DNA of 44,559 nt from Candidatus Heimdallarchaeota archaeon (GTDB lineage Archaea; Asgardarchaeota; Heimdallarchaeia; Hodarchaeales; Hodarchaeaceae). The notes beneath the pieces are model-generated. The model was given only the letters and a program-made list of their open reading frames with translations, was not told the origin of the DNA and made no database searches. The stretch is taken from NCBI GenBank assembly GCA_020353515.1, contig CP070695.1, positions 4,047,632-4,092,190 on the forward strand, given 5' to 3'. This document shows positions 1-44,559 of this stretch, piece after piece. Position 1 is the stretch's first letter; every line of letters starts with the position of its first letter. Made by a program: the position numbers and the translations under genes.

Positions 1-1116
1 GAAATAACGCCAAAGATTAAAGAATATGATAGAAATGAGGAATTTCTTCCTCCACTTGATAAAATGGGCAAAATGGGGTTGCTAGGTATTTGTTTCCCTG
101 AAAAATATGGAGGAGCAGGAATGGATTATCTAGCATTAGCGATAGCTTGTGAAGAGCTTGAAAGGGGGGATATTTCACTCCGAACTGTCCTCTCTGTTCA
201 CGTTGCTCTAACTTCATGCACAATTTATCAATGGGGAGATGATAAGCAAAAAGAAAAGTATTTCGTACCTCAAAATCATGGTAAAATGATTGGAACGACT
301 GCTATGACTGAACCCTCCTGTGGATCAGATGTGGCAAATATAACAACACGAGCGGAGAAACAAGGTAGCCATTATATTGTTTCAGGTCAAAAAACTTGGA
401 TTTCCCTAGCTGAAATTGCAGATAATTTCCTTGTTCTAGCGCGAACAGGAGAATCTGGTTATAAAGGACTTTCCCTATTTATTATCGAACGTGATTTTCC
501 TGGTGTGACTACTACCTCTTTACATCACAAATTAGGTACTCGAGCAGGAAACACAGGAGAGCTATTTCTTGATAAAGTGGAAGTTCCTGAAGACAACCTT
601 TTGGGTTATGAGGGTGAAGGTTTCAAGATTTGTATGTCCGCACTAGATAATGGTCGGTTTACTGTCGCTGCGGGGGCGGTAGGCACAATTAAAGCAGCTT
701 TAGAAGCATCAGTGAGATATTCTCATGAAAGAAAGGCGTTTGGTCAGGAAATCGGAAGATTTCAGTTGATTCAAGAACATTTGGCTCATATGCAAGCAGC
801 ATATGACGCTTCTCAACTACTAGTGTATAAAGTGGCTTGGATGAAAAATCAAGGAAAACGAAACACTCGGGAAACAAGTATGGCGAAGTGGTTTGCTACT
901 ACCCATGCTCTTGATGCAGCCAATAGAGCTATTCAGATACATGGTGCTTATGGATATACCAGTGATTATCCCGTTGAAAGATTATGGCGGAATGTACGGG
1001 GAGCATGTATCTACGAAGGAACAAATGAGATTCAAAAGTTGATTCAAGGATCCTACGTAATGGGATATCGAAAATATAAACCATTACGATGTGAGATGCC
1101 TCGTTATGAACCATAG
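1..1116 (+). CDS. Acyl-CoA dehydrogenase (5'-truncated by window edge)
   Basis: The frame is open from base 1 (EITPKIKEYDRNEEF...), so the true start lies outside the window. ACAD motifs: PEKYGGAG, AMTEPSCGSD, GQKTWIS, R-x2-FG, IQIHGAYGY and catalytic IYEGTNEIQ. Confidence 0.95.
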   Translation, partial: EITPKIKEYDRNEEFLPPLDKMGKMGLLGICFPEKYGGAGMDYLALAIACEELERGDISLRTVLSVHVALTSCTIYQWGDDKQKEKYFVPQNHGKMIGTTAMTEPSCGSDVANITTRAEKQGSHYIVSGQKTWISLAEIADNFLVLARTGESGYKGLSLFIIERDFPGVTTTSLHHKLGTRAGNTGELFLDKVEVPEDNLLGYEGEGFKICMSALDNGRFTVAAGAVGTIKAALEASVRYSHERKAFGQEIGRFQLIQEHLAHMQAAYDASQLLVYKVAWMKNQGKRNTRETSMAKWFATTHALDAANRAIQIHGAYGYTSDYPVERLWRNVRGACIYEGTNEIQKLIQGSYVMGYRKYKPLRCEMPRYEP

Positions 1117-1143
1117 GAATCAAAATATGAAGATTTGATTCCT
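1115..1143 (+). terminator. Perfect 10-bp stem-loop overlapping the acyl-CoA dehydrogenase stop codon
   Basis: AGGAATCAAA (1115-1124) pairs with TTTGATTCCT (1134-1143) around a 9-nt loop. A role as terminator or processing site is inferred. Confidence 0.4.
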
Positions 1144-1259
1144 TAATTCCTTCAAAGTAATTAACATGTATCAGAGAATTTTTCTACTCGAACGCATCCT
1201 AGAATTTTTATGTAATGGCATTTTTCCCAGTCCCTAACTAAATCACAATTTTTAGAAGG

Positions 1260-2369
1260 ATGAACATCTTGAAGAACCATGATCTTTGGAAAGACGAACA
1301 TTTTGGAACTGAACCTCCCTGTATTACATATGAACTTAAACCATTAGTCACTCCTCAAGGTGAGGTAATAGAAGAGCTCTATTCAGCATGGATCACATTG
1401 AATAATCCAGCACAATATAATTCTTATACTACGCAAATGGTTAAAGGAGTCATTGCAGGTTTTTCACGAGCCTCAATGGAACGAAACGTTGTTTGTGTTG
1501 TTTTTACGGGTGCAGGAGATCGAGCTTTTTGTACTGGAGGTAATACGAAAGAATATGCAGAGTATTATGCAGGAAAACCCAATGAGTATGGACTCTATAT
1601 GGATCTGTTTAATGGCATGGTTGATGCGATCTTAAACTGCAAAAAGCCTGTTATATGTAGAGCTAATGGTATGAGGGTTGCAGGAGGACAAGAAATTGGA
1701 ATGGCTGCTGATTTGACCATTTCAGCGGATACCGCGATCTTTGGTCAAGCGGGGCCACGTCATGGCTCAGCACCAGATGGTGGTTCTACAGATTTTCTAC
1801 CTTGGATGTTAGGCCTGGAAGATGCTATGTATAACTGTGTATCTTGTGAAATGTGGAGTTCTTATAAGATGAAACGACTCGGGTTAATCACCAGGGTTGT
1901 TCCAGTCCTTAAAAATGCTGAAGGTCAATTTATACGAAACCCAACGGTACACACAGAAAGTTACATCAAAGATGGTGAAATAATATATGGTGAATTTCTT
2001 TCTGGAAAGGAGTTTAAGAAAGGAAGAGAACTAATGAAAGGATGTGAAATCGATTTGAATCCTTTAGACAAAGCGATAGATGAAATTATCTGGACTTTCA
2101 CTAATCTATTCCCAGGATGCTTGATGAAATCCATTGATGGTATCCGAATGAAAAAGAAATTCTTTTGGGATCAAACTAAGCTTGCAAATCGTCATTGGTT
2201 ATCAGTAAATATGATGACGGAGGCTTTATTAGGTTTTAGGGCATTTAATGAACGAAAGCAGACTGGAAAAGATGTGATTGACTTTGTAGAATATCGAAAT
2301 CTAATAGCCAAAGCTCATCCATTTAATCAAGAACTTATTGATGCTGTTCTCCCAAAACCCAAGGAGTGA
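1260..2369 (+). CDS. bamA: 6-oxocyclohex-1-ene-1-carbonyl-CoA hydrolase (ring-opening crotonase of the benzoyl-CoA pathway)
   Basis: 369 aa crotonase with Oah/BamA-type signatures: WITLNNPAQYNSYTT, FCTGGNTKEYAEYYAG, RANGMRVAGGQEIGMA, GQAGPRHGSAPDGGSTDFLP, TFTNLFPGCL. Confidence 0.9.
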   Translation: MNILKNHDLWKDEHFGTEPPCITYELKPLVTPQGEVIEELYSAWITLNNPAQYNSYTTQMVKGVIAGFSRASMERNVVCVVFTGAGDRAFCTGGNTKEYAEYYAGKPNEYGLYMDLFNGMVDAILNCKKPVICRANGMRVAGGQEIGMAADLTISADTAIFGQAGPRHGSAPDGGSTDFLPWMLGLEDAMYNCVSCEMWSSYKMKRLGLITRVVPVLKNAEGQFIRNPTVHTESYIKDGEIIYGEFLSGKEFKKGRELMKGCEIDLNPLDKAIDEIIWTFTNLFPGCLMKSIDGIRMKKKFFWDQTKLANRHWLSVNMMTEALLGFRAFNERKQTGKDVIDFVEYRNLIAKAHPFNQELIDAVLPKPKE

Positions 2370-2372
2370 AGA

Positions 2373-3581
2373 TTGATGCGATTTCAAAATACATACGTGC
2401 CTTACGGGGGATATTGGTCCAGTCCCTTTGTTCGTTGGCAGGGGAGCTTCTCGAGCTTAAATGCTATCCCCTTTGCAGCTGAAATGACAACCAGGGCCTT
2501 GAAAGACCGGAATGTATTTTTAAACTCCTTTGATTCTCTTTACTTTGGTATAACAATACCTCAAAAACATAGCTTTTATGGTCAAACTTGGTTTGCAGGC
2601 ATGATCGGAGCTCCTGAGATTACAGGACCTATGATTGCCCAAGCTTGTGCGACTTCGGCTCGAATCATCGCTAATGCTGCTTCTGAGGTCGAGGCTAGTC
2701 TCCACGACCGATGTATCTTAACTGTGACCTGTGATCGCACAAGTAATGGACCTCATATTCTCTATCCGAATCCCCTTGCTCCTGGGGGAAAAGCTGATGT
2801 AGAAAATTGGGTGTGGGATAATTTTGGATATGATCCCTATGCAAAAAACCCAATGATTCAAACTGCTGAAAATGTAGCAAAAGAAGCAGGAATAAGCAGA
2901 GAAGAGCAGGAAGAAGTTGTAATCTTACGCTATAAACAATACAACGATGCTTTAAAGGACAATTCAGCGTTCCTTAGGAGGTTCATGATTTCCCCGATCG
3001 AAGTTAAATCAGGGAAAAAGACAATTGCTACAGTTGAAGGTGATGAAGGAGTTTTTCCAACAACTGCAGAAGGCCTTACAAGGTTGAAACCTGTTTTAAA
3101 GGAAGGTACTGTTACATATGGAGCACAAACTCATCCTTCAGATGGAAATTGCGGGATGATCTTAACTTCTAAAGAAAAAGCTAATGAGCTCAGCCTCGAT
3201 AAGGATTTTGAGATCCAAATTCTTGCTTATGGGCAAGCTCGGAGTAAAAAAGGATTTATGCCAATGGCTCCTGTTCCAGCAGCAAGAAATGCCTTGGAAT
3301 CAGCTCAGCTTTCTGTGGAAGACATTACATGTACAAAGATGCATAATCCTTTTACTGTGAATGACGTCTATTTCAGCCAAGAAATGGGGATAGCGCATGA
3401 ATCCATTAATAATTATGGTTCTTCCCTCGTATGGGGGCATCCTCAAGCACCCACAGGCATGCGCCTTATCATTGAACTCATTGAAGAGCTAACATTGAAA
3501 AATGGGGGTTATGGACTTTTTACAGGATGTTCTGCAGGAGATTCAGCGGCAGCAATTATAGTTGAAGTTAATAAGGTCTAA
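2373..3581 (+). CDS. Thiolase (acetyl-CoA C-acyltransferase), HNPF/GHPQ subtype
   Basis: Nucleophile QACATS, MIQTAENVA, variant HNPF motif, WGHPQAPTG and C-terminal GCSAG. It starts 3 bp after the bamA stop with a GGAGTG SD; the start is TTG 2373 or ATG 2376. Confidence 0.92.
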   Translation: MMRFQNTYVPYGGYWSSPFVRWQGSFSSLNAIPFAAEMTTRALKDRNVFLNSFDSLYFGITIPQKHSFYGQTWFAGMIGAPEITGPMIAQACATSARIIANAASEVEASLHDRCILTVTCDRTSNGPHILYPNPLAPGGKADVENWVWDNFGYDPYAKNPMIQTAENVAKEAGISREEQEEVVILRYKQYNDALKDNSAFLRRFMISPIEVKSGKKTIATVEGDEGVFPTTAEGLTRLKPVLKEGTVTYGAQTHPSDGNCGMILTSKEKANELSLDKDFEIQILAYGQARSKKGFMPMAPVPAARNALESAQLSVEDITCTKMHNPFTVNDVYFSQEMGIAHESINNYGSSLVWGHPQAPTGMRLIIELIEELTLKNGGYGLFTGCSAGDSAAAIIVEVNKV

Positions 3582-3614
3582 TTCGAAATATTAACTAGAA
3601 ATAGATGTGTTAAG

Positions 3615-4784
3615 TTGTTTTGGAAGAAGAATCCCATCTGGATAGTCGGAGGCACAAAAAATGATGGATCAAAATTCCAATTAACTATAAAAAAAAAGTT
3701 TTTAGGCGCCTATGTAATCAATGGAGGAAGGTTGGATGGAGAAAACGCTGGTGAAATAATAATTCCTTTGAATCATCAGAGATTGATAGAAGTAGATCTC
3801 TCTCAACTCTCTAACATAAATGAAATTAATTTGAAGAATTCTCAGACTGGTAAGATTCAACATTTAAAATTGAAATTGAATAATAACAATCTAGAAGAGA
3901 TTGATTTATCTCCCCTTGGAAATTGGAGTGATTTTGAGGTTACTATCGATCTTAGTAATAATTTTCTAAAAAGAATTGATTTAGAGCCCCTCAGTTATTG
4001 TAAAGGGTTGAGGGAGCTAAACCTGAAGGATAATCAATTACAAAAAATTGATCTTACACCTCTACAACATTGTAAAAACCTCTGTCAAATTAATCTTAAG
4101 AAAAATGCATTGTCTCAAGTAGACATTAGTCCATTGATTAATTGTTTCTCGAACTGTCTCCCACTTAATTACCCAAGCATTGACATCGAAAACCATGTTG
4201 AAGTAATTATTGGATCTAAATTGCACAAGGTGGGGGAATGGTTAATTATCCATGAAGATGCTGAAAAGAGAAAACATGAGAAAAGGGGGGATTATTCTCC
4301 TTTTACTGTCAATTTGTATTCCTGTCTTTTCAATGAGCTTTCAGTAGATGCTAATGTTGAAAAAGTTAAGCTCGAATTTTCTCAGAGATTAGGGACTTTA
4401 CAGACTATTCGTAAGGAGATATTGGATCTTTTAGAGCAATCAATAGATATGAGTAACCACAGTCCTGAAGCAAGTATAATCAGGTCATTCAAGAGCTTGG
4501 AAGAGCTACTTTATTTGACTTATGAAAGAAAGTATGGTCAACCACTTTCATCTATCAAACCGTCTGAAATGCAGAAGGTTCTGAATAATATAGGAGTTAC
4601 ACCAGATAATATCGACATTTGGATAGGAACTGTACGCATACTTCGGAATAGGTGTATTCATCGTGAGTCTCAAAAAACACCAATTCACGTCACAATCTCT
4701 GATAGTAATCTTGTAATCGAGACTGTGTTAAGAATATTTGAATATTGGGAGAATAACGTCAACGTGAAACAAAAAAGATCCTAA
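3615..4784 (+). CDS. Leucine-rich-repeat protein fused to a C-terminal HEPN (DUF4145-like) domain with intact R-x4-H motif
   Basis: Five LRR units anchored on (I/V)D(L/I)x(P/Q)L at residues 60, 96, 121, 145 and 169; the last four follow LxxNxLxxIDLxPL at 24-25 aa spacing. The C-terminal helical domain has ASIIRSFKSLEELL ... VRILRNRCIH (R344-H349, nt 4644-4661) ... SDSNLVIETVLRIF. Confidence 0.75.
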   Translation: MFWKKNPIWIVGGTKNDGSKFQLTIKKKFLGAYVINGGRLDGENAGEIIIPLNHQRLIEVDLSQLSNINEINLKNSQTGKIQHLKLKLNNNNLEEIDLSPLGNWSDFEVTIDLSNNFLKRIDLEPLSYCKGLRELNLKDNQLQKIDLTPLQHCKNLCQINLKKNALSQVDISPLINCFSNCLPLNYPSIDIENHVEVIIGSKLHKVGEWLIIHEDAEKRKHEKRGDYSPFTVNLYSCLFNELSVDANVEKVKLEFSQRLGTLQTIRKEILDLLEQSIDMSNHSPEASIIRSFKSLEELLYLTYERKYGQPLSSIKPSEMQKVLNNIGVTPDNIDIWIGTVRILRNRCIHRESQKTPIHVTISDSNLVIETVLRIFEYWENNVNVKQKRS

Positions 4785-4869
4785 TTATCGAAGGTGAAAG
4801 TATAAATTTAGAATCGCATGAAACGAAGAGGAGGTTATGAAAAAGAAAGGGATTGGGAGATTTATTGTA

Positions 4870-5769
4870 CTATCTAAATTGGTGTGGTTCTGGTGGTTTC
4901 TTGGTATAGTCATAGAATCCTTTCCCTGATTTTCTCCCAAAATGGCCAGCACGAACCATTTTTCGTAGAAGTGTTGGAGCACGATATTTTGAGTCCTGAA
5001 ATTCAGAATACATGTAATCTGCTATGAAAAGTGCTGTATCAAGGCCCACGAAATCTAACAATGTAAGTGGCCCCATTGGGTGATTCAGACCTAAACTGAT
5101 TGCTTTATCTAAATCCTCGACGGTTGTTACACCTTCCTGAAGAGTAAAAATCGCTTCCAATAGAAATGGGAGGAGTAAACGATTAACTGCAAACCCAGGA
5201 GCTTCATTGACTAGTACTGTCTCTTTACCAAGCTTCTTTGACAGTTCATCAATAAATTCGTAGGTTTCTTCTGATGTATCATATCCTTTAATAATTTCAA
5301 CTAAGCGCATAACTGGAACAGGATTAAAGAAATGCATTCCTATGAATTTCTCGGGACGTTTCGTTGCAGAAGCCATATCTGTGATGGAGATGGATGACGT
5401 ATTTGAGGCGAATATACACTCAGGCTTACAGATTTCATCTAATTCCTCAAAAACTTTCCTTTTCAAATCTCTGTTTTCAATGATTGCTTCAATAACGACA
5501 TCTGCGTTAAATGCAGCGGCTTTTAGATCAGTAGTACCTTTAATTCTATTCACAACTTGATTCATCTGCTCTTGGGTCATTTTTCCCTTAGTGACTCCTC
5601 GAGATAAGTTCTTTTTAATTGTGTTTAGACCATTCTCTACAAAACGATCTTCAATATCTCTCATGGTGACTTCGTAACCTGCTTGAGCACACACTTGTGC
5701 AATGCCGTTACCCATTAAACCAGCACCCATTACACAGATCTTTTTTACGTCTTCAACTTTCATTTTCAT
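4870..5769 (-). CDS. hbd: 3-hydroxybutyryl-CoA / 3-hydroxyacyl-CoA dehydrogenase
   Basis: GAGLMGNGIAQ Rossmann motif, VIEAIIEN, ASNTSS, GMHFFNPVPVMRLVE, PMGPLTLLDFVGLD, GRKSGKGFY. Confidence 0.95.
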   Translation of the reverse strand: MKMKVEDVKKICVMGAGLMGNGIAQVCAQAGYEVTMRDIEDRFVENGLNTIKKNLSRGVTKGKMTQEQMNQVVNRIKGTTDLKAAAFNADVVIEAIIENRDLKRKVFEELDEICKPECIFASNTSSISITDMASATKRPEKFIGMHFFNPVPVMRLVEIIKGYDTSEETYEFIDELSKKLGKETVLVNEAPGFAVNRLLLPFLLEAIFTLQEGVTTVEDLDKAISLGLNHPMGPLTLLDFVGLDTALFIADYMYSEFQDSKYRAPTLLRKMVRAGHFGRKSGKGFYDYTKKPPEPHQFR

Positions 5770-5813
5770 ATAACTTCCTGAATATGTACAAAAAACAAGA
5801 AAATGTCTAATAC

Positions 5814-7397
5814 TTAGGTGTTCTGTTCTTCGTTATATCGTTCACGTAGCAACCTATGGACAATTTTACCTGATCCTGTTCGAGGGATTTCGTCATAATC
5901 AATGAAAATTACCTTCTTTGGGACTTTAAACCTCGGTAATTCTTGTCTGCAATACTCCCTGATTTCATTGGCTAAACTATCGGAAGGTTCACTGCCTAGG
6001 GTCAGAGCACAGATTGCTGTGACGGCTTCCCCCCATTTTATATCATGAAGTCCTACTACAGCACATTCCAAGACTGTATTATGTGCTGTTATGACCTTTT
6101 CAACCTCTGATGGAAATACATGTTCACCCCCAGTAATAATCATATTTGCTTTTCTATCCACCAAATAATAATAACCGTCTTCGTCTTTTTTAGCCATATC
6201 ACCAGCACTAAAAAAGTCTCCATCCATACTTGCTGCTGTCTTTTCTGCTAGTTTATAATAACTAGTCATTTGCATTGGACTGCGTGAAAATAATTCCCCG
6301 ATCTCGCCTTGGGACACTAGCTTTCGAGTCTCGGGGTCTAATAATCTAATTTGATCGGAACCAATACACTCCTGACCAATAGATCCAGCTTTATTGAATT
6401 GATCCTCAGGCCTTAAAATCGTAACTAAACCCGCCTCGGTAGAACCATATGCTTCAAAAAGGCGTACGTCTTTGAAAAGATCCATTACACCATATTTCAT
6501 CTGTTTTGTAGCTGGTGCAGAGGATGTCAAAAGGGTTTTAATCGAGCTAAGGTCATATTTTTCTTTGATTTCATCTGGAAGGCTTAATATTAAGTTATAA
6601 TGTGTGGGGATCAGCGAAGTAAATGTGATTTTCTCTTTATCTAAAATTTGCAGAACTTCTTCTGGATTGAAACCAAACTCTCTATGGACATATACGGGAG
6701 CCCCAACATAGGTAAATACAAAGGAATAGAAAGTGGAATTCACGTGTGAGAGTGGCATTAGGATTAAACCATAATCCTCGTGAGTAAAAGAAAATTCAGC
6801 TGCATTGATAAGGAAAAAAGAGATATACGAACGATGAGAACGAACAACTCCTTTTGGTCTCCCTGTAGTGCCAGAAGTATACAATAAAATCCATGGATCT
6901 TCTGGGTTTACTTCGATTGACGGATAAGATTCTTCCCCTTGCTTTATAATGTCTTCAAAGTAGCTCCAATTTTCCGTAACGGGGATATCACCTATCACTA
7001 TATGATCTAGTTTGTCTAATCCAAAATCTATGACCAAATCCCAATTATTTATTGTTATTTCATAATATCGAGATTCCACAATTACCATTTTGCATTCTGC
7101 ATTTGATACAATCCAATAAAGATCTTTGGGTAAAAGTCGAAAATTCAAGGGAACAATAATCAATCCTGCTTTTGCTGCAGCACAATAGATTTCCATAAAT
7201 TCAACTGAATTGTTTGATAGAACTGCGATTTTATCTCCTTTGCGTAAACCTCTTTTGAGTAAACCATTAGCCAATTTATTAGTTTGTTCATCAAACTCTT
7301 TATTAGTGAATGAACGGTTAATATCTTTAACTGCAAGTTTATTGGGATATTTGAAAGCATTGATATGTAGGATCTCTCCTAAATGTAACCATTTCAA
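5814..7397 (-). CDS. AMP-forming acyl-CoA synthetase (class I adenylate-forming enzyme)
   Basis: YTSGTTGRPKG, AYGSTE, GD(M)A-x6-Y-x3-R, GGEHVFPSEVE, PRTGSGKI. The start is re-assigned from 7526 to the TTG at 7397, which has a GAGGT SD upstream. Confidence 0.9.
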   Translation of the reverse strand: MKWLHLGEILHINAFKYPNKLAVKDINRSFTNKEFDEQTNKLANGLLKRGLRKGDKIAVLSNNSVEFMEIYCAAAKAGLIIVPLNFRLLPKDLYWIVSNAECKMVIVESRYYEITINNWDLVIDFGLDKLDHIVIGDIPVTENWSYFEDIIKQGEESYPSIEVNPEDPWILLYTSGTTGRPKGVVRSHRSYISFFLINAAEFSFTHEDYGLILMPLSHVNSTFYSFVFTYVGAPVYVHREFGFNPEEVLQILDKEKITFTSLIPTHYNLILSLPDEIKEKYDLSSIKTLLTSSAPATKQMKYGVMDLFKDVRLFEAYGSTEAGLVTILRPEDQFNKAGSIGQECIGSDQIRLLDPETRKLVSQGEIGELFSRSPMQMTSYYKLAEKTAASMDGDFFSAGDMAKKDEDGYYYLVDRKANMIITGGEHVFPSEVEKVITAHNTVLECAVVGLHDIKWGEAVTAICALTLGSEPSDSLANEIREYCRQELPRFKVPKKVIFIDYDEIPRTGSGKIVHRLLRERYNEEQNT

Positions 7398-7798
7398 TGT
7401 GAATCTAACCTCTTGGTCCTTAATTGAATAAAAATATCTTTTAACTGAATTAACGCTAGTACTGGACTGCTTGAGGATGTGATTGAAGTTTCTTCCAAGC
7501 AATCTGACTTTAGCAGAATAAAGCACATCGAATTAAGTATTTTATTAAAATCCCCCATGATAAGGAAAACCTTTTTCATTGTCTATTGCCTCTTCTCCTA
7601 ATAGTCTTGAAGCACCCCTATGATATTTTTACGCTAGAATTTAGTCAACTACTTTTTTCTTAAGTAAACTTTTCAATAGTTACTTTATATTTATTCAATA
7701 GGTTAACACTGACTTTACCTCCTTAAAATATATATTAAATTTGCTATTTGAGCTTTTTAAAGACATTCATTACTTTTCTTCCCACGGATGAAATCATA

Positions 7799-9718
7799 AT
7801 GGCAAGAATTGAAGATATTTTTGAGAATGTGAGTGATAAGACTCTCGTTCTATTAGGAAATGAAGCCATTGCTCGAGGAATTATAGAAGCTGGTGTGGCT
7901 GGTGTTTTTACTTATCCAGGGACTCCCTCATCTGAAATCCCCAATACCTTATATGCTGCTCAACCATTCTTGAAGGAAATTGGGTACAATTTATATCTCG
8001 AATGGAGTACAAATGAAGCAGTCGCTCTTGAATGCGCTTATGGTTTCTCCTTATTGGGTCATCGGGCTATTTTTGTGTGCAAACATGTGGGATTGAACGT
8101 TGCAGCTGATCCTTTCATGACCCTTGTGAATGCAGGAGTGATAGGAGGACTAGTTCTAATTGTTGCTGAAGATCCTCACATGCATTCCTCGCAAAATGAA
8201 CAAGATAATCGTTGGTATACAAAGATGTCTAATGTCCCTATGTTTGAACCATGTGATGCTAGAGAAGCTAAAGCAATGCTAAAAGACGCTTTTCGTGTCA
8301 GTGAGAAATACCAAGTACCAGTTATTTTAAGAACGGTTACCAGGATTTCTCATTCTCGAGCTGATATTCATCTCGATCCTATCGCTCTTCCAGAGTTTCG
8401 TCAAACTATATCAGTTAAGATTGATCCCAAGCGATTTGTGTGTGTACCTAGCAATGCCCGTCAAAACAAACAGCGAATTTTGCAGATTGTTGACGATCTT
8501 TCGAAATATATCGCAGAAACTCCTTGGAATCGGGTAGATGAGGGGAATGATGAAACATATGCATTTATTACTTGTGGTTCGGCTTATAATTACCTGAAAG
8601 AAGTATTATCCAAACTTGGATTAAAACACCCCACCTTGAAAATAGGTCTTTCTCATCCTTTTCCTCGGGATCAGGTTACTCAATTCTTACAGAAATATTC
8701 CTCTTCCACAATTATTGTTGTTGAAGAGGCAGATGATGTTTTAGAGACTTTTGTGAAAAAATTGGCGTTTGAAATTGGATTTCAACAGAAGATAATCGGA
8801 AGAGGAGAAGAAATTACCCCTTCTTATGGTGAACTAACGATTCGGAAGGTTTGGGATGGTTTAGCTAGAGTAATGAATTTTAATTCGCTACCTCTCGAAA
8901 TACCACAAGATCAATCTAATTTGATATTTTCTCGTCCACCTGTTTTATGTCCTGGGTGTCCTCATCGAGCAACTTTTTATGCATTAAATAAATCTATACC
9001 TAGACGGCACCGTATAGTATCAACTGATATAGGCTGTTATACCTTAGGTGTTGCCCCTCCGCTTTCTGCTGGCAATGTGACCATTTGTATGGGATCTTCA
9101 TTAGGTATCGGTTCTGGATTGACTCATAGCCCTGGTTTAAAAGGCCCAGTTGTATCAATAATTGGGGACTCTACTTTTTGGCATACTGGATTACCAGGCC
9201 TCGTAAATGCGGTTTATAACAGAAGTAACCTCTTGTTATTGGTTGTTGATAACTCCGCTACAGCGATGACTGGTTTTCAACCAAATCCTTCATCTATTAC
9301 CTCTCATTCTCTTGTCGAGACTCTAGCTATTGAGAATGCTGCCCGAGGTGTAGGTGTAAAAAAAGTCGCGAATATTGATGCTTATAACCCAAAAGAATCT
9401 ATAAAGGTTATTAAGGAAGCTGTTAAACAAGAAGGAGTTTCTGTAATCGTATCTAAAGGAGAATGTGTAATTCAATCCACGCGGAGGGAAGGGTTACCAA
9501 AAATTATTTGTTATGTCGAAGTAGACCGCTGTGTTGGCTGTTACGCCTGTGTTAACATGATAGCATGTCCTGCTATCATTTGGTCAGATCGATCAACAAC
9601 TGAGGAAGGAAAACCCATTCCAATGATTGATCAGTCTCTCTGCACACGTTGTGGATTGTGTGCCGCAGTATGTCCTTATGACGTAATTGTGACAAAACCA
9701 GAAAATGAGGTTAAATGA
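7799..9718 (+). CDS. iorA: Indolepyruvate:ferredoxin oxidoreductase alpha subunit
   Basis: LLGNEAIARG, YPGTPSSEI, KHVGLNVAADP, SSQNEQDNR, RPPVLCPGCPHR, DIGCYTLG, TPP-binding GDSTFWH, and two C-terminal ferredoxin-type Cys clusters (CVGCYAC...CP, CTRCGLCAAVCP). Likely start is the ATG at 7799. Confidence 0.95.
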   Translation: MARIEDIFENVSDKTLVLLGNEAIARGIIEAGVAGVFTYPGTPSSEIPNTLYAAQPFLKEIGYNLYLEWSTNEAVALECAYGFSLLGHRAIFVCKHVGLNVAADPFMTLVNAGVIGGLVLIVAEDPHMHSSQNEQDNRWYTKMSNVPMFEPCDAREAKAMLKDAFRVSEKYQVPVILRTVTRISHSRADIHLDPIALPEFRQTISVKIDPKRFVCVPSNARQNKQRILQIVDDLSKYIAETPWNRVDEGNDETYAFITCGSAYNYLKEVLSKLGLKHPTLKIGLSHPFPRDQVTQFLQKYSSSTIIVVEEADDVLETFVKKLAFEIGFQQKIIGRGEEITPSYGELTIRKVWDGLARVMNFNSLPLEIPQDQSNLIFSRPPVLCPGCPHRATFYALNKSIPRRHRIVSTDIGCYTLGVAPPLSAGNVTICMGSSLGIGSGLTHSPGLKGPVVSIIGDSTFWHTGLPGLVNAVYNRSNLLLLVVDNSATAMTGFQPNPSSITSHSLVETLAIENAARGVGVKKVANIDAYNPKESIKVIKEAVKQEGVSVIVSKGECVIQSTRREGLPKIICYVEVDRCVGCYACVNMIACPAIIWSDRSTTEEGKPIPMIDQSLCTRCGLCAAVCPYDVIVTKPENEVK

Positions 9719-9735
9719 TCTAAAGGGAGAACATC

Positions 9736-10197
9736 ATGAAACAGTTAAATCCAGAGTGGTGTGAATGGATAGTACCTTTCATAAATTCCAGTCCATTCTT
9801 TTCTTTCATGAACATCAAATTAAATGAATTTAGATATGGAGAGTCGTTCTTAGAACTCGAAATTCAAAATAATCATAAACAATTGCATGGTGTTGCTCAT
9901 GGAGGGGTTTTAGCTGCATTGATAGATGCTGCAGGAACTTTAGCTGCAGTGACTCGGATAGAGGGAGATTATAGTGCAACAACAATCGAAATGAAAATAA
10001 ACTACCTTTCGAGTGCAAAAAAAGGGAAAATACTAGCTCATGGGCATTGTCTCAAGCTTGGAAAGACTATAGGTGTGTCTGAGGCAACAATTACGGATGA
10101 AGAAAAGAAAATAATTGCTCATGGAATAGTAACTGTAATGATAAGAGCACCTATTTTATTCCAAGGAACAGATAAAATTCCTACCAAATTTGTTTGA
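9736..10197 (+). CDS. PaaI-family hotdog-fold acyl-CoA thioesterase
   Basis: GVAHGGVLAALIDAA, TIEMKINYL, LGKTIGVSEATI; GGGAG SD. Confidence 0.9.
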   Translation: MKQLNPEWCEWIVPFINSSPFFSFMNIKLNEFRYGESFLELEIQNNHKQLHGVAHGGVLAALIDAAGTLAAVTRIEGDYSATTIEMKINYLSSAKKGKILAHGHCLKLGKTIGVSEATITDEEKKIIAHGIVTVMIRAPILFQGTDKIPTKFV

Positions 10198-10228
10198 TCT
10201 GGATGCTATCGGGATTCTAGGTGATTAA

Positions 10229-10825
10229 ATGGAATATCAAATCTTTCTTGCTGGAGTAGGAGGACAGGGAATACTTTCTGTGACAGATATAATATGTAAT
10301 GCCGCTGTGGACATGGGTTTTAAAGTTCATGGCTCGGAAACGCATGGTATGTCCCAAAGAGGTGGTAGCGTTTTTTCAAATGTACGCTTTGGGGATGTTT
10401 ATTCACCACTAATTATGGAACGGGATTCAGATATAATCCTTGCTTTTGAACCCACTGAAGCTTTACGATATGCTCATTTTATCAAACCTAATGGAATTTT
10501 TCTTGTTAACATTCATCCTATTCCCTCTCCTAGTTTCATTTTGACAAAAAGTAGCTATCCTGAAATAGAATCTATTATATCGGCTTTAAAAAATTTTAGT
10601 TCGAATATTATTGCATTTAATGCGACTAAGCTTGCATCTAACCTAGGAATGCCGATAGTTCAGAATATAGTTATGTTAGGAGCTCTATCCGTAGTACCTG
10701 AACTTCCCCTCTCTGTTGACTCCCTAAAAACAGCTTTAAAAAAGCAATTTAGGGCTAAACATTTCAAACTTAACCTACAGGCTTTTGAAGTTGGTCGTCA
10801 AGCTTATGAGAATAATCCCCCTTAA
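10229..10825 (+). CDS. iorB: Indolepyruvate:ferredoxin oxidoreductase beta subunit
   Basis: AGVGGQG, SETHGMSQRGGSVFSNVRFG, AFEPTEALR, NIVMLGAL, NLQAFEVG; AGGTGA SD. Confidence 0.95.
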   Translation: MEYQIFLAGVGGQGILSVTDIICNAAVDMGFKVHGSETHGMSQRGGSVFSNVRFGDVYSPLIMERDSDIILAFEPTEALRYAHFIKPNGIFLVNIHPIPSPSFILTKSSYPEIESIISALKNFSSNIIAFNATKLASNLGMPIVQNIVMLGALSVVPELPLSVDSLKTALKKQFRAKHFKLNLQAFEVGRQAYENNPP

Positions 10826-10890
10826 TTCCTCAGAGTTATTCTCCCCAATGTTATATATTAACTAAGGACACATCTCCAGAAGGTTATGAG

Positions 10891-12435
10891 TTGATTCAGA
10901 ACATTTTAGGACGAACTCTTCCTGAAAAGATATTTGGAATTGATGTTCTTCCTTATCAAGGTATTCATGCCTCTAGAACAAGAGGAAGAAGTCGTATTGG
11001 TACAAAATACCAACCTTATGTTGTTACGAGAGACACAAAACGATTTTATGACGATGTTGACCACTTATTAGGACATCATTTTCTTCGATTATTCGATGGT
11101 ATGTCAATTTCATTTCATCATATTCTACGGGAAGGAGATGGAGTAGTTTTACCTATTATTGATGCTTTCGCTTCTTACGGCATTAAAAATATTACACTTG
11201 CTTCTACAGCTTTGTTCCCAGTTCATTCACCTCTTTTGGAGCATATTGAGACTGGTGTTGTAGGACGAATTGAGGGCAGTATGAATGGGCCTATTGGTAG
11301 AGCATTATCAAGAGGAGAAGTAACTGTTCCAAGCATTCTTAGATCTCATGGTGGACGTGCGAGAGCTGTTCAAGAAGGCAGCTTACATATTGATGTAGCT
11401 TTTATAGCGGCATCCACAGCTGATTTTCTTGGTAATTTGACTGGAATAGAAGGTAAAAATGCATTTGGGAGTATGGGTTATCCTCTTGAAACAGATTCTC
11501 TGTATGCAGATGTTGTTATAGGAGTTACTGATACTGTTGTAGATAGGCCTCTAGAAAAGGTCAGTATCCCTTCTAGTCGTGTGGATGCGATTCTAGAAGT
11601 AGATTCAATAGGTGATCCAACAAAAATTACATCAGGGAGTTTACGCAGAAAATTATCACCTGCCCGTCTTGAAATTGCTGAAACTGCAGTTCAAGTGATG
11701 TATCATTCTGGATTTCTACAGCCAGGATTCAACTGGCAAGCAGGTGCAGGTGGGATGTCATTAGCAACCACAAAATACTTGAAAGATTTAATGATTGATA
11801 AAAATTTGGAAGGTAGCTATATTTTTGGTGGGATTGCAGGTAAATCAGTAGAGTTATTGGAAGATGGACTATTTAAAACAATCTATGACGCTCAATCTTT
11901 TGATTTAAAAGCAATTGAATCTCTTCAGAATAATCCAAATCATGTTGAAGTATCAATTGATCACGCATACAATCCTTTCAACAAAGGATGCATTGCCAAT
12001 AATACTGATTTTTCCGCTTTAGGGGCTACAGAAGTCGATGTAAACTTTAACGTTAATGTAAATACTTTTAGTGATGGTACTCTAAATTCTGGAATAGGGG
12101 GACATCAAGATGCCGCTAGAGCAAAGATTAGTATGATTTTATTGCCATTAGCACGTAAAGTACCTTGTATCATTGATGAAGTGGTCACGGTTTCTAGTCC
12201 AGGGGATTGTATAGATGTTATCGTAACAGATGGCGGGGTGGCGATAAATTCCAAAAGAAAAAAATTGAATAAACGATTAGAAGATGCTGGATTAAACATT
12301 CGTCCAATTGATGAACTGAAAGAAGAAGCAGTCAGTCAAAAGGAACCAATTGAAGCTAATTTGACAGATAACATAACAACCTTGGTAGAATATCGGGATG
12401 GTACTCATTTGGATGTTATTTATCAATTAGAATAA
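10891..12435 (+). CDS. citF: Citrate lyase alpha chain / citrate CoA-transferase
   Basis: DGMSISFHH-x2-REGD, RSHGGRARA, GSMGY, QAGAGGMSLA, LGATEVDVNFNVNV, GIGGHQDAA, VEYRDGTHLDVIYQ; 514 aa. Confidence 0.9.
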   Translation: MIQNILGRTLPEKIFGIDVLPYQGIHASRTRGRSRIGTKYQPYVVTRDTKRFYDDVDHLLGHHFLRLFDGMSISFHHILREGDGVVLPIIDAFASYGIKNITLASTALFPVHSPLLEHIETGVVGRIEGSMNGPIGRALSRGEVTVPSILRSHGGRARAVQEGSLHIDVAFIAASTADFLGNLTGIEGKNAFGSMGYPLETDSLYADVVIGVTDTVVDRPLEKVSIPSSRVDAILEVDSIGDPTKITSGSLRRKLSPARLEIAETAVQVMYHSGFLQPGFNWQAGAGGMSLATTKYLKDLMIDKNLEGSYIFGGIAGKSVELLEDGLFKTIYDAQSFDLKAIESLQNNPNHVEVSIDHAYNPFNKGCIANNTDFSALGATEVDVNFNVNVNTFSDGTLNSGIGGHQDAARAKISMILLPLARKVPCIIDEVVTVSSPGDCIDVIVTDGGVAINSKRKKLNKRLEDAGLNIRPIDELKEEAVSQKEPIEANLTDNITTLVEYRDGTHLDVIYQLE

Positions 12436-12443
12436 GTCTTTTT

Positions 12444-14585
12444 TTATGTGGGGATTTTTCTTGTTTTTTCTCCTTTATATACTGCTTCTGAGAAATTAAT
12501 CCTACGCATTTGGGGTTGAGAAGCGATCTCTTCGAAATAATGGGCAGATAAACCAGCTATCCGTCCATATATAAACACTGCTTTGGCAAGTATTGGATTA
12601 AGACCCATGTCTGCAATTATGGCACCAATAACTCCATCAACATTAATGGGGAGATTTATCCCACGTACCCTCTTGAATATGTCTGTAACAATTTTTGAAA
12701 TCTCAACACATTCGCCTGCTATTCCTGCGTGTTTTGCTTTAATCCACAAAACATCGCGTCGAGGATCACGAGTATGATATCGATGCCCTAAACCTTGAAT
12801 TCTTTTCCCTTCCTTCATATAAAGACTAATATTTTCATGAACAGCGTCTGAAAGTTCAAGGTTTTTCTCTCTCGCTAATTTAGTACATTTCTGAAAAAAT
12901 TGTGCAGCTTTTGCTCCTGCTCCTCCATGAACGTCCGTAATCGCACTAACTCCTTGAGCAACAGATACTTCATAAGCAGCTCTTACTGTTGCAGCAATGA
13001 TCGTTGCCTGAGCTGATGGTGGTGTTACTCCATGATCAACGCTAGCTACTATCATTGCTTCAAGTAAACTTGCTTTCTTTTCATCTACAACGGAGTGTCC
13101 AGTAAGAACCTGATATACAATATGCGAGAATGGTTGTTCTGTGTCAATATTCTCCAGAATATCTTTATTCCCTAGTATTGCCGCTAAATATCCAGCCACA
13201 CGGCCCAAACAAAACATCAATTGGTTTGGAGGATTCTTACTTTGTTGAATGCAGTAATTAGTCAATATTTCATCCAATAGCAGAGATTTAGCAATTGTTT
13301 TCGAAATGTCTTCATGTTCAGTAATATGTACTTCAGGGACGGGGAGCTTAGTAGCTCTCAAGGCAATCTGTTCTAAATCCTTGATCTGTTCTGTATCTGG
13401 AAAATTTCCCTTTACAAGAAGGTAAGCTGTTTCAACAAAGGATTTCTTTTTTATTATACTTTTTAGGGGGTATCCTGCTATAATTAAATTATTTGGTTGA
13501 ACATTAGTGATAAGAGTAGCCCATCCAACTTTTTTAGGGGGTTCCTCCCATGTTTTTGTCATTTTTTCCTGATATCTTTCAACGCTAAAATATTTCCAAC
13601 CTTGTAAAATCTCCTTGACTGTGTCAACTAATTCATATTGACTATTAACAACTGTCACTCCTGCTTTCTCAAAAGCTTCTTTTTTTGTTTCAAAAGTGCC
13701 ATAATTCTGACCAGGAGTAATAATAGCTCCAGCATGTCCCATTGTCTTTCCTGTAGGTGCATTTGCTCCAGAAATTAACGCGACAATTGGTATTGGATAT
13801 TTTTTTGGATTAGCAGAGATATCATTGGCAAGAAGTTCTTCTTGACTTCCACCAATCTCTCCAGCGACCACGATGAGATCTGTATTTGGATATTGCTGAA
13901 TAAGTGGGACAATATCTAGGAATCTTGTACCAATTGCCCCATCTCCTCCTATTCCTAAAACAGCATTTTGGGCAATACCAGCACTTGCCAGGGCATCTGA
14001 TAGATGATAAAGAATAGCACCGCTCCTAGAAATAATTGTAACTCCCCGGGGTCCAAATTGGCCTTCACTTTTTTCTTCAGGGTAAAAGATATCAGGAAGC
14101 ATCCCGATTTTTATTCCTTCGGGTGGAAAAATTATCCCTGGTGTGTTTCCACCAAAAAGTAAGGTGTTGTGTTTTCTTGCTGCAACAACTATATCTCTAA
14201 CATCTTTTAAGGGAATACCCTCACTAATCAAGACTACTATGGGGATTCCTGACTCAATGACTTCAATAGCTACATCTCTCACTCCCGAATAATGCCTCCA
14301 GATGCTTGCTACTGCAATATTCGGATGTTCTTTAAGACACTCTTTGACTCTGTCATAAACAGGAATTACTTCATGAATTCGGGTGCCACCTCGTCCTACT
14401 GAAACTCCAGCTGTTACATTAGTCCCAAAATCTCTCATCAAACCTGCATGCTTTGTACCTTGACTTCCGAGGCCAATGATTACTGTTTCAATCTTCTTAG
14501 TTTTTTGAATATAAGAAGCAATTTCTGGTCGTATTTGTTTGATAAGGTGATACAATACACCTTGGTCTACTGAAATCCTTTTCAT
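12444..14585 (-). CDS. ATP-citrate-lyase alpha-like fusion: SucD-like CoA-binding/phospho-His module plus a citryl-CoA lyase/citrate synthase-like module
   Basis: N-terminal half: ISEGIP, GGNTPGII, ISRSG, GIGGD, GEIGG, GKTMGHAGA (phospho-His284). C-terminal half: DHGVTPPS, HGGAG, GLGHRYHTRDPR, PINVDG, GRIAGLSAHYFEE. Confidence 0.85.
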   Translation of the reverse strand: MKRISVDQGVLYHLIKQIRPEIASYIQKTKKIETVIIGLGSQGTKHAGLMRDFGTNVTAGVSVGRGGTRIHEVIPVYDRVKECLKEHPNIAVASIWRHYSGVRDVAIEVIESGIPIVVLISEGIPLKDVRDIVVAARKHNTLLFGGNTPGIIFPPEGIKIGMLPDIFYPEEKSEGQFGPRGVTIISRSGAILYHLSDALASAGIAQNAVLGIGGDGAIGTRFLDIVPLIQQYPNTDLIVVAGEIGGSQEELLANDISANPKKYPIPIVALISGANAPTGKTMGHAGAIITPGQNYGTFETKKEAFEKAGVTVVNSQYELVDTVKEILQGWKYFSVERYQEKMTKTWEEPPKKVGWATLITNVQPNNLIIAGYPLKSIIKKKSFVETAYLLVKGNFPDTEQIKDLEQIALRATKLPVPEVHITEHEDISKTIAKSLLLDEILTNYCIQQSKNPPNQLMFCLGRVAGYLAAILGNKDILENIDTEQPFSHIVYQVLTGHSVVDEKKASLLEAMIVASVDHGVTPPSAQATIIAATVRAAYEVSVAQGVSAITDVHGGAGAKAAQFFQKCTKLAREKNLELSDAVHENISLYMKEGKRIQGLGHRYHTRDPRRDVLWIKAKHAGIAGECVEISKIVTDIFKRVRGINLPINVDGVIGAIIADMGLNPILAKAVFIYGRIAGLSAHYFEEIASQPQMRRINFSEAVYKGEKTRKIPT

Positions 14586-15868
14586 GCCGATGCCTCCTTC
14601 TTAATCTCGAACCCTCTTTTGATTCCTTCCTTAATCACATCAGCCATGATTTGTTCATTCCCAACAACAATCTCCATCATCTGTAAAGCCTTGGGGGTCT
14701 CATTTTTAGCTTTTTCAAGATAATTTTTAGCTGATGGTAGGTCAGTTCCTACCATTCTACCGTAAACTGGAATTAAACGTTGGTTGTTACGATGACGCTC
14801 TCTGAAAGCTTGAATTAACCCTCTGATAAACACATCACAGCTGGATATGCCTCCAAACCTCGATGTAATTATAATGTCAGTCAGAGGATAATCCATGAGG
14901 AGATGGAACATTTGAGCTACTCGATTTTGTGGGGGTCCTCCTCCACTATCCATAAAATTTATCGGAACTACTTTCCCATCAAAGAATTTATTACCAATGT
15001 TCATAACTTCATCTATAGAGAAAATTCCGTAACCTGCTCCCCCTGGAACAATACCCACGTATAGTTTATCTTTCTCCTTTGTTACATCAGGAGGAAGTAA
15101 ATCGACATATGGAAATCCTTGGTTATATGCCTGTTCTTCATTAGGAGTTGGTTCAGCAACATCATGTCGCTTACTGGTAATTCCTAAAGATTCTAGAAGC
15201 TTACTTTGTCTGTATAAACCGTTATCATCTAAAACTATTTTCGCATCTGCCGCAACAATATTATCAGGTGTTATTATTACAGGATTAATCTCACAAAGTT
15301 TTGCATCAATATCTTGATACGTTCGATAAACCTTATTGATAATTATAGCAAGAATTTCTTTCTGTTTACTAGATAATTGCAGATCCTGAGCAAGTATGTC
15401 TGTAATTTCTTTTATGATGTTATTCTGTAATGAACGATCATTGTTGACTATCTCCCTCTTTATAATCGCTTCAGGCCGAGTTTGTGCAACTTCCTCAATA
15501 TCTACACCTCCAGAGGCACTAACAATAAGCACATTATTGAATGTATTCGGATCTGTTGTTACTCCCAAGTAACAGGCTCCATGTTCTTCAACAGCTTCCT
15601 CAAAAAACACTGTTTGGACTGGGTGTTCCTTAATCCTCAATTTCAGAAGCTCTTCAGTAATGTTGATGGCTTCCTTTAACGAGTTGACTTTTTTTATTCC
15701 CCCTGCTTTTCCTCGTCCCCCAATCAGAACAGCAGCTTTCGCCATCACAGGGAATTTTAAGTCAAGCTTTTCAATTTCATTAATAGAATGAACAACTCCA
15801 AATTGCTTTGGAATAGGAATACCACTCTGTTCAAAAACTCTCTTCGATTCATGTTCATAGAGTCTCAA
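14582..15868 (-). CDS. ATP-grasp ADP-forming CoA ligase beta subunit (SucC/AclB family), partner of the fusion protein
   Basis: MRLYEHESK, KAAVLIGGRGKAGGI, SASGGVDIEEVA, EINP-x9-AADAK, NFMDSGGG, FGGISSCD. TTG start with GGAGA SD; 4-bp ATGA overlap with the alpha gene. Confidence 0.88.
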   Translation of the reverse strand: MRLYEHESKRVFEQSGIPIPKQFGVVHSINEIEKLDLKFPVMAKAAVLIGGRGKAGGIKKVNSLKEAINITEELLKLRIKEHPVQTVFFEEAVEEHGACYLGVTTDPNTFNNVLIVSASGGVDIEEVAQTRPEAIIKREIVNNDRSLQNNIIKEITDILAQDLQLSSKQKEILAIIINKVYRTYQDIDAKLCEINPVIITPDNIVAADAKIVLDDNGLYRQSKLLESLGITSKRHDVAEPTPNEEQAYNQGFPYVDLLPPDVTKEKDKLYVGIVPGGAGYGIFSIDEVMNIGNKFFDGKVVPINFMDSGGGPPQNRVAQMFHLLMDYPLTDIIITSRFGGISSCDVFIRGLIQAFRERHRNNQRLIPVYGRMVGTDLPSAKNYLEKAKNETPKALQMMEIVVGNEQIMADVIKEGIKRGFEIKKEASA

Positions 15869-16180
15869 TTTGGATTCTCCTAATATTCATGAAGCCTTGT
15901 ATGTGAAAAAGAACAACGTAATGAGGTTATACGTATTTTGGGATGTTCATTCTAAGAAAAAAATGTCTGGTTTTATCCTTTTTTTTTTTAATAACTAAAA
16001 TACCAAATTAGGGGTTTAGATTCTAATTACTTCAAATCAAATTTAAGAATTGATTTTCTTTGATATTATCCCGAATAAAAATAAGTGGATCTTCAGTTAC
16101 TTAATCAAGTATGATACGATGACTCTCAGTTTTCCAAGTTTTTCCTATGCAAAGCTTCCTTCCAGAAAGAGTTTCTGTAT

Positions 16181-16795
16181 TCATTTTGTTAAAAATAATC
16201 GTTGTTCCCATTCATCAATTGCCTCGTGAATATTCTCCAAATATTTCACTTTTTTAGCTCGAACTTCTCGATTGAAGCTTGCAATATCATAAAGCAATCG
16301 AGAGGATTGACTGGTTTCTGAAAGCGCATCCCTAAACTGGTCAATGAATTCAGGAATTCTTTCAGGAGATTTTTCCCAGAAATTTGACACATTCTCCCGC
16401 AATGACTGAATCATAATCCGTAGATCTCCGACTTCAGACACAGTGATTAAAGTACTTGCTCTCTCTTGAATTCTCTCTTTTATCTGTTGAATGAGACGTG
16501 CAACAGCCTCGTTGCGATTTTTAACAATTCCTGATGTAATCCAACCTTCAACAACTACTTCAATCAGCTGAAAAACGGCTGCGTCCTCATTACCTTGTAT
16601 TTCTGGAAGGTATTGAAATAACCCTAATTTTGTGATAACAAAACGAAAGTTCGAACCGAGATATTTACGTTCATGAGGAGTGAACTCAATACGCTTAAGC
16701 ATTTCTCGGAAATCCTTAACTGTTTGCCTCCCTGAGATAAAATCTATTGTTAAATTGGGCTTAATTTTCTCACAAACCTGATCGACAACTTTCAT
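16181..16795 (-). CDS. Hypothetical helical protein with a possible RHH-like central segment
   Basis: 204-aa ORF with GGGTGG SD. VEGWITSGIVKNRNEAVARLIQ loosely resembles the helix-turn-helix part of CopG/RHH proteins. Confidence 0.6.
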   Translation of the reverse strand: MKVVDQVCEKIKPNLTIDFISGRQTVKDFREMLKRIEFTPHERKYLGSNFRFVITKLGLFQYLPEIQGNEDAAVFQLIEVVVEGWITSGIVKNRNEAVARLIQQIKERIQERASTLITVSEVGDLRIMIQSLRENVSNFWEKSPERIPEFIDQFRDALSETSQSSRLLYDIASFNREVRAKKVKYLENIHEAIDEWEQRLFLTK

Positions 16796-17083
16796 TTATT
16801 ACCACCCTGGATTATTCATCAAATTAAAACTTAATATTCAACTGTGTTATCCAGATTATATGTTTGCAACAATATCTATGTAAAAAAGATTTCTAATTCA
16901 AGTCATTTACCTAAAATATAACATTCTTTCTTATGCAAATCTTCAGAGGATTAATCGAAATGTGAAAAATCTCGAATCAAAAGAAAAAAAAGTTGGAATA
17001 AGCCTCCCCTAGAATTTTTATAGAGTGTTCTCTCTTTCTCTTAACGGATGAAATCCAAATTACCCTAGCAAATCAAAAAAGTA

Positions 17084-17362
17084 CTAGATTTTTGTAATAG
17101 TAATTTCTATCGCGCTAACGTTTGATAGATTTCCTTCGCGTGTTTCGATTTGTTCAGTATCTATCTGAATATCTGTAACATCGACACGATCTTTCATAAA
17201 CCTGCGTCTTAGGACTTCAGCAACATCTACAGCTCGGCTAATCGCTCTACCTCGGGCTTTTAGGACAATTGCTTCAGCATCACGATTAAATTGTGTCACA
17301 CATGCCATTACATAAGCAGTTACTGGTTTATTTCCGATGAAAACAGTATTTTCCTCTGCCAA
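17084..17362 (-). CDS. albA: DNA/RNA-binding chromatin protein Alba
   Basis: [37 protein letters not shown]; TTG start with GGAGAG SD. Confidence 0.97.
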
Positions 17363-17453
17363 AATTGCTACTCTCCTTGTAATTCTCTTTGTAGTTCAAT
17401 GTTTTCCAGTTTTTTCTTTGTATCACTGAGATGTGATTATCCAATTATACCTG

Positions 17454-17467
17454 TCAAGTTGACTTGA
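17454..17467. promoter_or_regulatory. Palindrome TCAAGT-N2-ACTTGA upstream of alba (possible operator)
   Basis: Perfect 6+6 inverted repeat about 92 bp upstream of the alba start; function unverified. Confidence 0.25.
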
Positions 17468-17560
17468 AAAATGTTTCTAGGTTTATATTGTTACTCAAAC
17501 ACTGTTTATTTCCCGAGTACATCTATTCAGTGTCAATATATAGTTAATGAGTAGAAAATT

Positions 17561-18223
17561 TCAAAGAGGATCTTCCTGAATACCTGTAAAATATCCAAAA
17601 AGGTTGGCAGCAATGTGTACAATGAAGGTTATGGGAACTTGGACAATAAGATATTCTATGGACCATGGAATCAAAGGATATACGAGAAGCATGCCAAGGA
17701 CTAAGAATCCAAGTTGATCTAAGAAAATAAATGGGTGACCTCTTTCAATACCACTACGGCGTTTAATAAAAGATCCAATTAAGTCTCCAATTAAACCTCC
17801 AAAAGCCATTAATCCTCCAGTAAAGAAACCTAAGAACACTGTATTGGAAAAAAGCCCTCGGAGATTGAAAGCGGATAGAAAATTGTACAGAATTCCTGTT
17901 TCTAATAAATCTTGGTAAACTAATCTTAAAATGAGATTATCATTTAAAAAAATCGGGGTTGGAAGGAAAGAGCTCAACCATGCAATTAAACCAGCAATAA
18001 ATCCCCCTATAATTCCTCCAACGAGTGTACCAGCCCAAAATCCTCGGATAGTCTTTCCATCCCCTAAAACTCTCTTTCCATCCCTCCAATACCTTCCTCC
18101 ATCAATTGGTGCACCTCCTCCTAGGATAGTGGGAGCAGCATTCCCAAACCATAACGGTAGAACGAATATGGTGCTATCAAGGATCACTTGGATTAAACTT
18201 TCAGCCAAATTATATAATCCCAA
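17561..18223 (-). CDS. carS: CDP-2,3-bis-(O-geranylgeranyl)-sn-glycerol (CDP-archaeol) synthase
   Basis: NAAP-x6-PIDGG, DGKRVLGDGKTIRG, GDLIGSFIKRR, LDQLGF, H-x3-N. Several TM segments, with an internal extension relative to typical ~165-aa CarS. Confidence 0.92.
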   Translation of the reverse strand: MGLYNLAESLIQVILDSTIFVLPLWFGNAAPTILGGGAPIDGGRYWRDGKRVLGDGKTIRGFWAGTLVGGIIGGFIAGLIAWLSSFLPTPIFLNDNLILRLVYQDLLETGILYNFLSAFNLRGLFSNTVFLGFFTGGLMAFGGLIGDLIGSFIKRRSGIERGHPFIFLDQLGFLVLGMLLVYPLIPWSIEYLIVQVPITFIVHIAANLFGYFTGIQEDPL

Positions 18224-18319
18224 CTATATAAGCTGAAACAAGAAGAAATATCTCATACCTTATTTAATAAATCTTATTTGGTGTGTTCTTACACCGATAT
18301 TATTACCTTTTTCAATTTG

Positions 18320-18399
18320 ACGGATTTTTTATTTTATTTTTTTTTTATTAGTATTTTCTTCATATCTGAGAGAAAAGCCTTCGAAACGGATTTTTTATT
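18320..18399. repeat. 14-bp direct repeat ACGGATTTTTTATT (two copies)
   Basis: Copies at 18320-18333 and 18386-18399, in the intergenic region upstream of carS. Confidence 0.5.
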
Positions 18400-18400
18400 A

Positions 18401-18928
18401 CTATATCATATTCACATCTATGTAGATTCTTTCATCTCCACCGATAATCTCCCCTTTAGCTAAATAAAATGTTAAATGGGTTTTATTATCGTTGGTAACG
18501 CTATATGAATTTGATTCTACTGAGTGAATCATCCCAATTTGCGTCTTCCAGCATGAAATGGCTGGATAAGGCAGTTTTTCTGGCTTTGCATACAAATGGA
18601 TTTCATTCAGGTTTTTTCTGAATTTGTAAGGTTGAGACAGTATTTTAAACATAATAAAAGGAAAAATAGGATTATTTTCCTGGAATTCTAAGATAGAATT
18701 TTGAATAATCATCTGAACTTTCTGATTATTGATGAAGAGATCATCTTGATCAATCCAATATTGTAAATTCGTTTGAACTGCTTCTAATTCTCCTTTACTT
18801 GCCCCTGTATTCTTTAAGTGGAAATAATTCTTCGATGGATCATGGTAATAAAAATATAGGTTTTGATGAATCTGAGATGGAGTAATTCGGAAATGAGTTT
18901 CAACGAATATTGGTTTTTCTCTTACCAT
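18401..18928 (-). CDS. Hypothetical protein
   Basis: 175-aa ORF, ATG with AAGGTG SD; no family recognised. Confidence 0.6.
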   Translation of the reverse strand: MVREKPIFVETHFRITPSQIHQNLYFYYHDPSKNYFHLKNTGASKGELEAVQTNLQYWIDQDDLFINNQKVQMIIQNSILEFQENNPIFPFIMFKILSQPYKFRKNLNEIHLYAKPEKLPYPAISCWKTQIGMIHSVESNSYSVTNDNKTHLTFYLAKGEIIGGDERIYIDVNMI

Positions 18929-19026
18929 TACACGTTCACCTTGGTCTTCCCAGAATTAAGTACTCCAACTTTCATACATATTGAAAATTTAAATATTAAA
19001 TTATTTTCTACTAGACTTGAAATATA

Positions 19027-20088
19027 ATGGAAGTTCTGCCATTAGGAAAAGCTCCTTGGTCATTACTTGTTGAGCTTGTCAAGAAACAAGGTTATAGAAA
19101 TGAAGGAGTATTACAGACTGCAGAGGAGGGAGTAGATGTTGCAGTTCTGGATCTTCAATCAGTTATAGAAAAGGTGAATGAATTATACAATACGCGAGAA
19201 ATTCCTTATCTAGTTTATAAAGCGGATCCTATTACATTCCCAACACCAAATCCTACGAAATATCTTATTACTGTAAATAAAAATGATTTAGCTACAGCTG
19301 GAGCATTACCTTACGGAATTACAGTCACTATTTTATTACCCCCAAATTCTACAAGGAAATCATTAATAGAACTCCAATCAAATCTTTCATTAACATGTAG
19401 AGAACAGCACATCACAATTCTTGGGGGACATACAGAGATTACACAAAGCGTTAAGAATCCAATATTGTCTGCTAGTATGATAGGTTTTGTACCTCCTAGT
19501 TACTACATTCCCCGAGATCCTCAAGTTGGCGATTTAATTATATGTTCAGGCTGGGTTGGTGCCGAAGGCACAGGAATATTACTATCTGAAGCAGAAGATT
19601 TATTTTCAAATCTCCTAGGAAAAGAAGGGTATCAACAAGGGTTAAGCATAGGAAAGGCCTTAGATATTTCCAATCAGGTCATTGATTGTAATCGTAAGTG
19701 GCATGATGAACTCCATCTAGTTCATGATGCAACAGAAGGAGGGATTGTTGGTGCATTGTACGAATGTTTAGCACCGAAAGGTTTTGGAAGTGAAGTAGAC
19801 TCGGAAAAAATACCGCTTGCTCCTGTTACGAAGAAATTAGCTGATATTCTAGAAGTTAATCCTTATAAATTGATCTCATCTGGAGCGGTAATATTTATTT
19901 GCAATCCTAGTAAAGCTGACGCAATAGCTGCCTTTTTAAGGGGAAAAAATATTCCTGCGGAAATTATTGGGGAAGTAACAAAGAGGGGGAACCCAATTAG
20001 AGTTGACAAAGCCCCAATCCAACCACCTGAAGCAGATCATTTAATAAATGGTTTAAAGAAAATTGAACAACTAAAGAAGGGGAATTAA
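19027..20088 (+). CDS. AIR synthase-related (PurM/HypE/ThiL fold) ATP-binding protein
   Basis: LGK-x-P, GVDVAV, ADPIT, NDLATAGA-x-P, ILGGHTE, GAEGTGIL, HDATEGG, LISSG. Confidence 0.85.
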   Translation: MEVLPLGKAPWSLLVELVKKQGYRNEGVLQTAEEGVDVAVLDLQSVIEKVNELYNTREIPYLVYKADPITFPTPNPTKYLITVNKNDLATAGALPYGITVTILLPPNSTRKSLIELQSNLSLTCREQHITILGGHTEITQSVKNPILSASMIGFVPPSYYIPRDPQVGDLIICSGWVGAEGTGILLSEAEDLFSNLLGKEGYQQGLSIGKALDISNQVIDCNRKWHDELHLVHDATEGGIVGALYECLAPKGFGSEVDSEKIPLAPVTKKLADILEVNPYKLISSGAVIFICNPSKADAIAAFLRGKNIPAEIIGEVTKRGNPIRVDKAPIQPPEADHLINGLKKIEQLKKGN

Positions 20089-21143
20089 TCCTCTCTAACA
20101 CCTGAATCAATTTTAGTAATGAATGAAGTACCAAATTTTTGAAGACTATTTTTTATTCTAAGTGCTGTATCTTTATCAGCACACAAGGCAAACATACACC
20201 CACCGAAACCTGCTCCTGTTAGTTTTGCCCCTAGAGCTCCATTGATTTCAGAGATTTGACACATTTTGTCTAGTTTAGGATGAGAAACTTCATAGTTATC
20301 CTTGAGAAGATTCTGTTGTTCTGTTATAAGGCTGCCAATGTATTCTAAGTCCCGTTTATTCTTTTTAAATTCATCAAAGGCTTTTAGTGTATTATCACGA
20401 ACCCCAATGACACCTATTAGCCTTTTCTCATGTTTTTTCGATAACCTTTTTGCTTTAATATCCCGTAAATTAAGTTCCAAAAGATTTGGAGTGCTCATGA
20501 TACGTAAAGCTTCAAAAATGTCGTCCTGAACAGTTTTTAATGGAATATCTGCCTTCCTTTCAACCCTTGAGTCTCCAATGACAAAAAAAGCCTCACGATT
20601 TAGACGTAAATGTACTATATTTGGATTTTTATGGGATGTCATATGGAAAATTCCTCCTAAAGAGCTTGCATATTGATCCATTCGACCACATGAAACCCCT
20701 AATATTTCATGCTCACAAAAGTATGCAATTTCTGCAATTTCTTCTAAAATATGTTCTTGGGTTAAAATATTATTAAATAAAAATGTCGATGCTACTAAAA
20801 GAGCCGCTGATGATGATAAACCAGCTCTGATTGGAATGTCACTATCAATCATTAATTTTGAAATCATTTTTTGATCCATATGATCCCAGAAATAGCTAAA
20901 CACTGCCATTAGATAACTGTAAATTGACTCAAACTTATTTGGTTTCTGATTATATGACATAGTTTCAATGTGATCTACTTGATTACTACAAAAAGTTACA
21001 TGAGTGGAGTTTTCATTAAGTTGGTAATGTAATTTTAATCGCCTATTGATTGCCATTGGGATCACAGGAAGGCCAAGATAATCTTGATGTTCACCAAAGA
21101 GACAAATTCTACCAGGCGAGCTAATTGATCCCTTCTTTTCCAT
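20085..21143 (-). CDS. GHMP kinase, galactokinase-like
   Basis: PGRICLFGEHQDY, PIRAGLSSSAAL, CGRMDQ, GAKLTGAGFGG. Likely start is the ATG at 21143; 4-bp convergent overlap with the preceding gene. Confidence 0.88.
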   Translation of the reverse strand: MEKKGSISSPGRICLFGEHQDYLGLPVIPMAINRRLKLHYQLNENSTHVTFCSNQVDHIETMSYNQKPNKFESIYSYLMAVFSYFWDHMDQKMISKLMIDSDIPIRAGLSSSAALLVASTFLFNNILTQEHILEEIAEIAYFCEHEILGVSCGRMDQYASSLGGIFHMTSHKNPNIVHLRLNREAFFVIGDSRVERKADIPLKTVQDDIFEALRIMSTPNLLELNLRDIKAKRLSKKHEKRLIGVIGVRDNTLKAFDEFKKNKRDLEYIGSLITEQQNLLKDNYEVSHPKLDKMCQISEINGALGAKLTGAGFGGCMFALCADKDTALRIKNSLQKFGTSFITKIDSGVRED

Positions 21144-21309
21144 ACAGAGAAACAAGTTTCTCTTACTTAAATTCTCTTCCCCACGCATATCTGAACAAGA
21201 AAAATACAAGCACTAAAGTTTCGAAATAATTCCTTTCAATCTAAAATATTTTGAAATAAGTGTCTTCTGAGAGTTTAAAAAGAGATCAATATACTCAGTC
21301 TTAAGGAAA

Positions 21310-21645
21310 ATGTTACAAGCAAAAACTCTTCAGAATAAACATCCTGTTAATACGCAATTCCTCAAAAATGTAGGAATTGAATTCGATCTATTGTTATTGG
21401 GGATGATGACAGTTTTCAATCTTGAGTTAACAGAAAAACAAATCTGTCAGAACATTAAAAATCTTCTTAAAGCGCTTCAACTACCGATATCCAAGGGTTT
21501 AAAGACAATAGTCAAGAATAATCTCTCATTTTTACATTCTAATGGATTAATTGTGCGTCAAAAAGGCAAATTTATCGTTTCGGAGAAAGGTGAACCATTA
21601 GGAATGCGTATTTTAACACGATTCAGACAAATCTTCACGAATTAA
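21310..21645 (+). CDS. Small winged-helix-like protein
   Basis: C-terminal NNLSFLHSNGLIV-x5-FIVSEKG fits the wHTH recognition helix plus wing pattern. Confidence 0.55.
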   Translation: MLQAKTLQNKHPVNTQFLKNVGIEFDLLLLGMMTVFNLELTEKQICQNIKNLLKALQLPISKGLKTIVKNNLSFLHSNGLIVRQKGKFIVSEKGEPLGMRILTRFRQIFTN

Positions 21646-21827
21646 TCATTTTAATCATCACCTTTTCCCCCAGAGTTAATTGAAGCATATTTCACTCCTT
21701 AGAAAGAATGTAATAGTGAACTAAAAAATCACCACTATGCTCATATAATCAAACATTAGCTAAATAATAATAGTTGAATTGAATATTTTTGACTATTATA
21801 TCCAATACACACCAAGGAGTTAAATCA

Positions 21828-22685
21828 ATGGCTCTTAAAATAAAAGTGGAGAATTTAGATTTATTTACCAAAGTTTTGAATGCCGCTGCTGCTGTTTTAG
21901 AGGATGATGGGACATTTTTAATTACCCCCCAAGATGGTATAACTCTCCGAAACATGGACAAGTCCCGATTTGCAATGGTCGATCTGAAAATTAATCCTAA
22001 CTACTTTAGTGACGATTTTGTATGTGATAAAGAATACCTCATTACTATTCAAATGCAGGATTTAAAGAGGATTTTACAACGCGCACGAAGAGATGATATA
22101 TTAACTTTAGAACTAGATGAAGCTAAAGATACTCTTAATTTCCTTTTCGAAAGTCATGTAAAGCGACAGTTTGTCCTACCTCTAACCTTAGCGGAGGAGA
22201 ATGCGCTTCCTGATCCAACATCTCTCAAACATGATGCTCATGCTAAACTTCGAGGGGGCGCATTGACTGAATTCATCAAAGACGCTGCGATAATCGGTGG
22301 TAGTGTAAAGATAACCGCTGATTCAGGAAAATTAAGCTTCAGTAGTACCCAAGATAAAAAAGAAGTGAAGATAGATCTTAATGTCAATTCAGACGAGTCA
22401 GAAGCTCTTGAAATTACTAGTGACGGTCGTTGTGAAGCTTTATATTCAATTGATACTTTCAAGAATCTTATCTTAGTTGATCAATCCTTCGCAGTTGTTA
22501 ATCTTGCGTTTAGCACAAATCATCCTCTGAAACTAATCTATACGAATGAAACAGGTATAACTTTAGGATATCTTCTTGCTCCAATGCAACCTGAAGCTGA
22601 GATGGATGAGGAAGAAGATAGTGAAGAAGTATATGCAGATGAGGAATGGGACTCAAACGAAGATTGGGACGAAGATGATGAGTAA
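21828..22685 (+). CDS. pcn: DNA polymerase sliding clamp PCNA with acidic C-terminal extension
   Basis: GITLRNMDKSRFAMVDL, YSIDTF, NHPLKL-x9-GYLLAP. ATG at 21828 with AAGGAG SD; lies upstream of the RFC genes. Confidence 0.93.
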   Translation: MALKIKVENLDLFTKVLNAAAAVLEDDGTFLITPQDGITLRNMDKSRFAMVDLKINPNYFSDDFVCDKEYLITIQMQDLKRILQRARRDDILTLELDEAKDTLNFLFESHVKRQFVLPLTLAEENALPDPTSLKHDAHAKLRGGALTEFIKDAAIIGGSVKITADSGKLSFSSTQDKKEVKIDLNVNSDESEALEITSDGRCEALYSIDTFKNLILVDQSFAVVNLAFSTNHPLKLIYTNETGITLGYLLAPMQPEAEMDEEEDSEEVYADEEWDSNEDWDEDDE

Positions 22686-22746
22686 AGTGTGTCAATAAAT
22701 ACATACAATACAAGAAATTCAAAAACAAATTTTATTAGGGAAAAAA

Positions 22747-23733
22747 ATGGTCACTCTTGAACGAATGTGGACAGAATCATTCAGGCCAAGAAATTTAGAC
22801 GAAGTAGTTGGTCAAACAGAGATTGTAGAACGCCTAAAGCAATTTGTACGTAGAGTCGATTTTCCCCATATGCTTTTTTCTGGCCCCCCAGGAGTGGGAA
22901 AAACAACTTGTGCTGAAGCAATTGTCAATGAAATCTATCCTCCCTCTGAACGTAGCAGTAATGTAAAACGGTTAAATGCTTCAGACGATCGTGGAATTAA
23001 TGTAGTTCGTCAAGACATAAAGAATTTTGCAAGGATAATTCCATCAGGTTCTTCAAGTTATAAGATTATTATTCTTGATGAAGCAGACCAGATGACTAGT
23101 GATGCTCAACATGCTTTAAGACAAACAATGGAACGTTATAATGAAATCACACGTTTTATTCTGATATGTAACTATAGTTCAAGGATAATCAGTCCAATTC
23201 AATCTCGATGTGCTATTTTTCGTTTCACTGGACTTAGTATAGATGATATAAAGTCACGACTCAAATATATCGCAAAGAAAAAGCAATTGCAAATAGATGA
23301 AGAGGCATTAAACGCACTTTACGAAAGTTCAGAGGGTGATCTCCGTCAAGCGATTAATGCTCTGCAAGCTTCTGCCTCTCTTACTCCAGAAATCACGGTG
23401 GAGGTAGTATACAAAGTTCAAGGCTATGTTAAACCAACTGAAGTAAGGGCTGCAATTATGGAGTGTCTAGGATCACAACCAAACTTTTCAGCAGCCCGGA
23501 AGCATATTCAAATCTTGATGGAATCCTATGGGCTTTCAGGTCAGGATCTTGTAAAACATCTTAATAGAGAATTAGGTAAGATGCCTGAAGATGAAATACC
23601 CGAATCAGTCAGATTTTCTGCTTTATCAATGCTTTCTGAAGTTGACTATCGAATTGCCACTGGTTCAAATCCTCAAGTTCAGTTAGATGCATTCTTAGCA
23701 AAAATGATTTCAGTTGCACAAAAACAGGTGTAA
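22747..23733 (+). CDS. rfcS: Replication factor C small subunit
   Basis: WTESFRP, GPPGVGKTT, LNASDDRGI, ILDEAD, AQHALRQTME, PIQSRC, GDLRQAIN; no intein. Confidence 0.97.
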   Translation: MVTLERMWTESFRPRNLDEVVGQTEIVERLKQFVRRVDFPHMLFSGPPGVGKTTCAEAIVNEIYPPSERSSNVKRLNASDDRGINVVRQDIKNFARIIPSGSSSYKIIILDEADQMTSDAQHALRQTMERYNEITRFILICNYSSRIISPIQSRCAIFRFTGLSIDDIKSRLKYIAKKKQLQIDEEALNALYESSEGDLRQAINALQASASLTPEITVEVVYKVQGYVKPTEVRAAIMECLGSQPNFSAARKHIQILMESYGLSGQDLVKHLNRELGKMPEDEIPESVRFSALSMLSEVDYRIATGSNPQVQLDAFLAKMISVAQKQV

Positions 23734-23738
23734 ATTTT

Positions 23739-25328
23739 TTGGGTTCTGCTTGGGTTACAAAGCATGCACCAACGCGACGTTCAGAGGTAGTAGGTAATAA
23801 AGAAAGTGTAAACTCTATTATTGCTTACTTAAATCGCTTTCGTAACCCTAGATTACGATCCAAACTAGTTAAGAAAGCAATATTATTATATGGTCCACCA
23901 GGAATAGGAAAGACTAGTTCAGTTCTTGCCATAGCAAATGGACTAAATTTTGACGTTGTAATCGTGAATGCATCCGATAATAGAAACAAGAAATCACTTC
24001 AAAGTGTTCGTAATGCTTCTCTTTTTAGTTCTCTTAAAGAAAACTTAGATACAAAGATTATAGGTCAAATTTTATTAATAGATGAAGTAGATGGGCTTAG
24101 TGGGACTGCAGATAGGGGAGGATTGAGAGAGATTGTAGATATTATCAATTCTACAAGGATTCCTTTAATATTAACTGCAAATGATATTTCACCACAAAAA
24201 TTCAAGACACTAAGGAAGTACTGTGAGCTAAGAGAGTTTAAGTCTCCCACACCTGAAGACGTCCTCAATATCCTACATCGAATCGCAAAAATAGAATCCA
24301 TTTCAGTTTCGGATAATATTTTGATTAAACTAATCGAAATGAGTCAAAATGATATTCGTGGGTCAATTAATTCATTTCAAATATTAGCTTCAGGAAAAAA
24401 GGAAATAACCGAGGAAGATCTTAAAATAATCTCTTACAGAGATACTACTGCAGATTTTCGCGAATTTCTCCAGACTTTATTCGTAGAAGCAAATGGAAAA
24501 AAAGCTTATGGTCAAACACGGATGCTCAGTGACATGGATTATGGCAAACTTCTTCTTCTTCTTCGTGATCTATCAATATATTTGCTACCAAAAAACGATT
24601 ACGATCAAATAGCTCAAGTTTATGATATATTAGCAAAAGCAGATGTAGCCTTAACTCGTGCTCGAAGTGAAATGGTTTGGTCTCAATTAGCATATTTCTA
24701 TAATTATTGTACTAAAGAACTGGCAAATGCTATTACTCCTACTCCTAATTTGCCTGCTTTTCCAGATTGGCAGTTACAAGTCCCATCATATTGGATTACT
24801 TTGTCTCGTCAGAAAAAAGGAAGGAAGATTGCTGCAAAAGTAGGTCGTGTATGTAATGTTTCATCACGAGAAGCAATCAGTTATTTTTTCCCGTATTTAC
24901 GTTTTATTTTTCAGAATAATCCCAAAATTGCTGCGGAGCTAGCTTTAGAGTTTCAATTTTTTGATATTGAACCTGGAAAGCGGAAAACTAAGATTATATG
25001 GAATGGGGAGATTGATTACTTCGTTAAAAGTAAAGATGAAAATCGGGCGATAAAGAGAAGAATACGTGAACTCTATCCTCAAGTAGAGCGTATCCGAAGC
25101 CAAAAGATTGATGAAAAAACATTAGAGCAGATTAAAGAACAACAAAAATTGAGGAAGAAAGAATCTCAAATACAAAAAAAAGAAAAACAGAGTAAATCCC
25201 CCAAACAGAGAGAAGAGGTGTCGGTTGAAAGGAAAAGGGGGACAAAAGCGAAAAAAAGTAAAGGGACTCCTCAACAAAGAAGAAAGAAGAAAGCTTCTAA
25301 AAAATCATTAACAGATTTTTTCAATTAA
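23739..25328 (+). CDS. rfcL: Replication factor C large subunit
   Basis: WVTKHAP, GPPGIGKTS, NASD, IDEVDG, DIRGSIN; basic tail ending in PIP-like KKSLTDFF. TTG start with AGGTG SD. Confidence 0.93.
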   Translation: MGSAWVTKHAPTRRSEVVGNKESVNSIIAYLNRFRNPRLRSKLVKKAILLYGPPGIGKTSSVLAIANGLNFDVVIVNASDNRNKKSLQSVRNASLFSSLKENLDTKIIGQILLIDEVDGLSGTADRGGLREIVDIINSTRIPLILTANDISPQKFKTLRKYCELREFKSPTPEDVLNILHRIAKIESISVSDNILIKLIEMSQNDIRGSINSFQILASGKKEITEEDLKIISYRDTTADFREFLQTLFVEANGKKAYGQTRMLSDMDYGKLLLLLRDLSIYLLPKNDYDQIAQVYDILAKADVALTRARSEMVWSQLAYFYNYCTKELANAITPTPNLPAFPDWQLQVPSYWITLSRQKKGRKIAAKVGRVCNVSSREAISYFFPYLRFIFQNNPKIAAELALEFQFFDIEPGKRKTKIIWNGEIDYFVKSKDENRAIKRRIRELYPQVERIRSQKIDEKTLEQIKEQQKLRKKESQIQKKEKQSKSPKQREEVSVERKRGTKAKKSKGTPQQRRKKKASKKSLTDFFN

Positions 25329-25341
25329 CAAATTCACATTG

Positions 25342-27261
25342 TTACAATTCATTCAATCTAAAATTTGCCTTATGCAATATAAACCAAATCTCGAGTTCTT
25401 CTGCTTCTTTTGAAATTCGTTTTAGTGAATTAATTCCTGCAGTATCATTTCCAGTGGAAATCCAAAGATTTGCTCTTAAGAGATTGGAATCAAGAATGAA
25501 GGATTTTGATCCTGACATCATCGCGTACTCCTCTGCGAGCATACAATGGTTCTCTGCTAATTTATAATTGCCTTTTTCCATTTCTATATAAGCTAAATTC
25601 AGATTAGCTGTAATTGCAACATTTAAATCGGGTAAATCTGTTTTTCCAATTTCCAATGCCTTTTTATACCAATCTTGAGCTTTAGAAAAGTCTTGCGTTA
25701 AGAGATGAATGTAGGCCATGCTAATATAGATACGTGAGAGGCAATGATTGGAGTTCCATTTGACAAAAACTCTCTCAGCACGATTCAAGAGTTTAAGGGC
25801 CTGTGATTCATGTGCATGTAAAGCAAGTAGTTCTGCTAATAGGACAACATTAAGGGGATTCAATGAGTCCTTGCTTTGGAATAATGGTTGAATAGTTCGG
25901 ATAGCTTGAGAAAAATCTCTCAAATTTCGATAAAGAGTAGCCTCTGCCCGTAAAAAACGATTGAAAACAGGAGAATCAGGCGTTATTTGACGTTGAAATT
26001 CTCTTCTTTTATCAAAAAAAGCCTTAGCATGATCAAAATGACCACGAAAGACTGAAAGATGGCCTTTAATTCGAAAAATATCAAAAATTAATCTTTGTTT
26101 ATGTTCATCAGAGACATCTAGATGATTAATTGTGCGTTCTGCAAAATTAACATGTTTTTCTGCTTTCATCCACTGATTAAAACCAATTAATGTTTCAGCG
26201 TAGTTTAGGTTTGCATCAAGGAAAAATAATCCTTTCATCTTCTCATCTGCTGCACGAATTGTAGAGTTTAAATGTCGAAGAGCCCACTCTTGAGATTCAT
26301 TAAAACGGCTTAAATTACGAAAAAAATGACTTAATTTTTCTTCAGAAATCATTACTGCGTAATTATTCTTTTGCTTTGTTAATAGGTCGATTTCCAAGGC
26401 GAGATTGTTTAATGTTTCTTTGTACATTCCCTGCCTCCAATAAGCAGCAGATATTTCAGTATAACAATCAGCAAGACGAAAATCATCTTCGAGTACTTCA
26501 TAAAGCGATTTAGCTTGATTAAGAAAACGGATTCCCTCTGTGAGAGTGGTGCTTCTTTGCCGTAAAAGGGAGCCTACCATGAAGGAAAATCTTGCTCCTG
26601 CTTCTTGACCCTCAAATTCATTAATCATTTCGTAAGCTGTGTTAAAAGAGATTGTCATTTCCTCATACTTTTCTTTAAGAAATAAATCTAATGCTTTGGA
26701 AATATGGTCTGAAACCAATTCATATGCTGATTGCTCATAAGAGCGCCCTGGTGATATTACAGTTCTTTGCACTAATTTGACGAGATTATCAGTAACTTTG
26801 AACTTTTTTACAAGTTCTAAATCCTTGGTTGGTGTTAATATAGGGAGACGATGCCGTACGAATGCGTTTAAAACTTTATCAAGGCGGTTATTTTGAATAT
26901 AATTCCATAAAATCTTAGCGACTCGTTGTTCAGCTTCCTGTTGATCATCACCCTCCTCTAAAGCCTTCCTGTATAAACCAAAAAAGACTATTAAAAGATC
27001 TCGTTGAAAATGATAACTTGGCTTTAATGTATTATCATATTGAGCCATTTCTTCTGTAATTATTTGAGAAAAAAGTTTACTTGCTAAGATGTATTCATCA
27101 TCGAGGCCAGATGTATTTCTCAACTGTTTGATTAATTTTTCAATCACTCCGTCTTTTGTTTGGGATCTAAGATAATCAAGATCCCCAAAATGTCTAGATG
27201 GTTCATTCTGAAGATAATTTTGGACTACATTCGAATAATCATTTAGTGTTGGATCATTCAT
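25342..27261 (-). CDS. Large tetratricopeptide-repeat protein
   Basis: Tandem TPR-like helices (ISAAYWRQGMYKETL, EATLYRNLRDFSQAI, MAYIHLLTQDFSKAQDWYKKALE, LAYIEMEKGNYKLAE) after a ~190-aa N-terminal helical domain. The ATG at 27261 is preferred over the TTG at 27321, which would leave only 24 bp to the divergent pepQ. Confidence 0.8.
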   Translation of the reverse strand: MNDPTLNDYSNVVQNYLQNEPSRHFGDLDYLRSQTKDGVIEKLIKQLRNTSGLDDEYILASKLFSQIITEEMAQYDNTLKPSYHFQRDLLIVFFGLYRKALEEGDDQQEAEQRVAKILWNYIQNNRLDKVLNAFVRHRLPILTPTKDLELVKKFKVTDNLVKLVQRTVISPGRSYEQSAYELVSDHISKALDLFLKEKYEEMTISFNTAYEMINEFEGQEAGARFSFMVGSLLRQRSTTLTEGIRFLNQAKSLYEVLEDDFRLADCYTEISAAYWRQGMYKETLNNLALEIDLLTKQKNNYAVMISEEKLSHFFRNLSRFNESQEWALRHLNSTIRAADEKMKGLFFLDANLNYAETLIGFNQWMKAEKHVNFAERTINHLDVSDEHKQRLIFDIFRIKGHLSVFRGHFDHAKAFFDKRREFQRQITPDSPVFNRFLRAEATLYRNLRDFSQAIRTIQPLFQSKDSLNPLNVVLLAELLALHAHESQALKLLNRAERVFVKWNSNHCLSRIYISMAYIHLLTQDFSKAQDWYKKALEIGKTDLPDLNVAITANLNLAYIEMEKGNYKLAENHCMLAEEYAMMSGSKSFILDSNLLRANLWISTGNDTAGINSLKRISKEAEELEIWFILHKANFRLNEL

Positions 27262-27345
27262 ATGCAACAATAATAAAAGTAAAAGAGGATTAAAAGACTG
27301 ACGAATCGTTCCATTGGACAAAGAATATGTTAGCTAGGTGACAAG

Positions 27346-28443
27346 ATGTCAAAAAACAATATTTTTGCAAATAAATTAGCCAAGCTTAAATCTCATATGA
27401 GAAAATTCCAGATAGAAAGTTTAATCATATCCCCTGGCATAAATTTCAGGTATACCTTTGGTTTTATGGAAGAACCGAGTGAAAGGCTACTTATAGGAAT
27501 AATTGAAGTCGAAGGTTCTCCTAAAATGCTTGTTCCAAACTTTGAAGTCGATCGTATCAAGCGGTTAACGGGAATAAAAGATTGTAGAGGATGGGAGGAG
27601 ACATCAGATCCCTACGGTATGTTATCAGAACTCTTGACTTCAGAAGAAGGGAAAAAGATTGCAATAGAACCAAAAATGTGGTTTTCCACATATCAAAGGA
27701 TAGCAAAAAAAATCTCAGGAAAAGAATTCATTTCTGCAGAGTGTATTTTCGATCCATTACGCTCTGTTAAAGATGATTCTGAGCAAAAGTTCTTGCTTAA
27801 AGCGTCACAAAAATCAGGAGATGCAATTGTTGAAACCTTTAATGAATTGGAGGTAGGTATTACTGAAATCGAGGTTCAAGTCCTCCTTAAAGAAAAGTTA
27901 CTTTGGGGTACAAAAGAGAAAGCAGGTGCTTTAGTTCAATTTGGCGAAAATTCTTCATTTCCCCATTACTCTGGTGGGGAGAAAAAACTGAAAAAGAACG
28001 ATGTAGTGCTTATTGACGCTGGAGGGACTATAAAAAACTATTGGGGAGATATTACTATTACAACTGTGTTCGGAAAGGCTTCTAGGCGTTTTAAAGAAAT
28101 TTATGATATAGTATACACAGCCAACGAAAGAGGTAAAGAAGCAGTGATCGCAAATAAGCTCCCTTCAGAGGTCGACTCCGTAACCCGTGAATATATTTCA
28201 AACAAAGGGTATGGAGAGTATTTTACCCATCGTACAGGCCATGGTATTGGTTTGGAGGTTCATGAACACCCATATATTGTAGGGAATAACCAAACCCCAT
28301 TAACTCCAGGTAATGCATTTACAATCGAACCGGGGATTTATCTCCCAGGAGAATTCGGTGTAAGAATTGAGGATGATGTCATTAAAACAGAAACTGGAAT
28401 TCAGACAAGTAAAATTCCTAGGTATGAACTCATAGAAATTTGA
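27346..28443 (+). CDS. pepQ: Xaa-Pro dipeptidase/aminopeptidase (M24B)
   Basis: PH-x-S, IDAG-x5-WGDIT, THRTGHGIGLEVHEHP, FTIEPGIYLPGEFGVRIEDD. Confidence 0.93.
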   Translation: MSKNNIFANKLAKLKSHMRKFQIESLIISPGINFRYTFGFMEEPSERLLIGIIEVEGSPKMLVPNFEVDRIKRLTGIKDCRGWEETSDPYGMLSELLTSEEGKKIAIEPKMWFSTYQRIAKKISGKEFISAECIFDPLRSVKDDSEQKFLLKASQKSGDAIVETFNELEVGITEIEVQVLLKEKLLWGTKEKAGALVQFGENSSFPHYSGGEKKLKKNDVVLIDAGGTIKNYWGDITITTVFGKASRRFKEIYDIVYTANERGKEAVIANKLPSEVDSVTREYISNKGYGEYFTHRTGHGIGLEVHEHPYIVGNNQTPLTPGNAFTIEPGIYLPGEFGVRIEDDVIKTETGIQTSKIPRYELIEI

Positions 28444-28687
28444 ATTGCCATGAAAATCATTTAAATTGTGTCTAAAAGTCATGAAGAAGTCAATCAATAA
28501 TAATCATCTTAATAATAGATAATGAATAAAAAAATGGAAAGCTGAAAAAGCTTACAAAAGAACTTGCACTAAAAGCACTCAAATACCGTTGCGTTCAATA
28601 TCGACTTTTAAAACGTCAGAGTAAGGCGTTAAAGCAAAATATTCCTGAATAAAAGGAGTTTCAGATAAAGAAGGATCTTGAAAAAGC

Positions 28688-29680
28688 ATGGAAATTCGCA
28701 AAATTCAAGTTACTGGAGCTGGAGATACTCGAATAATCTCCCTTCCAAAAGAATGGGCTGAACGTAACCAGCTTGATAAGGGATCTAATGTCATTATTAA
28801 AGAGCTCTCAACTGGTGATTTAATTATCTTTCCTCAGAATTCTTCACTTGAACCTCAAAAGCGTGTTACAAGAATAATCGAATCTGATCACGTAAATCGT
28901 GACATTCTTGCTGCTTATCTTCTGGGAAGTGATATTATTACTGTTGTCTCTAAGAATAAAGAGACTTTGGCTCAAAAAAGCAACATCAGAGATCTAAGTC
29001 GCCAACTTATCGGTTTGGAGATCCTTGGGGAAACTCAAGAGAGTATTGAACTTCACTTCCTAATAGGAGAAGAAAAGGAAAATCCAAGGAAGTACGTCAA
29101 AAGATGTTTCTCAATTGCAAATCAAATGCAGAATGATGCTATTACCGCTTTTTTGAAGGGTGATGCAGCACTGGCTAGAGAGGTTATTGATCGTGACACT
29201 GAAGTTAATAGGCTTTATTTTCTTATTGTAAGAATGCTGAAGATAATGGCGGATGACAAACGTGAGGTATCTTATTTAAAAGGCCCCGCTTGCTTGGATT
29301 GGCGAATGGTTGCAACATATAGCGAGGATTTAGGAGATGCTTCTGTTGAATTTGCTAGAAATGTGAAAGAAATACCCGATATGCACAAAATGCTCTCTTC
29401 AGATACTCTAAAAAAGATCAGGCTACTTGGTGATTCTACTACTGAGTTGTTAACCCAAAGCTTAGATAATTTTTTTGAGCAGAATGTTATTGGTGCCGAA
29501 ATAATTAAGAAAAAAATTACTACAGAACTCCGTGACGAACATAGTAAAATCCAAGATGATATTTCCAAGCTTGAGAAAGAAGTCGTCTGGCAATTATCTT
29601 CTCTCCTGAATTTATTCAAAGTACTTCATGAAACAGCTATCGACATCGGAGACCTTGTAATAGCGAAGGTGAATGATTAA
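28688..29680 (+). CDS. AbrB/SpoVT-PhoU domain phosphate uptake regulator
   Basis: N-terminal RKIQVTG...ISLPKEWA (AbrB-like), then PhoU repeats (ILAAYLLG, LIGLEI, DTEVNRLYFLIVR, EDLGD). Confidence 0.88.
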   Translation: MEIRKIQVTGAGDTRIISLPKEWAERNQLDKGSNVIIKELSTGDLIIFPQNSSLEPQKRVTRIIESDHVNRDILAAYLLGSDIITVVSKNKETLAQKSNIRDLSRQLIGLEILGETQESIELHFLIGEEKENPRKYVKRCFSIANQMQNDAITAFLKGDAALAREVIDRDTEVNRLYFLIVRMLKIMADDKREVSYLKGPACLDWRMVATYSEDLGDASVEFARNVKEIPDMHKMLSSDTLKKIRLLGDSTTELLTQSLDNFFEQNVIGAEIIKKKITTELRDEHSKIQDDISKLEKEVVWQLSSLLNLFKVLHETAIDIGDLVIAKVND

Positions 29681-29927
29681 TCTAGACAAGATTCTTAGTA
29701 ATCTGAAAAAAACAACCCCAGAGCTTCCTGAATTGTTCAATCTGTTTTGTGGCTTGAAATGAATCTATTATTAACCATCGTAATTGAATATACTATCTTC
29801 TGAGCAGGGATTAAATGAAGAATACAAGTTTTATAACTAAAAAACGGAAATAGAATAGAAACTCTAATAAAGAGATCATAAAATTGGTAGATCAGAAACT
29901 AAATCAAGTTCTGGAGATCACAAAGAA

Positions 29928-30152
29928 ATGGCTATAAAAGAAGAAATTGTTAACTCTCTTGAGGAGATTCGTCCGTTCCTTCAAAAAGATGGAGGAGATG
30001 TAGAGTTCGTAGATTATGAAGATGGAGTTCTCAAAGTACGATTAATGGGAGCTTGTAGGGGATGTCCTTACTCCCAAATGACCCTCGCAAATGGTATCAA
30101 ACGTACATTGCAACAAAAATTTCCTCAGTTGAAGGAAGTAGAGGGTGTTTAA
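29928..30152 (+). CDS. NifU/Nfu-type Fe-S cluster carrier domain protein
   Basis: IRPFLQKDGGDVE, RLMGACRGCP, TLANGI. Confidence 0.93.
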   Translation: MAIKEEIVNSLEEIRPFLQKDGGDVEFVDYEDGVLKVRLMGACRGCPYSQMTLANGIKRTLQQKFPQLKEVEGV

Positions 30153-30363
30153 GCTTTTTATCCGAGAATCATCTTACATATTAATTTTTACATATAACCT
30201 CTTTTAAATAACGTAACAATCAGGAGACAATAGTTTTTCCTGACTCCCAAATTTATCTTGATTAGTCAAGCTCATTTTTTTTGTACTGAATACTTTAAAT
30301 ACCGTATCTGTTATTTCTTCTCTGATTTAAGTAGATCTAAAAGCTTGTTAATGATGAATTTCA

Positions 30364-31692
30364 ATGGGTAAAATCCATAAAAGTGAAAAAGACGACGAAA
30401 TAGAAGTAGAATGTGTTTCTCCAGCTCGGAAGGTTCAAACTCTTTTCAAAATCTCAAAAAACCTAAATGAGTTTCTTCCTCCAGAAAATTATCTTGAAAT
30501 CTTATTTGAAGCTTTAAAAGACTTATATCATTTTGATCTGTTGTTCTTAAGTGATATTTCGGATACTCCTATAGTAGTTGTTCGATCTTCTGAATATTCA
30601 TTAAGCAATCAAGATCTAAATTCTCTTTTGACTAAAGTATTGGATCCAAAGTGGAATTCAGGAAAACAATTTCTCTATCTTACAAAAAAAGAAGCCTCAC
30701 ACAAAAGGGAATTTAGTAAATTTGGTATTAAGTCTCTTTTTGCAATCAAAGTAAGCACTATCCTCTTTCCAGAGTATTTTTTCGGCTTTATTAACTTTAA
30801 TAACGTTTTCATGCCAGTTAAAGAAGATATCAATTTTCTTCACACTTTAGCTCACATTATTAACCAATCGATATCATATTATGAGCTAAAATCACTGTTT
30901 GAGACATCTTATGATAAGTTACAAGTTAATGTTGAACGAATTCAACGAGAAAATGAACAACGTCGGGAATTACTAAAAAAAGTGAGGGAACAAACGAAAG
31001 AATTACAGCGTAGACACATAGAAATGGAGGAATTTGTGTATACCATCAGCCATGATCTTAAGGCGCCAATAATTTCAATACAAGGATTTGTGACTGCTCT
31101 CAATGAAGATTTTTCGAAATCACTTCCAAAGGAAGCCCAATATTATTTAGAGAGAATTATTAAGAATACAGCACAAATTGAAAGTATGATACGAGAGGTC
31201 TTAGAATATTCAAGAATTGGTAGAATAACTCAAGAAAAAGAGAAATTAGACTTAAAAGAGATTATTGACGATATAATTTCGCCTCAAATCCAAAAAAAGA
31301 ATATTAAAATCGGTTTTAAAGGAAAATCCCTGAAAATTTATGCTGAGAAGAATAGGATGCTTCAGCTTTTCGGTAATTTGATAGGAAATAGTGTAAAGTA
31401 CATGGGTGATCAACCAGAACCTCGTATAGAAGTGGGTACTCAAAAAATTGATTCTAAATTTGCTACAATATTTGTAAAAGATAATGGAATTGGAATTCCT
31501 GAAAAATTCAAGGACAAAGTGTTCAATATTTTCGTAAGGGCTAGTAATTTAGAAAACAAAGATATAGAGGGAACAGGAATAGGTTTAGCTCATTGTAAAA
31601 AGATTGTTGAAACTCATGGGGGACAAATTTGGCTAGAAAGTGAGGAAGGAAAAGGTACAGCCATTTTTCTTCAACTTCCTTTAGCCATTTAA
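30364..31692 (+). CDS. Sensor histidine kinase (GAF-like N-terminus, coiled coil, HisKA, HATPase_c)
   Basis: H-box YTISHDLKAP, N-box NLIGNSVKY, G1 DNGIGI, F-box VFNIF, G2 GTGIGLA, HGGQIW. Confidence 0.93.
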   Translation: MGKIHKSEKDDEIEVECVSPARKVQTLFKISKNLNEFLPPENYLEILFEALKDLYHFDLLFLSDISDTPIVVVRSSEYSLSNQDLNSLLTKVLDPKWNSGKQFLYLTKKEASHKREFSKFGIKSLFAIKVSTILFPEYFFGFINFNNVFMPVKEDINFLHTLAHIINQSISYYELKSLFETSYDKLQVNVERIQRENEQRRELLKKVREQTKELQRRHIEMEEFVYTISHDLKAPIISIQGFVTALNEDFSKSLPKEAQYYLERIIKNTAQIESMIREVLEYSRIGRITQEKEKLDLKEIIDDIISPQIQKKNIKIGFKGKSLKIYAEKNRMLQLFGNLIGNSVKYMGDQPEPRIEVGTQKIDSKFATIFVKDNGIGIPEKFKDKVFNIFVRASNLENKDIEGTGIGLAHCKKIVETHGGQIWLESEEGKGTAIFLQLPLAI

Positions 31693-31714
31693 GTTGTAGG
31701 ATAAGGTACAAAGA

Positions 31715-32479
31715 TTATTCAAGAAATTTTTCAATTCTATGAAATAATTCCTTCGAATCAGGTTCAACCGTCAATATATGACCTGATTTAGGTAGTTCAA
31801 GCATTCTAATCTTTGCTTCTGAAGCGAACATTTGTGTTTTTACTTTCATAATAGCAGGAATAGAGATCATATTATCCAACGATCCATACGCAATTAGAGT
31901 TGGTATGTTTATGCAGATTTTTTGTTCGCGCAAATGCTTGAGAAAGCGAGTAAGCTGGACTACTGAGGCAGTTGGACGATACATATAGCTATAGAGGTTA
32001 TGTTCCTTGAAATATTGTAAACTTTCTTCCCCCTTATATAAAAACTTACGAAAGACTCCTAAAATTGGTATTAGTCTTATTAATTTAGATTTTAACGCGA
32101 ATGGGGGTGCTAGAAGGCATAACTTCGGAATTATCGTGTTAGAAGAGTTATGAGTTAGATATAGGCATAATAAGGCTCCTAACGAGATTCCAATTGGAAT
32201 GATAGTTTTACAATGATCTTTAAGATAATCAAATCCATTTTCAACTGATTTATACCAATCTTGCCATGAGAAATTAGGTAGATCTTGATAGTTTGTACCA
32301 TGGCCAGCTAGTAACACTCCGTAAACAGTATAACCCTTTTTGTTGAGGTATTTCCCTAGGGGGAGAGTTTCTGTTGGTGATGCTGTAAATCCATGAACTA
32401 ATAATACTCCTAATTCTCCACCCTCGAAATAAAATGATTTAGCAAGATGTTTTAACGATTCTAGCTCATCAAAATCCAA
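31715..32479 (-). CDS. Alpha/beta-hydrolase (carboxylesterase/monoacylglycerol-lipase-like)
   Basis: HGFTASP, GHGT, nucleophile GISLG, GSLD, SGHIL. Likely start is the TTG at 32479 (AAGGT SD), which avoids overlap with the upstream gene. Confidence 0.88.
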   Translation of the reverse strand: MDFDELESLKHLAKSFYFEGGELGVLLVHGFTASPTETLPLGKYLNKKGYTVYGVLLAGHGTNYQDLPNFSWQDWYKSVENGFDYLKDHCKTIIPIGISLGALLCLYLTHNSSNTIIPKLCLLAPPFALKSKLIRLIPILGVFRKFLYKGEESLQYFKEHNLYSYMYRPTASVVQLTRFLKHLREQKICINIPTLIAYGSLDNMISIPAIMKVKTQMFASEAKIRMLELPKSGHILTVEPDSKELFHRIEKFLE

Positions 32480-32492
32480 CGTTGTAACCTTT

Positions 32493-33602
32493 TTATTCGT
32501 CGTTAAAAGTAAAAGATCGATAAATCCATCCTGATTGGAAAACCTGAGGACCAAATATCTCTATTCCCTTCTTAGTTTTCCAAATAGGTACACTAGATTT
32601 CATGAAAACAGCTACTTCTCGTTCCTTAGGAAAATCATCTTTCCAAGGAGTTAATCCTTTTCCAGTTTTACGATCTACAACTAATAGGCTATCAGGGCAA
32701 GTTACATACTGTTTTTCATCTAACCAAGATAGTAAGTACTCATTTTGATACCAAATTTTCAAAGTGTGAGCTTTTGATTTCAAGACAATTGTACCCCACG
32801 TAAAACCTCCTGTTTCATTTCTCGAAAAATTCTCAACCCCTCCTGTGAAGATTAATTGGGCATTTAGAGTATTTTCAATAACTGGTAAGGGATCAACATT
32901 ATTGTTGGCTGCTTCACTAATTTTGCGTCCTAATTGAATTGCTAATGAAATGGTCTTACCTTTAACTCCTTTTTGACAATCTAATGCTGACATAGGACAT
33001 CTCGCCACCCCTATGGAACCCTTAGCCAATCTCGAAATCATACGACAAATATCTTCAGCCCGTTTGTCTGAAATCGCTTCTTTTAAAACTATTCGATCTC
33101 CGTAAATACTGGCAATAGAAAGGGGGGTAATTGAGATTCCAACGACATTTGATGTGCTAATCGATATCATTGGCTTGGAACGACCTCCACACATGTCTCC
33201 ATCAACTGTAACTCGATTTAGAAGTGATCCAACCCATAAGGGAACCACAATATTTCCTGGGCCCATCTCTGTGGATACAAAACCTGTAAATTCAGTTTCT
33301 AAATGATCTTCCAGTAAATTAACAGCTTCTATCATCACATTATCAGATGTAGTGGGTAGATTTTCAATATACTTCATATCCTGAGAAGAAACACCACCTC
33401 CAACCATTCCAATGATGCATATCATATCAGTGGGTGAGAATTCTGTTATCTCTTGGATCTGAAAGGATTTTCCTTGGGAATATGTCTCCTTAACTCGTTT
33501 TAATGCAAGTACTGGGTCACCACCCCCACCTGTGCCCAGGATCTGTGCGCCTTCTATTAGATATTGCGCCTCTTCTAATCTTAATTCACGAACCAACATC
33601 AA
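32493..33602 (-). CDS. DUF917 family protein
   Basis: GAQILGTGGGGD, EMGPGN, VDGDMCGGRSKP, QNEYL, TCPD, FGP. Confidence 0.8.
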   Translation of the reverse strand: MMLVRELRLEEAQYLIEGAQILGTGGGGDPVLALKRVKETYSQGKSFQIQEITEFSPTDMICIIGMVGGGVSSQDMKYIENLPTTSDNVMIEAVNLLEDHLETEFTGFVSTEMGPGNIVVPLWVGSLLNRVTVDGDMCGGRSKPMISISTSNVVGISITPLSIASIYGDRIVLKEAISDKRAEDICRMISRLAKGSIGVARCPMSALDCQKGVKGKTISLAIQLGRKISEAANNNVDPLPVIENTLNAQLIFTGGVENFSRNETGGFTWGTIVLKSKAHTLKIWYQNEYLLSWLDEKQYVTCPDSLLVVDRKTGKGLTPWKDDFPKEREVAVFMKSSVPIWKTKKGIEIFGPQVFQSGWIYRSFTFNDE

Positions 33603-33744
33603 TTCCTTCTATTAATGGGAATAAAACTCCGTTAAGACGATTACTCATTTATTGTTATTTTTCATGCTTGTGAAAAGTATTTTTTTATCTGTGATTCAAT
33701 GATTACGATGCAAGATTAGATATCTTTTTGATTTAGTAATATCA

Positions 33745-34917
33745 ATGTTAAGTAACATGGATACATGGTTTGAAAGGGTTCCTGAACTCAGTCTACATCT
33801 AAGAAGATTGACTTCAGATCAAGCTAAGGAAATTATTGAATTTTCTAGGGTAAATCACTGGGAAACAAAGGATTTTCACCAGATTTCTCGGGAATATGAA
33901 GAATTCATACAAGATAGACGTGTTGATGAACCTAAATATTCTGAATTATTATATCTCCAAGCAAAATTACTTTTTTTTGCTGGTGATTTAGCGAAATTAA
34001 ACGATCTTTTCACTTTGTCAGCCGTATCACAAGATATTCCTGGAGTTCAACTATATTATGCCTTAGGATTGGCATTTCAGGGCCACTCCAAGGAAGGGTT
34101 AGAAATTCTTGAACATATTGACTTGGATCTTTATGATTCTTTCATAAAATTAGAGATACTAAGTGTTACTCTTTTTATTTATTCTATTAAACGTGATTAT
34201 TTGGCTGTTTCTGACTTTTTTTATCAAATTTACAATCATCTAGACTCAAAAGAGTTTACTGATGAATTAAGGGCTCATTTACTTCCATGGGCTTACTTAC
34301 GACAGGCGTATTCTATCCGTGCCCAAGGAAAGGTTTTCGAGGCCATGGAACTAATTGAAACCTGCTATACTAATTTACGATCTTACCCTCATAGATTCTT
34401 TCAAGTTATGGCATTAACTCTCATGGGCCATTGTCACCATAACCTAGGAAATATTCAAAGAGCTTTGGAATTTTATGATCAAGCTATTGATATTTCAGTT
34501 GAGATTCAAAGTTGGATTCTTCTCTCTATCCTCTATAATCGAGTAGCTTTGGCAATGATGGCTCAGAAGAAGCCTAAATTAGCCAAAAGATATTTTAATC
34601 AAGCTATAACTCAAGCAAAGCAATCAAATGCAAATTGGCTTATAATTGGCCCTTTGGTAAACTTGGCTCAGTATAAACTTGCTGAGGGGAAGATAAGTGA
34701 AGCCATAGATGATTATCATCAATTTGTGGAAGTTGCTTTAGGGACTGGAGACGAGCAAGAATTATGTTATGCTCAATTAACACTCGCTGAGTTATACAAA
34801 GGGATTGGGGATATCCCTAAATCTAAGTACTTCTTATCTGAAGGTTTTAAACTTGCATTAAAACTAGGGATATTTCGAACAATCTCTCGTCCTGAAGATG
34901 AGGCAAATTATAACTAG
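33745..34917 (+). CDS. Tetratricopeptide-repeat protein
   Basis: TPR units such as MGHCHHNLGNIQRALEFYDQAI, NLAQYKLAEGKISEAIDDY and LAELYKGIGDIPKSKYFLSEG. Confidence 0.85.
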   Translation: MLSNMDTWFERVPELSLHLRRLTSDQAKEIIEFSRVNHWETKDFHQISREYEEFIQDRRVDEPKYSELLYLQAKLLFFAGDLAKLNDLFTLSAVSQDIPGVQLYYALGLAFQGHSKEGLEILEHIDLDLYDSFIKLEILSVTLFIYSIKRDYLAVSDFFYQIYNHLDSKEFTDELRAHLLPWAYLRQAYSIRAQGKVFEAMELIETCYTNLRSYPHRFFQVMALTLMGHCHHNLGNIQRALEFYDQAIDISVEIQSWILLSILYNRVALAMMAQKKPKLAKRYFNQAITQAKQSNANWLIIGPLVNLAQYKLAEGKISEAIDDYHQFVEVALGTGDEQELCYAQLTLAELYKGIGDIPKSKYFLSEGFKLALKLGIFRTISRPEDEANYN

Positions 34918-35112
34918 TTTAATAACTTAAATAGAAAAATAAATTGCTTTTCTAAATAGTGTAAGATTTTAGCTTTAATTAAAATGATATTTGGGTATGT
35001 GAGAAATCACTACACAAATATCTTAATTGATTCAATAGAAGGTCTTATTACTTGCTTCTAGGTTTTAATAATCCTATTCGAAAAACTTACAGCTTGAACG
35101 GAGTCAAGAACT

Positions 35113-35526
35113 TTGCCATATGAATATTTTGAGCATCAAGCTGATATTGGTATTCGAGGAAAAGGAAAAACCTTAGCTGAGGCATTTGAGCAAGCTGCTT
35201 TAGCAATGTTTGAGATTATGGTTGAAACAAAAGATCTTAAAATTGATCAACCACAATTAGTTGAAGTAGAAGGTAATGACCTAAATGAATTACTGATAGC
35301 CTGGTTAAGTGAATTACTTTTCCTGAAAGACGTAGAAGGAAAAATGTTTTCAAAATTTACAATAGAAAGCATTGACAAAAATAAACTTGTCGCTAAGATC
35401 TATGGTGAACCCATTGATTCTTCTCGGCATAAATTAAAACTTGAGGTAAAAGCTGCTACATATACACAACTATTCATCGAAAAGAAAGACAATTATTGGA
35501 TTGCACAATGTTTGGTGGATGTTTAA
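35113..35526 (+). CDS. Archease (RtcB activator)
   Basis: YEYFEHQADIG, EVKAATY, terminal VDV. TTG start with GGAG SD; its stop abuts the rtcB ATG. Confidence 0.95.
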   Translation: MPYEYFEHQADIGIRGKGKTLAEAFEQAALAMFEIMVETKDLKIDQPQLVEVEGNDLNELLIAWLSELLFLKDVEGKMFSKFTIESIDKNKLVAKIYGEPIDSSRHKLKLEVKAATYTQLFIEKKDNYWIAQCLVDV

Positions 35527-36960
35527 ATGCCCGATCTCTTTAAAAAAATGCCTGATAGGATTAATCTTTGGACGATTGAAAAACAAAGAAAAATGAAAGT
35601 GCCTGCATTCATTTATGGTGATAATGCAATAATAAATGAACTCAGAGCTGATTATAAGCGCGATTGGAGTGCAACACGACAAATAATGAATGTTGCATCA
35701 CTCCCAGGTATCCAAAAAGGAATGCTTGCGATGAGCGATGTTCACCCAGGATATGGGTTTCCCATTGGTGGCGTAGCGGCATTTGATATTGATACAGGGG
35801 TTGTAAGTATGGCAGGTGTTGGTTATGATATCAATTGTGGCGTTAGGACCATGCTTACAAATCTAACAAAAAATGATTTGGAACCAAAGAAGAAAGACAT
35901 AATTTCAGAACTCTTTAATACTGTCCCTGCAGGCTTGGGAAAACCAGGGAAGATTAATTTAGAGATAAATAAAGTAGATGAGTTATTAGTCAATGGTGCA
36001 CCGTATGTAGTGGAAATGGGATATGGAACGGAAGATGATCTTACCCATACAGAGGAGAATGGAGTTATAAAAGGAGCCAACCCCAAAAATGTCAGTTTCA
36101 AGGCAAAAAAAAGACAGTACAACCAAATAGGGACTTTAGGGTCAGGAAATCATTATCTAGAACTTCAAATTGTAGACAAAATCTTTGATGAAGAAGCTGC
36201 AAAGACATATGGCTTGTTTCAGAATCAAGTAATCATTTCTCTTCACTGTGGTTCCCGAGGGCTTGGACATCAAATCGGTACAGATTATTCAACGCAATTA
36301 GTTCGAGCTTCTCAAAAGTATAATTTACCCCTACCTGACAAGGAATTAGGTTCTGCTCCGATTAAAAGCGTTGAAGGGGAACGGTACATCTCTGCAGTGA
36401 ATTGTGGGATAAATGCTGCCTTGGCGAATCGCCAGGTGATAGCTCACCTTGTACGTCAAGCTTTTAAGAAAATTTTTGACGAAGACATCAAACAGCTATA
36501 TGATGTTGGACATAATACTTGTAAATTCGAGGTTCATAATGGAAAAGAAGTTTTAGTCCATCGAAAGGGGTCTACTCGGGCATTCGGGCCTAATCATCCA
36601 CAAGTTCCCAGTAAGTATCGTAAAGTTGGCCAACCTGTGCTTATAGGAGGAACAATGGGGACTTCTTCTTATATTTTAACTGGAACAGAGCTTGGGATGA
36701 AAGAAACTTTTGGTAGTGCGTGTCATGGAGCAGGGAGAAGTATGTCTAGAAAGGCAGCTAAGAAAAAGTATTGGGGAAAAACTGTTGTCCAAGATTTAGC
36801 CCAAAAAGGGATTATGGTTCGAGCTCATAGTTTTGCAGGAGTTGCTGAGGAAGCACCAGGTGCCTATAAGAAGGTAGAGCATGTAGTAAATACAATGCAT
36901 GATGCTGGGGTTGTGAACAAAGTTGTCCAAGTATTACCTATTGGTGTAGTAAAAGGGTAG
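35527..36960 (+). CDS. rtcB: RNA-splicing/repair ligase RtcB
   Basis: DVHPGYGFPIG, GYDINCG, GTLGSGNHY, HCGSRG-x-GHQ, DVGHN, HRKG, CHGAGR, EEAPGAYK; no intein. Confidence 0.97.
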   Translation: MPDLFKKMPDRINLWTIEKQRKMKVPAFIYGDNAIINELRADYKRDWSATRQIMNVASLPGIQKGMLAMSDVHPGYGFPIGGVAAFDIDTGVVSMAGVGYDINCGVRTMLTNLTKNDLEPKKKDIISELFNTVPAGLGKPGKINLEINKVDELLVNGAPYVVEMGYGTEDDLTHTEENGVIKGANPKNVSFKAKKRQYNQIGTLGSGNHYLELQIVDKIFDEEAAKTYGLFQNQVIISLHCGSRGLGHQIGTDYSTQLVRASQKYNLPLPDKELGSAPIKSVEGERYISAVNCGINAALANRQVIAHLVRQAFKKIFDEDIKQLYDVGHNTCKFEVHNGKEVLVHRKGSTRAFGPNHPQVPSKYRKVGQPVLIGGTMGTSSYILTGTELGMKETFGSACHGAGRSMSRKAAKKKYWGKTVVQDLAQKGIMVRAHSFAGVAEEAPGAYKKVEHVVNTMHDAGVVNKVVQVLPIGVVKG

Positions 36961-36990
36961 AAAGGGCATTTAAGGCTAAAAGATTATTCT

Positions 36991-37653
36991 TCATTCTTTT
37001 GAGGGGATTTCAACTTTACAACTAACGCCTTGTGCAAATTCTTCAGCCATCGCTCGATCTCCAACAATGGTTCCAAAGTGCATAGGAATGGCTAACTTTG
37101 GATTTAATACTTTAGCTGCCTCAATAGCTTCTTTAGCTTTCATTACGTAAGTACCACTCACAGGGATGAGAGCAATGTCTGGATGAATGTCAGCCATTTC
37201 TGGAATATTATCCGAGTCACCAACATGATAGATTCGTTGCCCTTCCATTTCAAACACTACTCCGATTTTCATATCTTCTTTGGGGTGAAAGGGTACTCCT
37301 GGTTCACGAAATTTATTAATGTTATAAGCTGGAACAAATTCAAAGTTAATAGAGGCAATGGTTTGTGTTTCCGAAGGACTGACATAATGAACAGTCTTAC
37401 AATCTAGTTGATCTAGAGTTTCCCGAGCCATGGGGATCCCGATAACTTCTGTTTTTGTTGAGGACACAAATTTCTTTAAATCATCGATATTACAATGATC
37501 AAAATGCTCGTGTGTGCTTACAAGGACATCAACAGGATCAAAATCTCCCTCAACTTGAAATGGATCAATACATACTGTTTTACCAGAACGATCTGTAATA
37601 AGAAAGCCATCATGACCTAACCAACGAAAAGTAATTCCTTCAAATTCAATCAA
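36991..37653 (-). CDS. MBL-fold metallo-hydrolase (UPF0173/UlaG-like)
   Basis: WLGHDGF, IDPF, THEHFDH (HxHxDH), YHVGDS, PMHFG. Start re-assigned to the TTG at 37653 (GGTGGTGAT SD). Confidence 0.9.
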   Translation of the reverse strand: MIEFEGITFRWLGHDGFLITDRSGKTVCIDPFQVEGDFDPVDVLVSTHEHFDHCNIDDLKKFVSSTKTEVIGIPMARETLDQLDCKTVHYVSPSETQTIASINFEFVPAYNINKFREPGVPFHPKEDMKIGVVFEMEGQRIYHVGDSDNIPEMADIHPDIALIPVSGTYVMKAKEAIEAAKVLNPKLAIPMHFGTIVGDRAMAEEFAQGVSCKVEIPSKE

Positions 37654-37758
37654 TAAGATCACCACCAATTTCTTCAAATACTAATTTAAGAATTTTTCCA
37701 CCAATATTTCCATTATTGCGAAATTAATTTAGTATGATCAGTGGGGAAATAATGTAGC

Positions 37759-38589
37759 ATGGATAGGCATTTATTTTTTGAATATCTGAATTCTATAACA
37801 GCTTTTCTTGAGAGTAATTATCGAGATAATTTAATTTCAATTGTCTTATTTGGGTCATTAGTAAATAGAAACGTGCGAATTACTATTTCGACTGATGCGG
37901 ATCTACTAGTAATTCTTCATGATTCATGCACTTCGAGAGATTTTAAAAGAATCAAAAGGAATCTTATCGAAATAGAAAGCAGTTTATTACCTCATTTGAG
38001 TGCTCATGAATCTCTATTCATTAGAAGCTTACAAAGTGCTACTGGAATGTTTTGTAATTTTTTCATTTGTCGATTCTCTGATTTTAAGAGACGTAATTTT
38101 AATCGGGTTTTTAATGTTAATTCATTCATGGGAGCACTCCTTGCTCCTCAAAATTCTGTTTGGTTGTCATTGTTAAGTCAACATCGTATTCTTTGGGGAG
38201 AAAACGTGTTCAGAGAATGGGAAACGTTTCCCATCATAACAAAATATGATTTACTTCGTTCATTCCTGATGAACTGTTTACTGGCATTGGGAGCTTTATT
38301 TTTGTATCCTCTTCATCCTCAGATAACAAAATTTTCAATGGAAGCGATGAAATGGTCTCTTTTTACTTGGAAAAATATCTATTCCGATCCCTCATTACCG
38401 CTAAACGAGATCATTACAAGATTTGTGGTTTATACATCAGAATTAGAACAACGCGCTCTTCATGATTTTGTTGAGTATCGAAAGCATAAGAAACCAAGTA
38501 AATTTTTCCCACTTCTAGCATGGATTTTTGCTTTTCAGCTTCATAGATCTATATTTCAAACTATGGCTGAAAAATCTCTGGAGTTCTAG
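37759..38589 (+). CDS. Pol-beta superfamily nucleotidyltransferase (MNT-like N-terminus plus helical C-terminal domain)
   Basis: ISIVLFGS ... TDADLLVI (hG[GS]-xn-DhD) and RILWGENV; 29-bp convergent overlap with the aspS 3' end. Confidence 0.78.
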   Translation: MDRHLFFEYLNSITAFLESNYRDNLISIVLFGSLVNRNVRITISTDADLLVILHDSCTSRDFKRIKRNLIEIESSLLPHLSAHESLFIRSLQSATGMFCNFFICRFSDFKRRNFNRVFNVNSFMGALLAPQNSVWLSLLSQHRILWGENVFREWETFPIITKYDLLRSFLMNCLLALGALFLYPLHPQITKFSMEAMKWSLFTWKNIYSDPSLPLNEIITRFVVYTSELEQRALHDFVEYRKHKKPSKFFPLLAWIFAFQLHRSIFQTMAEKSLEF

Positions 38590-39889
38590 GAAACATACAC
38601 GCTTCTCGTATATGATCCAGATTTGCTATCCATCGAATTAATCGTTCAAAACCCAGTCCAAAACCTGCATGGGGAGGCATACCATATTTAAACATACGGA
38701 GATACCAATTGAAATTGTCTAAGTCATATCCCTGTTTAATAATTCGATTTTTTAATATTTTATAATCTGAGACACGTTGTCCACCACTTGAAAGTTCTCC
38801 GAATCCCTCTGGAGCCATCAAATCCAATGAATGGGTGATTCCAGGTTTTTGAGGGTCAGTCGCGTAATACATACCTCGTAGATGAGTTGGAAATTCCGTT
38901 ATGAAAAAAGGTTCTTGAAATGCCTTTGATAAAGCTGTTTCTTCTGGGGCACCAAAATCCTCTTGCGGCTCTGTTTCAACACCTAATTCATGTACTAATG
39001 ATTTTGCTTCAGCGAAAGGTAATCGTTTAAATGGTTTTGAAGGTAGAGTTATTTTTCGGTTCAATAATTCTAATTGAGTTGCTCCATCTTTTGTGACTTG
39101 TTTTAGGACAGAAATTACTAGATCCTCTTGAACTTGCATGATCTCTTCGTCAGTAGCAAAAGCAATTTCGTTTTCGATTTGGTAGAACTCATTAATATGT
39201 TTAGGTGTATGAGATTTCTCTGCGCGCCAAGAAGGAATGATCCCAAATATTTTTTCGTGACAGGCGAGAGCAGCTTGCTTATAAAATTGACAGCTCTGAG
39301 CCAGAACAGCAGGATGTCCAAAATAATCTACTGAAAACATTTCAGCTCCCCCTTCAGTAGAAGCTGTTAAAATAAGAGGTGTGAAGATTTCAATGAAACC
39401 TTTCCTCAAAAAAAATACCCTCGTTGAAGCAGCAATGAGATTTTTTAGCTCCATAACAGCAATGATTTCTGGGTCTCTAATTGAAAGCTCCCGATATTTG
39501 AAAACAGTATCAATATCCATTTGCGTTTTCATTTTTGTCAAATCAATTGGGAATTTTGGAGCAGCCAAAGAGTGAGTATGAATCATTGATGGAATCAATT
39601 CAGCACTTAGTTTCGAGCGGGGATCAGCTTTAACAGTACCTTTGATGGAAACAACTGACTCAAGAGATAACCCTTTGCAGGTTTCCCAGACCTGAGGCTC
39701 AGTTTTGTTCTTGTGTAGTGTTACTTGACAAATTCCTTGAGTATCTCGAATTGTCAGAAAAATCAACCGACCCTTATCTCGAATTTGCTGTACCCACCCT
39801 CCTATTAGCACTTTTATTCCATCATTATTGCTGTTGACATCACGACAGCTGTGTGTTCGCATTTCTGGATTAACTGCGTAAATCATCAT
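38561..39889 (-). CDS. aspS: Aspartate--tRNA ligase, archaeal type (class IIb), with AsnRS-like segments
   Basis: OB-fold GWV-x2-IRD, STEGGA, LAQSCQFYKQ, motif 2 WRAEKSHT-x2-HINEF, ELSSGGQR, motif 3 YGMPPHAGFGLGFERL; GAGGA SD. Confidence 0.8.
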   Translation of the reverse strand: MMIYAVNPEMRTHSCRDVNSNNDGIKVLIGGWVQQIRDKGRLIFLTIRDTQGICQVTLHKNKTEPQVWETCKGLSLESVVSIKGTVKADPRSKLSAELIPSMIHTHSLAAPKFPIDLTKMKTQMDIDTVFKYRELSIRDPEIIAVMELKNLIAASTRVFFLRKGFIEIFTPLILTASTEGGAEMFSVDYFGHPAVLAQSCQFYKQAALACHEKIFGIIPSWRAEKSHTPKHINEFYQIENEIAFATDEEIMQVQEDLVISVLKQVTKDGATQLELLNRKITLPSKPFKRLPFAEAKSLVHELGVETEPQEDFGAPEETALSKAFQEPFFITEFPTHLRGMYYATDPQKPGITHSLDLMAPEGFGELSSGGQRVSDYKILKNRIIKQGYDLDNFNWYLRMFKYGMPPHAGFGLGFERLIRWIANLDHIREACMFPRTPEIFQP

Positions 39890-39986
39890 AATATTCCTCG
39901 TTGTTTCGCTTGCATTCGGATTTTCCTATTAATTTAATGGCTATCAAAACAGATGTTTCACTAATTCCTGCAATAACAGTTCAGCT

Positions 39987-40002
39987 TTGAAAACTATATA
40001 AG
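39987..40002 (+). promoter_or_regulatory. BRE/TATA-like element TTGAAAACTATATAAG
   Basis: A purine-rich run followed by TATATAA, 20-27 bp upstream of the TTG at 40022, consistent with a leaderless archaeal promoter. Confidence 0.4.
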
Positions 40003-40021
40003 ACTGAATATTCCATATGGA

Positions 40022-40195
40022 TTGAAACATTACATTGATTTAATCCAAAAGGAATCTACTCGTTTAGCTCAACATAAAGAACGTATCCAGCTATTCTTTC
40101 AAGCTGACCGACTTCTTTCTCCCGAGGATAAGGGGAAATTACTTCAGCAATACAGTAGAAAGGCGGTGTTAACTATTGAGTCTGTCGAAAGTTAG
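40022..40195 (+). CDS. Small unannotated helical protein (57 aa)
   Basis: TTG...TAG ORF MKHYIDLIQKESTRLAQHKERIQLFFQADRLLSPEDKGKLLQQYSRKAVLTIESVES fills an otherwise empty gap and has a TATA box upstream. It is below the ORF-track cutoff. Confidence 0.5.
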   Translation: MKHYIDLIQKESTRLAQHKERIQLFFQADRLLSPEDKGKLLQQYSRKAVLTIESVES

Positions 40196-40213
40196 AATGA
40201 AAAATGATTAACC

Positions 40214-40240
40214 AGAAAAAAGAAAAAAAGAGAGAGAGGA
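40214..40240 (-). terminator. Pyrimidine/oligo-U terminator of the 760-aa membrane protein gene
   Basis: The minus strand reads TCCTCTCTCTCTTTTTTTCTTTTTTCT just downstream of the stop at 40256. Confidence 0.5.
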
Positions 40241-40255
40241 GATTCGATTTATTCA

Positions 40256-42538
40256 TTAGCCACCAAAGATCTGCGTGAATCCAACAGCATCCATTTGATC
40301 AAACAAATCGTTGATTAATTCAGCGCTTGCTTCTTGTGCCAGAAATGCTGTTGCTGCTTTCAAGGTGTTAATAGCATCTTTAGCACCAGTGGCGAGTCCG
40401 GCTATGGATTTTACAGTCGCATTAAGTCCACTATCAGGATCTTCAGGTGGCCAAGGATAATGTAAGGTATTTTTCCATGCAACAGTGATAGCAGGCGATA
40501 TTACTGAAGTGAATCCTATTTCGTCAAATCCATCAGTTGCATTTTCTATTGCATAATCCATGTATGCTATAGATTTATCAATATTTGGATCGACACTGAA
40601 ACTTTCAAAAAATATTGTACCATTATCTCCTGCAGCAAGTCTAATCGCATTATATGTCGAATTAAATAAGTTTAATCCTTCAGTAAAAGAGTAGGCAGAA
40701 AGTAATGTAAAATCTAATGCTGTTAAGAGGTGGGAAATTTCTGTAACGTTTGTTTCAAACTGTTCAAGCATACTCCCGAAGTCAATTAACATTGGTTTAA
40801 GGGACCCATCAATAATCTCACCATATGATTTATCGTTAAAGCTATCACTTAATTCCGTGGCGTTACCAATATTGTATCTAGCTCCAGCGAAAGTTATTCG
40901 AGCATTAGTTGCTTCACTTGAAAGGTTATTCAAATCTTCACTGATTGTAAGGAGATCGTCACTACCAAAATCAATAGCATTGAGCGCCACAACGATATCT
41001 TCAATCTCCATGTAACATTCCGTACCATTGGTTGCTGCTTTAGCAAAGTATGTTAGAAGCTCGGTCATATCAGCGATGATTTCAACTGTTCCCCAAAATG
41101 GTAAAACAGAATCTGGATCAAGATCAGAAGTATCAATTCCTCTTAGAGTATCATTTGCGTCAGATAAGTCATTAGAAGCATCACCCATCCATTGATGAGC
41201 GCCTTCGAAATCAGAATCACCCAAATCTTCCACAGCGAGGATTGTTTTATAAGTAGCATTCAAGAAATCAACAGCCGCCTCTGCAACATAGAGGATTAAT
41301 CCATAACCTATTTGAGATTCTTCTATAAAAGCGGTGACATCTCCAAATCCCCCTTCTCCAGTGAAAACTTCGTCAACGATGTCTATTGCTGATTCCAATG
41401 CTTCTTCTACTCCTTCTCTAGAATCATCAAAATAATCTATTGCGGTGGAAATATTTTCTAATCCAGCATTGAATTCAGGGTCATAAGTAGCCTCTGTTAT
41501 AGAAGTAGAGCCCCCAAAGCCTCCACCTATATCAGATTCTCCCAGTATTGAGAAAGTTCGATCGAATCCATCTGTTAAATAATAATACCCGAGTATGAGG
41601 TTAGGTGCTTCTTCTGCAACAATAGCAAGAATATCTGCAATATCTAATAACATGTCCAACTTCTCTACATTAATACCTTCCATTTGGACGAGGTCTGGGA
41701 GAAGTTGCATGAGAATTCTAGTATAAAAGTTGCCTTGGACATGATCAAATTTGTATGCAGAACGTGTGAACCATTCAGAAGCTCTTTGACATGCCTCAGT
41801 TAACTGTTTAAGTACTGTTTGATTTCCTAGATCGAATGGAATTTCAGCTTGAGCGCCACCTCCACCTGGCACTCCCAGTTCACCTCCAAAAGCACTGTAT
41901 AATTCTCCTGTTCCAGCTACTAGGGAGACTCCACCATCCGCAAAATTAGCAATTCCATGATATGCTAAGGGGACGGTAAGAAGGATAATGATCGTGAATA
42001 CAGCTGCAATGGGTTTTACAATGACAGAGAGTATTGAAAGTTCGCCTTTTTTAGTCCAGATTCCTGTGGCTAATGTGGAGAGGAAAAATCCCAAGAAAAG
42101 AGCCATAATCTCTAAGATGACCAAATCAGCAATGATAGCGATTTGAACAATCGTATTCATTAGACCTGCATATTCAGGTGGTATTAAGTCACTTTTAGCG
42201 AGTGATGTTAATGGGCCTGCAAGTTCTGAGAGCAAACCATAAGGGTTAACAAACCAACCACCTGTAAATGTAGAAGCAAAGAATAGAACAACCCATGAGA
42301 TAGGTGCAGCAATGATGCTTAAGAGTCCCAACAGTTTTGAGCGTGTTAAGATTCCAGTAAGGCAGAAGGCAATTGCTACAACAATTAGCTCTAGTTGAAG
42401 TAAAAGTGCGTTTTTTTGAGCACCTAGAATTGCGAAAACAAGAGCAATAATGATAGGTGCAATAACAGCGGCTACAAACCCCATCCAAAGAGGTAGGGCT
42501 TTTATAGTCCGTAAATCATCTGACTCAGCTTCAAACAT
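40256..42538 (-). CDS. Membrane-anchored protein: about 5 N-terminal TM helices plus a ~560-aa acidic helical domain rich in N-glycosylation sequons
   Basis: Hydrophobic segments within residues ~15-195, then amphipathic D/E/A-rich helices with 12 N-x-S/T sequons. Confidence 0.8.
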   Translation of the reverse strand: MFEAESDDLRTIKALPLWMGFVAAVIAPIIIALVFAILGAQKNALLLQLELIVVAIAFCLTGILTRSKLLGLLSIIAAPISWVVLFFASTFTGGWFVNPYGLLSELAGPLTSLAKSDLIPPEYAGLMNTIVQIAIIADLVILEIMALFLGFFLSTLATGIWTKKGELSILSVIVKPIAAVFTIIILLTVPLAYHGIANFADGGVSLVAGTGELYSAFGGELGVPGGGGAQAEIPFDLGNQTVLKQLTEACQRASEWFTRSAYKFDHVQGNFYTRILMQLLPDLVQMEGINVEKLDMLLDIADILAIVAEEAPNLILGYYYLTDGFDRTFSILGESDIGGGFGGSTSITEATYDPEFNAGLENISTAIDYFDDSREGVEEALESAIDIVDEVFTGEGGFGDVTAFIEESQIGYGLILYVAEAAVDFLNATYKTILAVEDLGDSDFEGAHQWMGDASNDLSDANDTLRGIDTSDLDPDSVLPFWGTVEIIADMTELLTYFAKAATNGTECYMEIEDIVVALNAIDFGSDDLLTISEDLNNLSSEATNARITFAGARYNIGNATELSDSFNDKSYGEIIDGSLKPMLIDFGSMLEQFETNVTEISHLLTALDFTLLSAYSFTEGLNLFNSTYNAIRLAAGDNGTIFFESFSVDPNIDKSIAYMDYAIENATDGFDEIGFTSVISPAITVAWKNTLHYPWPPEDPDSGLNATVKSIAGLATGAKDAINTLKAATAFLAQEASAELINDLFDQMDAVGFTQIFGG

Positions 42539-42745
42539 ATTTTATCACTTAAATAAAGTTCTTTAATAATATGATTCCGTTGTTCTTATGCTGCTTATTA
42601 AAATTAACTTTTTGAATACTTGAAAAAACGGAAAAATTTCCTAATCGGAAAAATATGTATATCTAAAGGGAATGATTTCTGAAATATTGTTCCAGAGTCT
42701 AATTATTTTTAGAGTATTTGGACGCTGTACTCATTCGAGGAATGT

Positions 42746-43633
42746 TCAAAGTAATAATATAATCAAACAGATGAATAAGGTAACAATTAGTGCTGAACTC
42801 AGATTTACAAAATCATTATTGATCTGCTGAATTCCACGGTGTAATATTGTTTCATTCCCACATCTTTTGTGGGGATTTGTTTCAGTTTCTTTTTTACAGT
42901 CATTACAATAATAAATCCCTTGAATAGCAGCACCTTCAATTGAGTCGATTATAGATCCTAGAAAGCCCCCGATTGCAATAAGAAAGAAAAAAATTATCGT
43001 TTCAATGGACAGTAGAGAGGTGATGATAGCAAAAAGTAAGTAAACTGCTGCTATAAGGCTTGCTCCTAAAAGAGATGCACAGGATCCATAAAATGTTATC
43101 CCTCCGCTCGTACCCGGATCAACTTTTTGTCGAATATTTGTTACAAGCCTGGGAGGGCTTTTTGAAAGGATACCTATTTCTGTTGCCCATGTATCTGCTG
43201 TATGAACTGCAAAAGCTGCAAAAACACCAATAAAAAAAGGATCGAAAGGATTATGGGGATTCATATGAGATTTAGCTAAATTAGGGAGAAGTTCAAATAA
43301 AAAATAACCAAAAGCGAATAAAAATGGGATAATACCGTTTGCAGTGACTTGTATCGCATCACGCTTTGTAGATCCTTTAGCAAAATCAGAAGTTATACTT
43401 GATTTTTCTTTGGCCTTCATTTTCGTTAATATTGACGAGCTAAAGAAGAATATACAGAGTACAACCCAAAAAAAAGGTTGGATGATAAATAATGAAATAC
43501 CTAGTGAAGCTGCTGATAGGATTCCAAAAGGAACTGTGAGGTATTGTTTTTTTAGGATTATGAATAGTAAGGGGAGATTGAAAATAATGGAGAGGGGAAC
43601 CATGACTATCAAATAAGATAATAGTGAAGTCAA
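42746..43633 (-). CDS. DUF92 (TMEM19/VTE6-like) membrane protein
   Basis: FFFSSSILT, RDAIQVTANG, ADTWATEIG, PGTSGGIT, GSIIDS, CxxC...H..CG, NDFVN; TTG start with GGTGG SD. Confidence 0.9.
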   Translation of the reverse strand: MTSLLSYLIVMVPLSIIFNLPLLFIILKKQYLTVPFGILSAASLGISLFIIQPFFWVVLCIFFFSSSILTKMKAKEKSSITSDFAKGSTKRDAIQVTANGIIPFLFAFGYFLFELLPNLAKSHMNPHNPFDPFFIGVFAAFAVHTADTWATEIGILSKSPPRLVTNIRQKVDPGTSGGITFYGSCASLLGASLIAAVYLLFAIITSLLSIETIIFFFLIAIGGFLGSIIDSIEGAAIQGIYYCNDCKKETETNPHKRCGNETILHRGIQQINNDFVNLSSALIVTLFICLIILLL

Positions 43634-43728
43634 TTGGAACCACCGTATTTGAGCTGGAAATTGTACTATTCTAATGGTAAAGGTTGATTATATTAGATTT
43701 AGTGAATACGCAGATAAGTAAAAAAGGT

Positions 43729-44559
43729 TTAAGATAATCCTCTTCTAAATTCATCCCATGTTTTAATTGTAAGACCATATTTTTTTGCCTTTTCTACTTT
43801 TGCTGATCCTGGATTCTCGCCTAATACTAACAAATCAAGTTTTCTTGAAAGTGAAGTCCATTCATAACCATGCTGAGCAACAAACTTCTCTAATTCCTTT
43901 TTATTCATTCCTGAAACTTTCCCAGTAACATAAATAGTCTTTACCGGTTCTTGACTATCAGAGGAAGCGTAGAAAACTTCATCAGAGGTGATGAATTGAT
44001 CTAAACCACCCATTCTTCGCTTTTGTGCAATTTGTTTTTTCTTCTCCTGATAAATGATTTTTACTCCTTTTGCTAAGATTTGATCACCCAAAGATGGATC
44101 ATGAAGACCAGAGTGGATATAATTCGCAGTGAGATCAGAAATTCCTTCTAATGAAATTAATTGCTTAATACTTGCTTTTTTTAGATCTTCAAAGGTTTTG
44201 AAGTGTTTAGCTAGAGTCTTGGCCATACCAATTCCAAGGGATTCAATCCCTAATCCTGCAAGGAAGATATGAAAGGGGAGCTGTTTTTTTTCTCGAATAC
44301 TCTGGAAAATTCGAGATCCATTCTTACCAAGATGATTAACCAAGACTCCCTCAGTTAGTTTAGTATCATAAAGATCAGTAAAATGTCTAATAAGGCCTAA
44401 ATCATAGAGTTTTGCGATATTTTTTGGTCCTAATCCTTCGATTTCAGTTACCCGTATCCAGTGACGAAAGGCTTGAATATCACGATCACGACAGGGTGAT
44501 CCTGTACAAACCAGATTCACTCCATCTCGTTTTAATACTGAGTCACAGGAAGGACAATT
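43729..44559 (-). CDS. ligA: NAD+-dependent DNA ligase, C-terminal part (Zn finger, HhH motifs, BRCT); 5'-truncated by window edge
   Basis: The frame is open to base 44559. NCPSCDS-x8-VCTGSPC (C4 Zn finger), HhH motifs IEGLGPK, LGIESLGIGMA and LEGISD, and a BRCT (YVTG...LVLGENPGSAKVEKAKKYG-x5-WDEF). The adenylation domain lies outside the window. Confidence 0.85.
   Translation of the reverse strand, partial: NCPSCDSVLKRDGVNLVCTGSPCRDRDIQAFRHWIRVTEIEGLGPKNIAKLYDLGLIRHFTDLYDTKLTEGVLVNHLGKNGSRIFQSIREKKQLPFHIFLAGLGIESLGIGMAKTLAKHFKTFEDLKKASIKQLISLEGISDLTANYIHSGLHDPSLGDQILAKGVKIIYQEKKKQIAQKRRMGGLDQFITSDEVFYASSDSQEPVKTIYVTGKVSGMNKKELEKFVAQHGYEWTSLSRKLDLLVLGENPGSAKVEKAKKYGLTIKTWDEFRRGLS

Follow-up and report, generated by a model that had tools for sequence, protein, structure and literature searches.

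A leucine-rich repeat–HEPN fusion protein confined to one Asgard genus is a candidate trigger-controlled RNase

The gene at nucleotides 3615–4784 (+ strand) of the window, by which we mean the whole 44,559-nucleotide stretch of a Candidatus Heimdallarchaeota archaeon genome that was analyzed, encodes a 389-amino acid protein, LRR-HEPN. In this protein, a leucine-rich repeat (LRR) array is joined through a linker to a C-terminal HEPN domain. An earlier note had proposed this architecture from the DNA letters, and it is borne out by Pfam LRR_8 and LRR_4 matches above the cut-off and by a HEPN fold in the model of the C-terminal domain (AF2 pLDDT 89). LRRs combined with a DUF4145-type HEPN domain are a rare pairing, restricted to a single lineage. 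We infer RNase activity, gating, and biological role alike: LRR-HEPN would be an LRR-gated, dimeric HEPN RNase, most plausibly with a role in conflict or stress, a reading to which we give an even chance.

Cas13, Csm6/Csx1, RNase L, many Abi and toxin systems, and the recently solved RAZR all use HEPN RNases as effectors. For each of these enzymes, the open question is how it is restrained and later activated. An LRR array fused to a DUF4145 HEPN domain, with neither an NTPase nor an antitoxin, would be among the simplest repeat-sensor/RNase designs. The Asgard host makes links to modules of eukaryotic innate immunity (LRR and Roc) of special interest.

Gene and reading frame

The open reading frame of LRR-HEPN (coordinates include the stop codon) starts with TTG and has six orthologs of 78–83% identity, and the TTG is kept in every ortholog with DNA. 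The organisms named as sources of the close orthologs speak for an Asgard origin. No in-frame ATG occurs near the 5' end of the frame. An ATG at 3661 was rejected as an alternative start, as it is out of frame and followed by a stop after seven codons. Just 5' of the start is a conserved 14-nucleotide block, AATAGATGTGTTAA (3600–3613, + strand), which is identical in the window and in loci L001, L002, and L003, and outside of which the spacer diverges among these four. This block is a possible translation or transcription signal. A scan for sigma-70 promoters and terminators gave results at the level of shuffled sequence, and the models are in any case unsuited to archaea.

LRR-HEPN is a real gene under purifying selection. 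Its dN/dS is 0.16–0.22 over the whole gene and lowest in the HEPN domain (0.09–0.17), and these values, along with conservation down to 38% identity, rule out an artefactual reading frame or a pseudogene. The dN/dS of the LRRs (0.11–0.27) gives no sign of diversifying selection, which is typical of immune sensors, and this counts against an immune role for a gated RNase. Total GC is low (0.338), and GC3 (0.315) equals that of the neighboring genes (0.27–0.33). The low total GC is therefore attributable to amino acid composition rather than to recent transfer, and the gene bears no signature of foreign DNA, which likewise counts against a gated RNase acting in conflict. The run of nine adenines to which the earlier note drew attention does exist (3689–3697), but it has no special meaning, since it consists of lysine codons for a conserved KKK and is broken in two orthologs (AAAGAAAAAG). 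Phase variation or frameshifting at this run was rejected on the same grounds.

LRR array and linker

The protein begins with a β-rich region (amino acids 1–55; 3615–3779, + strand), whose β-strands are seen in the full-length model and are kept in P0009, a relative of 38% identity. A Pfam search with this region matched no family; it is probably an LRR N-cap. Five LRRs of ~24 residues each follow (amino acids 56–180; 3780–4154, + strand). They have the signature IDLxPL, and the motif [IV]D[LI]x[PQ]L occurs five times, at amino acids 60, 96, 121, 145, and 169 (nucleotides 3792–4136). Membership in the LRR family is indicated both by score and by these repeated units, which are of the LxxLxLxxN type: Pfam LRR_8 matches with 33.1 bits (E 4.8e-8) and LRR_4 with 27.9 bits, both above the gathering cut-off used (27 bits). 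A search of NCBIfam returned only weak internalin LRR matches, and the language-model look-alikes of LRR-HEPN were only generic LRR clusters, with scores of ~0.8 that are at the level of chance.

C-cap strands and a charged helical linker (amino acids 181–262; 4155–4400, + strand), assigned from the secondary structure of the model, connect the array to the HEPN domain. This segment is the least conserved part of the protein (68–82% identity). About a dozen LRR loci are present in the same genome. Fusions of the kind for which the earlier note suggested a survey do occur, with related Asgard LRR arrays attached to different modules: an Mrr_cat nuclease, BRCT, HhH, and TFIIB.

Fold and family of the C-terminal domain

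The C-terminal domain (amino acids 263–389; 4401–4781, + strand) adopts a HEPN fold in the AF2 model. Helices 267–279, 284–307, 331–348, and 361–388 form a four-helix up-and-down core, and an insert (316–325) lies between the second and third of these. In comparisons with solved structures by VIA, the best matches were all HEPN proteins (Z 13.5–10), namely 2hsb (Z 13.5), the HEPN domain of sacsin (3o10, Z 12.0), 1ufb (Z 11.9), HepT 5yep and the HEPN toxin 7ae2 (Z 10.9 each), and then LsoA, Csm6, and HepS. The top 30 Foldseek matches were also nearly all HEPN proteins, and the MtlR-type HEPN folds 3brj and 6kcr were among the structural matches. The very best matches, 2hsb and sacsin HEPN, are HEPN proteins not proven to be RNases, which counts against the gated-RNase reading.

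Assignment of the domain to DUF4145 (PF13643), also made in the earlier note, holds through shape and through homologs but not by direct score. The best shape matches in the ESM Atlas are DUF4145 clusters (TM 0.75–0.80; rmsd 2.2 Å over 125 residues). The direct Pfam score is sub-threshold, at 13.2 bits (E 0.099) against a gathering cut-off of 23.1 bits. The domain matches P0009, P0085, P0086, and P0087 at E values of 5e-19 to 1e-7, and the cut-off is exceeded by the relatives P0086 (33.3 bits), P0087 (31.2 bits), and P0089 (31.3 bits), as well as by open reading frames in L034 (28.0 bits) and L035 (31.2 bits). On the basis of these sequence relationships, we class the domain as a member of DUF4145 by transitive homology. 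Phmmer and profile searches of PDB sequences with the C-terminal domain and with P0086 reached no HEPN or RAZR chain and gave matches at chance level only (ELP3, E 0.35).

Putative active site and predicted dimer

The active site of HEPN proteins is a motif located where helix 3 terminates, and a second conserved residue is expected at an acidic position of helix 2 (PMC3710099). LRR-HEPN has both. Its putative catalytic motif, R341-x2-R344-N345-x-C347-x-H349 (4635–4661, + strand), ends helix 331–348, the third helix of the core, and the segment RNRCIH (amino acids 344–349) lies exactly where the earlier note had placed it, at 4644–4661. In helix 2 (284–307), E296 (4500–4502, + strand) is an acidic residue that is invariant in alignment A2.

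Conservation of the motif is complete for the arginine claimed in the earlier note and nearly so for the histidine. R344 and N345 are invariant in 20 of 20 family members, and H349 and the R..RN.C.H signature as a whole are each present in 18 of the 20. The two exceptions, with tyrosine in place of H349, are P0006 and P0007, which are sister sequences of 91% mutual identity and come from independent assemblies. The HEPN domains of these two orthologs are still constrained (dN/dS 0.15–0.17), so His-dependent catalysis cannot be the sole selected function. The His-to-Tyr orthologs are a natural experiment on whether selection acts on catalysis.

The two HEPN domains are predicted to form a symmetric homodimer, as modeling of the kind proposed in the earlier note indicates (ipSAE of 0.77, as compared with 0.01 for the best control). 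Among proteins solved as pairs, 20 of 30 attain this ipSAE mark, and among those solved as single chains, 1 of 23 does. Three runs shared 100% of contacts, and the pLDDT of the partner was at least 84. The predicted interface follows helices 3 and 4, and the invariant residues W336, T339, and D363 are part of it. Solved HEPN dimers may be remembered by the model, and the score of 0.77 may reflect this.

Distribution and genomic context

The HEPN subfamily of LRR-HEPN was found in one genus of the 85 scanned, where it has two main architectures. The LRR-HEPN form accounts for eight sequences, counting the window. The other is a MinD/ParA-Roc-HEPN protein of ~900 amino acids (P0087, P0090–P0097, L034:1261–3969, and L035:866–3553), and it is here that the HEPN domain has its closest relatives (31–34% identity; E 1e-13 to 1e-15). 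In these paralogs, the HEPN domain stands behind MinD/ParA and a Roc GTPase, which is an effector-like position, and their genes follow a gene for a CEP76/transglutaminase-like peptidase at other loci. P0009, a divergent relative, occurs in a different genomic context and is a singleton, with no wider relatives found; it and P0085 carry a Zn-ribbon/RING-like tail after the HEPN domain. No further copy of LRR-HEPN and no other DUF4145 was found in the 4.94-Mb genome.

LRR-HEPN is inserted in a fatty-acid/acyl-CoA gene cluster. The slot is flanked upstream by a thiolase gene (2373–3581, + strand; Pfam Thiolase_N and Thiolase_C) and downstream by a convergent gene for 3-hydroxyacyl-CoA dehydrogenase (hbd; 4870–5769, – strand; Pfam 3HCDH_N and 3HCDH). 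Wherever the context of a close ortholog could be recovered, the gene immediately follows the thiolase at a distance of 33–110 nucleotides, with both on one strand. That the gene interrupts a metabolic region, as the earlier note held, is evident from eight other genomes of the genus, in which the junction is empty and tight: the convergent stops of thiolase and hbd are ~40–110 nucleotides apart, and the spacer bears a hairpin. Elsewhere, unrelated cargo occupies this slot, in the form of a GYD gene and an unknown ORF.

The bearers of LRR-HEPN form one clade (support 98/99). Within one genus, a sub-clade acquired the gene in a single event, and it was lost once, in G017, a member of the bearing clade; the patchy presence that the earlier note suggested looking for is of this kind, with tight thiolase/hbd junctions otherwise. 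Empty and filled sites within one genus give a dated single acquisition. No remnant of LRR-HEPN was found by tblastn and blastn in the gaps of G017 and G015, sites of gene loss or of other cargo, and the surroundings of the insertion have no meaningful direct or inverted repeats and no integrase. LRR-HEPN is a vertically inherited accessory gene. No defense island surrounds it, its neighbors being metabolic, and a partner conferring immunity or acting as antitoxin is not evident; these observations, like the missing repeats and integrase, count against the gated-RNase reading. In particular, no nucleotidyltransferase (MNT) gene is adjacent in the window, as the earlier note had stated, or in the ortholog loci. 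The Tyr-bearing lineage has an additional small ORF, convergent to LRR-HEPN.

Proposed function and alternatives

We propose that LRR-HEPN would be a cytoplasmic, single-chain protein, in which the five-repeat solenoid may be a protein- or ligand-binding module tethered by the helical linker to the HEPN domain. Pairing of HEPN domains via helices 3 and 4 would bring the two R344-N345-x3-H349 motifs (along with E296) into one putative site, which by analogy with other HEPN enzymes may be a metal-independent RNase. Binding of a trigger by the LRRs would control access to, or assembly of, this site, and the trigger would elicit a burst of RNA cleavage by the HEPN domain. LRR-HEPN probably acts as a trigger-controlled RNase, and it would most plausibly serve in conflict, whether antiviral or through abortive infection, or else in responding to stress. 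A more specific proposal, which we put forward only tentatively, is that LRR-HEPN is a stand-alone, NTPase-free immune receptor, whose LRR solenoid would bind a protein of a virus or mobile element directly and thereby license a dimeric DUF4145 RNase, with MinD/ParA-Roc-HEPN as the GTPase-gated version. If so, an Asgard lineage would have wired the LRR and Roc sensors familiar from eukaryotic ROCO proteins and NLRs to an RNase effector of suicide or dormancy.

The HEPN domain might instead be a non-catalytic dimerization or ligand module, as in sacsin, MtlR, and nucleotidyltransferase-associated HEPN proteins, with no cleavage of RNA. LRR-HEPN would then be a signaling protein or adaptor, its LRRs serving as a scaffold in the LRR/Roc-GTPase signaling repertoire that has expanded in this lineage, and the abundance of LRR loci in the genome and the same HEPN domain following Roc GTPases in the paralogs are in keeping with this. 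So is the purifying selection on orthologs with tyrosine in place of H349, as are the strongest structural matches (2hsb, 3o10, and 1ufb), which are without shown RNase activity. The invariance of W336, T339, and D363 at the predicted interface suggests that dimerization itself is selected, and the stable, vertical inheritance without an immunity partner also fits an adaptor. However, the pattern of conservation across 30–40% identity, with no variation at R344, N345, or E296 and little at H349, is hard to explain without catalysis. HEPN families that are non-catalytic usually lose the motif (PMC3710099), and the sole characterized member of DUF4145 is an active RNase (RAZR; PMC13017515). We consider the adaptor role doubtful, while granting it real weight.

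Improbable, in our estimation, is a locus-specific post-transcriptional regulator, co-transcribed with the acyl-CoA dehydrogenase, hydratase, and thiolase genes and adjusting the stability of the cluster mRNAs according to a metabolite or protein that the LRRs sense. The constant placement of close orthologs after the thiolase, the conserved start codon and upstream 14-mer, and a GC3 equal to that of the neighbors would suit such a regulator, and MtlR-type HEPN folds, represented among the matches by 3brj and 6kcr, regulate operons. Yet eight genomes of the genus have the same cluster with nothing at the junction, G017 lost the gene from within the bearing clade, and P0009 is found in a different context. 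The unrelated cargo in the same slot elsewhere argues for a permissive insertion site rather than functional linkage. Many HEPN proteins are toxins (PMC3710099), and LRR-HEPN could in principle belong to an unrecognized toxin-antitoxin-like pair, neutralized by a small neighboring ORF or by an unlinked gene. The small convergent ORF of the Tyr-bearing lineage would be a candidate, but the window, L001, and L002 lack it, and it persists in G017 after the loss of LRR-HEPN, which indicates that the two are not interdependent. With no MNT or other antitoxin family adjacent, we regard this last alternative as very unlikely.

Comparison with known systems

The gated-RNase reading invites comparison with described HEPN and repeat-sensor proteins. 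A search of PADLOC-DB v2 with the whole protein matched no family at E up to 1, and with the isolated HEPN domain it gave only a weak AbiD match in the motif region (E 0.0018). Literature searches found no paper on an Asgard LRR-HEPN or Roc-HEPN protein. Within the scope of these searches, the claim that no named defense system has this architecture stands.

NLR/STAND receptors share with LRR-HEPN the common logic of a repeat sensor coupled to an effector. In NLR/STAND receptors (Avs, bNACHT), a central STAND NTPase stands between the effector and the repeats; in LRR-HEPN, no P-loop or NACHT/NB-ARC domain was found at E up to 0.1, and its 389 amino acids leave no room for such an NTPase. Animal HEPN proteins of the DZIP3/hRUL138 type combine HEPN with LRR, Zn-ribbon, or RING in multidomain proteins of an immune type (PMC3710099). 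In contrast, LRR-HEPN is present in one archaeal genus only, and no sequence affinity to the DZIP3 HEPN family was detected. The likeness to DZIP3 and NLRs is a convergence of architecture and not a matter of ancestry. To call LRR-HEPN an archaeal analogue of NLR/TLR immunity, as the earlier note did, is an overreach, since the family is limited to one genus and has no NTPase; so small a family cannot be ancestral to eukaryotic systems.

LRR-HEPN is also set apart from ROCO proteins, as it has no Roc GTPase with COR; Roc occurs solely in the ~900-amino acid paralogs. These MinD/ParA-Roc-DUF4145 proteins share the motif with LRR-HEPN and likewise carry HEPN at the C-terminus, but have a P-loop ATPase and a Roc GTPase in place of the LRRs. 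HEPN-MNT systems (HepT/MntA) share the HEPN fold and Rx4H motif, and their toxin is dimeric. However, they have an adjacent nucleotidyltransferase, whereas LRR-HEPN has none, is fused to LRRs, and belongs to a different subfamily.

With the HEPN family DUF4145 (PF13643, clan CL0291; PMC3710099), LRR-HEPN shares the fold, the position of the motif, the acidic residue in helix 2, and fusion to varied modules of a sensor or enzyme type. Fusion partners of DUF4145 include Sel1 repeats, Zn ribbons, TIR, ATPases, and REases (PMC3710099); LRRs, the partner in LRR-HEPN, are absent from those listed. As compared with Pfam DUF4145, the LRR-HEPN subfamily is divergent, genus-restricted, marked by R..RN.C.H, and below the cut-off.

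RAZR/PD-T7-4 (ring-activated zinc-finger RNase) is, like LRR-HEPN, a small single chain with an N-terminal binding module and a C-terminal HEPN domain of the DUF4145 type, and neither has an antitoxin. LRR-HEPN has no zinc finger and, as a whole protein, no PADLOC match that would place it with RAZR/PD-T7-4. The sensor of RAZR is a Cys4 zinc ribbon, whereas that of LRR-HEPN is an LRR solenoid in an archaeal host. The DUF4145 domain of RAZR is a validated RNase, in which mutation of either the Arg or the His abolishes defense (PMC13017515). Both residues of its motif are needed, the trigger activates the RNase by binding directly, and RAZR assembles into 24-mers on phage protein rings (PMC13017515). 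By analogy, LRR-HEPN may be a new version of a known scheme, in which a sensor module is coupled to a DUF4145 RNase as in RAZR.

Domain architecture of the LRR-HEPN protein

The LRR-HEPN gene (3615–4784, plus strand) has 389 open codons, and its 5' part lacks an in-frame ATG. All orthologs with recovered DNA start at the TTG that lies at 3615 in the window, and the N-terminal residues are evidently translated, as they are conserved even in a relative of 38% identity. The 14-nt block before the TTG (3600–3613, AATAGATGTGTTAA) is identical across orthologs, while the remaining spacer is divergent. Together with the TTG (3600–3617), this block is a candidate ribosome-binding signal, promoter element, or other signal.

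Five IDLxPL-type leucine-rich repeats had been described in an earlier note, and five [IV]D[LI]x[PQ]L units were indeed located by regular expression (amino acids 60, 96, 121, 145, and 169). Pfam LRR_8 (33.1 bits, E 4.8e-8) and LRR_4 (27.9 bits) both matched above gathering score. The A9 run that the note pointed out is present at 3689–3697, but it has no special meaning: it consists of three lysine codons within a conserved KKK and is interrupted in two orthologs, so no special explanation is needed. Close orthologs come from MAGs named as Promethearchaeota, Hodarchaeota, or Thorarchaeota, which confirms the Asgard assignment. LRR proteins are encoded at about a dozen separate loci (40 LRR_8 matches) in the window's genome, a single contig of 4.94 Mb, with a dense cluster at ~4.474–4.477 Mb. 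No other DUF4145 domain was found across this whole genome.

The C-terminal domain has a HEPN fold

The C-terminal domain (residues 263–389) is a DUF4145-type HEPN domain. Its own Pfam match to DUF4145 is sub-threshold (13.2 bits, E 0.099; cut-off 23.1). An exhaustive phmmer search of 1.84 billion cluster representatives with this domain matched only six proteins, of which P0086 (119 aa; 33.3 bits) and P0087 (874 aa; 31.2 bits) exceed the DUF4145 cut-off, as do the relative P0089 (31.3 bits) and the same-genus paralogs at loci L034 (28.0 bits) and L035 (31.2 bits). An AlphaFold2 model of residues 245–389, built from an alignment of 11 rows, had a mean pLDDT of 89.3 and a pTM of 0.85. The earlier note had proposed a HEPN domain from the helical layout, and HEPN domains head the ranking of this model against 48,161 PDB representatives. 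The best match was AF0298 (2hsb; Z 13.5, 117 residues, 2.8 Å), followed by the HEPN domains of sacsin (3o10; Z 12.0), TT1696 (1ufb; 11.9), and Roquin (11.8), with HepT (5yep; 10.9) and HEPN toxin 7ae2 (10.9) also among the top matches and LsoA, Csm6, AbiA, MtlR, and HepS further down. The Foldseek list was almost purely HEPN, at modest E-values (0.03–1). DUF4145 clusters were the nearest shapes in the ESM Atlas (TM 0.75–0.80; rmsd 2.2 Å, 125 residues), with AbiJ-type Abi_C and DUF4145-bearing type I restriction proteins also near.

Putative catalytic motif and a His-to-Tyr substitution

The motif RNRCIH lies where it was first noticed, at amino acids 344–349 (nt 4644–4661). R344-N345-R-C-I ends helix 331–348 in the AlphaFold2 model, and H349 is the first residue of the loop. 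This end of core helix 3 is the canonical place of the HEPN active-site motif, in which the arginine is followed by a polar residue (N, D, or H in most cases), and helix 2 carries a conserved acidic residue (PMC3710099). E296, within helix 284–307, is invariant. The R..RN.C.H signature occurs in 18 of the 20 members of the whole subfamily. With this signature and the fold, the findings that the earlier note held would count against it, a domain of another fold and nonconserved R344 and H349, were essentially not encountered.

Conservation of the R344/H349 pair is broken, however, in the orthologs P0006 and P0007, which have tyrosine at position 349 (TAT at ortholog locus L003, CAT in the window). 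The two share 91% identity and were assembled independently (ENA and JGI), indicating a single real, retained substitution. Constraint in the Tyr349 lineage is slightly relaxed but nowhere near decay: HEPN dN/dS is 0.15–0.17 between the Tyr-bearing L003 and His-bearing copies, and 0.09–0.11 among the latter. Either the active site can accommodate tyrosine, or selection also acts on something beyond His-dependent catalysis, for example dimerization or binding.

The note had suggested modeling a homodimer, and one is predicted for the HEPN domain. The two-copy model had an ipSAE of 0.77 (best control, 0.01), a score that may partly reflect memorization by the model, since many HEPN dimers have been solved. 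Among proteins of solved structure, 20 of 30 pairs and 1 of 23 single chains attained this ipSAE mark. Three runs had 100% of contacts in common, with partner pLDDT of at least 84. The symmetric interface comprises residues 330–346 (helix 3) and 355–377 (loop and helix 4), and includes the invariant W336, T339, and D363.

Rarity and relatives

The window's HEPN domain is extremely rare: of 400 genomes scanned in the phylum, its profile matched in 6, and these belong to the window's own genus, one of 85. Longer relatives in a 5.8-billion-protein collection fall into three groups: six LRR-HEPN orthologs; P0085, a single protein with a Zn-ribbon tail; and ~10 MinD/ParA-Roc GTPase-DUF4145 proteins of 680–910 aa. 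These architectures place the same HEPN effector behind either an LRR or a P-loop ATPase and Roc GTPase. The divergent relative P0009 combines an LRR, HEPN, and a RING/Zn-ribbon-like tail in 535 aa; this singleton comes from a short contig with a different gene context. Cys-rich Zn-ribbon/RING-like tails lie C-terminal to HEPN in P0009 (485–528) and P0085 (508–554), with weak matches to Pfam zf-UDP and zf-C2HC5.

The paralogs in G018 (L034:501–4703) and G019 (L035:866–4438) are ~900 aa and consist of a MinD/ParA-like ATPase, a Roc GTPase, an uncharacterized middle, and a DUF4145 HEPN domain. In both genomes a CEP76/transglutaminase-like peptidase gene immediately precedes the paralog, in what looks like a conserved two-gene module; L034 additionally has a convergent Transglut_core gene.

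The note had proposed a survey of Asgard genomes for the LRR fused to swappable effectors. Related Asgard LRR arrays do carry other modules, namely Mrr_cat nuclease, BRCT, HhH, or TFIIB repeats, a variety of partners that supports the LRR as a putative portable interaction module. One such protein, P0055 (592 aa), has an Asgard-type LRR array and a C-terminal Mrr_cat restriction-endonuclease domain, a second LRR-nuclease architecture parallel to LRR-HEPN.

Selection and acquisition at the thiolase/hbd junction

The LRR-HEPN gene is real, constrained, and was acquired once. Whole-gene dN/dS is 0.16–0.22 (four independent loci), and that of the LRR part, 0.11–0.27, is non-diversifying. All close orthologs with recoverable context share the order acyl-CoA dehydrogenase, enoyl-CoA hydratase, thiolase, LRR-HEPN, convergent hbd, and acyl-CoA synthetase. 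Presence is patchy, as had been suspected: among 22 species-level genomes of the genus, only G014 besides the window's genome has an ortholog. In eight (G002, G006, G008, G011, G013, G019, G020, and G021), only a ~40–110-nt hairpin spacer lies between the stop codons of thiolase and hbd; hbd in some of these is 92% identical to that of the window.

All bearers form one clade (support 98/99) in a tree of hbd, thiolase, and synthetase. G017, within this clade, has lost LRR-HEPN, its slot being taken by an unrelated ORF without a Pfam family (L014:1044–1580, minus strand); G015 has a GYD-domain gene there (L015:1090–1380, plus strand). A single gain followed by vertical descent and one loss, at a cargo-tolerant junction, is the most parsimonious history. 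No flanking repeats or integrase were found around the insertion and its GC3 equals that of its neighbors, so the insertion is not recent. An ORF 77% identical to that of G017 occurs on the L003 metagenome contig (3756–4073, minus strand); the true length of this shared ORF is probably ~125 aa. By Pfam, the cluster at window 1–10825 encodes acyl-CoA dehydrogenase, a 369-aa enoyl-CoA hydratase-family protein, thiolase, hbd, AMP-forming acyl-CoA synthetase, a 2-oxoacid:ferredoxin oxidoreductase subunit, and a thioesterase, and is syntenic across the genus.

Possible function

The earlier note envisaged a ligand-gated abortive-infection or stress RNase. We put the chance that LRR-HEPN is a trigger-gated HEPN RNase at about even; the LRR would then control the RNase activity, and the role may be in defense or stress. 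Metabolic neighbors, the non-diversifying LRR, the Tyr variants, and the absence of any partner gene all count against a classical immune reading. The Tyr349 proteins, whose HEPN domain is still constrained at dN/dS 0.15–0.17, are also the main evidence that the protein may instead be a non-catalytic signaling or adaptor protein, which we consider rather unlikely, though a serious alternative. Locus-specific RNA regulation appears improbable, and membership in an unrecognized toxin-antitoxin pair very improbable indeed. A trigger-gated RNase makes sharp predictions and the construct is small, which makes a bench test worthwhile.

Relation to known systems

The DUF4145 family of HEPN domains is well established, and its listed fusion partners are REase, helicases, Sel1 repeats, Zn ribbon, TIR, and ATPases; LRR is absent from that list, and LRR-HEPN combinations are noted solely for the animal DZIP3 family (PMC3710099). 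The window's protein matched no PADLOC profile, and its relatives had weak matches in the HEPN region only (PDC-M16A, 4e-7; Cas13b, 4e-4; AbiD, 0.002). Identity as a HEPN-MNT pair, an NLR/STAND protein, or a ROCO protein was rejected, the defining module being absent in each case.

RAZR/PD-T7-4 combines a zinc finger with DUF4145; its RNase is switched on by direct binding to phage protein rings, and mutation of the Arg or His abolishes defense (PMC13017515). The Cys-rich tails of P0009 and P0085 are reminiscent of this zinc finger in RAZR and of the way HEPN is combined with RING in DZIP3. RAZR and the window's protein are alike in logic but differ in sensor, and RAZR provides a functional precedent.
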